The notes: generated by a model not told the origin, from the sequence alone. Counted from the stretch's first letter, positions 1 to 45,032 are shown. The stretch: DNA of 45,032 bases from a virus (IMGVR_UViG_3300016476_000196:1-45032); one strand, 5' to 3'. Numbers and translations are program-made.

Positions 1-287
1 ACCCACTCTTCGGCAGCTACCCATACGGTAGTGAACTCTGGATCTCTCTCTTGGTTAGCAGCAATAGTCTTTAAAGCAATGGCTGTCTTGCCGTTACTAG
101 CCTCACCAATAATCTCGTGCCATTGATTGGCCGGCCATCCGCCACCTAACGCTACATCGATAGCCACTGATCCTGTGGTAAAGCGCTTACCTTTTTCTGT
201 AATCTCTGAACCAAGGACAATAGTGTCATCGCCCATTTTCTTATTGATTGAGGAAAATACCTTTGCTAATTCGCCTGTAAGTGCCAT
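1..287 (-). CDS. recA: RecA-like recombinase (N-terminal part; runs off the window edge)
   Basis: Not in the ORF track; translated by hand from ATG 287: MALTGELAKVFSSINKKMGDDTIVLGSEITEKGKRFTTGSVAIDVALGGGWPANQWHEIIGEASNGKTAIALKTIAANQERDPEFTTVWVAAEEW. Contains the RecA motif TGSxxxDxALGGGxP and Walker A GEASNGKT. The start overlaps the upstream stop (TAATG). Confidence 0.9.
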   Translation of the reverse strand, partial: MALTGELAKVFSSINKKMGDDTIVLGSEITEKGKRFTTGSVAIDVALGGGWPANQWHEIIGEASNGKTAIALKTIAANQERDPEFTTVWVAAEEW

Positions 288-655
288 TAGATGTGTCCAA
301 TGATTGTCGTAGGGTTCCAACCGCCAGTTGAAATTTGCTTTGCAGGTGCGGCAGGGCCAGCGCTCTGACCACCTTGACCAATAATCCCTGTACCCATTCC
401 AGATCCGCTCTGCGTGATTGGGTACCCGCAATCGTAACAACGAGCTCTTGACTCAGCTGTTCCTCCATAGTTGCCACTACCGCAACCAGGACACTTGGGC
501 GACATCTGTATCTGCTGTGATGGCGGATACTGAGGTTGCTGTGGTTGTTGATACACAGGCTGTGGTTGTTGTAGTTGTGTCTGTGGCATTTGAGGCTGTT
601 GTGGTTGAGGTACAGGAGTACCTAACTTTTTAGCCCACCAATCATTCGCCATCAT
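287..655 (-). CDS. Gln/Pro-rich zinc-ribbon protein
   Basis: PQ-rich N-terminus, then CPGC-x13-CYDC; translationally coupled to recA. Confidence 0.7.
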   Translation of the reverse strand: MMANDWWAKKLGTPVPQPQQPQMPQTQLQQPQPVYQQPQQPQYPPSQQIQMSPKCPGCGSGNYGGTAESRARCYDCGYPITQSGSGMGTGIIGQGGQSAGPAAPAKQISTGGWNPTTIIGHI

Positions 656-1112
656 AGTCTCCTTCTAACACGTCGGATGATACTGCATCTAAAGATACTA
701 TCCCTAAATGGGTTGCAATGGAAAGCCCGCCAACTAAAGCAGATATAGCAATCGCTTGATACACCATGTGCATAATGGCTAGCTCTTCTGGATCAGTAGA
801 CTCGTCTATCACTCCAGCTTTTTTCATTTCATTAAACTGCATGTTAGCCACCGATTCGGCAGCAACTTCTGAAATTAAATCTATGTACGGCATAAGGTGA
901 GAAATAGTCCTGAGACGCTGCTCACTATCCTGACGCTCTTTACTGTGGCCCTCGTCGCTTACCGGGCTTAAACCGATAAGTGATGCAACCTCATTCTCGT
1001 TATCAAGTGCGGTGTCGTAGATATACCAGCGTTTGATAGTACTTACTGGAACGTCCGTAACTATGGATACTGGATCATCTTTTCTTTTAAAGAACCTACT
1101 GAACCAACTCAC
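642..1112 (-). CDS. hypothetical protein
   Basis: 156-aa ORF overlapping both neighbours in the operon; hydrophobic segment near the C-terminus. Confidence 0.65.
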   Translation of the reverse strand: MSWFSRFFKRKDDPVSIVTDVPVSTIKRWYIYDTALDNENEVASLIGLSPVSDEGHSKERQDSEQRLRTISHLMPYIDLISEVAAESVANMQFNEMKKAGVIDESTDPEELAIMHMVYQAIAISALVGGLSIATHLGIVSLDAVSSDVLEGDYDGE

Positions 1113-3073
1113 TTAGCTTCGCCCCATCTCTGTACCACTGCCATGTCTGCAATCAAAGGCACCTTAAGCAAGTCTATGCCCTCCATAGCATCGAGAATAG
1201 CCGCCTTTGTTTCCTCCACGTACTTGTCAGGAGTTAACGTAACCAATTCATCGTGCACAGTAAGGATGAGCTTTGCCTCCTTAGGGAGTCTTTCGTAGGC
1301 CCTGATCATAGCAAGTTTAATGATGTCTGCGGCCGACCCTTGAATACGTGTGTTGAAGGCTTGGCGTTCAGCTGAGGATCTTAAAGCCATGTTCCTTGAT
1401 GTGATATCAGGGAGGTATCTACGGCGTTTGTAGATGGTACTAACGTATCCGTACTTCCTAGCCACACCAATAACTAACTGTCGGTAGTCACCTACAGAAG
1501 GAAACTTCTCGGAAAATCTAGTGAGCAAGTTCTTTGCATCTTGAACAGAGCAACCAATCTGCTTAGCGATTTTATCTGGTCCTACTCCGTAAGCAATCGA
1601 CAGAACTAAAACCTTTCCGGCCTTTCGGTCTACACCCATCTCATTTCCTACTGTGGTGTAGATGTCGTTTTTATCAAGATAGTTCTTGATCATAATTGGA
1701 TCCTCAGACATCGAGGCAATTACTCTAGGCTCAATCTGTGAGTAGTCGGCAACCACTAGCTTGTAGCCCTCGGGCGCGTAGAACAGGTTACGAATAGCAC
1801 GACCGTGGTCGGTGTTAGGCGCAGGAACATTCTGTAGGTTTGGATTGCGACTAGAGAAGCGACCAGTCTCAGCACCCCACTGAATGAAGTCAGCATAGAT
1901 GCGACCACCGACAAGAAGGCTTTCTTTGTGCTCGGTCTTTGTCTTTCCATTGCTGGTCTTAGTGATGTCCCCACCAAGGTATGGGATTACATATGTGCTT
2001 AAAAGCTTGTTTAAGTCTGAGTACTTAAGTAGGGCACCTACTAGCTCGTCAGTGTCTCTAAACTCCTCCAGCGCCTCGGCAGACACGGAGTAGTCCTTGT
2101 ATGTAAGGGTACCCTCGTTCTTCTCGCCCTTACCTGTAAGGATCTTTGGCTTTAAGCCACGACCACCTTCTGATACAGGGGCATACAAAAGACGCTGTTT
2201 CTCTGCATTGGAGTTCATATTAAATATCCCGCCAATGCGGTAGATATCCTTCTTGACCTCTTCAACCTCTGCGGTTAACTGATCGTGCAAAACCTGTAAT
2301 TGATCTGTGTCAATAGGTGCGCCAGTAAGCTTCATGTAGCAAAGCACCTTGAGTACGCCCATTTCTAAATCCATTACCTTTTCCACATTGGCCTCTTTTA
2401 ACTTAAGGACTAGGTGCTTCCAAAGTAACCATGTGTACTTGGCGTCTAAGTATGCGTACTTAGCGACCTCACTGAACCCGTAGACCTCAACCATGTGACC
2501 AATACCTTTGACCATGTGGTAGCCAAACTCTCGCTCAAGACAATCGTCTAGACCAACCTTGTTCTTATTCTTGTTGTCATACAAGAAAGATGCCATCAAG
2601 GTATCGAAGTGTGGCTCTGACGGAATCGTATTGTTGTAGTACTTGGCAACAGAACTTAGATCAAACCCTAAGTTGTGACCTATCTTTAATATGGTTTCGC
2701 TAAAGAAGAGCGGCTTGAGCGCGGAGAATACCTCAGCAGGGTATAACTGTTTAGGGGCTTCGCCAAATGTTTTAACAGCCTTTTTCTTATCCCGCGAATA
2801 ATCCGAGTCGCGAGCTGGTAATCCTGCAAGCACACGCTTTTCGCCTTGCCCGGTAAGCGGATAGGTTTCACTAATAAACTCACCGTGAGGATGACCAATT
2901 GGTATGACATCGCACCGACCATGAGTTGCAAACGATAACCAAAGGACTTCATTTACCGCTGGTACCCCTCTCTTTTCTCCGACTGTTTCCACGTCAAATG
3001 CAAACGCGTCTTGTCGCAGGTAGTACGAGATCATCTCGTCTAACTGTTCTTTTGTAGTAATTATGTACGTCAA
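1109..3073 (-). CDS. polA: DNA polymerase family A with 3'-5' exonuclease and no 5'-3' exonuclease
   Basis: Exonuclease motifs FDVET, GHNLGFD, YAYLDA; TGRFSSRNPNLQNVP; motif A ADYSQIEPR; motif B RKAGKVLVLSIAYG; NTRIQGSAADIIK; motif C TVHDEL. TTG start preceded by GGGGAG. Confidence 0.97.
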   Translation of the reverse strand: MTYIITTKEQLDEMISYYLRQDAFAFDVETVGEKRGVPAVNEVLWLSFATHGRCDVIPIGHPHGEFISETYPLTGQGEKRVLAGLPARDSDYSRDKKKAVKTFGEAPKQLYPAEVFSALKPLFFSETILKIGHNLGFDLSSVAKYYNNTIPSEPHFDTLMASFLYDNKNKNKVGLDDCLEREFGYHMVKGIGHMVEVYGFSEVAKYAYLDAKYTWLLWKHLVLKLKEANVEKVMDLEMGVLKVLCYMKLTGAPIDTDQLQVLHDQLTAEVEEVKKDIYRIGGIFNMNSNAEKQRLLYAPVSEGGRGLKPKILTGKGEKNEGTLTYKDYSVSAEALEEFRDTDELVGALLKYSDLNKLLSTYVIPYLGGDITKTSNGKTKTEHKESLLVGGRIYADFIQWGAETGRFSSRNPNLQNVPAPNTDHGRAIRNLFYAPEGYKLVVADYSQIEPRVIASMSEDPIMIKNYLDKNDIYTTVGNEMGVDRKAGKVLVLSIAYGVGPDKIAKQIGCSVQDAKNLLTRFSEKFPSVGDYRQLVIGVARKYGYVSTIYKRRRYLPDITSRNMALRSSAERQAFNTRIQGSAADIIKLAMIRAYERLPKEAKLILTVHDELVTLTPDKYVEETKAAILDAMEGIDLLKVPLIADMAVVQRWGEAK

Positions 3074-3089
3074 ATTATTCTCCCCATAA

Positions 3090-3134
3090 GCTGAAGGGCT
3101 AGTCTAGGGGGTCACCTGAAACTAGCCCTTCAAC
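3090..3134 (-). promoter_or_regulatory. long intergenic stem-loop upstream of polA
   Basis: Perfect 12-bp inverted repeat TGAAGGGCTAGT (3092-3103) / ACTAGCCCTTCA (3121-3132), extendable with G-U pairs on the minus strand; no strong U-tract. Confidence 0.6.
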
Positions 3135-3144
3135 ATCTCACAAA

Positions 3145-3807
3145 TTAGGACAAAGCGTCAGCGATTGCTTCTAGCTCTTCCCAAGTAGGCTCCTTAAAAA
3201 TGGAGCGATCGTATGGCTTCATCTCAGCGATGAGCGGGCCGAAGGCAGCAATGTCAATTCCCCAGTCTTCCTGAAGATCACGTTCCTTAACAGAGTTAAC
3301 CTGATAAGCAATCGCAGCCATTTCTCCCGTGCGGCTTAGTGCCCAGTAACCGCGGTGAAGCGGACCAAACTGTGCGTTGTGATGTGCGGCGTACAAAGAC
3401 TTGTAAAGACGTGGGGTCGCCTTCAATACCTGACGTTGTGGGCCACCTTCTGCGCTTAGGTTAGCAATTGTAAATGCTCGAATTTCACGAGGCTTGCTAC
3501 CAAGCTTTGTTACTAGAGGATCGTTTGCCCCTAGTGAGATGTAAGACCGCTTACCTGAAGTCTTTTGTGTGAGCCAGTGCTCCTTGTAAGCAGCGAACGG
3601 AGTCGCTTCTGGGTCTAAGAATTTAACAATCTGAAATTGACTGTCAATGAATTTAAAGTCAACAGGATAGTTTCCACCACCTGCACCTGGTGCGTCCCAA
3701 CCCGATGAGATTGCGCTCGATGGGCGGTCTGCGATTGTTGAAGCATTTTGTACTGAAAAATCATCATCTTCAGTAACCATTGTTGTATCTTCTCTATTTA
3801 TAGCCAT
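3145..3807 (-). CDS. probable single-stranded DNA-binding protein (gp32-like)
   Basis: Adjacent to polA; IVKFLD..PFAAYKEHW pattern and aromatic-rich beta segments typical of phage SSBs. Inferred. Confidence 0.5.
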   Translation of the reverse strand: MAINREDTTMVTEDDDFSVQNASTIADRPSSAISSGWDAPGAGGGNYPVDFKFIDSQFQIVKFLDPEATPFAAYKEHWLTQKTSGKRSYISLGANDPLVTKLGSKPREIRAFTIANLSAEGGPQRQVLKATPRLYKSLYAAHHNAQFGPLHRGYWALSRTGEMAAIAYQVNSVKERDLQEDWGIDIAAFGPLIAEMKPYDRSIFKEPTWEELEAIADALS

Positions 3808-3809
3808 TA

Positions 3810-4289
3810 TTATTCTTTCTCTAGTTTAGTTTCATTTGCTCGGATTTGATTCCAAGCCTCGGCGATCTCATTACTGAGTTGCCGGTGTTCAGGCCATTCT
3901 ATACGTCGTACAGACAATAGTCCAGCCTTATCCAGCTTTTCAATAAGAGTTTCAATCATAGCTCGTGACCACATCCTACGACCTGCACGTTTTTGTCCGT
4001 ACTTGTCGACAGTGTCGGGCAACCGATAAGGGGAGGCAGGAATGTAACCTTCCTTTATCCACGTTCGTATTGTTATTACGGGGCGACCAACAGCTGATGC
4101 CAGAGCTCCAATAGTAAACATCTCTACATCCTTCCCGTTAGGAAGAGTTTTCTTAAATGGGTTTTCATCCCACCCTTGATCAGAAGTTACTACTGCTTCT
4201 TGCTTCGCAGGAGTTTTTCTCTTGCGTTTACTGCCCGGATAAAACTCATCCAAGTCAGCAAAACTTTTATCTATGTAATCTTCGGTCAT
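3810..4289 (-). CDS. MerR-like helix-turn-helix DNA-binding protein
   Basis: MFTIGALASAVGRPVITIRTWIKEGYIP followed by a GRRMWS wing. Confidence 0.8.
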   Translation of the reverse strand: MTEDYIDKSFADLDEFYPGSKRKRKTPAKQEAVVTSDQGWDENPFKKTLPNGKDVEMFTIGALASAVGRPVITIRTWIKEGYIPASPYRLPDTVDKYGQKRAGRRMWSRAMIETLIEKLDKAGLLSVRRIEWPEHRQLSNEIAEAWNQIRANETKLEKE

Positions 4290-4690
4290 GCTTCTTTAAC
4301 AATAAATGCCCATGTAATTTTTTCAGGGAACATAGCATCAATGTCTGCCTCAGATAGTTTGCCCTCATAGAATGCAGCCATAATTGCAGCGTCATCTAGT
4401 GTGGGAATCATTTTAATACAGTCGTCTTTAATACCGCGTTCTTCTAGTAGTTGCTCTGCAACTGTAATATCTAAGTTCTTAGAAACGCGACGCTGTTTGG
4501 TTAGGTTTACATCACCTTTAACTTCATCAGTAACAGCTAAGGTGATATGACCACGATCATCTACATTACCGTTGGCTTCAACTTGTTCTGTTAATCGTGA
4601 CTTTAATGTGTTTACTCGGTTAGTGAGTAGCTCTACTTCGCCTTTCAATGAAAGATATTGACGAAGTGTTGCTTTTAGATCTTCTAACAT
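4286..4690 (-). CDS. hypothetical protein with N-terminal coiled coil
   Basis: 134-aa ORF with heptad-like N-terminus; SD GGGGG before the ATG; coupled to the next gene. Confidence 0.65.
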   Translation of the reverse strand: MLEDLKATLRQYLSLKGEVELLTNRVNTLKSRLTEQVEANGNVDDRGHITLAVTDEVKGDVNLTKQRRVSKNLDITVAEQLLEERGIKDDCIKMIPTLDDAAIMAAFYEGKLSEADIDAMFPEKITWAFIVKEA

Positions 4691-4743
4691 TTAGACCCCC
4701 TTTAGGTGGGTCTAAAACTAATCTAGGCTTTATCCTCTGTCAA
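4690..4743 (-). promoter_or_regulatory. sigma70-type promoter followed by a palindrome
   Basis: Minus strand: TTGACA (4743-4738), 17-nt spacer, TAGTTT (4720-4715), then TTTAGACCC-N9-GGGTCTAAA (4716-4690) covering the SD and the A of the ATG. Confidence 0.65.
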
Positions 4744-4875
4744 GTATGTCTCCAGCGCGGCGATAATTACGCTGGTAACGGTCACTCCCTCAACTGCCGC
4801 TTTCTTTTGCACGGCTTGCCAAAGGTCATCGGCCACACGGATGGTGCGGGTCGGGGTCTTAGGTGCGTTTGGCAT
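4723..4875 (-). CDS. ribbon-helix-helix (Arc/CopG-like) DNA-binding protein
   Basis: Not in the track; hand translation MPNAPKTPTRTIRVADDLWQAVQKKAAVEGVTVTSVIIAALETYLTEDKA (50 aa). RTIRV strand plus two helices fits the RHH pattern, and the ORF fills the gap. Confidence 0.8.
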   Translation of the reverse strand: MPNAPKTPTRTIRVADDLWQAVQKKAAVEGVTVTSVIIAALETYLTEDKA

Positions 4876-4884
4876 CCTAATAGT

Positions 4885-6549
4885 TTATACGCTAGCGAAC
4901 TCCAAAAACTGCTTAAGACTGCCAGCAGTCATAGGAATGCCACCTTCTTCATCAATGCCATGACCATCAATAATCGCACTAGCTACCGCGTTTTTCTGTT
5001 GAAGCATCTCATATTGACGATCCTCAATAGAGTTATTGATGATTATGTCCTGAATTACTATGGATGGCCATGTAGATGAGGCTCTTTGGATTCTTCCGTT
5101 TCGTTGAGTTGCTGAGCCAGATGACCATGGAAGGTCGTAGTTGACGAGGAGATTAGCCGCCGGTAGATCCACACCATAACCGCCAGCATCTGAAGAAATA
5201 AGGACACGAATACTAGGATCGTTGTTGAACGCAATCTTATTCTCCTCTTTGGTTTTCGCATCTAGTTTGCCAGAATAAATACGGCACTGCTCTGGTCCTA
5301 AGGCCTCTGCAATCATGGAAAGCATGTCCACATAGGTAGCAAATATAACTACCTTGTTAGCCTCATCCTGCTCTAAGAAGTCCTTTACGTACTGTGTTAA
5401 GTAATCTAGTTTGGGCGATGACGATAAAGAATCTAAAGCTCCTGACTCTAGGAGTTCTGCCGCGTAGGCAGACCCGCCCTTAGATCCAAAAGTAGGGATC
5501 ATCTGACTGAACCTAGTTGTGACCCCGTCATCGTCGTCTTCATAAATAACGTGCTTCTCAACAGACTTGTATTTATAAGCACTACGCTTAAGAAGATCAG
5601 GGTGAGAACAGAGCATCTTTAAACACCCAATCTTAGACATGATACGACCGCGTATCTCTTCCTCAGGGCCACCAGACTTGTTCTCTAATCCGTAATGAGC
5701 CATGACGTTAAAGGACGATCCGTAAAGGTTCTGCGCCTCATCTAAGTCATTTAGTAAGTCGTTAGCTATTTTGTGATAAAGCTTAAAAGCGGAACGATCT
5801 AAAACAATCTTTATAGGGTCTTTGTGAATTGTGTCAGGTAGGAACGGGGCTACATCCGGATCTTTTTGACCTTTACGGACCGAAGCCTCTTTCATCTTCT
5901 CATGTAATGTCTTTAGGTTTCTGTAATGTTGAACCGCACCCCAACTATTTCTAACAATAAAAGCAGAGTCAAAGATGTCAAAGCGACCAAGTACAGAAGA
6001 ATCGACAAATTGCATGATGCTATACAGCTCTTCTGGCTTACCGTTTTCTATAGGTGTACCTGTAAGAGCAAAGCGGTACTCCGCGTTGTTTAGTTTCTTT
6101 ACGGCCTTTGATCGTTTTGATCTGAAAGACTTGATTGCTGTGGCTTCATCGAGGACGACGAACCCTCTTGGTAGCTTCTCGACAAACTTCCAGTCATTAA
6201 CAACTTGCTCGTAATTAAGAACAATGTAGTCAACTCCCGACGTACGCCACGCCATGGCCTCTTGGTATTGCTCTGCTCGTTTCTTCGGCGTTCCATCAAT
6301 AACCAAAGCTCGTGAAGATCCACTTGTAAACTTCTCAATCTGATTTGCCCATTGGTACTTTAAAGATGACAAGCAAATGATAAGGCCCGGCTCATCTATT
6401 TTCCGCTCATCCATAAGACGCTCTATGGCGGCTATGGTTAGGACAGTCTTACCCAACCCTAGGTCGTAGGCAACGAGCATTTTTTGGCGCTCGCACATTT
6501 TGTCTACAGCCTCTGGCTGATAGGGTAAAAGGGTGCCTGTAAAGGTCAC
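4885..6549 (-). CDS. SNF2-family helicase
   Basis: LLPYQ, DLGLGKT, LDEA, LTGTPIEN, AGGYGVDL, YDLPW, QRNGRIQR motifs. Confidence 0.95.
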   Translation of the reverse strand: MTFTGTLLPYQPEAVDKMCERQKMLVAYDLGLGKTVLTIAAIERLMDERKIDEPGLIICLSSLKYQWANQIEKFTSGSSRALVIDGTPKKRAEQYQEAMAWRTSGVDYIVLNYEQVVNDWKFVEKLPRGFVVLDEATAIKSFRSKRSKAVKKLNNAEYRFALTGTPIENGKPEELYSIMQFVDSSVLGRFDIFDSAFIVRNSWGAVQHYRNLKTLHEKMKEASVRKGQKDPDVAPFLPDTIHKDPIKIVLDRSAFKLYHKIANDLLNDLDEAQNLYGSSFNVMAHYGLENKSGGPEEEIRGRIMSKIGCLKMLCSHPDLLKRSAYKYKSVEKHVIYEDDDDGVTTRFSQMIPTFGSKGGSAYAAELLESGALDSLSSSPKLDYLTQYVKDFLEQDEANKVVIFATYVDMLSMIAEALGPEQCRIYSGKLDAKTKEENKIAFNNDPSIRVLISSDAGGYGVDLPAANLLVNYDLPWSSGSATQRNGRIQRASSTWPSIVIQDIIINNSIEDRQYEMLQQKNAVASAIIDGHGIDEEGGIPMTAGSLKQFLEFASV

Positions 6550-7067
6550 AGACGAACGCCCATCGATAGAAGCACTTGATTGTATAGGTGGTCTAACCCG
6601 GCCTCGTTAATGAGCACCTGATCAAATTTATAGCCATCCATCTCGGTCTCAGATATGTGGTTGTTTACCGCGCCCACACCAGGTCGCTCGACTCTCCAAA
6701 TCTCTCCGCCACGTTCTTTAATCGCCCGAGCCTCATTTAAGAATCGAACATCAGTTACTACGATGCGGTCATTAAGAACTCGGTCTAAAGCCGCGCTAAC
6801 CCATACCTCAGGGTGAATGTGATTCCTAGCAGCTAACCCTAAATCTTGTAGCAGACGACGAACTTCTGGGTGTTGTTTTGCTTTGTCCCAACCTTCTACA
6901 TCTACCTTTGCCTGTAAAAAACCAGACTCAAGCATTGGATTTAAGTCATACAAAACGTTTCTAAGATTGTCTGCAAAAGCGCGACGAATAAACCCATGAT
7001 CTTTAATCAAATAGTTCGCAATAGTGTCTTTGCCTGACTGCGCATACCCTGATAGCCCAATTAACAT
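6546..7067 (-). CDS. deoxynucleoside monophosphate kinase
   Basis: IGLSGYAQSGKDT P-loop, AFAD.L, RRLLQ, VVTDVRFLNE, HISE. Confidence 0.9.
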   Translation of the reverse strand: MLIGLSGYAQSGKDTIANYLIKDHGFIRRAFADNLRNVLYDLNPMLESGFLQAKVDVEGWDKAKQHPEVRRLLQDLGLAARNHIHPEVWVSAALDRVLNDRIVVTDVRFLNEARAIKERGGEIWRVERPGVGAVNNHISETEMDGYKFDQVLINEAGLDHLYNQVLLSMGVRL

Positions 7068-7540
7068 TAGTGTTTACCGTCCCAATCTCCGATTTTTGTT
7101 GTCTCTATGCCGTTTTCTTCCCAAAGTTTAATCACATTTGGGTTGTCGTCAACAGCGTGTACAACATCCCAAAAAAGTTTAATATGTTCCAAGATGTCCT
7201 TTTTGACCTCATAGTCAGGTCTGTAGTCTTTGTCCTGTCTCATAAATAAAGCCTCGTGTGGCACACAAGCTTGCCTTAACCAATAGGACGTATGCGCCCT
7301 CCACTCTTCGCGACGAGCGGTAACAACTATGATGTCGCCTTTTGCATTATCGATAACGTCCCAAACCATGTCCACAACCTCTGGGTGAGGAGGGACATTT
7401 ACAGACTCCCTATGAAAACTATCAAAATCTTTTTTAAAAGCGTCTGTATCCCTGTTCTTATGCTTTACAACATAATGCAAAATTGAGTCCACATTAGCTA
7501 AAGTGCCGTCAACATCAAAAATCCAAGCCTTGCGCTTCAC
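7067..7540 (-). CDS. HAD phosphatase resembling the T4 PNK 3'-phosphatase domain
   Basis: FDVDGTLA, VTAR, LFMR..D.RPD..VK, AVDD. Confidence 0.85.
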   Translation of the reverse strand: MKRKAWIFDVDGTLANVDSILHYVVKHKNRDTDAFKKDFDSFHRESVNVPPHPEVVDMVWDVIDNAKGDIIVVTARREEWRAHTSYWLRQACVPHEALFMRQDKDYRPDYEVKKDILEHIKLFWDVVHAVDDNPNVIKLWEENGIETTKIGDWDGKH

Positions 7541-8493
7541 ATAGCCACCTTTCTACCATGAGCTATGTGCCTAGCCCGTTCAAGGCCCGACCTTACCTCA
7601 TCTAAACTCATGGCCCCGACATCTTTCATATCGGTGTGTCGGTAGTCAAAGAACCACGCCTCGACCCCCATCTCACGACACTTGTTAAACAACTCCATAG
7701 AGGATGCTTTTCCAGCCTGATCATTATCCATAGCAAAAATGATGCGCTCAGCGCCACGTATGGCGTTGAACTGGGTTAGGGATACAAGCGCCCCCATGGT
7801 AGCCACGCCACCTGAGAAGCCAAGAGAGTGTAAACGAACAACATCTAGAGGAGACTCGACAACAATCATGTCGCCACCTACGTATTGTTGGTAGCCAAAC
7901 AAAGAAAAGCTCTTCTTCATCTTAGGCGGTTGATTATTAAAGTACCTAGTTCCGTGGCCCTTCTCTTGCCAACCTAACAACTTACCCTGCAAATCTCTTA
8001 CAGGAATAATCCAATTACCTTTTCTATGATCCCAAAGAACCCCATAGTAACGCGCCGCGTTACTAGTCAAACCTCTTGATAAGAGAGCATCAGCTGGTGG
8101 GTCTATGAAAGCACTGAGCATAGACTCAGTAACAACTGTTATCTCTTCTTCTTGTGGCTTCTTTGGCGTAGTAACCCGATTAAACTTTTGAATTAAGGCG
8201 TCAGCTGAACCTAGCCAATCTTTTGCCATCTCAAAGTCAATGCCGTTAACCTCACTGATTAGTGTGTATAGGCCGCCCTTAAACTGACAAGAAAAACAAA
8301 TGTGCTGTCCCGTATCGGCATTAATCCACCAAGAAGGATTACGATCTTCATGGCCAGTACGAGCTTTATGTGCAGGACAATGTGCCTGTATCTCGCTACC
8401 TCTTGTAGATATGACCTCAATCCCTAAACGGGAAAGGGTGTCTTCCATTTCTTCAACGGACACCTTTAACGATCCCTTGAACAATAAACTCAT
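7537..8493 (-). CDS. dnaG: DNA primase (zinc-binding plus TOPRIM domains); true start may be GTG 8463 or ATG 8448
   Basis: CPAH...CFSC zinc motif; VVESPLD and MDNDQAG TOPRIM motifs; KDVG. Confidence 0.92.
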   Translation of the reverse strand: MSLLFKGSLKVSVEEMEDTLSRLGIEVISTRGSEIQAHCPAHKARTGHEDRNPSWWINADTGQHICFSCQFKGGLYTLISEVNGIDFEMAKDWLGSADALIQKFNRVTTPKKPQEEEITVVTESMLSAFIDPPADALLSRGLTSNAARYYGVLWDHRKGNWIIPVRDLQGKLLGWQEKGHGTRYFNNQPPKMKKSFSLFGYQQYVGGDMIVVESPLDVVRLHSLGFSGGVATMGALVSLTQFNAIRGAERIIFAMDNDQAGKASSMELFNKCREMGVEAWFFDYRHTDMKDVGAMSLDEVRSGLERARHIAHGRKVAM

Positions 8494-8629
8494 CTAGTTC
8501 TTTGTTAGGGCAGTGAAAAACATTCATTGTATAAATGTTCTTACAGTCCCCGCACTCCCAAAGAAAAGCTTTAAGAACTAATTCAGCGTCAGTTAACTGC
8601 GGAACATCTTGCTTCTTTTTAGAAGTCAT
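8453..8629 (-). CDS. small Cys-containing hypothetical protein
   Basis: Not in the track; MTSKKKQDVPQLTDAELVLKAFLWECGDCKNIYTMNVFHCPNKELDEFIVQGIVKGVR (58 aa); strong SD GGAGG; fills the dnaB-primase gap. Confidence 0.7.
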   Translation of the reverse strand: MTSKKKQDVPQLTDAELVLKAFLWECGDCKNIYTMNVFHCPNKELDEFIVQGIVKGVR

Positions 8630-9890
8630 CTGGTAATCCTCCTAAGTCCTCTTCTGATATCTCTCTAAACTCTCCTGTGTTCCAGTCCCAGCATAGTGGT
8701 ACCTCGGCTAAACCTGAGTTACGACTCGCAACAATCTTCAATGTTCTTAGGTCGTCGTTCTCATCCTCTTGACGTTGTAGGCCAAAGATGACGTCGGCAT
8801 CCTGATGGAAGGAGGATGAGTAACCGATAGAGTCCGCAGAAACCTGACCCTTCTTCATCTTCCACGCCAGTACCTGAGTCGATATAACGATAGGTTTATT
8901 AATCTTTTGCGCCAGTCTCTTTAAAGATCTAGTGATGTTAGTTAAGGCTTGAGGAGTATTTGACTCCCCGCTCTGTTCATCAATCATGAGGTAGGTACCA
9001 TCAATGAATACGATGTCTGGGTTACGGCTTTGGATTTTGCTAGCAATACCGCTTACAGTCTGACCACTTGCAGAATCAACGAACCAAAACTTATCTCTCA
9101 TGTCTTGAATAGCTTTTACCTTGCTGTAGTAACGCGCCTCTTCCTCAGGGCTCAAAGAACCAGTCATAAGTCTGCGATGGCTGATACGGGCCCGCATTGC
9201 GTAGTAACGGCTTTCCTGCTCTGCGTTACTCATCTCAAAAGAGTAGAACATAGGAACCTTACCCTCTAGGTGGGCGTTGATTGCAATCTGCAAAGCAAGA
9301 GTTGACTTACCAGTCTTAGGCGGAGCAATGATCACAACGAGCTGACCTGGTTGTAACCCAGAGGTAGCCTCATCCATAGTAGGAAAGCCTGTTGGTATAC
9401 CAAGAAGGCCGGGGTTGTTCTTACGATGCTCGTAATCATCAATAGCCTTAACAGCCGCCTTTGTAACTTCAAGATCGTTTGATTTATTAAGGCCTTCTTC
9501 TTCAAGCTTTATTAGACCAACTTCGATAGCTCTTAGCGCAGCCTCGTGGTCTTGATTCTTCTCCATTGACTCGATGGCCGAACCAATAGTCGTGATAATT
9601 CTCTGCTTGCGACGTTCAGCAACTAGTACATCTATCAAATAAAAAATTGTGTCTTCAACAACTAAAGGTTCGTAAGTTGGAAAGTTAGATTTAATTACAT
9701 CAATGCTGGGGCACTCTTGATAGTTAGCGTAATGGTCGTGTAAAAAACGAAATAGTTTTTTGTCCGCAGGATCGGCAAACCAAGACTCATTGATGTTACT
9801 TTCAAGAGCTAAAGACAAATCTCTGTCTTTAATTATCTTGCTTAAAAGTCTTGCTTGGTTATTCATAGTGACCCCATATCTAAACCCCAA
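8619..9890 (-). CDS. dnaB: DnaB-like replicative helicase (likely start ATG 9866)
   Basis: GIPTGF..D..T.GLQPG, APPKTGKS, SFEMS, VFIDG, LKRLA...PIV..Q, QDAD. Confidence 0.95.
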   Translation of the reverse strand: MGFRYGVTMNNQARLLSKIIKDRDLSLALESNINESWFADPADKKLFRFLHDHYANYQECPSIDVIKSNFPTYEPLVVEDTIFYLIDVLVAERRKQRIITTIGSAIESMEKNQDHEAALRAIEVGLIKLEEEGLNKSNDLEVTKAAVKAIDDYEHRKNNPGLLGIPTGFPTMDEATSGLQPGQLVVIIAPPKTGKSTLALQIAINAHLEGKVPMFYSFEMSNAEQESRYYAMRARISHRRLMTGSLSPEEEARYYSKVKAIQDMRDKFWFVDSASGQTVSGIASKIQSRNPDIVFIDGTYLMIDEQSGESNTPQALTNITRSLKRLAQKINKPIVISTQVLAWKMKKGQVSADSIGYSSSFHQDADVIFGLQRQEDENDDLRTLKIVASRNSGLAEVPLCWDWNTGEFREISEEDLGGLPDDF

Positions 9891-10270
9891 TGACCGTATC
9901 TAAGCAGACGATCAGGTAAATCTAAAACACCTACGACCTCTGGTCGAATCGGAAGTTCAGCTACTAGATGACCTATCGATTCGTAAGAGGTGTAGTATCT
10001 AAATGGGTTAGTACCCATATTGTCAAGCATGTCTATAAGTTGAGATAAATCGTCAGTAGACATGTCATAAGAAACCAATTCAAGCGTGGTTCCTGTGCGA
10101 GTGGCGTAGACGTATAGCCAACTAAGTGTTTGTCGATTTACCTTTCTATCCACTTTTGGGACAGGGATAATCTTCAAACGTTTTTTTATGGTGACCTCAG
10201 CCGTTAAGAATGTATCAGTAGTTACGATTATTCTTTTCGGGAGATCATTGCTGATGTCTCCCTTAAGCAA
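9863..10270 (-). CDS. hypothetical protein
   Basis: 135-aa ORF tightly packed in the replication operon. Confidence 0.65.
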   Translation of the reverse strand: MLKGDISNDLPKRIIVTTDTFLTAEVTIKKRLKIIPVPKVDRKVNRQTLSWLYVYATRTGTTLELVSYDMSTDDLSQLIDMLDNMGTNPFRYYTSYESIGHLVAELPIRPEVVGVLDLPDRLLRYGHWGLDMGSL

Positions 10271-10271
10271 G

Positions 10272-10592
10272 TTAGATAACCTCTACTTTTCCAAACTTTA
10301 TAATGAACTCTCTAAAGTCCTTTACAGAGCGCTTTGCTTTTTCTGCATCCTCTACTGTAGCTCTGCTAGAAATCTCTAATGGGTAACCGTTACCGTTGTT
10401 GGCTTCAACGCGAGCCTTTACAAACCTAACATGCTTGCAGGTATTACGGCTTGAAAAACCAGGGCAGGTGCAGTGGTACTTATCAGTGCTTTCGCTGTAA
10501 GAGACTTCGTAAACACCTGAGGCACCTGTACTTGTGTTAGGCAAAAATACTTGAACCAATTTTAGATCAGCAAGCATTGGCGTTTCTTTCAT
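10272..10592 (-). CDS. SWIM zinc-finger protein
   Basis: YEVS...CTCPGF....CKH matches CxC-xn-CxH. Confidence 0.8.
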   Translation of the reverse strand: MKETPMLADLKLVQVFLPNTSTGASGVYEVSYSESTDKYHCTCPGFSSRNTCKHVRFVKARVEANNGNGYPLEISSRATVEDAEKAKRSVKDFREFIIKFGKVEVI

Positions 10593-11278
10593 CGCAAGTC
10601 TCCTCGTGTTGGGTTGATGGGCAGGTAAGTGAAAGCTTCTTTAGCGAAGCTAGCAGTTGCGTCACCATATAGGCCATCCCAGTTCTCACGAGCGATATTC
10701 GTAGTGACTATGGTAGGCAATCCGTTGTTAAAACGTGTGCGCAACACATGATGAAGTAGATTTTTTTGCCAGCCCGACAGGGTGGAGTGCTCCTTACCCA
10801 CGTCGTCTATTACTAAAACTCGTATGTTGTAGGAATCATCTTTGCATTCACCGAGAACCCCAGACCAAAGAAGGATATCTTCTTCTGTTGGGTAGTCATC
10901 CATAGACCTACCCTTTAGGTCTAGCAAGTCGTTGAAGGTGGCGAAGTAGCAAGGCTTTAACAACACCTTGTTTTCTGTTGGAGCAAAAGCCTCTAGAGGA
11001 AGCTTTGTAAGAAGCTCTTGGATAATTGCAAGGCTAAGTGTGGTCTTTCCAATACCTGGGCGTCCGTAAATTAAAATACCGTTTCCGCAGCTTTTCTTTC
11101 CTACGGCCTTTATGACCGAGCCATTCTTTACCAACTTCAGCCACAGCTTTACTGACGCTAAATCATCCTCAGTAAGATCAACGCAGTCACTTAACAGGTA
11201 CCCAACTCGTGCGCTAGGTATGCCAGCAACCTTAACCCACGATCTACGGATTAACTGTAAATCAGTTAACTTAAACAA
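10589..11278 (-). CDS. DnaC/IstB-like AAA+ ATPase (helicase loader)
   Basis: GRPGIGKT, VLVIDDVGKE, RTRFNNGLPTIVTTN. Confidence 0.9.
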   Translation of the reverse strand: MFKLTDLQLIRRSWVKVAGIPSARVGYLLSDCVDLTEDDLASVKLWLKLVKNGSVIKAVGKKSCGNGILIYGRPGIGKTTLSLAIIQELLTKLPLEAFAPTENKVLLKPCYFATFNDLLDLKGRSMDDYPTEEDILLWSGVLGECKDDSYNIRVLVIDDVGKEHSTLSGWQKNLLHHVLRTRFNNGLPTIVTTNIARENWDGLYGDATASFAKEAFTYLPINPTRGDLR

Positions 11279-12148
11279 TTAAAGACCCTCTTCCTCTGCG
11301 AACGCTTTGAGTTTATCAAGCGACTTTGACGCCTGTACCTCTGCCAGTTCGAGCTTCTCCTCCGTAACAGTACTACGTTCTACGGCAGTGCGTAAAGACT
11401 CAAATTGTGAGATGAACTTCTTCCAAATGATTTCTGGGTTGTCAAGCTTTTTATCCTGAGAAATCTGTTTGAAGAACAGATCGTACATTTGGTTCTCAAC
11501 CACACCGTCTGTCCCGTAAGTGTTACGAGCATTAGCCAAGGCAATTCGAAATCTACTCTTGGTAACCTGCCAAGGCTTTACATGGAACAGATTAAACATA
11601 CGAGACCCAAACTCAAAAGCACTATCGGTAACAGACCATGCAGCCGGATCCATGCTTCGACGCTGCATACGCTGGTCAGCCTTCTGATCTAGATGCGCAA
11701 CCTTCTCCTCGTGCTTCTGCTTAGTCTGACGACGGCGAGCTTGGTCGATATCGTCTGGGTCATAGGCGGCCGGAAAGTCGGACATTTTTCCTCCCTCAAG
11801 ATTTACTTTTAAGAACTCTTCCTCATCTCCCGGCTCCGCCGGGATATTCGGTAAATAAAGATAGAAATTACTATTACGTAGTAATTGCTTATTTCTCTGT
11901 ACCTCTTGGAACAGAAGACGGGTTTCTGGGGTCCAGTTTTCAGGGTCCACGACACGGCTTAAGGTCATGATTCGACCCCCAACCCTCTGCTTTTTGGTCT
12001 CAATAAGCCCTAACTCCCTTAGCTCTCTAAGGGTCGTAGACATGGCTTCGCGTCCTTCTGTAAATACCCCAGAAAGGGCTTCAGCGCTTATTTTAGACCT
12101 TGACAGGTACAAGTAGGTGTAGACACCTAGAGCACGGGCAGAAATCAC
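11279..12148 (-). CDS. probable replication initiator with N-terminal winged HTH
   Basis: ARALGVYTYL...EGREAM...LRELRELGLI N-terminus typical of phage replisome organizers; directly upstream of the DnaC-like gene. Confidence 0.7.
   Translation of the reverse strand: MISARALGVYTYLYLSRSKISAEALSGVFTEGREAMSTTLRELRELGLIETKKQRVGGRIMTLSRVVDPENWTPETRLLFQEVQRNKQLLRNSNFYLYLPNIPAEPGDEEEFLKVNLEGGKMSDFPAAYDPDDIDQARRRQTKQKHEEKVAHLDQKADQRMQRRSMDPAAWSVTDSAFEFGSRMFNLFHVKPWQVTKSRFRIALANARNTYGTDGVVENQMYDLFFKQISQDKKLDNPEIIWKKFISQFESLRTAVERSTVTEEKLELAEVQASKSLDKLKAFAEEEGL
11828..11949. other. candidate replication origin inside the initiator gene
   Basis: Palindrome TCCCGGC/GCCGGGA (11828-11844); AT-rich stretch with AATTACTA/TAGTAATT (11866-11886); imperfect 14-bp tandem repeat (11922-11949). 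Confidence 0.4.
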
Positions 12149-12822
12149 GCCTCAGGTGCCTCCGGAGCCTTTTTTAACTCTTCGACGACTTGCTTGGCGA
12201 CTTCCTTCGCGATGAACTTGGCGATGGCTTCGAGACCGAAATAGACATCGTCCATTTCTTCGTACTCTTCTTCGTCTTCGTCTTCGTCGTCGTCCTCTTC
12301 TTCCTCTTCTTCGTCATCCTCCTCCTCATCCTCTTCCTTCTTTGACTTGTACTCAAGGGTCTCCTGTTCAGGGATGACCGGCGTTTGGCTAGGCTTGATG
12401 TCTTCAGATGGGGTTAGGGGAAGTAGGCCTTCAGTTAGATCAAAGCAAGGTATCCCTACCTCTTTGGCTAACGCAAGGATGTTTTGACAGTCTGAGTCTT
12501 CGTCTGCCCATAACAAGAAAGCTGATGCGTCTAAGCCCTTTAGGAAAGAAAGGGCGCTAGATACAGGGTCATCGCTTAGTTCAACGCTGGCGCTAGGTGC
12601 GCCGTCGAATCTACCGTTGGCTGTAGTAAACAGCAGTAGATCTTTATCTTTATCCTTTGAGAATTGAATCGCCTGTACCTGTTCAGGGCTAGGCTTTGTT
12701 TGGTAAGTAACGACTAACGTGCCGTTCTTTCCTTTTGCATAGTAATGATCTTCTAGTAAAGCTTCGATATTAGCTCGGCTTGTTTTCCCGCTACCAGCGA
12801 CGAGAACGTAGTACCTGTCCAT
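12145..12822 (-). CDS. hypothetical protein with a long Asp/Glu tract
   Basis: Alpha/beta N-terminus (VLVAGSGKTS) plus EEDEEEDDEEEEEEDDDEDEDEEEYEE; SD GAGGAGG. Confidence 0.7.
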   Translation of the reverse strand: MDRYYVLVAGSGKTSRANIEALLEDHYYAKGKNGTLVVTYQTKPSPEQVQAIQFSKDKDKDLLLFTTANGRFDGAPSASVELSDDPVSSALSFLKGLDASAFLLWADEDSDCQNILALAKEVGIPCFDLTEGLLPLTPSEDIKPSQTPVIPEQETLEYKSKKEEDEEEDDEEEEEEDDDEDEDEEEYEEMDDVYFGLEAIAKFIAKEVAKQVVEELKKAPEAPEA

Positions 12823-12859
12823 AGGACCTCCTCTTTTAGGGTGGCCCTACCATACACGA

Positions 12860-13135
12860 TTATCTAGACTGGTTAATCACCGCGGGGCGGTATGTCGCTA
12901 TTTTTTCGGCAACGAGGAGAAGGGCGCTACCGAAATAGGAGCATGCGACTGTCCATAGGATCAGTTCTTTTAGGTCTGACTTGCCCAGTAGATAGTTTCC
13001 TAGGTACGAGAATCCGAGAGAAAGAACGATATTGATAAAAAGTTTATTTATAAATATCGCTAATACTTCTACCAATGGGGCAAAGGCCGCAAGAAAAAAT
13101 GCGGTGAACATACCGACTAGGAGCAGATCTAACAT
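12860..13135 (-). CDS. small membrane protein, holin-like
   Basis: 91 aa with about three hydrophobic segments and a basic C-terminus, at the end of the late operon. Confidence 0.5.
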   Translation of the reverse strand: MLDLLLVGMFTAFFLAAFAPLVEVLAIFINKLFINIVLSLGFSYLGNYLLGKSDLKELILWTVACSYFGSALLLVAEKIATYRPAVINQSR

Positions 13136-13147
13136 GCCCCAATCGTA

Positions 13148-15679
13148 CTATGTCTGAGGCTGTGCTAGGTACACCGCAAAGGTTGTACCAAGGTAAACGT
13201 AATTATCCAGTAGCTCATCGGTCAGACGTGTCTGCACTGAGAATCTATTTTTGTATAGGTGGCTTCTTGATTCGTTCTCAACGCCTTCCCAGATCAGATC
13301 TGTAGCTTCGCTAGGACCGTGGGTACCGTCAAAGTACGGAAGGATTACGCCTACGTTTTCAAATAGAGCAGAATCTAGAATAAGAACTGTTCCGCTGATA
13401 ACGTCCCATGTGAGTTCTACGTGGGCATAGGCCGCGTTTGCGGGAGCAGTAGCAATCATGGTGATTCGATCCCAACTGGTTCCGCTCGCATCAACAATAA
13501 ACTCATTACCTACAGATGTGCCGATAACTGTTTTAGTGCTGTCATACCAAACTATTGATGGGGTAACTTCTTCATTACCGGCAACGTCTAATTGGGCATA
13601 AACACTGAACGCGTAAGAAGTGCTTGGGTAATGAATGCCCATCAAATCAGATGGCGCAGTAGTTGATTTAATAGAAACTGTAGAACCTGTTGCGCTTACG
13701 AACAAAGAGTTTCCAGACAAGTACGTTGTGCCTGTAACCGCTGTTCTTGCGACATCTGGTGTTGTTAACGCATAGGTAAATGTTTTAGATGCTTCTAGAG
13801 GGTTTGTTAAATTTACTCCAGAGTCAGCTACTGTAAAGATACCATCGTAAGGTGCGCCTAAACCAGAGATAACCATTTGCGATCCAGACTCGACGTCATG
13901 GCTTACGGTGGTCTCTATAGTTACCACGTTACTGCTTACAGTTAAATACCCGATTTGAAATACTTCTGCATCAGGTTCTTGAGCATATGCCGCCACAGAT
14001 GTGGTTGCTCCAGTTACCGACCATGGGGCTATAGGTGCCTCAAAGTGCGGGTTAACTAGTTCGTTAATACGAGTAGCTCTGAGAGTTATTTGCAATTGAC
14101 GGGCTTCTTGGAAAGCAGTAACTGATGTTGATTGTTCAAATTGCGCACAATCAAAGTAATGAAACTCTGTTCCAGAATTTGTAGCGGCAACAACTGTTAG
14201 TTTAGGTACAGCGTAGTATGCACCTGTTGGAGCAACAGCTGTCACTTCAGGTCTAGCAGTCAAAGTGTTAAGGACAGTAGACACCGCGGTTCCTGAAGAC
14301 TCCGAAATAAAAGTACCTAGTCTATTGAACCAGCGAATCTTGGCCTGTATGTTTCTTACAGTTCCCATAGATCCGGCGTACACGCTAAACGCGTATGGGG
14401 AGCCGGCGGTTACTGGAACACCTTTAGTAATAGGGTTGTCCAAACCGCATTCAATATCTACGTTACCTGTACCAGAAGTTCTGTTTACTGACAGAATTCC
14501 TTTTTGTTTATTTGGGTAATTTGCTGGAGCAGTAGCCTCAACGTGAGGAACTGGGTACAACGTGACTGTTGGATACTCTTCAGTTTCTGGATTAAATAGT
14601 GATGTGGATGGAAACGTAGTAACAGTTGAGGCAAACGAAATAGTTGTTGCTGTTACCCCAGTAATTGTTACAGGAGTAACGGATCCCGTGTTAAACGCTG
14701 GGTATTTTGACCCGCTAATGAATACTTTTTGATTTACTTTAAGGTTGTGGGATCCAATTGTTAATGTGGCAACGCTGGTAGCCACAACAATTCTTGTAGC
14801 TTCTTTTTGCGTAAGGGCTACGACGCTGACGTTATTAGTGCTAGAAGCCCAGTGACCTTTGCTCTCTTCAAAAGAAGAATCGTTGTAGTCAAGCATTAGG
14901 TTCTTGCCCATTAACAGACCGTTGATACTTGGGTTTGGTGTTCCAGTAATAGGTTGAGGGACTCCGTAGCCGGTAAAGGCTTTAATAAACTCTCTTAATC
15001 CGTCTTCGCTACCTTTTTTCTTTCCAATCTCAATAGCGTCACGAATAAGAATACGGGCTTGTTGAAACCCAATTTCTGGTTCATATGTAAGACCAAATTG
15101 TTTTAGGAATAAAGGTAACAATACTCCGTTAACACGTTCTAAGTTATATCTATCTTCCAATAGAGCTGTTAGGGTGTGGGTCTGATCTAATTGAAAACCA
15201 AACAAAGACAAGAACTTATATAGGTCTTGATTGTGAAGGCTGTCGTCTGCGTTGTACAACCGCTCAATCTTAGTAATTTCAGGTAGCCAATCGTAAAGCT
15301 TGGTTCTGTAGTTGTAGTCTTTTACTGATAGACCGAGGGCGCTACCTGCTCGTTTCCAAGAGTAAGAGACAGTATCAAACACAAATAGTGAGTAGTAGTA
15401 AAACGCGCCTTGTAAAAGCCCTGTGTTATCTAAGAATACCGTTGGGTCTAGCTCTTTAGACGTAGCAACAAGCAGGTCTCCATCAAACGCGTTTACTGGA
15501 AAACCGTAAGGGTTTCTAACTAAACGTATTTTTGACCAGCTACCTGTAGGGCTATTCCATGCAAGTTGGATAGAGCCATAGCCATAAGGCTTTGCTGTGA
15601 AGTTAGAGGCTACGAAACTTACAGGGTTATCAGGACCGTAGTAAGCAATTCCGTAGTAGCTAAGACCATAACGCGCCAT
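13148..15679 (-). CDS. baseplate wedge/tail protein with FN3-like and carbohydrate-binding-like domains
   Basis: Follows baseplate J; P2 gpI-like segment (LYKFL..FGFQLD...KKKGS.DGL); two CBM-like domains (NLMLDYNDSSFE, NELVNPHFE). Confidence 0.75.
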   Translation of the reverse strand: MARYGLSYYGIAYYGPDNPVSFVASNFTAKPYGYGSIQLAWNSPTGSWSKIRLVRNPYGFPVNAFDGDLLVATSKELDPTVFLDNTGLLQGAFYYYSLFVFDTVSYSWKRAGSALGLSVKDYNYRTKLYDWLPEITKIERLYNADDSLHNQDLYKFLSLFGFQLDQTHTLTALLEDRYNLERVNGVLLPLFLKQFGLTYEPEIGFQQARILIRDAIEIGKKKGSEDGLREFIKAFTGYGVPQPITGTPNPSINGLLMGKNLMLDYNDSSFEESKGHWASSTNNVSVVALTQKEATRIVVATSVATLTIGSHNLKVNQKVFISGSKYPAFNTGSVTPVTITGVTATTISFASTVTTFPSTSLFNPETEEYPTVTLYPVPHVEATAPANYPNKQKGILSVNRTSGTGNVDIECGLDNPITKGVPVTAGSPYAFSVYAGSMGTVRNIQAKIRWFNRLGTFISESSGTAVSTVLNTLTARPEVTAVAPTGAYYAVPKLTVVAATNSGTEFHYFDCAQFEQSTSVTAFQEARQLQITLRATRINELVNPHFEAPIAPWSVTGATTSVAAYAQEPDAEVFQIGYLTVSSNVVTIETTVSHDVESGSQMVISGLGAPYDGIFTVADSGVNLTNPLEASKTFTYALTTPDVARTAVTGTTYLSGNSLFVSATGSTVSIKSTTAPSDLMGIHYPSTSYAFSVYAQLDVAGNEEVTPSIVWYDSTKTVIGTSVGNEFIVDASGTSWDRITMIATAPANAAYAHVELTWDVISGTVLILDSALFENVGVILPYFDGTHGPSEATDLIWEGVENESRSHLYKNRFSVQTRLTDELLDNYVYLGTTFAVYLAQPQT

Positions 15680-17388
15680 TAGTTTGTAATACCTCCAGTG
15701 AGGGTTAGAGAGATAGCTCCAGCCTGTGGAATCTCATTGATAGCGCAGATAACGTCGTTAGAGGATAGTGCGGTTGTTTGCCCTGTTGCAGCAGTCGATG
15801 TTACGTTGGCTGCTACTAAAGCGTAGGAGAAAGTAGTGGACGCAACCGCAGTTACTACAAATGTCCCATCAAATGTTGAGTCCACGCCTGTAACCTTTAC
15901 AGTGTTTCCTACTGCAAGACTGTGTGTGCCAATGGTTAGAGTGGCTACATTTGAGGTAAGAGCCTTGTTTGTAACTGTATAGGTAGCGTCTTGATCGTCT
16001 CTAATTAGTTTGCTGACCTGTACGTAGCCAACCCCTGGAATCGAACTTACCGCTGTGATTACGTCTTGTAGGCTGATTCGATCTGCAAAGACTACGTTAT
16101 CGAAAGAAAGTAGTTCGTTAAGGATTGATTGAGCAGCTGTTTGAATAGTGCTTTGACGATATTGTGGCAAACACGTGATTGCAGCGGTTATGTTCACATC
16201 CACATATGAAGGTGGCTGGAATGTAACTGTGGTGTTTGCTGGAATCTTATCTACTAAGTAACTGGTAGCTGTTGTGGCTAAGGCGTTGAACACCGAAGAT
16301 GGTGTCACCCCATCTACTTGAACTCCAGAGTCTCCGTAAGGTGCAAAGAACACGGTAACGCTTGTATAGACATCAGCTACAGATACTGCTTTAGCAATTC
16401 CACTAACCTGTAAAGTCAAAGATGAATAGTCTGAGAGTGACACCGCTCGGTTCAAAGCGCGGGTGCTAAGAGGAGCATTAACTCGAATAGAGTCTGTAGA
16501 TTCAGCGTCAGCTCCTCCAGTAGCAGCTCCTGTATCAGATACAGAAATGTATTGGTTTAGAACGGTAAGCCCCGGTACAGCATTTGTTTCAATGTACTTA
16601 AGGGTATTTACCGCAACGTTACCTGAAGCACCACCACCTACGCGGTAAGTGGCAACAATCTGAGCGTTGTTAGGTGGAACGCGTCCGCTAACTCCATCTC
16701 CAAATACTATGTATGTGGTTCCTGTAGCGTTAGTCAAGGTTGTGTAAACAGGATCGTATCCTTGGTAGTCAATAAGATACGGCACTTCAGTGTAGGCAAC
16801 ACCGCCCACGGTGACCTCAGTGCTTCCATTAATTACTGGGGTTTGGGTTAGTTGGTACACCTGATTTACTTGACCTGTAGATGTACCGATGACTTCCCCG
16901 CTTACTGTTTCTCCTTGTGTAGCAGAGACTGTTGCAGAGCCGTCAACGATTCCTACTTTGGCCGGGACAGTTACAGCCGCGTCTGTCTCAAAAATTATAC
17001 GAGTGGTATTGCCACTTACTACAGTTGTAGTAGAGACCTGTGTAAGAGCTGGCACTGTAATTGGTGAAGCGGTTGAGTTCTTAAAGGTTAGCGTTACAGT
17101 GGCAGCCGAGGTCTCAGTTGGACGATAGCTGAGGAGGCGGGCAATCTGAAGAACGCTTTCTCGTTGGCTTGCGGTAGTAATGAAGCCTTCGTTAGCAGCC
17201 TTGTCGATGTAAAAGTTAAGGATGTCATGGCTCATGGCAAAGTCCTCAAGGAGGGTCATGCCAAAGTCCGCAGGGTCGCGGTTAGTCCATTCAGGGGCAT
17301 ACTCAGGAATAAGGTCAATCATGTCCTGACGAATTGACTCGTAGTCACGAGATGTGTAATCCGTTTGTGGGATGTAGTTGCTTGCCAT
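15679..17388 (-). CDS. baseplate J / gp6-like wedge protein
   Basis: DYTSRDYESIR...PEWT.RDPADFG, FGDGVSGRVP, YRVGGG..GNV, GGADAES, RAVSLSDY. Confidence 0.93.
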   Translation of the reverse strand: MASNYIPQTDYTSRDYESIRQDMIDLIPEYAPEWTNRDPADFGMTLLEDFAMSHDILNFYIDKAANEGFITTASQRESVLQIARLLSYRPTETSAATVTLTFKNSTASPITVPALTQVSTTTVVSGNTTRIIFETDAAVTVPAKVGIVDGSATVSATQGETVSGEVIGTSTGQVNQVYQLTQTPVINGSTEVTVGGVAYTEVPYLIDYQGYDPVYTTLTNATGTTYIVFGDGVSGRVPPNNAQIVATYRVGGGASGNVAVNTLKYIETNAVPGLTVLNQYISVSDTGAATGGADAESTDSIRVNAPLSTRALNRAVSLSDYSSLTLQVSGIAKAVSVADVYTSVTVFFAPYGDSGVQVDGVTPSSVFNALATTATSYLVDKIPANTTVTFQPPSYVDVNITAAITCLPQYRQSTIQTAAQSILNELLSFDNVVFADRISLQDVITAVSSIPGVGYVQVSKLIRDDQDATYTVTNKALTSNVATLTIGTHSLAVGNTVKVTGVDSTFDGTFVVTAVASTTFSYALVAANVTSTAATGQTTALSSNDVICAINEIPQAGAISLTLTGGITN

Positions 17389-17810
17389 TATTCACTTACC
17401 TCCAGAATGGTTTCGCCTGACCTAGAAAGGATAGCGGTTTTTATTTTGACTCTCTGCTCATTTTCTCTAGGGCTGTATCGGTATCCGACCTCTAAAACTA
17501 TAAACCCGTCAACAGGATCAACAGTAGTAGTTACACTAATTAGCTCTAATTGACTTAACCATCGGCTAAACGCTACCGATACGGATTTTCTAATCATCGT
17601 CACTGCGGCATCTTCAGTTTCAAATAGGGAGTCTTTAACCTCACTACCAAAGGTTGGACGCATAACGCGCTCGCCAAGGCGGGTCATTAAAACGAGGACG
17701 ACGCGGTCTTGCCACATCTTTTTCTCGTCTTGGGTGTAAGCAACGGCCCCAGACGAATCAAAAGAAAAGGGAAGGGATATAGCCTTAGGCATTACTGTCC
17801 TCCAATCCAT
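17388..17810 (-). CDS. gp25/GpW-like baseplate protein (likely start ATG 17792)
   Basis: ISLPF...LMTRLGERVMRPTFGS motif. Confidence 0.92.
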   Translation of the reverse strand: MDWRTVMPKAISLPFSFDSSGAVAYTQDEKKMWQDRVVLVLMTRLGERVMRPTFGSEVKDSLFETEDAAVTMIRKSVSVAFSRWLSQLELISVTTTVDPVDGFIVLEVGYRYSPRENEQRVKIKTAILSRSGETILEVSE

Positions 17811-18472
17811 AGAGGGAAGTTAGGATCTCCGCCCTCAAACATTACCCACACACCAGTTCCTGGTTGCGGTTTCCATTTTCCTACTAAATTTAAAGTAGCA
17901 ATAATACCCGGCACCGCTGGCCCAACGCTGGCTGGAGAGTGACTAATTAGAGTGTTTGATGCGCTAGCAGAGGAAACGAACTGAATATAATCCCCAGCAT
18001 CTAGGTCTAATATCAATCCCACAGTCATAGTGATTTCGGCGTTGCTTCCAGACAATGTGATCCTAGTATTGCTATCAGAGATGTCAGTGCCGTTTTTTCT
18101 TATCCACATATCAGCGGTTCCTGCGCTTGCGTTTGTTTTTGTGAACATGCACGAGAATTGTAGGAAGTAGTCGCCAGTCTCTTGAACATACATACGAGTA
18201 CCATCTAGATACGCTCTACTGGTATCCGCTTCAATCCAGTTGTTTACGACTGTAGGGGTGTTTATACCTATTGTTTGATCAGAGGTGGTGTAAAAAGTTG
18301 CGTACGGATACTTACTCTGAGTAATAGCTCCGTTTACTGGGTAAGCCCAGTCAGTAACACTTTGCCCAAGAACTTGAGGGACTATTAACTGAATGCGCCC
18401 CATACCTTCAGGGTCATTAGAGTCATATACTTTTCCTCGGTATATACCGTAATACTTTTGATCAATACTCAT
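17792..18472 (-). CDS. Gp5/VgrG OB-fold baseplate protein with an inserted C1q-like domain
   Basis: YGIYRGKV.D.NDPEGMGRI...VP.V...WAYP and PQPGTGVWVMFEGGDPNFPLWIG flank a ~145-aa beta-rich insert. Confidence 0.85.
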   Translation of the reverse strand: MSIDQKYYGIYRGKVYDSNDPEGMGRIQLIVPQVLGQSVTDWAYPVNGAITQSKYPYATFYTTSDQTIGINTPTVVNNWIEADTSRAYLDGTRMYVQETGDYFLQFSCMFTKTNASAGTADMWIRKNGTDISDSNTRITLSGSNAEITMTVGLILDLDAGDYIQFVSSASASNTLISHSPASVGPAVPGIIATLNLVGKWKPQPGTGVWVMFEGGDPNFPLWIGGQ

Positions 18473-19809
18473 TAGGCAGTCGCCTTTGCTACTCGTTCAG
18501 TGACTACCGCGCTTCTACGTGACTCGGCAATAATAGGGTTGAGGTTTGGTGTGGTGCTCTTCCAAATCGGTGCCTCTACTACACGACTAGTGTTTACTCG
18601 GTTTCTGTTTTTAACGGTCCCAAATAAAGACTCAGTTTGCGGTGTTACCTTTATAGTTGTGTTAACTAGTTGGGACTTAGGTACAACTTTAGTTTGCTTT
18701 ACGCTAGGGACAATAGTTCTAGTAGGCATGTAGTCTGGAGATAAGATTCTTTTGTTATCGGTCCAGTCCACAGCTTGTCCTAAAGAATCGGTGCCGACCT
18801 CAAGCACGGTCGTATAGCGATGTCGGTTTAGTTCCTCTTCTACAATAGTGTGCTCTGTAGACAAGATTGTCCAGTAGCCAGAGTAAGTTTCCCCTAAACC
18901 TTCTAGATAGATTGGCATATCTGGTCGCAAAGATGGATCACCAATGACTTCAAGTTTTGCTCTATAAGGGAAAGCGTTTAAGCTCTCCGCGGCATCGGCT
19001 TCAAACTTAGCTATCTTTATATCTGGAGCCACCACTGATGTGCTGTAGTTATCAAAGATTTCTTTTCTTTGCTTTGATCTTGTCTTTTTATTAGGCTTCT
19101 GTGTTGTATAAGAAACCATTTCTGAAGACAAAGGGTCTAAGCCAGAAACCGCAATAGCCGCCTTCTTGGCGTCATCGTACTCAATGGTTTCACCAATGCT
19201 TGGATTAAAGCTATAGATAGATGTGCCATCAATACTGCTGGTTACCCCCATCTTAAATCTAGGAGCTTCAGATCTGTAACGAGTGTAGTCATCTAGAACT
19301 GGTTGAAAATATATCTCTGTGTTCTGGGTGCGCAAGGTGTAGCCAGACTGTTTAGCTAGCTTAACCATTAGTTGCCAATCCGTTAGTCCAGCCTGAGCAA
19401 GCTGTGGATAGACGCGAGGATGAGGCACTGCGTAGCATGCAAATCCATGCTTCTTTGCTATCTCTCTAACTACTTGATCTGCGGTTACATTTTTATATAC
19501 CTTTTGAGATGTGGCCTTTAGAGGAAAAGACGCACCAATCAGCACTGCTTCAACAAAGTCTTTACCCGGAGTACGCTCGGGTTTAATGTGATGAACGTAC
19601 CCATGAAACTCGCGCTTACGATTAGGGCCATAGATAGTCATGCTTACTGGACTGTTCGGAAGAATAGCCTCGTAAGATACTCCCCAGTCTTTAAACTCTA
19701 CGGTAGCAATTTCATGCTCATAGCGGTTTTGGTGAAGGGTGGCTGAGTACACGAACGCTGGTTGAATATTTGGCGATTCGGGAAACTCAATTTTTATGTA
19801 ATTAAACAT
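18472..19809 (-). CDS. baseplate hub (gp27/GpD-like)
   Basis: FHGYV, VYKNVTADQVVREIAKKHG, Q.GLTDWQLM.KLA, GDPSLRP...GLG..YSG.W. Confidence 0.85.
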   Translation of the reverse strand: MFNYIKIEFPESPNIQPAFVYSATLHQNRYEHEIATVEFKDWGVSYEAILPNSPVSMTIYGPNRKREFHGYVHHIKPERTPGKDFVEAVLIGASFPLKATSQKVYKNVTADQVVREIAKKHGFACYAVPHPRVYPQLAQAGLTDWQLMVKLAKQSGYTLRTQNTEIYFQPVLDDYTRYRSEAPRFKMGVTSSIDGTSIYSFNPSIGETIEYDDAKKAAIAVSGLDPLSSEMVSYTTQKPNKKTRSKQRKEIFDNYSTSVVAPDIKIAKFEADAAESLNAFPYRAKLEVIGDPSLRPDMPIYLEGLGETYSGYWTILSTEHTIVEEELNRHRYTTVLEVGTDSLGQAVDWTDNKRILSPDYMPTRTIVPSVKQTKVVPKSQLVNTTIKVTPQTESLFGTVKNRNRVNTSRVVEAPIWKSTTPNLNPIIAESRRSAVVTERVAKATA

Positions 19810-20083
19810 TAGGAATCCTTAGTAGGGTTCCCGCAGGTATGTTGGTAATGTCCTCAAGCTCAGGGTTGTATTCTGGAATGATCCACCAATACTCAGGTTT
19901 TTGATAGTACTTATAGGCGATTTGATCTAGGCGCTCGCCTTCCACATACTCATGGACCCAATAACGAACTAGCCCAAGCTCAGAAAACTTATAGAACACT
20001 ACAGGGTTTTCAGGCCCATCAGGAGTGGTAGAAAAAAAGTCAACGACAGAGTACTCGTATCTAGACCCTTTAAAGATAGCCAT
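19802..20083 (-). CDS. LysM/gpX-like baseplate protein
   Basis: HEYVEGERLDQIAYKYY..PEYWWII..NP...IPAGTLLRIP; ATG 20083 overlaps the upstream stop, so it is preferred over the track start at 20119. Confidence 0.85.
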   Translation of the reverse strand: MAIFKGSRYEYSVVDFFSTTPDGPENPVVFYKFSELGLVRYWVHEYVEGERLDQIAYKYYQKPEYWWIIPEYNPELEDITNIPAGTLLRIPNV

Positions 20084-21195
20084 TATTTTGTAGCTCCTAT
20101 ACCTGAACCAGAGAAACATTCGATTGAGATATTTACTTGTGTCTGTAACGGAATCATAGTCTCAGTGAACTTAGTGTGAGTCATGCTTAGGTTAGAAATC
20201 CAGCCAACATAGGACAGGCTGTCCTTAGTAGGACCAAGTTCTATGCCAAGAAGCGTAGGCTGTAGATAACCAATATTTGCTGTAACGCGACCCAGTAGAT
20301 TTGTATATAGGCCGGGTTTTCCATCTGGACCAACGAATCCTGAGCCGTTAACGGCTCTAAATAGATACTCAAGATCGTACAGTGTTCCCTGTTCCATCAG
20401 CTTTTCAATCTCTGTTGAGAAGCTTTGCTTTAGCGCGTTTGGATGGTATCCACTGTAGAACTTAGAAAAGGACTCCCAGCTTTTAGACGCTGTAGCAGAG
20501 TTGTGCTTTATACAAGCAAAGTCGTTTGTTCTATCAAGCAGTAGGTTTAGAGATACTGTTTCTTGTCCAGGAAAAACACCTGTTACTACACGAAGAGAGT
20601 CGGCAGCCGAAGGTGTGATATCCATATTTCTAGAGACGTTGCTAGCAATAGACTCTGGGTTCCAAAGGAATTGGAATCCGTACTCTCTATCCTCTAAAGT
20701 AATTTCGCTACCGCCAACTACAGATGTTCCTTTTACAGCATCTTTAGCCTTAACTACATCTCCAGAGGCGTTGATCTGCGTGATGTCGCCAGAGGTATTC
20801 CAGTACCAAATACGACCTCTACGTAGACCATGGAAGTCTGCGATGCCAGCGGTTGAGTTTCCTATAGCGCCACTATCTACTTCTACTGGTCTTAAAGGCA
20901 TACTCCAAGCATGCGGAGGAAGATTAAACTTAAACTGGTTTGGCGATGTGCCCCATAGAGCCTTTGCTGATGTTTGCACATCCTTAGAGCTTGGCTTTTC
21001 TTGCCAAGCACCTTCAGCTTTAGCAAGCGTGTATAGGTGTGAGTCTGAGACAGTTGTGTCTTCCTCGCCTGTGTACAGTTTTCCGCCCGTGTTTTTTGTG
21101 AGGCGAGCTGTGCCAACTAGAGTAGAGTTAGATATGTTTGAACTAGAAACCCCTCGGTTGTAGGTTCCCCAGTTAGTCGCGTCTAGATAGCCCAT
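20083..21195 (-). CDS. tail tube initiator / CIS-tube-like protein
   Basis: FQFLWNPESI and GWISNLSMTHTKF...IPLQTQVNISI; lies between the tape measure and LysM genes. Confidence 0.65.
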   Translation of the reverse strand: MGYLDATNWGTYNRGVSSSNISNSTLVGTARLTKNTGGKLYTGEEDTTVSDSHLYTLAKAEGAWQEKPSSKDVQTSAKALWGTSPNQFKFNLPPHAWSMPLRPVEVDSGAIGNSTAGIADFHGLRRGRIWYWNTSGDITQINASGDVVKAKDAVKGTSVVGGSEITLEDREYGFQFLWNPESIASNVSRNMDITPSAADSLRVVTGVFPGQETVSLNLLLDRTNDFACIKHNSATASKSWESFSKFYSGYHPNALKQSFSTEIEKLMEQGTLYDLEYLFRAVNGSGFVGPDGKPGLYTNLLGRVTANIGYLQPTLLGIELGPTKDSLSYVGWISNLSMTHTKFTETMIPLQTQVNISIECFSGSGIGATK

Positions 21196-23468
21196 TACTT
21201 CTTACTCGCATTCTCTAGAATCTTTGCGTCTTTCATAACTTCTGTAAGGATACGTTTAATTTCTTTAGGGTTTCCGCCAAGGATATTAATAGCAACCCCC
21301 CCATAGTTATATACATTTGAAAGCCCAGCACCAGTAAGCCCTGCTAGACCTCCAGTTCCACCGGCTGATCCCCATGAACCGCTAATAAAATCTTTAAGGC
21401 TACTAACTTCTTTAGAGTACTTAGGATCAGTAAGAAGCTTGTTTACCTGGGCCAATGTTTTTGCATCAATAGACGACGGATCTATACCAAATAACTTTGC
21501 TACAGATTCAGCATCAACACTTCCTGAAGACCCTCCAGATCCTCCAGAGCCTTTAAAGGTACCCCAAGGACTGTTCTTAATGCTTGCTCTAATTTTTTCC
21601 CAAGGAACATCGCCCTCTTTTAGGAGAGAAACAATTTCCTTATAATGACCTAGTTTTAACGTATCAACGGTGGCTTTAACACCTTGTTCATGAGATGTGT
21701 AGTTCCAGACGTGGTATTGGCCTTTGTCACCAAACGTATTAAATGGTGTTGCCCCTTTATATCCAGTCTTCGTAGTAGCTAAAGGATTATGTCGAGCCTT
21801 AGTGTTTTCTCCTTGTTCCCAATTTAACATTGCTTGAATGTTAGAAGCAGTTACAGGAGCACCAATACCCTTTAATACATCTTTAGCAAAGACTTCTCCG
21901 CCATCGGCGCGTCCGCCTTTAAAGTTGTATTTAGATAAATCATGGTTAGGGATGATCGTTCCATCAACTTTAGGTACGAAAAGCTCAGGACCCTTTTCGC
22001 CCACTAGATACATATTTTGCTGACCTACGTCTCCGCCTTCAGCTTTTGCGCCCTTAATGCCTAGGAGCAAAGACAAAATCTTTTGCATGAAACCGTCTCC
22101 AGCTCCAAGCAGAGTAGTAGCAAACGCATTTGCGCCAGTTGCTATTTGTAGTACGCCAGTTACCCTGTCAATCATGTTCATGAACGCACCAAGTTTGGTT
22201 AGTACTTGGGCAGCCTTCTCAAAACCAAACGCACCAGCATTTGCGACTTGACCTAAACCTTCTGCGGCAGTTGCTTGTCTTGCGCTAAACGCATTTGTTG
22301 CAGCAGTGGTTGCTCCGAATTGAGTCAGGTTCTCTTTAGTAATGGCTGCGCCACCACTCTTAGCCTTAAACAAAAGACCATTAGCAACAAGTTGCTTTGC
22401 CATTGGGTCGTTGCCAAAGTACATATCAAGCATGGAGTCCATAGAGTTGCCTGGTTGTAAACCAATAAGAACTTCGCGCTCGCTTGGTTTCTTTCCAGAT
22501 CCGTATGCTTGAGCATAGTCACGGCAAATCTTGTTCCATAAATCGTCAATAATTTGATCAGGCGGCTTTAGGTTGCCCTGCTCATCACGTAGTCGAATAC
22601 CAATACCACGGAGCATGTTTACATTTCTAGCCTGTTGCATTTGTCCAAAGGCTCGCATCGTTCCTTCGGCGCCAATACCTGGAAGCAGGTTAGATGTCTG
22701 CGCAACACCCATTGCCACACCGCCCATTGCGCCACCTGCAACGTTAGGGCCTGTGATTCCATAGCTTTGCGCAGCAACGAGTGCTCGCATAGCATCCATA
22801 GAATCTGTGACAGTTCCAGTTTTTGCCATGTTCTCTTGAAGTCGGCGCATTCTGTCGTAATCAACAGAACCCATACCGTATAGAGACGCTTGTGTTACTG
22901 GTGCAGCAGCTCGGCCTCTAGCACCAGTTGAGTTAAAGAACGCAGCACGTTGCATAAGAAGCTGTGCTTCTACAGCTTCAGCTGGAGATGTAAGCATTCC
23001 GCTCACTGCGGATGCGGCAAACAATGATCCAGCAGCTGGGTTTTCTTTAATCCAATCGGTTAGATTGTTTCCTCCGCTAAATCCTCCACCGCCACCACCA
23101 CCGGTTCCACCAGAAACAGGCGGGGTGTAAGCAACAACATTGCCACCGCGGCCATACGGGACCATCGCCGTGCCACCAGAAGGTACAACAGGAACGTTGC
23201 CACCACCTCCCCCACCCGCTGTTATAGCGGCTTGCGGAGGAGTGAACTCTGGATCAGGAGCTACTTGATTAGGGGATGCAGAACCGCCACCACCTCCAAC
23301 ACGGATGTTGGACATGCTGTCGCGGAAACGTTGCGCTAGTGCGGCTGCGTCTTGAAGTTCTTGTTTAAATAGTCTGAACTCTTGGCGAGCGTCCACAATA
23401 CCGTTTTTAAGGTCGGCAATGAAGGCTCTTCCTGAGCCACCCATATTTAGCTGGTTTTTACTATCCAC
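21195..23468 (-). CDS. tape measure protein with C-terminal lysozyme-like domain
   Basis: Ala/Gly-rich helical protein after the chaperone; AEGG..YLVGEKGPELFVP motif; putative muramidase segment WEQGEN...HNPLATT...YTSHEQGVKATVDTL. Confidence 0.8.
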   Translation of the reverse strand: MDSKNQLNMGGSGRAFIADLKNGIVDARQEFRLFKQELQDAAALAQRFRDSMSNIRVGGGGGSASPNQVAPDPEFTPPQAAITAGGGGGGNVPVVPSGGTAMVPYGRGGNVVAYTPPVSGGTGGGGGGGFSGGNNLTDWIKENPAAGSLFAASAVSGMLTSPAEAVEAQLLMQRAAFFNSTGARGRAAAPVTQASLYGMGSVDYDRMRRLQENMAKTGTVTDSMDAMRALVAAQSYGITGPNVAGGAMGGVAMGVAQTSNLLPGIGAEGTMRAFGQMQQARNVNMLRGIGIRLRDEQGNLKPPDQIIDDLWNKICRDYAQAYGSGKKPSEREVLIGLQPGNSMDSMLDMYFGNDPMAKQLVANGLLFKAKSGGAAITKENLTQFGATTAATNAFSARQATAAEGLGQVANAGAFGFEKAAQVLTKLGAFMNMIDRVTGVLQIATGANAFATTLLGAGDGFMQKILSLLLGIKGAKAEGGDVGQQNMYLVGEKGPELFVPKVDGTIIPNHDLSKYNFKGGRADGGEVFAKDVLKGIGAPVTASNIQAMLNWEQGENTKARHNPLATTKTGYKGATPFNTFGDKGQYHVWNYTSHEQGVKATVDTLKLGHYKEIVSLLKEGDVPWEKIRASIKNSPWGTFKGSGGSGGSSGSVDAESVAKLFGIDPSSIDAKTLAQVNKLLTDPKYSKEVSSLKDFISGSWGSAGGTGGLAGLTGAGLSNVYNYGGVAINILGGNPKEIKRILTEVMKDAKILENASKK

Positions 23469-23641
23469 TAGCTAATACCTTTCCTACTATTACGTTGTGC
23501 TCGCTCTAGCCAGTTTAGGCGCTCTCTATAGGAGAGCCGTCTAATTTCGGTAAGAGTCCAGCCGCTAAATACTCTGGTAAGTAGTTCGTACTGGTTAAGA
23601 AGGTTTTCGTAATCTTGTTTGCTATATGCGAAACAAGTCGG
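23468..23641 (-). CDS. start-less ORF, probable frameshift extension of the tail chaperone
   Basis: Open +1 frame encoding ..FAYSKQDYENLLNQYELLTRVFSGWTLTEIRRLSYRERLNWLERAQRNSRKGIS*; contains no ATG, GTG or TTG; the stop overlaps the tape-measure GTG. Confidence 0.7.
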   Translation of the reverse strand, partial: PTCFAYSKQDYENLLNQYELLTRVFSGWTLTEIRRLSYRERLNWLERAQRNSRKGIS

Positions 23642-24413
23642 TCAAACTTAGCGGTAGAGGAATATCCTCACCACATGCCTGACAAGTCTTCTTCACCTCC
23701 CCAAGGCGTGGGCCCGGGTTACGATCTAGGATTTCATCAATAATCTTGCTTCGGTCTGCCATGCCTAGAGCAAGGGCGTTGCGAGCACCTATTGATGGGG
23801 CGTCGTTAACTGAGACTATGCAGCCAGACAACAGGATGGTATTTACTTCTGCCGCGGTCTTATCAATGTTGTCCATAAGTTTCTTTTGAACAACGCCGTT
23901 AGGAAGAGCTACGCGGACAGTTCCCAATTTAGTTTCTACATTCCAACTACGATCCTTAACAGGGTCTTTTAACGTCTTATAAGGGACGTCTGTAGTTAGG
24001 TCAATAGTAACTGGCTGTTGCTGGTTACAGTTGCTACATACGACGGTTACGCCAAGTTCTTTTCCAAATGTTACACATCGGATTCCAATAAGGAGTGCGT
24101 CGCGGTCACCAGACAACAAAGTGTCTAGGTGGTCTCTAGTCACATCCTCGGTACCAATCTTTACTACACCTCGCTCTAGCAAAGCATTTAAGGCTTTTGC
24201 TGTTGAGCCAGTTTTTGAAACAATTTCCTCGTCCTCTCCGTTTAGCTCTCTAACCTCTGCTGTAGTAACTACGCCTTCAGGTGTTAGAAAGCCACCACGG
24301 AGAGTGACTTCGGAGTCGGATGGGGCCCGCGTTATAACTTCTACCGCGGGCTCCTCCATAGCCTTCTTTGCATATTCATTGATTAGTTGCGCATCAGTAA
24401 TGATTTCACTCAC
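23622..24413 (-). CDS. tail assembly chaperone / T4 gp26-like protein
   Basis: VRELNGEDEE, LLSGDRDALLIGIR..TFG, two CxxC pairs; lies between tube and tape measure. Confidence 0.75.
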   Translation of the reverse strand: MSEIITDAQLINEYAKKAMEEPAVEVITRAPSDSEVTLRGGFLTPEGVVTTAEVRELNGEDEEIVSKTGSTAKALNALLERGVVKIGTEDVTRDHLDTLLSGDRDALLIGIRCVTFGKELGVTVVCSNCNQQQPVTIDLTTDVPYKTLKDPVKDRSWNVETKLGTVRVALPNGVVQKKLMDNIDKTAAEVNTILLSGCIVSVNDAPSIGARNALALGMADRSKIIDEILDRNPGPRLGEVKKTCQACGEDIPLPLSLTDLFRI

Positions 24414-24438
24414 GATTAATACTCCTAGTTATATTTAA

Positions 24439-25068
24439 TTAAGCAGTTGGTGCAGAAGTCGGGTTCGTAGCATCGCCTGAACGAGCCTTGAACGCGTCAT
24501 TGCCTGTTCCCTGAGTAAAGAATACAGTTAAACCTTCATGTACAAGACTGATTGATTCAAACAGAATCGCTCCGTCATTTGCGTTTAGGTCTGTGTAGTT
24601 CAAACCAGTGATCCAAGCATTGTGAACCTTGAAGCCCATCTTTGGAACGTTCGCATCTGATGGTCCAGCGTTAGGGTGATCCATAACGTAGATCTTCATA
24701 TCCAAACGGAAGGTCTTTCCTGTTGTAGAAAGTCCGTCACCTGAAGCTGCAGCGAACAGAGAACGCATCCAGTTAATAGACTGGTCGTTTCCATATAGCA
24801 CACCGCGTTGCATTGTGATTGGGCTGAAGGTTGTCATGCCAGGTACCTGATGTACAGTGGTGTTGTAGCCACCTTCACGGTATTGGATTGACTGTGTGTT
24901 GATGTTTAGACCGCTGATATTTGTAAAACCGCCGGTCCACTTTGTAGGACCAATGCTATCAATCGGTGCATCGGTGCCATAAGGCTTCTCAAACTCTACA
25001 TAAAACCGAAACGAGCGTAACGGATCTGTTGCCAGAGTAGAGAAGCGATTGATTGTGCTACTTGCCAT
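24439..25068 (-). CDS. tail tube protein (T4 gp19-like)
   Basis: DPLRSFRFYVE, GGF..ISGL, IQYREGG...PG.T.FSPIT..RG, NAW, ILFESISLVHEG. Confidence 0.93.
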   Translation of the reverse strand: MASSTINRFSTLATDPLRSFRFYVEFEKPYGTDAPIDSIGPTKWTGGFTNISGLNINTQSIQYREGGYNTTVHQVPGMTTFSPITMQRGVLYGNDQSINWMRSLFAAASGDGLSTTGKTFRLDMKIYVMDHPNAGPSDANVPKMGFKVHNAWITGLNYTDLNANDGAILFESISLVHEGLTVFFTQGTGNDAFKARSGDATNPTSAPTA

Positions 25069-25083
25069 TTGTGGTTATCTCCT

Positions 25084-26577
25084 TTACGCCACAGTAACGG
25101 TGGAACCACCGTCAAACTGACCGATTTTGATTACTACAAATTCCGCAGGGCGCTGTAGCGCAACACCAACTTCGATATGGACTTCGCCATTATCGATAGA
25201 TGCCTGTGGGTTATTTGTAGAATCGACTTTAACAAAGAACGCCTGAGAAGGAACTGATCCGCGAAGACCGCCCTGTGCCCAGAAGCTCGTTAGGAAGCTG
25301 CTAACTGTTGCGTCAATACGGCGCCACAATGCAGGGTCGTTTGGCTCAAAGATTGCGAACTCTGTGAGATCGGTAAGAGCCTTACGTAAGTAAATTAATG
25401 TACGGCGTACTGGAACGTACTTGTCCACATATCCGCCCTTGAGGGTACGAGCACCCATTACAACAATGCCTGAGCCTGATACAAACTTAATTGCGTTGAC
25501 TGCTGCAGCGTTGCTGTTAAGAGAATCAAGTTCAGCGTTAGTTAGTGAGGCTACAGAAGTAGCGCCAGCTAGACGAGCCTGAAGACCTGCCGGAGCCTTG
25601 AATACTCCACGAGATGCGTCAGTTGCTGAGTAAAGACCTACAACCGCAGCACCTGCTCCTACGGTTCTTGTTTGACCTGAAGCTCCGCCAACACCAACGG
25701 TTGGGTCAGCGATAACTAGAGGTGGGTAATATACAGCCGCGTGTGAGCTAGCTGTGTATGTATTTGTCAATGTAATCTGATCAGCTGCTGTAGCAGCAGT
25801 ACCATCAATAACTACAAATACGTCATCGCGTGATTCAGCATAGCTGATTGCAGCGTTTACGGTAGTTGCGCTAACAACTGCTGGAACGTTTAGAACCAAT
25901 GACTGCTTGATTGTGTCAAAACCTGAGTAGTCAGTGATGTTTCCAACAGATGAGCCGTTTGCTCCTGTAGAGAGTGCCTGGTTAGTTACAACCGCAGGGT
26001 TCTTGCTTGCACCAGCAGTAGCTGAGTTAAGATCTGTTGCTACTACGTAGGCAGATGCCGCATTGATTGCAGCAACCGCATAGCGTGAGTCAGCGTTGTT
26101 CATAACGATGTCTGTGTAACGCTCCACAATGTTGGCATCCGCAGATCCGCCGTAGTAAACGGTTAGGTTGAAGTAGCCAGTGGTTGTTGAGTCTGTAATT
26201 GTTACGTTGATATCGTTACCCCAAGTGCCTTCATTCTTTGCATTTAGGCGAAGAGTAGAAAGAGGGGTTCCTGCTCGGTCATTGAAAGTACGGACTGCGC
26301 TCTGTGCGCCTGTTCCAACTACACGTTGTACATAAGCACGACTTCCACCGTTTGAGAAGAACATGTATACCGCGATAGGCAGAGAGTCTCCAGCTATTAG
26401 GTTCCATGATCCAAACAGATTTGTGTACTGGCTCCATGAAGTTACCAGTGTTGGTGTGGTAGGTCCGCGATCGTTAGCGCCAATAAAAGCGGCAACGGTA
26501 TCGGAGTTCGGCCCCACTGTTGATTGAATAGGATTTAGTACTTCTTGTACATAAACCCCAGGGCGTTGAAATGCCAT
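25084..26577 (-). CDS. contractile tail sheath protein
   Basis: RPGVYVQE, FFSNGG, GVFKAPAG, GARTL, YVPVRR, FEPND..LW, PAEFVVIKI. Confidence 0.97.
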   Translation of the reverse strand: MAFQRPGVYVQEVLNPIQSTVGPNSDTVAAFIGANDRGPTTPTLVTSWSQYTNLFGSWNLIAGDSLPIAVYMFFSNGGSRAYVQRVVGTGAQSAVRTFNDRAGTPLSTLRLNAKNEGTWGNDINVTITDSTTTGYFNLTVYYGGSADANIVERYTDIVMNNADSRYAVAAINAASAYVVATDLNSATAGASKNPAVVTNQALSTGANGSSVGNITDYSGFDTIKQSLVLNVPAVVSATTVNAAISYAESRDDVFVVIDGTAATAADQITLTNTYTASSHAAVYYPPLVIADPTVGVGGASGQTRTVGAGAAVVGLYSATDASRGVFKAPAGLQARLAGATSVASLTNAELDSLNSNAAAVNAIKFVSGSGIVVMGARTLKGGYVDKYVPVRRTLIYLRKALTDLTEFAIFEPNDPALWRRIDATVSSFLTSFWAQGGLRGSVPSQAFFVKVDSTNNPQASIDNGEVHIEVGVALQRPAEFVVIKIGQFDGGSTVTVA

Positions 26578-26615
26578 TAAATTATCTCCTTAGTTTTATA
26601 CGTAGGCGCCATGTG

Positions 26616-27242
26616 TTAGACCATCTCGAATCCAGTAGGGGGAGTCGTATCGTTGTCAATAAAGACTTCTTCAACCGCAGGAATTGCTGTAGCAGCTTGA
26701 TAAGGTGTCATCTCGCTAACTACTCTTACAGTCAAAGCGTTTCTAAGGATACGACGAGCTCCGCCAGTATCCTCTTCCACACCGTCTAGTTTTGTGTATC
26801 CATCAAGGAACATGCTTCTGTATGCCGTCTCAGTACCTAACTGATTTGGCACAGCAAGCTTGCCGTACTTTGATGGAATTCTTTGTAAGAGCTGTATTTG
26901 AATAGCTCTGTCATGTCGTGGGTGGCGTGAGTAAGATGTCACCTGATATACAAGATCATAGGCAATAGGGATGTCATACCCATAAGAGCTATCACCAGCA
27001 GGGGCAATAGTTCCGCGGTAGTCATTGTCGTATAGACGACCTTGATGTTGACGATCATTTGCAGGAACAATGTCAATTAAATCTATGGTCACAAAAGGAA
27101 AGTGTTGGTCTGTAAGTTCGATATCAGGGTACCCAAACCACACACGGACGTTGCGCCCCATGTTCTTTTTGTCAGTTACTGTCATTCCTTGCACAAGGGT
27201 TTTAAGCGCAAGGTCTTCGGCAATAATGAATGGATCAGACAT
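26616..27242 (-). CDS. tail terminator / Pvc16-like protein
   Basis: Immediately upstream of the sheath gene; FPFVTIDLIDI, PIAYDLVYQV..YSR. Confidence 0.6.
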   Translation of the reverse strand: MSDPFIIAEDLALKTLVQGMTVTDKKNMGRNVRVWFGYPDIELTDQHFPFVTIDLIDIVPANDRQHQGRLYDNDYRGTIAPAGDSSYGYDIPIAYDLVYQVTSYSRHPRHDRAIQIQLLQRIPSKYGKLAVPNQLGTETAYRSMFLDGYTKLDGVEEDTGGARRILRNALTVRVVSEMTPYQAATAIPAVEEVFIDNDTTPPTGFEMV

Positions 27243-27573
27243 ATATCTCCTCTAGGTCAAATAGGTTAGAGGCGACGCTGTCCTTATAAAAATTCTTTAT
27301 AATTGGCTCAGCTCGGTAAACAAAGCTACGAAGAACTGAGTTAGGTAGGCTAGTTCCACTGCCGTATTCAAGAGTTTGAATCTCAGAAGCTAAATCTGAG
27401 GGGTAATCAATAGTTAGGCTGGTTCCGTTAAAGCTGACCTGTAGAGACTTAATTATGTGAAAAGGCCAGTTTGAAGCCATGGCTAAAGAAACCAGTTCGT
27501 CTGTAAGAATTGGGATAAGGTTATAGGCTGCGTCTGATACTACAGCGTCAACTTCACTTGTTTCGGCTAGCAC
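27235..27573 (-). CDS. hypothetical neck/tail-completion protein
   Basis: Position in the neck region; LEYG motif typical of tail-completion proteins. Confidence 0.5.
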   Translation of the reverse strand: MLAETSEVDAVVSDAAYNLIPILTDELVSLAMASNWPFHIIKSLQVSFNGTSLTIDYPSDLASEIQTLEYGSGTSLPNSVLRSFVYRAEPIIKNFYKDSVASNLFDLEEIYV

Positions 27574-27724
27574 CCTTTATTACCTTCCCCGCTACGTACG
27601 CACCCACTGCTGTGTAGAAGAGCTTTGTGCTATCGCCCTTGTCAGGGATGTGCTTTGCTATCTCTTTAGCAAAGGCAACCTGATCAGGCTTATCTACCTT
27701 CGGTTGGTTTATATAACCAAACAT
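27554..27724 (-). CDS. small hypothetical protein
   Basis: Not in the track; MFGYINQPKVDKPDQVAFAKEIAKHIPDKGDSTKLFYTAVGAYVAGKVIKGASRNK (56 aa); SD AAGGAG. Confidence 0.7.
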   Translation of the reverse strand: MFGYINQPKVDKPDQVAFAKEIAKHIPDKGDSTKLFYTAVGAYVAGKVIKGASRNK

Positions 27725-27803
27725 CGCAGTCTCCTTATGGAGTAGGGCACTAGTACATCGCAGGGGTAAAGCTTTGATTCCCGCATGGAATCATTATCAG
27801 TAT

Positions 27804-27830
27804 AAAGCAAAAGCCCCCTTTCGGGGGCTT
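27804..27830 (-). terminator. rho-independent terminator
   Basis: Minus strand AAGCCCCC-GAAA-GGGGGCTT-TTGCTTT, just after the stop at 27835. Confidence 0.85.
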
Positions 27831-27834
27831 AGCG

Positions 27835-28104
27835 TTACTTCTTTTTTGACTTCTTCTCTCGCTTGTCCTCAGCCTTTTCGCCTTTCTTGCCTTCCTTGGC
27901 TTCGTGGCGCTTTTCTTGAGCCTTAATCTTGCGAATGATTCCTTCGTCAATCTTTCGGTCAGCGGTTTGGGTTTCTGGCTTGTTACGCTTTCCGTGAGCG
28001 GTGTCCATCTTTTTGAACTTAGCCTTTTCTTCTTTGTCTAAGCCCTTGGTGGTCTTAGCGTCCTGCTTCTTGTCGTTCTTTTCGTTATAAGGCATACGTT
28101 TCAT
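27835..28104 (-). CDS. highly charged Lys-rich protein
   Basis: MKRMPYNEK...KREKKSKKK; ATG 28104 overlaps the upstream TGA (ATGA), so it is preferred over the track start at 28128. Confidence 0.75.
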   Translation of the reverse strand: MKRMPYNEKNDKKQDAKTTKGLDKEEKAKFKKMDTAHGKRNKPETQTADRKIDEGIIRKIKAQEKRHEAKEGKKGEKAEDKREKKSKKK

Positions 28105-28190
28105 TTGGTCTCTTCTTTCTGGCAGCACCCGCTACCACATTTGCAAGTAGTATTTTCTACTTCTTCCGAGCCGATTTGCAGGTCGCGCAT
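28101..28190 (-). CDS. Cys-rich micropeptide
   Basis: MRDLQIGSEEVENTTCKCGSGCCQKEETK (29 aa); ATGA-coupled to the next gene. Confidence 0.5.
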   Translation of the reverse strand: MRDLQIGSEEVENTTCKCGSGCCQKEETK

Positions 28191-28252
28191 GAGCACTTGC
28201 ATCCCTTCTGCGGGCTTCCAGCCTTGCATTTGCAACCACACTTAGCGCACAT
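28157..28252 (-). CDS. metallothionein-like micropeptide
   Basis: MCAKCGCKCKAGSPQKGCKCSCATCKSARKK (31 aa, 8 Cys); TAATG-coupled to the upstream gene. Confidence 0.7.
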   Translation of the reverse strand: MCAKCGCKCKAGSPQKGCKCSCATCKSARKK

Positions 28253-28401
28253 TATTTCTTACCCGCTTTCTTTTTTGTAGGCTTTGCAACCTTCTTTTTT
28301 CCTGATCCTTCTGGAACGCAATTAGGAACCTTCTTGCCGTTCTTCATCTTCATCCCAACTTGGACATACCCGTCCCAGCAAGGGTTAGAGTCTTTAGCCA
28401 T
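28252..28401 (-). CDS. small basic protein with PCW.GY...VPNCVP motif
   Basis: MAKDSNPCWDGYVQVGMKMKNGKKVPNCVPEGSGKKKVAKPTKKKAGKK (49 aa); TAATG coupling at both ends. Confidence 0.8.
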   Translation of the reverse strand: MAKDSNPCWDGYVQVGMKMKNGKKVPNCVPEGSGKKKVAKPTKKKAGKK

Positions 28402-28565
28402 TACTTGCCCTTTTTATACCTAATTGTAGCCTTTGGCTTACGGATAATACCGCCAGCTTTTTTGCGGGATTTAGACCCACCAGCTTTGTACTTACTACCT
28501 GTTAGCGCCACATCTACAGACTTCTTAGGCTCTTTACCTGCCGTCTGCCCAATTCTTTTTGGCAT
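28401..28565 (-). CDS. small Lys/Arg-rich protein
   Basis: MPKRIGQTAGKEPKKSVDVALTGSKYKAGGSKSRKKAGGIIRKPKATIRYKKGK (54 aa). Confidence 0.75.
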   Translation of the reverse strand: MPKRIGQTAGKEPKKSVDVALTGSKYKAGGSKSRKKAGGIIRKPKATIRYKKGK

Positions 28566-28567
28566 GG

Positions 28568-28738
28568 TTACTTCTTCTTTTTCTTAGATAGGCCGGCTTC
28601 TGAAAGGGCGATAGCAACTGCTTGCTTTTTAGACTTAACAACAGGGGCTTTCTTAGGACCCTTAGGGTCTTTACCGCTATGCAAGGTACCTGATTTGTAC
28701 TCTCGCATCACTTTTTCTACTTTCTTTTTGCCTTTCAT
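28568..28738 (-). CDS. small basic protein, DUF6496-like
   Basis: MKGKKKVEKVMREYKSGTLHSGKDPKGPKKAPVVKSKKQAVAIALSEAGLSKKKKK (56 aa); SD AGGAGG; KVM.E.K.G.LHSG...KQA.AIALSEA motif. Confidence 0.8.
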   Translation of the reverse strand: MKGKKKVEKVMREYKSGTLHSGKDPKGPKKAPVVKSKKQAVAIALSEAGLSKKKKK

Positions 28739-28746
28739 AGTGCCTC

Positions 28747-29283
28747 CTATACCTGAGCGTATTGTTGGAATTGTTCGTCATTGACCATTTCTTCAGGCAT
28801 TACCTGCATGCACTTTAGAACAATAATGGTACCGCGGTCATCAACATATCCTTGGGTCTGTGTCTGCATTGGGCGGTATACCTGATTTTGCCAAACAACT
28901 CTATATTTGTTAGCAAAATTTATCTGTGGCTTGATGCGACCACGGTCATCAAAAAAGATTTCAGGGCTAGCCTTCTGTAGGTCATCAATGTTAATCGTTA
29001 GCTTAAGAGAGTCGGATGAGTAGAATCCTCGTTGGTTAGTTTGATTTACACCGTGAGTGATAGAGGCGCTAATAACAGGAAGTTCAACTGGCCCATCCCA
29101 CACACGACCTGCGCCTATCGGCTCTACATCATAAATAGGATCAGCCTGAGATTCAGCGTCGTTATAAATCCACCATTCAGCAGTTGTACCAAAAGGATTG
29201 GTCGCATCCCAAGTGATGCCGTCACCAACCTCATCTAGTTCCCAGTCAGTGCTAAACCGACCGCCAGGCTCATACGCTCTCAT
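28747..29283 (-). CDS. head closure/neck protein (putative)
   Basis: DPIYD...GRVW.GP..LPV, GFY..D.L motifs; late-operon context. Confidence 0.55.
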   Translation of the reverse strand: MRAYEPGGRFSTDWELDEVGDGITWDATNPFGTTAEWWIYNDAESQADPIYDVEPIGAGRVWDGPVELPVISASITHGVNQTNQRGFYSSDSLKLTINIDDLQKASPEIFFDDRGRIKPQINFANKYRVVWQNQVYRPMQTQTQGYVDDRGTIIVLKCMQVMPEEMVNDEQFQQYAQV

Positions 29284-30337
29284 CGATCTCCTTGGCTTTG
29301 TAGAATACTAGGTTACGGGCTAAGCGCTCGTCTGTGGGGTTGAGCTCTAGTGCCTTTTCTCCGTATGAGATGGCTTGTTCATATAGCCCTAAGTTATAGG
29401 AAGCAAGGGCGGCTAGATCATAAACCTCAAACCCCCATGCAAAGTCTTCTACTATGTAGTCCATTTTCTTATCAGTGATTAACAGCGCGTTCTCCGCCCA
29501 CATTAAACACATTTCCCAGTCTTCTTTTTTATGGTAATGACGCGCCATAAGTACCAAGGGCTCTCGTCTTCCAGAAGACTCCTCTATAGACTTTTCACAC
29601 CAATACGGGGCTTGATCCACTTCAATACGGGCTAGGTAGTTCATAGAAGAAGCCCGCTCAGGCTTCCACCAAGCTGTAGGTAAAGAAAGATGTCGCTTAA
29701 ACTCTTTAGCAGATTCTTCCCATAATCCATTAAAATAAAGTTCTCGAGCATAATAAAAAGCGTTGCGATCGCTATACGGATCTTCTTGCACGGCCATCTT
29801 AAGTAGGCCTAGATAACTTCCTCGGGACTTTGACTCATCAGGTCTATGATGGATTTCAAAGTTCATGCGCATTCTTTTTTCTTCAATGCCGTATGGAGAA
29901 GGTAGTTCGTGAATGGGGTATCTCCAACGATAGCCAAATCGAGTATGGATGCGAAAGCCGTCAAACTCGGTTCCAGGACTCCCGTCAGGTAGCCACGATG
30001 TTATGAATCTGTAGGTTGGGCGAGTCACGCCTTGGGTGTGGGCCTTTTCTAATTCCTCACGCCAACCCGGTTGTAGCACCTCATCCATATCTAATGCAAT
30101 GCAATAGTCTGCATCAGTGGGGACAAATGCTAAAGATAAGTTTCTAGCGTCATCAAAACGCCATGGTTTAACCGTAATCCCATGAACCTGTATACCTAAA
30201 GCTAACGCCTTCTCAACGGTCTTATCCGTAGAGCCGGTGTCTGCTATGACAAGGTAATCAGCGCCCTCGGCAGACTTAGCCCAGCGTTCTACAAATTGTT
30301 CTTCGTTAAGGGCGATTGTGTAAACCGCTACCTTCAT
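29270..30337 (-). CDS. glycosyltransferase family 2 with C-terminal TPR repeats
   Basis: VYTIALNEE, ADTGSTDKT, FDDARN, LDMDE (DxD), IHE; TPR-like helices (FYYAREL, YEQAISYGEKALELNP). Confidence 0.92.
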   Translation of the reverse strand: MKVAVYTIALNEEQFVERWAKSAEGADYLVIADTGSTDKTVEKALALGIQVHGITVKPWRFDDARNLSLAFVPTDADYCIALDMDEVLQPGWREELEKAHTQGVTRPTYRFITSWLPDGSPGTEFDGFRIHTRFGYRWRYPIHELPSPYGIEEKRMRMNFEIHHRPDESKSRGSYLGLLKMAVQEDPYSDRNAFYYARELYFNGLWEESAKEFKRHLSLPTAWWKPERASSMNYLARIEVDQAPYWCEKSIEESSGRREPLVLMARHYHKKEDWEMCLMWAENALLITDKKMDYIVEDFAWGFEVYDLAALASYNLGLYEQAISYGEKALELNPTDERLARNLVFYKAKEIDESV

Positions 30338-30346
30338 GATGCTCCG

Positions 30347-30457
30347 TTATTCTTCAGGAAATACTAAGTCGTAACCGACTACTACTCCTTCATCGTTTTT
30401 AACTTCAAATTTTTCTGCGCCAGTTTCAGGATCAATTCCTAAGCTAGTTCTAATCAT
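30347..30457 (-). CDS. small acidic hypothetical peptide
   Basis: Not in the track; MIRTSLGIDPETGAEKFEVKNDEGVVVGYDLVFPEE (36 aa); ATGA overlap with the fibre stop; fills the gap. Confidence 0.6.
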   Translation of the reverse strand: MIRTSLGIDPETGAEKFEVKNDEGVVVGYDLVFPEE

Positions 30458-32181
30458 TCAAAACGCCCCCATGGTCCAACGATGCTTGGTGTAAAGCTTG
30501 CTGCTGTTGCTGGAAGATCTGTTTGTCCAGCGACTAATCCTGTCATACGAGGAGACAAAGCGCTCATTGCAGATGGGATAAGGTCAAAGGCAGTGTACAC
30601 AGTAGCAGGAGTGGTTCCTGTCCAGATGACAGCAAACGCGTAACGTTCTCCTGCTACTAGGTTATACGTTGCAGGGTATCCGCCCGTTGTATCAAGTGAA
30701 CGAATGTACGCAGTATTAGTAGATGCAAACAATGTCGTATCTACCGCAGTTCTAGCCACTAAGGTTGCAGTTGTTCCATCAAATGTGTAAAGGCCTAGAC
30801 GCGCTGCTGTTGTACCTGTAGCAGCAGTACCTGCGCTGACAACACGAATCTGGTCTATCGTGCAATCCCAACGTGGGGTAAAGAATGTGAAGTATACGTT
30901 TCCGTTTGCCACAGATCCCGACCAGTTGCCTTGACGTGGGTACACATCTACAGTTGCAGTGTCCTCATTACGAGAGCCGGCAGAAGGGGTGGTTGTATCA
31001 ACCCACTCCAAACCTGTAGCAGTAAGTGGGTTTGCAATAAGCTGATAGTGGTCCGCGCCAACGCCAAGTCTAGTAATAGCGTTATTGCCGGTAGCTACAA
31101 GAATGTCGCCCTTAGTTGTGACCTTGTTTTCACCAAGCAAGTTTGTAGTTGCCGTAGGTAGGGTCAAAGTCCCTGTGTTAGTAATGGTAGAAATTGTCGG
31201 GTTGGTCAAAGTAAGACCAGCAAGTGTTGTAGCAGTTGCTCCAAGAGTAATGCCGGTGCTACCAATAGTTATTCCGGAGTTCGCCAGTTTGGCGTTGGTC
31301 ACGTTGGCGTCGGCAATTTTTGTGGTTGTTACTGAGTTATCTACTGGGGTTCTTTCATTTGTTAAACGAGTATCGTTCCCTAGAACCACTTCAGTAGAAC
31401 TAGCGTTTCCAGTATCAGGTGCGTTTTTTACAGAGGCTGTTCCAAGACCTGTTACTTGAGTATTAGCAATAGACAAAAGTCCTTGGGAAATACCTACAGT
31501 CTGAGTAAGAGCATTGTAAGTAAGAGGTGAATCAGCAGTTACTACTCCTTGTGCACCTGTTGGTCCTGTAGGCCCAGTTGCTCCAGTGGCACCAGTAGCG
31601 CCTGTAGGTCCTGTAGCTCCAGCTGGACCAGTAGGTCCTAAAATCTGTCCTACGTTAACCCACGCAGAGCCACCCCATACCCAAATATCATTTGTGTCAT
31701 CTGTTAGGTATGCGTCATTTAATACTTGACCAGTAATAAGAAGAAGCGCTGCATAATCTGCAACAACTCCTTTAAAGTTAATAGATGTTCCTTGAGGACC
31801 TGTTGCTCCAGTAGATCCAGTAGGTCCTGTTGGACCAGTGGCTCCTATAGGCCCTGTCGCTCCAGTAGCTCCGGTTGGCCCAGTTGCACCACGAGGAACT
31901 CCAAAGTTAAATACTGCGGCAGATGATGTTCCTGAGTTAGTTACAGTTGCAGATGATCCTGGCGTTAATGTATTAGTTGTTCCTACAGCAACAGTAGCCG
32001 CTGCGCCTGTAGGACCAGTAGTACCTGATGAGTAAGGAAGGCTTGACCAAAACGATGTTCCGTTACCAACCTTAAATTTACCTGTGTCGTATTCGTAACC
32101 CACTTCACCCTGTGCTAGAAGCGGGTTGGCCGCAGTCCAGTTGGTTGAAGTATCCCGGCGATGTTGAATTTTAACTGCCAT
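30454..32181 (-). CDS. collagen-like fibre with Mtd/hyaluronidase-type N-terminal domain
   Basis: IQHRRDT..NW...NP.LAQGE.GYE.DTGKFKVGNG...W..LPY N-terminus; GPT/GAT triplets; globular C-terminus. Confidence 0.85.
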   Translation of the reverse strand: MAVKIQHRRDTSTNWTAANPLLAQGEVGYEYDTGKFKVGNGTSFWSSLPYSSGTTGPTGAAATVAVGTTNTLTPGSSATVTNSGTSSAAVFNFGVPRGATGPTGATGATGPIGATGPTGPTGSTGATGPQGTSINFKGVVADYAALLLITGQVLNDAYLTDDTNDIWVWGGSAWVNVGQILGPTGPAGATGPTGATGATGATGPTGPTGAQGVVTADSPLTYNALTQTVGISQGLLSIANTQVTGLGTASVKNAPDTGNASSTEVVLGNDTRLTNERTPVDNSVTTTKIADANVTNAKLANSGITIGSTGITLGATATTLAGLTLTNPTISTITNTGTLTLPTATTNLLGENKVTTKGDILVATGNNAITRLGVGADHYQLIANPLTATGLEWVDTTTPSAGSRNEDTATVDVYPRQGNWSGSVANGNVYFTFFTPRWDCTIDQIRVVSAGTAATGTTAARLGLYTFDGTTATLVARTAVDTTLFASTNTAYIRSLDTTGGYPATYNLVAGERYAFAVIWTGTTPATVYTAFDLIPSAMSALSPRMTGLVAGQTDLPATAASFTPSIVGPWGRFE

Positions 32182-32540
32182 TATCCGCTCACATCTCCTG
32201 CATCAATAATAGGTGAACCGCCGTAAGTAGTGTTTGCAGCGCCACCATCAATATTTTGAAACACTGGTCCAGTAGGCCCAGTTGATCCTGTAGGCCCAGT
32301 GGGCCCAATAGGTCCAGTTGGTCCTAGCGGTCCAGTAGGCCCTGTAGGCCCTGGAACGGTTGATGGTGCGCCAGTAGGGCCTGTCGGACCAAGCGGTCCT
32401 GTTGGTCCAATCGGACCAGTTGGTCCTGTTGCTCCCTGTGCGCTGCTGATACGCCAAACAGCCCCGTCCCAAAACCAAGTTTGATCACCAACGGTGAACG
32501 TCTCGTTTAGTACGGGGGAGTTCGGGAAATCAATAGGCAC
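32181..32540 (-). CDS. short collagen-like virion protein
   Basis: MPIDFPNSP...W.WDG.VW head, GPT repeats, IDGG tail. Confidence 0.85.
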
Positions 32541-32555
32541 TCAGGGCCTCCCTAA

Positions 32556-32840
32556 TTATTCTTCTGGGAGGACTAGTTCAGGAAGATCTGCTGGTCGGTC
32601 TCCGACCTTCTCCTCTGCCGCGTCCCACTCAGCTTGAGCAGCTTCTACGCGAGCTTGAGCCTCTTCATGATCCTGCTGACGAACAGCGTTATCAGAGATA
32701 CCGTTGTACTTGTCTACAACTTCTCCATTTTCACCTTCGACAAATCGATGAGGAAGAGTAGAGTCAATCGGAGCTGTTAGTTCTCCGTCTTCAGAGAATG
32801 CCCATGTGCCATTAGTAAAACTACCTTTAGTTGTCATCAT
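32556..32840 (-). CDS. hypothetical acidic protein (possible fibre chaperone)
   Basis: 94-aa ORF directly after the fibre-associated gene. Confidence 0.55.
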   Translation of the reverse strand: MMTTKGSFTNGTWAFSEDGELTAPIDSTLPHRFVEGENGEVVDKYNGISDNAVRQQDHEEAQARVEAAQAEWDAAEEKVGDRPADLPELVLPEE

Positions 32841-32846
32841 AGTCCT

Positions 32847-34175
32847 TTACTTTTGTCTCCAGCTACGCATTGGTATAAGTGTTGGGTACAAGGTGCTTGT
32901 GTAGTATGTATCGATAATACCGCCGTTTTGGTTATAGTTGATGGTTCCCCCGTTGGAAACAGCGGATCCATTGAAGCCATAACCAGAGTTAGCAATACCA
33001 GCAGGATCAAAGTAACCAACTGATAGACCTACTGTACCGTCTGCGTTAGTTTCGTTAGTTCTAGCTAAAAACTTGCTCTCTCCAATTGGCACGATAGAGA
33101 ACCCGTTAGAGCTTCCGCCGTTTTGGTAGTTGTAGCCCTTTGAAGGATCTTTTGCACTAACAAAGTGAATGTTAATACCTGATCCGTAGTAGTAGTACGG
33201 TGAGTAGCATGCAAACCAGTTATTATCCCAAGTGTGGTTGTGGCGCATTCCATAATACTGACCCTGCTCAATGCCATATGAGGTAGTTAAGCTAAGAGAA
33301 GAAACATCTGTCTTGCTTACTGAAGCCTCATTTGCACCAGGTGTAAAGTATGAGTGAATTGTTTGGTTGCTTGGAGTCATACGAACTAGCCCAACCATTC
33401 CGTTATCACCCAAGATAATACGGTTATGGTATTGAGACTCAGAGTATGAAGAGTAGCTAGATGTGCTCCAGCTTAAAGTGTTTCTCTTGTAGCTAGCGCC
33501 GTTTACTCCAGCCTTAGCCTCAGACATAAACTTGTATAAAGAACCCATTCCGTAGTCTTTTCCTAAAGACACGCCTGGGTGGTACCACTCGTGATACCAG
33601 AAGCTTGATCCGTCAGATGTGATGATTGCGAGCTTACGTAGACGTTCGCTATAAGAAATCATACCGCTTGTTGATGTTCCGCCACCTGTGGTAATAAAGG
33701 TAGAGCTATTGTAGTTAAATGTTTCTAGGTATTGAGTTCCACCTCTAGGGTAAACACGAACAGTGGTTCCGTTTACATACAGACTATAACGAGGGCGAAC
33801 ACCTTCCTGCTCAATAACTGTTCCAAAATATGGCCAGTGAGATTGCAGTGTTGACGGGTTATTACCTACATGGCTTTGCCAACCGCTAGATGCTGGTAGG
33901 TTAACTAACCAGTTACCGTCAGCCTGTTGGAAAGGGGTCGCGCTAACCCATCCTGTAGAAAAATTGTTTGATGAAACGTTGTTACCGTCGTTGTAGTTAT
34001 TGCCGGTGTATGCTGAGTACATCTCCGCGCTAGTGTCGGCACGACCGCTAGCAATCTGACCTAAATCACTATCGTAAACACCCCAGCCAGGAGTATTAGA
34101 GTAGTTAGACCATACTCCAAATAGTGGAAGTGGGTCTTGGCTTCCGCCTCCAATTAATCTAGCAAGACTTGCCAT
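32847..34175 (-). CDS. Ser/Tyr/Asn/Gly-rich beta protein, possible fibre tip or receptor-binding subunit
   Basis: ATG 34175 overlaps the long-fibre stop; aromatic, beta-rich composition. Confidence 0.6.
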   Translation of the reverse strand: MASLARLIGGGSQDPLPLFGVWSNYSNTPGWGVYDSDLGQIASGRADTSAEMYSAYTGNNYNDGNNVSSNNFSTGWVSATPFQQADGNWLVNLPASSGWQSHVGNNPSTLQSHWPYFGTVIEQEGVRPRYSLYVNGTTVRVYPRGGTQYLETFNYNSSTFITTGGGTSTSGMISYSERLRKLAIITSDGSSFWYHEWYHPGVSLGKDYGMGSLYKFMSEAKAGVNGASYKRNTLSWSTSSYSSYSESQYHNRIILGDNGMVGLVRMTPSNQTIHSYFTPGANEASVSKTDVSSLSLTTSYGIEQGQYYGMRHNHTWDNNWFACYSPYYYYGSGINIHFVSAKDPSKGYNYQNGGSSNGFSIVPIGESKFLARTNETNADGTVGLSVGYFDPAGIANSGYGFNGSAVSNGGTINYNQNGGIIDTYYTSTLYPTLIPMRSWRQK

Positions 34176-37100
34176 TAGACGATCCTCCATCCGTAGGTAG
34201 CGTTCGCATAGACCAATTCTACCGACGCGTTAACAACATTTAGGTCTAAATTCTCAGCAAGACCCATAATTAAACTTCCATTTCTAGCAAGTGTTACAGG
34301 GTTAGTTCCCCACTTGCTTGCTACGTCTGCGATACGAACCTTTGTGTTTGCCGCAGGTGATGCTGGAAGCGTTAGAGTGATACGGCCAGTTGTTGTATCT
34401 GCAAAGGTAAACGATCCGGCTGTAAGAGTAGTGTTTGAGGTTACGATTGTCCATGAACCACCAGCCGCAGCTGCAACGTAGGCTACTGTAGCCACATCGG
34501 TGCTTGCGCTAGGTGTTCCAGACAAAGTAATCATGCTGAAGCTTGATGTTGAATCTGTAGCTTCAATAGATTTTGCCTTAAGAGTTGCGTATACAAGGCC
34601 AGCTTCTGAGAAGTCAACAGTAGTTACTGGCTTGGTAGTAGCAAGATCAAAGAGCTTGTACTTTCCGTCCGAGGCATCACGGGATAGACCAGTGTAGCGA
34701 GGGCGGAAGACGTCAGTTGCGTTAGCTGTACCTAGGTACTGAGCAGCAGTTGCTACACCTTGTAGGCGGTTTACTGTAGCTGTTCCTGAAGTAGAGGTTG
34801 TAGCCACATCTGAGGCAACCAATCCATAAGAGAAGGTTGTGGATGTGACAGCAGAGATTGTGTACGTACCATTAAAGGTAGGATCCACTGAGCCAACTAT
34901 TACTGTCTCACCTACTGAGTATCCGTGAGCAGCACTTGTAGTAAGAGTCGCTACGTTAGAAGTAAGTGACTTTTGAGTTACGTTAGAGGCATATGCAGTG
35001 GTTGCAGCCTGTGAAGGCACGTCTCCAGAAGTTTTAGCATAGCTAAATGTTGTTGTGCTAGGAGTTGCAGTGATTACATAGGCGCCGTTGAATGTGGCGT
35101 CTACTCCTGTAACTGTTACAGACTCGCCAACACCAAATCCGTGTGAACCTGAAGTGGTGAGGGTTGCGACGTTAGAAGCAAGCTCCTTGTTTGTAACGTT
35201 TCTAGCGGTAAGCGTTGTGGCTGGAGCACTAGCTACGTTAGAGGCTGTCTTTGCGTAAGATACTGTAAATGGAGCTGTGGTTGTCGCAGCTGTTACTGTG
35301 TATGTTCCATTAAATGTTGCGTCTACTCCAGCAACAGTAATGCTGTCTCCAGCCTTAAATTTCTCAATTCCTACAGAGTAAGTTACCGTCAAAGTTGCTA
35401 CGTTAGAGGTCAATGCCTTTGTAGTAATAGCTGCTGATGGGTCAAGAGTAGTTGGGTAAGTATGCTCACCGATAAATGAGAGGTCTAGGGTATCGGTTAA
35501 GTTATCTGTGCCAACAAAAATCATTGGGTCAGTAACTGCAAGGTTTTCAGTCTCAACAGTGGTTCCGCCACCGCCAAATTGAATAGTACCGGCAATATTC
35601 ACGTTACCTGCAACGTTCATATCACCTGTGATACCTACGCCGCCAACGATGGTTAGTGCGCCTGTAGTAGGTGAGGTTGAAGGTGTGTCAATTTCAATGT
35701 GAATGTTCTGATCTGGAGTAATAACCATCTGGTTGTTACCAGATGCGTATCCACCTGCAGCAAAGATAATCTTGTTTTCAGAACCGCTTGCACCTGTAGC
35801 AAAGACCATATTGCCCTTGTAGGTGTCATCAACGGTGTCACCAAACATGTAGAAGTCACCAGGGCCGGTGATTCCGTAAACAGCGTCATCGAACTCAGAT
35901 CCAGCGATACCAAAGCCCCAGAAACCAGCATCATCATTTCCATTGTCCATGTAGACGATGAAGTCTGTCGATGATGTTGGATCTGTGTTTTGGAATGCAA
36001 CCTGTGCGTATGAGCTTGTTTCAACACCAGAGTCATAACGGAATACTGCCACTGGGTTTGTAAGAGTGGCTGTTGTAGTTGCCCAGTTTTCAGCATCATT
36101 ACCGCTGAATAGGAAACCTTCAAAACTTACGTTTCCAAGAGTATTGAGGTCACCACTTAGACCCATACCACCGGCAACAATAAGAGCGCCAGTTGTTGGG
36201 CTAGTAGATGCAGTAGCAATCTCAATGTGAACAAATTGATCTGGAGCGATAATCATTTGCTCGTTACCTGAAGCAAGGCCTCCAGCAGCAAATACGATTC
36301 TGTTTTCAGATCCGCTATCAGCGGTTGCTAATACAAGATTTCCTGTACCACCAGAAATAACAACAGAGCCTCCAGAGGCTGTAGTAGAAACTTCTGCTCC
36401 TGCTTGCAAGAACCTAAAGGTTGTCGCGTTAGGAACGGCTGAGATTGTAAATGTTCCTGCAAACCCAGTAGTTCCTGAGATGGTTACTGACTGACCTACA
36501 AAACCGCCGTGAGCAGCTGTAGTAGTTACTGTTGCAATACCTGATGCTCTAGCAACGCTTGAGACAGTTGCTGTCTTGTCTGCAACACCAGACATAAAGA
36601 TGTAACCGTCTCCTGCGCCAGTGATTCCATATGTATTAGAATCAAAGGCAGGGTTGGTAATACCCATGTCAATCCAACCAGAATCGTTGTCTCCGGCAAC
36701 TGAGTAAACAATTACGTCAGCCGAAGACTCTGCATCATTATTTCCGTTTACAAACGCTACTTGAGCAAATGAGTCTGTAGCACCGCGCAAAACGGCTACT
36801 GTGTCTGTTAAGCCAGCGTTTGTTTCAAATACTTTTGCGTCAGTTCCTACATAAATAGAGCCTGATGTATTAACGTCTCCAGATACACCGACGCCGCCGA
36901 CTACAGTAAGTGCTCCTGTAGTTGGGCTTGTTGAAGCTGTTGCAATTTCAATATGAACATTTGAATCTGGGTAGATGGCCATCTGTGTGTTATTGCTGTA
37001 GTAGCCGCCAGCAGCGAACACGATAGCGTTTGTAAGACCTGATGCGTCAGTTGCGATAACAAGGTTACCTTCACCAACTGGACGATAAGATGTTCCTACA

Positions 37101-38041
37101 GGATCTACGTCAGTCTCCACGAACGGTGACACGCCCGCCGCTGCGTATGAGAACTTGTTAGACGCAGGGACCGCAGTGATTACGTGCTCTCCGTCAAGCT
37201 CTTCAGATACACCTTCAACTCGAACAGTATTACCAACAATCCAACCGTGAGCACCTGAAGTTGTTAAGGTAGCTACGCTAGATAGTACTTGTTTTAAAAG
37301 GACACTCTTTTGATCCCCACGAGGTCCAGACATGAAAATATAACCGTCGTTAGGACCTGTGATTGTGAAATCAGGATCAGCAAAACCGCTTGAGGTAATA
37401 CCTAGGTCAATGAAGCCCGAGTCGTTGTTACCTGTATCGGTGTAGGCAATAAAGTCAGTTGATGCGTTTGCCGCATTTGATGTGTTAGTGAATGCGAGCT
37501 GTGCAAAGTCGGTTGCAGTTGTTGCGAACACTGAAACCGCGTTTGTAAGGCTCTTGCTTGTTTCAATAGTAGATGCTGTTTGTCCCTGTCCACTTCCCCA
37601 GTAACCTTTTGTAAGGTATGTGGTTGCTGTCCAAAGAGTGTCAGTTCCATCAGAAGTTAAAACTTTATTTACAGCACTTAGCTGTGATGGTAGGTCTGAT
37701 TGACCTAGCGCAAGAAGCGCAAAATTCTCGTTGTCGTTAATGTCTGAATCAGCTGCTGTATGTTGAGCTGTTGCAATAAACGCGCTAACTCCGTCTGTTA
37801 CAACGTCGTTCTTGTAGTACAGGGTTCCGTTAACATATGTGCTACGGAAGTTGAAACCCTCAACTACGACTGCCCAACTACCAGTGTTAGTAGGTAGGAC
37901 ACCTGTTGCAGCTGCCGCAGCAGTGAACGCGTACAGGTTCGGACCATACTTGACTAGATCGTTGTACTCGTACTGGGTGGTGTTTGAATAGGTTCCCGCC
38001 CAATTAAATCGAATCTTGCCTAAGTCAAGAATCTGAGCCAT
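34175..38041 (-). CDS. long repeat-built tail fibre
   Basis: LDLGKIRFNW.G.Y....Y..ND.V N-terminus; three large internal repeats; five ~65-aa modules; T4 gp9/gp10-like C-terminus (ITLTLPASP...VRIAD...LVY..ATYGW). Confidence 0.85.
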   Translation of the reverse strand: MAQILDLGKIRFNWAGTYSNTTQYEYNDLVKYGPNLYAFTAAAAATGVLPTNTGSWAVVVEGFNFRSTYVNGTLYYKNDVVTDGVSAFIATAQHTAADSDINDNENFALLALGQSDLPSQLSAVNKVLTSDGTDTLWTATTYLTKGYWGSGQGQTASTIETSKSLTNAVSVFATTATDFAQLAFTNTSNAANASTDFIAYTDTGNNDSGFIDLGITSSGFADPDFTITGPNDGYIFMSGPRGDQKSVLLKQVLSSVATLTTSGAHGWIVGNTVRVEGVSEELDGEHVITAVPASNKFSYAAAGVSPFVETDVDPVGTSYRPVGEGNLVIATDASGLTNAIVFAAGGYYSNNTQMAIYPDSNVHIEIATASTSPTTGALTVVGGVGVSGDVNTSGSIYVGTDAKVFETNAGLTDTVAVLRGATDSFAQVAFVNGNNDAESSADVIVYSVAGDNDSGWIDMGITNPAFDSNTYGITGAGDGYIFMSGVADKTATVSSVARASGIATVTTTAAHGGFVGQSVTISGTTGFAGTFTISAVPNATTFRFLQAGAEVSTTASGGSVVISGGTGNLVLATADSGSENRIVFAAGGLASGNEQMIIAPDQFVHIEIATASTSPTTGALIVAGGMGLSGDLNTLGNVSFEGFLFSGNDAENWATTTATLTNPVAVFRYDSGVETSSYAQVAFQNTDPTSSTDFIVYMDNGNDDAGFWGFGIAGSEFDDAVYGITGPGDFYMFGDTVDDTYKGNMVFATGASGSENKIIFAAGGYASGNNQMVITPDQNIHIEIDTPSTSPTTGALTIVGGVGITGDMNVAGNVNIAGTIQFGGGGTTVETENLAVTDPMIFVGTDNLTDTLDLSFIGEHTYPTTLDPSAAITTKALTSNVATLTVTYSVGIEKFKAGDSITVAGVDATFNGTYTVTAATTTAPFTVSYAKTASNVASAPATTLTARNVTNKELASNVATLTTSGSHGFGVGESVTVTGVDATFNGAYVITATPSTTTFSYAKTSGDVPSQAATTAYASNVTQKSLTSNVATLTTSAAHGYSVGETVIVGSVDPTFNGTYTISAVTSTTFSYGLVASDVATTSTSGTATVNRLQGVATAAQYLGTANATDVFRPRYTGLSRDASDGKYKLFDLATTKPVTTVDFSEAGLVYATLKAKSIEATDSTSSFSMITLSGTPSASTDVATVAYVAAAAGGSWTIVTSNTTLTAGSFTFADTTTGRITLTLPASPAANTKVRIADVASKWGTNPVTLARNGSLIMGLAENLDLNVVNASVELVYANATYGWRIV

Positions 38042-38310
38042 TACAATACCTCCATAAGTAGACGACCAGTGGTGTTATTCCACGAAAATAAGAATGTGTT
38101 ATGAGTCCACATCCAGTTTCTATAGTCATCAGGTTTTACTAGGGTTTCGCTGGGAAGGCTTATTGGCTCATCTCCAACAATCTTCTCTATTGTAGCCCGT
38201 CCTGTAGCAGAATCTTGGCGAACTCCATAAAATACTTTATCTACGAAGTCCTCAAGGGTTTCCGAATTAGAGTCAATAACCGATGGGTACCAAACATAAG
38301 AACCCGACAT
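38041..38310 (-). CDS. hypothetical virion protein
   Basis: 89-aa coupled ORF in the fibre block. Confidence 0.6.
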   Translation of the reverse strand: MSGSYVWYPSVIDSNSETLEDFVDKVFYGVRQDSATGRATIEKIVGDEPISLPSETLVKPDDYRNWMWTHNTFLFSWNNTTGRLLMEVL

Positions 38311-38311
38311 A

Positions 38312-38716
38312 TTACAGCCCTCCTACGCCAGAGACGGTCACGGTAATTACATCCTCAATCGGGCAAGACGCTGAGATTGATTCCCCAGCCTCTAGAACGA
38401 TTTCGGTTATAGGATCCCTGTCGAGCACCGTGGACTCGACGCGAGAATCTCCAGACACTAGAGCCTGAAGTGCATATCGGCTCTTTAAGACACGAACTTG
38501 TGTCAAGGGGGTATTAGTAGCCCCAACCTTTTTAAAGATGTTTACTGGAAGAATACTTCCGTAAGAGTTATACACCAGTACGCTTGTAATTTTAGTTTTG
38601 CTATTTGCAGTAAAAACTACTACAGGAGTAGCGGCGCTTGTAACATCACCATACCCTGAAATCGGAGTGCCTGAACTAGCCTGGTCGGCTCCTACAGGGT
38701 ACGCATATCCTGGCAT
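38312..38716 (-). CDS. hypothetical virion protein (beta-sandwich-like)
   Basis: 134-aa beta-rich ORF; SD GGAG. Confidence 0.6.
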   Translation of the reverse strand: MPGYAYPVGADQASSGTPISGYGDVTSAATPVVVFTANSKTKITSVLVYNSYGSILPVNIFKKVGATNTPLTQVRVLKSRYALQALVSGDSRVESTVLDRDPITEIVLEAGESISASCPIEDVITVTVSGVGGL

Positions 38717-38724
38717 TTATTCTC

Positions 38725-39048
38725 CTACGCCTGAACAATTCCTTGGACAAAGTATCGAACACCGGCTGATCCAGCTACATAAATTGAATCAGTGTTGTTA
38801 ATACCAAAGCGAAATGTTTCGTAACTATTGTACGATGGAAGAGGAAGGTTGTAAGCAATTAAAGCCCCGTCCTCTTCGTCTTCACCAGCAGGAACAACCG
38901 TTACATAAATAACACCGTCAAGTGCTGAAGTGCTTGTGGCAATAACAGAGCATAGGTAGTTATTATCTGCGGTAAAAGCATTAATACCTGAACCAAAGGT
39001 TGTACCTGTAGCGTCATCTACAATTGCAAGGTTTTGAATACCTGCCAC
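38725..39048 (-). CDS. hypothetical virion protein (beta-sandwich-like)
   Basis: 107-aa ORF with GTG start after AGGAG. Confidence 0.6.
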   Translation of the reverse strand: MAGIQNLAIVDDATGTTFGSGINAFTADNNYLCSVIATSTSALDGVIYVTVVPAGEDEEDGALIAYNLPLPSYNSYETFRFGINNTDSIYVAGSAGVRYFVQGIVQA

Positions 39049-39049
39049 G

Positions 39050-40561
39050 TTAAGCTCCTAACCACCATGAAAGCGCAAGGCTAGAAGGACCTGGAGGCCC
39101 TTGAATACCCTGTTCACCAGTAGGACCGATAGGACCTGTTGGGCCAATAGGACCTGTTGGACCTAAAGGTGCCGCGCCTGTCTCAACCCAGTATCCGTCA
39201 TAAAAGATAAAAATACTGCCTGTATTCGGATCAAACCAAGCATCACCTTCATTTGCGCCAACAGGAGGTGTTGTATCGTAATAGTTCCACGCACCAGTCG
39301 CACCAGTTGGTCCAGGTACAGTTGAGTCTGCACCAGTTGGTCCAGTAGGTCCAGTTGATCCAGTCGGACCAGTTGGCCCTTGAATGTTTCCAACGTTTTC
39401 CCACTCAATACCGTCCCAAACATAAAGGTCAGTACCTACTAAATATCCATCTCCAGGATTTCCTGTTGGATGTGCAGCAACTAGTTCAGCGTATGTTGCA
39501 TACTGACCAAGAATTGTAATTCCTTGACCTGTTGCACCAGTGGGACCTGTTGGACCTGCATCACCAGTCGCACCAGTTGGGCCTGTTGGTCCAATTTCAC
39601 CTTGAATACCGGTTGCACCAGTTTCACCAGTAGGACCTTGTGCGCCAGTTTCTCCTGTTGGTCCTGTTGGACCAGTAGGGCCGATTTCACCTTGTGCCAG
39701 GAAGACATCCCAGTATGGACTTCCTACATATGGAGGATAACCAGTGTTAGGCTCTCCAATTCGAATCCAAAGAGAACCAGAGTAGTAAACAACGTCGTTA
39801 TAGCTATAGTCATATCCGTTGTTATATTCACCTAAAAAGTTATATGGAGCAGGGCCTGTTGCGCCAGTTGCACCAGTTGGTCCAACCTCTCCTTGCGGTC
39901 CTGTAGGTCCAACTTCTCCAGTTGCACCTGTAGGGCCAGTAGCTCCTGTTGGGCCTATTTCTCCAGTGGGACCCGTCGCACCATCTGCTCCGGCTGGACC
40001 TGTAGGGCCAGGAACCAGTGAGTCGGCACCAGGTGCACCCGTAGGCCCTGTTGCACCAGTTTCTCCTTGTGGACCGGTGGGCCCAGTCGGACCAACAATT
40101 TGTCCGACGTTGTTCCAACCAGTTAACGTCCAAACATATAAATCACCGTTTTCATCAACAATGTAAGCATCGTTAACATTATTTCCGGTAGTAGGAAGGT
40201 CGCCTATTGTAGGAACAGCATCTATAAATGTTATTGAAACGCCTTGTGCACCAGTTGCACCGGTTGCGCCTGTGGCGCCAGTTGCACCTGTGGCACCCGG
40301 TGTTCCAGCAGGACCAGTTGGACCAGTATTTCCTTCAGGACCTATAAAACCAATTGGTCCTTGAGCACCGGTGGCTCCAGTTGCACCTGTAGGACCAGTT
40401 GCACCTGTGGCGCCTGTTGCGCCCGTGGCTCCAGTAGCTCCGGTAGCACCGGTTGCTCCTTGAGGTCCAGTAGGACCGGTTGCACCATCGGCACCGTAGC
40501 TTTCTCCTTGAATAGAGATTTGAACTACTGGTTCAGGTTGAATAATTATTTCATCAGCCAT
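39050..40561 (-). CDS. collagen-like fibre protein
   Basis: Five Gly-X-Y blocks, mostly GPT/GAT, interrupted by small aromatic globular modules. Confidence 0.9.
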
Positions 40562-41619
40562 TAATCAACCGTCACTTGTTGAGTTACGAACACCTGTCCT
40601 TTAACGTAAGTCTTTTGGAAATCTGGATCAACTGTTGATGTAGCTTGTAAATCCCAGAAGCATCGTGCAGGTAGGTAGGCTGTTTGTTGCTTTGTTAACT
40701 TAAGTCTGATTTGACCAGTAGTTGGGTTAATTACCTCTACTGTAAACGTTGCGTACAGAGCAGGGGCATTAGGGTATGTTCTAATCTGCGCCTTAAACAC
40801 AAGGTTAGTTGTATCAATAGGGAAGTCAAGGATGACTGAGTAACTATCACCCTGATAGATAATAAGATCGTAAATAGCAGCTGTGGTTGGGGTAGGCGAA
40901 CGACCCATCATGTCGTTTTGAATGTAAACGCGCTCTGGCTTACGTGCGTCATCAATCTCTTGTGGCATGTAAATAGGTACAAGCTTGTTAGTAGTTCTAG
41001 AAACACGACGAAGTGTTCCAATCTCAAGACGCCACAATCCGATATTGAGAGCAGAGCAAAGTGTGCGGTATTGCTCCTGACGCTGGTTAATCATATTAAC
41101 GAGCTGGTGGTAGCGCTCAGAACGAGGGATAGTAACCCCGTCTGGGGCGAAGATGTTAATGTCAAAGGATGCGTCTGTTGCAAGAGCCCACAACGCCTCA
41201 ATTACAGCAAGGATAGCAAGAGGGTATTCCTCAACTGCCGGCACCTTAGCTAAGGTCATTTGATTACCAAAGCCGTCTGTGCGGTTAAATGTGTGCTGTT
41301 CAACAGCGGTATTAATAAATAGTTCTAGGTCTGAGTCAGTAAAGTAGCGGTAGTTGGTTCCGCTAATCTTGATTGAAACCCCGTTTCCTGGGGCAGATGC
41401 AAAATGAAAGATGCCAATATCTTGCTCAACTGTATATCCAGTTGGCTGGGCTACAGGAACGTTATTGACAAGTACTGTGAGGGTCTCTGGGTTTACAGGC
41501 TTGACTCTAACGTCAAAAGCTTTAGTGGAGCCGTCACCCACATCCTGCCACTCAAATTGCTTGGCGAGGTCTCCGAGTTCAAGGCGTACTCGATAAAGAA
41601 TGTCTGAAATTACAGCCAC
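40561..41619 (-). CDS. head-tail adaptor-like protein with C-terminal BppU-like domain
   Basis: VRLELGD...YFTDSDL..F adaptor pattern; IYQGDSY...FKAQIR...IRLKL...WDLQ Ig-like domain. Confidence 0.6.
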
Positions 41620-41675
41620 TAACCACTCCTAACATCGCCTACATAATGGTAGGTGACTGCGAATAAAAAATCCCT

Positions 41676-41707
41676 ACAAACGAAGAAGCGGGCACCATAG
41701 TGCCCGC
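41676..41707 (-). terminator. rho-independent terminator after the head genes
   Basis: GCGGGCAC-N4-GTGCCCGC (41688-41707) followed on the minus strand by TTCTTCGTTTGT. Confidence 0.65.
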
Positions 41708-41725
41708 CGCTCCGACTTCTACTGG

Positions 41726-42088
41726 TTAGATAACGCCAGCGAGATAGCCTTTTTCCTTAAGGTGCTGAGCAACAGGCTTTGATACCTTGTACTTCTGTCC
41801 TGCCTTAAAGTTATAGTTATTACCTGCGCCAAGAGTCATATTTTCAATATCCTCTACGACGCGGATTTCTACAGAATCTTTGTTGTCATCTAGAGTAACT
41901 ACCTCATCAACGATGACTACTTGACGATCTGGAACTGTGGCGTCAATGACCTGATCAAGCTGTGCTTGTGCTTGAGCTGTTGCCATTGACATCTCACCTG
42001 CGCGTTGCGCTAGAGCTTCTGCATTTGCTGCTAAAGACTCTTCACGAGCGCGACCAGTAACATCGGTCGGCTTTACTTTACTTGCCAT
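41726..42088 (-). CDS. hypothetical head-associated protein
   Basis: 120-aa ORF after the major capsid gene; SD GGAGG. Confidence 0.7.
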   Translation of the reverse strand: MASKVKPTDVTGRAREESLAANAEALAQRAGEMSMATAQAQAQLDQVIDATVPDRQVVIVDEVVTLDDNKDSVEIRVVEDIENMTLGAGNNYNFKAGQKYKVSKPVAQHLKEKGYLAGVI

Positions 42089-42119
42089 TTGGATCCTCCG
42101 GGTTAGTGTCTGTTAAGGG

Positions 42120-42178
42120 TTATGTAGGGCGGGAGTGTGGGCTTCATTTCAGCCCGTGCTTAACCCCGCCCTACATAA
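42120..42178. promoter_or_regulatory. long stem-loop after the major capsid gene
   Basis: TTATGTAGGGCGGG (42120-42133) / CCCGCCCTACATAA (42165-42178), a perfect 14-bp stem with an inner GGGCT/AGCCC stem. Confidence 0.7.
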
Positions 42179-42191
42179 TTATTAAATTGTA

Positions 42192-43262
42192 TTAGTTGGT
42201 TTCTGCAATAACAACAGCTTGATCAGTGATTAGACCAAGACCGAAGATTGAGTACCAAGCAAGTGCATGCTCACGACCGAAGTCTAGGATACCGCCATCG
42301 CGGAGTTCGACTGGTAGAGAGATAGCGTGACCGAATGCGTTATCTCCAATAAAGATAGCGTCATAACGATCCTTGTTACCGTTACCTGTGAACTGAGCAG
42401 GAGTGATGTATCCACCACCAGGGGTTACTGTTGGGTTAGCAACAGCTGTATCAGCTGTGTAACCTGAACCAGCACCACCAGCGACCTTACGGACCTGAGT
42501 TGTTTCGATGAATACTGTGTCGTATAGACGACCAATTTCACCTAGCATGAAGTTACCAGGTGCTGCGTACTTGGTTACTTCGATGAATTCAGGATTGTCA
42601 CGGAGCTTACGTGACTGGTGTGGGTGAACGAATGCCACGTAGGTTTCACCTAACCGTGGGATGTTCTTGGTTGCTAGGGTCTCTACTGCGTCCTTCACTG
42701 TGTGAGGGGTCATGTAGTAGGTACCTGTCATAGCAGCACGGTTAGCAGCGGTTGTACCATCTGCATACCAGTTGTTTACAGCTGTAAGAGCTGAACGATC
42801 TTCACCATAGATGGTTGAAGTTGCTGCGTAGAGTGTGTCGCGTGAAAGCTGGTCTAGATAGACAGCCATGTTGCGGCCTAGAAGACGTGAAGCAGAAGCC
42901 ATCACATCATCGAATGAAGCGTTAAGCAAAAGCTCTGAAACTGCAAGAGCATAACCATGCTCAGTTACAGTGATTGAGAACTGCTGTGCTGTAAGCGCGT
43001 TGGTCTGCATACGAACACCTTCGACAAGGCTTGAAGCAAAGCCGAGGTTGTTGTAACGCATGAAGTTAATCTGAAGACCAGGTGCAACACCTAGTTCAGT
43101 CTTCTTTACTGCAAACTGCTCGAAGCGAAGGATCGGCATGGCCTGGAAAAGAATTTCCTTGGACCAAATTGTCTGAATCGCTTGAGTCAGCTGGGTGTTT
43201 GTACCCGAGTAGGCTGTAGGGGCAGCGGCTAGATTACCGGTACCTGTGATTCCTGATGCCAT
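42192..43262 (-). CDS. major capsid protein (N4 gp56-like family)
   Basis: LRFEQFA, G..INF.RY..L, L.EG, EHG, YVAFVHP.Q..LR, GEIG.L....FIET; follows the scaffold gene. Confidence 0.92.
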   Translation of the reverse strand: MASGITGTGNLAAAPTAYSGTNTQLTQAIQTIWSKEILFQAMPILRFEQFAVKKTELGVAPGLQINFMRYNNLGFASSLVEGVRMQTNALTAQQFSITVTEHGYALAVSELLLNASFDDVMASASRLLGRNMAVYLDQLSRDTLYAATSTIYGEDRSALTAVNNWYADGTTAANRAAMTGTYYMTPHTVKDAVETLATKNIPRLGETYVAFVHPHQSRKLRDNPEFIEVTKYAAPGNFMLGEIGRLYDTVFIETTQVRKVAGGAGSGYTADTAVANPTVTPGGGYITPAQFTGNGNKDRYDAIFIGDNAFGHAISLPVELRDGGILDFGREHALAWYSIFGLGLITDQAVVIAETN

Positions 43263-43299
43263 TTAAATTTGACTCCTTAGTTGGATTTGGATTGGGGGT

Positions 43300-44088
43300 T
43301 TACCCGAACAGTCCGCGAGACTTCCCTTGTGCACTTGGGCTCAAGAGACGACTTCTGTATTTAGCGTAATCGTTCATGGACATAGACTGAATTTCTTCAG
43401 CTGTTAACGCACGTTGCTCCGAATTATTTTCCAATGGTCCGGCTGGTGGCAAGGTTGCCCTTGTACCAGTCATTTCTTTTCTGGCGGTCTGCATAGCAGA
43501 CTGAGCCGATTCAAGAATGCGAGCTGAGCGTTCCTTCAAACCTTCTACACTAGCTTGAATCTCTTCGCGAGTATTACCTGCGATTAGATCGACTAGTTCA
43601 GGGATGATGTTGTCGCGCTCTTGCTCAAGTACTTCTTGGCGATAAGCCTGAAGATCTGCAAAAGTCTTTTCGCGCTCCAGAAGAGCGAGGGCTCGTTCAC
43701 GTTCTTGACGCTCACGCTCCAACTGCTCTTGCAACTCCGACAAACGTGCATCTGCATAAGATTTTGCATCTAGCTCTGCTAGTGCCTCTGCTTTTGCTCG
43801 TTCTGCTAAAGCTTGAGCTTCAGCTTCTTTGCGGGCTGCTTCTTCTTCTTTTTCTTTACGAATAGAGTTCAGCTCTTCCTTCAGAGATTCAATCTGAGGG
43901 TAAAGCTTTTCTTTTTCCTGAGAACGAACCTTAGCTAAATCATCTTCTGTGTAGAACTTGACATTAGCTTTTGTTTGACTCTCAGTTCCCGTAATAACAG
44001 TCGACGCGTCAACGCCCGACACATTTACTACTGGAGCTGTTCCGGCTTCTGCTTCAAAAGCATTAGCCATGTTTTCCGCAGTTTCCAT
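43300..44088 (-). CDS. capsid scaffolding protein
   Basis: E/K/R/A-rich coiled coil between portal and capsid; C-terminal MSM.DY.KYR motif. Confidence 0.85.
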   Translation of the reverse strand: METAENMANAFEAEAGTAPVVNVSGVDASTVITGTESQTKANVKFYTEDDLAKVRSQEKEKLYPQIESLKEELNSIRKEKEEEAARKEAEAQALAERAKAEALAELDAKSYADARLSELQEQLERERQERERALALLEREKTFADLQAYRQEVLEQERDNIIPELVDLIAGNTREEIQASVEGLKERSARILESAQSAMQTARKEMTGTRATLPPAGPLENNSEQRALTAEEIQSMSMNDYAKYRSRLLSPSAQGKSRGLFG

Positions 44089-44208
44089 GCTTATATCCTT
44101 TGTTTCTCTGGGTCGTTTTCCGAATGAGCCGAAGCCCGTAGCACATATGACCTAACGTTTGTAAGTTAATTTTCGCCTTACCCTACGAAATTGTCTGCAT
44201 AAATAGCA

Positions 44209-45032
44209 TTATTTTTCGTAGTCTTGTGGTACCTGCCTTTTTGGAAGTTGGGTACCATAAGCTTCAGTTACGAGTTTTGTTCTTAAAGCAGCCTCGCCCT
44301 GCTGAGCCACTGTGCCGGCTCCATCTAACATTGGGGTAGGAGCGGCAGCCATAGGTGCGCCTCCACCTGCTGATCCAGCGCCTCCACCTGTCATACCGGT
44401 AGAACCGCCACCCATTTCTGGTGGCAGTGTGCCTGTGATTTGCATAATCTCTTGCTCAATTTGAGTCTGTAACAGCTTAAGGGCGCCGTCTGATAAAGCC
44501 TCATCCTTAAGTTCTTGACGAATCTCTTCAAGTTTCTCTGTTGGGAATTCTTCTCCAAGTGAGCGAAGAGCTCCTTCCTTAGACTCAAGTCCTAGAGACA
44601 TCAGTGACTGAACTTCGTTCAAAGCAATCAACTTGTCTAGAGGTAGTGGAGGTGGGAAGTGGACATAAGACTGATATGTGATTGGGTCTTGAGGATCCAA
44701 ACGGTCTAGTTGACCAGTTTTCAATGGTGAGTTTTTAGATGGATCCCAAACAAAAGTCTCAGGCTCTTTAATTGCAAGGCTTAGAAGAATAAGCTCATTT
44801 ACTCGCTCTAGGCCACGAGCGTACTGAATGATCTTTTGGTGGTAACGGTTCATCAAAGGCTGGAATTGAATTGAAAGAGCTACGCCTGATGTATTAGAAA
44901 TAGGCTGTGCTTGACCAAGTGCCGTCTCTGGAACACCGATCATTTCGTGCATTGACTTCTTAAGAAGGTTTAAAAACTCCATTGCCCCCTTAAGACCTTG
45001 AGCGCCACCCTCTAGGTTTTCTACCTTTGCGT
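44209..45032 (-). CDS. portal protein, C-terminal part (frame stays open to the window edge)
   Basis: GVPE.ALG...SNTSGVAL..Q..PL, V.F.P.LP.D (SPP1 gp6-like); no stop codon upstream of ATG 44982. Confidence 0.88.
   Translation of the reverse strand, partial: AKVENLEGGAQGLKGAMEFLNLLKKSMHEMIGVPETALGQAQPISNTSGVALSIQFQPLMNRYHQKIIQYARGLERVNELILLSLAIKEPETFVWDPSKNSPLKTGQLDRLDPQDPITYQSYVHFPPPLPLDKLIALNEVQSLMSLGLESKEGALRSLGEEFPTEKLEEIRQELKDEALSDGALKLLQTQIEQEIMQITGTLPPEMGGGSTGMTGGGAGSAGGGAPMAAAPTPMLDGAGTVAQQGEAALRTKLVTEAYGTQLPKRQVPQDYEK

Follow-up and report, generated by a model that had tools for sequence, protein, structure and literature searches.

A predicted programmed +1 frameshift at a YUU_Y site in the genes that encode tail assembly chaperones in a family of bacterial myophages

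Introduction

Between the predicted tail assembly chaperone gene and the tape measure gene of a freshwater phage lies a reading frame that is open, looks like coding sequence and has no start codon, which raises the question of how it is translated. The window analysed here covers 45,032 nucleotides of the genome of a phage with a contractile tail; its genes, which include those for the sheath, tube, baseplate, capsid and replication, all lie on the minus strand. A preliminary description of the window had proposed that the chaperone gene (hereafter G) is joined to the start-less frame (hereafter T) by a programmed +1 frameshift at UUU-CGC, and had presented this direction as a departure from the shifts usual for tail chaperones. 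That novelty does not hold, as tailed phages are described as using −1, −2 or +1 shifts, with HSTV-2 very likely at +1 (PMC5009743; repeated in PMC8211752), and a +1 shift has been proposed for the HF1 group of haloviruses (PMC7230728). Other chaperone shifts have been described (PMC12846349, PMC3711429), and 350 forward sites are counted among the SEA-PHAGES annotations (PMC10274946). The +1 direction and the TTT-CGC motif have thus already been published as predictions for myoviruses of archaea; judging from the comparative sequence data below, they very likely extend to bacterial phages. New here are a clade with CUU_Y in place of UUU_C, mis-annotated culturable relatives such as the Streptomyces phage BRock, and a synonymously conserved, start-less Shine-Dalgarno (SD) element upstream of the site.

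Methods

For the conservation analysis, 412 sequences were gathered, with the window included and the T4 locus left out. From these, 241 were dropped for being identical over 360 nt to another sequence and 23 for being incomplete, leaving 145 distinct records with a T-profile match and three without, and the 145 records were reduced to 93 representatives under 90% identity. dN/dS and several of the frame counts come from an earlier set of 70 representatives. Permitted slips were enumerated with our own pairing rule, and clades were read from a quick tree of 92 of the 93 rows.

Results

Gene G (23622..24413, minus strand; PF12322, phrog_150) encodes a predicted chaperone short form of 263 aa in the T4 gp26/gp51-like family. 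It follows the tail sheath gene (25084..26577, minus strand; phrog_23, PF17482), which marks the tail as contractile, and the tail tube gene (24439..25068, minus strand; PF06841, phrog_4542), so that the G/T pair sits between the tube gene and the tape measure gene (21195..23468, minus strand; PHROG tape measure matches, E 1e-4). The 3′ end of G reads ACC GAC TTG TTT CGC ATA TAG, exactly as first described, with the TTT at 23633-23631 and the TAG at 23624-23622. The coordinates likewise agree with the earlier account of the gap as a single open frame: T (23468..23641, minus strand) runs in the +1 frame for 57 codons, from 23641 to a TAG at 23470-23468, and encodes ..GWTLTEIRRLSYRERLNWL.., having no ATG, GTG or TTG in the window and only ATT at codons 33 and 56. 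On the upstream side it is shut by a TGA (23642..23644, minus strand) three codons ahead of the shifted TTC, so that a shift can fall only in the final codons of G. The stop of T overlaps the tape measure GTG, as had been noted, by one shared base, the G at 23468; in 84 of 88 cases the next long ORF begins −17 to +15 nt from the T stop, so tape measure translation may be coupled to that of the fusion. A shift at the predicted site, TTT_C (23630..23633, minus strand), would append 53 residues after Phe261 and yield a predicted GT protein of 314 aa. No tRNA genes were found in the window. The runs that best matched the window were freshwater and wastewater metagenomes, and the single-base indel that could have mimicked a shift was absent from run X1, from which the window itself may derive, and from the contigs of two other studies (X2, X4), all of which span the junction. 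The single RNA run compared (X20, share 0.06) yielded no match, a result that counts neither for nor against the shift.

The identity of G as a chaperone is supported by profile, fold and position. G matched PF12322, the T4 gp26/gp51 family, at E 1.5e-11, and its aligned relatives carried PF12322 in 24/24 cases and PF10109 (Phage_TAC_7, tail assembly chaperone) in 4/24; the profile match to T4 gp51 itself was weak (E 0.00057). The structural model of G (pLDDT 87.8) found the HK97 tail chaperone 2OB9 as its top PDB match in both fold searches (Foldseek probability 0.96, E 0.17; VIA Z 7.0, rmsd 3.7 over 95 aligned residues). These scores for a predicted model are moderate, yet they agree with the gene position. 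T gave a weak match to PF06528, P2 GpE (E 0.0065, below the curated cut-off, and present in 10 of 30 members); its comparison with the C-terminus of T4 gp51 scored E 0.071 (probability 0.8%), too little to decide on homology either way. The nearest cultured relatives, whose G proteins are 35-38% identical to that of the window, are the Streptomyces phages BRock, LuckySocke, Alone3, pSt2308 and GiJojo, and a related locus occurs in Kitasatospora, which together make an actinobacterial host likely.

The +1 offset proved to be a property of the family, with T lying in the +1 frame relative to G in all 145 distinct records that carry a T-profile match, the conservation test that the preliminary description had proposed. 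The three records that lack such a match, the Lysobacter MAG loci L169-L171, combine a T9 run with an ATG-bearing, T-like frame at −1, which suggests that these distant cousins use another route. Fused homologues, which the preliminary description had named as evidence that would count against a shift, were absent among the best 120 of 1272 G homologues (lengths 246-269 aa) and among the best 150 of 217 T relatives found by profile search, 148 of those 150 being short. Farther out, 49 T relatives extend far enough to include the junction, and in 48 of these a Phe precedes the T core by 15-36 residues, as a +1 reading of TTT_C would give, and Phe makes up 2.2% of the C-terminal parts of those relatives.

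T is under purifying selection and the earlier impression of selected coding sequence was well founded, as dN/dS in the 70-representative set was 0.14 over 92 pairs for T vs 0.12 over 40 pairs for G. Over the first 120 nt beyond the G stop, the +1 frame was free of stops in 70/70 representatives, while stops interrupted frame 0 in 66 of them and frame +2 in 69.

At the site itself, the 93 representatives read TTT_C in 71 cases, CTT_T in 17 and CTT_C in 5, so that YTT_Y is present in 93/93, and the 22 members with CTT_Y form one clade (SH-aLRT 99). The window reads TTG TTT CGC (23628..23636, minus strand), with the favoured E-site codon and an A-site Arg codon CGN; among the 71 TTT representatives the preceding codon was TTG in 55 and CTG in 10, and the following codon was CGN in 64 and CAA, CAG or CTC in 7. 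The UUU_CG motif of the preliminary description is therefore conserved in its TTT_C part across 71/93, whereas CGN is less constant (64/71) and the 22-member clade has replaced the TTT. The fixed spacing of TTT-CG-N4-stop was not borne out, since the TTT lies 2, 3, 4 or 9 codons ahead of the G stop. Taken together, the CTT_Y clade and the non-CGN codons place the core of the signal at YUU_Y, which resembles the bacterial UUU_Y sites and the CUU_U of prfB more than it does PA-X alone.

The Phe codon at the site was TTT in 58/58 aligned representatives vs a TTT share of 0.66 of Phe in G, a count that is inflated by relatedness, although synonymous sites are near saturation (pS about 0.58). Three GC-rich representatives (L033, L037 and L040), in which TTT is only 0.07, 0.10 and 0.17 of Phe, still keep it. 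Amino-acid constraint in the +1 frame does not explain this invariance in those cases in which that frame is shut just upstream and has no start. Under our pairing rule, a shift in the window must fall within the last five codons of G, where TTT_C is the only +1 re-pairing site and no −2 site exists. Placing the slip at the codon immediately ahead of the stop suits just 6/70 representatives and was discarded. Across the window's 46 genes, in-frame TTT is followed by C in 9.7% of cases (31/321) vs 18.9% for other NNT codons (p 1.6e-5), a depletion in keeping with a slip-prone UUU_Y in the host; for CTT before a pyrimidine no depletion was seen in this genome. The window's genes hold 31 in-frame TTT_C, and G itself has a further one at codon 42, so that TTT_C by itself does not suffice as a signal. 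The A-site codon CGC is not rare in the window (122 of 568 Arg codons).

The search for stimulators near the site was negative. No SD lies beside the shift site, the mean anti-SD duplex there being no better than −2.5 kcal/mol; the downstream segment 23540-23628 folds no better than its shuffles (z −0.09), and RNAalifold on 37 sequences predicted no pair 3′ of the site. The segment 23570-23719 folds well (z −3.91), but none of the 6 pairs of the consensus hairpin over the upstream SD shows a compensatory change, and the CTT clade lacks the 5′ arm of this hairpin.

Farther upstream, the window carries a strong internal SD-like sequence, GGGGAGGTGA (23693..23702, minus strand), a near-perfect complement of the anti-SD with no usable start for T. 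Apart from the site, G has just one column of a two-codon amino acid in which the codon never varies, a Glu some 65 nt upstream, which is part of this element. Where Glu-Val is encoded at the SD, it is written GAG GTG in 70/72 representatives and in 22/22 of the CTT clade, against background shares of 0.45 for GAG among Glu codons and 0.14 for GTG among Val codons. The anti-SD duplex of the window's element is −16.3 kcal/mol vs a mean of −8.1 for synonymous resamples, and 86/93 representatives reach −9 kcal/mol or better vs 31 expected by synonymous resampling, with the best position at −65 to −69 in 73 representatives. Several deep TTT_C lineages, BRock included, have no SD at that place, so the SD is not required for the arrangement. 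Two further patterns were dropped: a further SD position near −36, seen in lineages without the −67 element, mostly did not exceed synonymous resampling, and the small ORF behind the SD varies in length and frame.

Discussion

We consider that a programmed +1 slip giving the 263-aa G and a predicted 314-aa GT accounts for this locus, and put the probability of this sequence-based reading at about 85%. Peptidyl-tRNA-Phe in the P site would re-pair from UUU to the overlapping UUC, probably during the wait of the A-site CGN codon, after which translation would continue as ..DLF-AYSK.. to the stop that overlaps the tape measure start. The slip of tRNA-Phe from UUU to UUC was the mechanism first suggested, and the comparison favours it over a −2 shift. 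The sister clade would likely slip in the same way with tRNA-Leu at CUU_U/C. By analogy with lambda gpG and gpGT, whose roles are reviewed in PMC5009743, the tape measure protein would be coated by numerous short copies and tied to the tube protein by a few long GT copies, with a low slip rate setting the G:GT ratio. For PA-X, PMC5009743 reports no stimulators and very infrequent frameshifting; a low basal rate with the TTG/CTG and CGN context may likewise be enough at this site.

The main rival to the +1 slip is independent synthesis of T as a small protein of its own, from its own or a non-canonical start served by the upstream SD or by re-initiation after the G stop. The strength of that SD lends the idea some appeal, T is annotated as a separate gene in the BRock-like phages, and the Lysobacter cousins have an in-frame ATG. 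In the window, however, the SD is separated from T by two stops in the +1 frame, so that the SD cannot start T there. Across the family, the +1 frame is shut within 50 nt upstream of the site in 60/91 representatives, no ATG, GTG or TTG is available in 49/93 and no start is conserved, while the annotated starts of BRock-like phages would remove part of the conserved motif (+34 or +76 nt). Homologues with their own start and SD, which had been singled out beforehand as contrary evidence, do exist in 13/93 representatives, nine of them in the CTT clade (a GTG at −59) and four in the TTT clade (GTG/TTG), and separate initiation may therefore be a second route in part of the CTT clade. As the general explanation it leaves the invariant TTT unaccounted for, and we judge it quite unlikely.

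A −2 frameshift as known for phage Mu (PMC5009743) would enter the same frame as a +1 slip while adding one residue. One representative reading CTT TTT (L043) permits it, and members of the clade with CTT TTA could conceivably slip by −2 on the U4 run with wobble pairing. In the window such a slip would put tRNA-Phe on UGU with a middle-position mismatch, so that none is possible; re-pairing of the same tRNA at −2 is possible in just 1/93 representatives and any −2 site near the stop in 9/70, and the base that never varies is the pyrimidine on the 3′ side of the codon, in line with +1 slippage. A −2 shift is thus very improbable. Transcriptional slippage that drops one U, leaving some mRNAs to be read through in frame, ranks no higher: polymerase slippage can yield the same kind of fusion in other systems, but the tracts involved are usually much longer than the T3 run found here or the T4 run of the CTT clade, and the conserved unit is phased to codons. 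Lastly, because the window is a metagenomic assembly, an assembly error or a decayed pseudogene has to be weighed. With no indel in the contigs of two other studies, the same offset in 145 records that include cultured phages, and purifying selection on T, we give this possibility next to no weight.

Several roles can be envisaged for the upstream SD. Our best guess, and preferred candidate, is that it is a putative 5′ stabiliser of the tape measure message of the STAB-SD type, for which a precedent is cited in PMC2358910. It might instead be a relic or clade-limited start for T, and a hairpin is a further candidate role for the region. Rather unlikely, in our estimation, is a long-range recoding element that holds a trailing or parked ribosome two ribosome-lengths back and so tunes the +1 slip at UUU_C/CUU_Y. 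SDs known to stimulate frameshifting are placed 3 nt upstream in +1 cases and 9-14 nt upstream in −1 cases (PMC5009743); if the putative tuning were real, its spacing would be far beyond both.

The swap of UUU_C for CUU_Y between clades offers a natural test of whether P-site tRNA re-pairing matters. The cultured Streptomyces phages BRock, GiJojo and LuckySocke would be an easy system for testing the slip directly, and their annotations need a joined gene.

Among known systems, lambda gpG/gpGT, P2 gpE/E+E′ and HK97 share the gene position and the pairing of a short with a frameshift-extended protein, the HK97 chaperone being the best fold match of G and P2 GpE a weak match of T. Lambda uses −1 tandem slippage on a heptamer, whereas the window has a +1 offset and no heptamer. 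An X XXY YYZ heptamer with a −1 offset was not seen in the family, where only the three distant Lysobacter loci combine a T9 run with a −1 frame. G belongs to the same family as T4 gp26/gp51 (PF12322), but T4 encodes its two forms as separate genes, according to its annotation and to the discussion of PRFect in PMC10274946, unlike the window.

The nearest cultured relatives, BRock and its kin (Borockvirus), have the same +1 frame and TTT_C site as the window and lack the SD at −67, save for a weak match in one of them (L082). In their records G is deposited as a baseplate or hypothetical protein, the small gene is separate, with starts inside the conserved motif, or missing, and no frameshift is annotated. 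In the freely accessible literature we found no report of a +1 shift in the chaperones of BRock-like or freshwater gp26-type phages, and a TTT-CGC frameshift in tail genes only in PMC7230728.

By mechanism, the bacterial UUU_Y sites, which are prone to +1 slippage, and the CUU_U of prfB (PMC5009743) resemble those of the G family in having P-site UUU or CUU followed by a pyrimidine. The prfB site differs in its A-site stop and its SD 3 nt upstream; the window has neither, and its A-site codon is sense. The window also has the in-frame UUU followed by CGN of the PA-X, amalgavirus and HF1-type sites. Influenza PA-X, at UCC_UUU_CGU, shares with it the P-site UUU followed by a pyrimidine and the A-site CGN, while the E-site codon here is TTG/CTG and not UCC. 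For the HF1 group, the +1 shift proposed in PMC7230728 is at a TTT-CGC next to the first chaperone gene's stop, and the authors cite PA-X and amalgaviruses and ask for experiments; the available part of that article mentions neither a CTT_Y variant nor an upstream SD. HF2 has an archaeal host and a first protein of 156 aa vs 263 aa here, and no homology of G or T to its chaperones was detected. It is nevertheless a myovirus with two frames between its tube and tape measure genes at a +1 offset, and its AAG TTT CGC AGA TAG has the same spacing as the window's TTG TTT CGC ATA TAG. A large family of bacterial myophages would thus join PA-X and the proposed HF1 group, which suggests that UUU_C(G) is used for +1 shifting in all three domains.

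Variation at the predicted shift site

Throughout one clade of the related loci (L045-L080 and L257-L324), the predicted +1 shift site TTT_C near the stop in G, the gene for the tail assembly chaperone, was replaced by CTT_T or CTT_C, four codons ahead of the stop. Nine representatives of this CTT clade also contained, within the open +1 frame, a GTG at -59 that was led by a Shine-Dalgarno (SD) sequence. In L334 and L336, TTT CGT sat nine codons ahead of G's stop; thus, the shift site need not be near the stop. Among the 46 minus-strand genes of the window, an in-frame TTT had C or T as its next base approximately half as often as the remaining NNT codons did (p 1.2e-6), which suggests that a slip-prone word is avoided across the genome. 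A block of synonymous constraint inside G (CCA CGC CTT GGG GAG GTG; window 23693-23720, minus strand) contained a strong SD sequence that lacked a start codon, and conservation of this block was seen in two distant clades.

Gene annotation and divergent loci

The joined chaperone was absent from the GenBank annotations of the Streptomyces phages BRock, LuckySocke, Alone3, pSt2308, and GiJojo (L081-L085), and the BRock gene at the tape-measure position was labeled an endolysin. In the window, a glycosyltransferase gene (29270-30337; phrog_13126, E 1.7e-112) neighbored tail-fibre and collagen-like genes.

L006 was missing 20 nt approximately 150 nt past G's stop, the site that in close relatives holds the tape-measure start and the stop of T, the start-less +1 frame following G; T therefore continued into the tape measure gene without a change of frame, which may represent either a natural fusion or an assembly error. 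In the Lysobacter MAG loci L169-L171 (around L169:1890-2060), a distant G homologue terminated in a T9 run and the T-like frame, which carried an in-frame ATG, lay at a -1 offset, an arrangement that may reflect either backward slippage of the usual kind or an independent gene.
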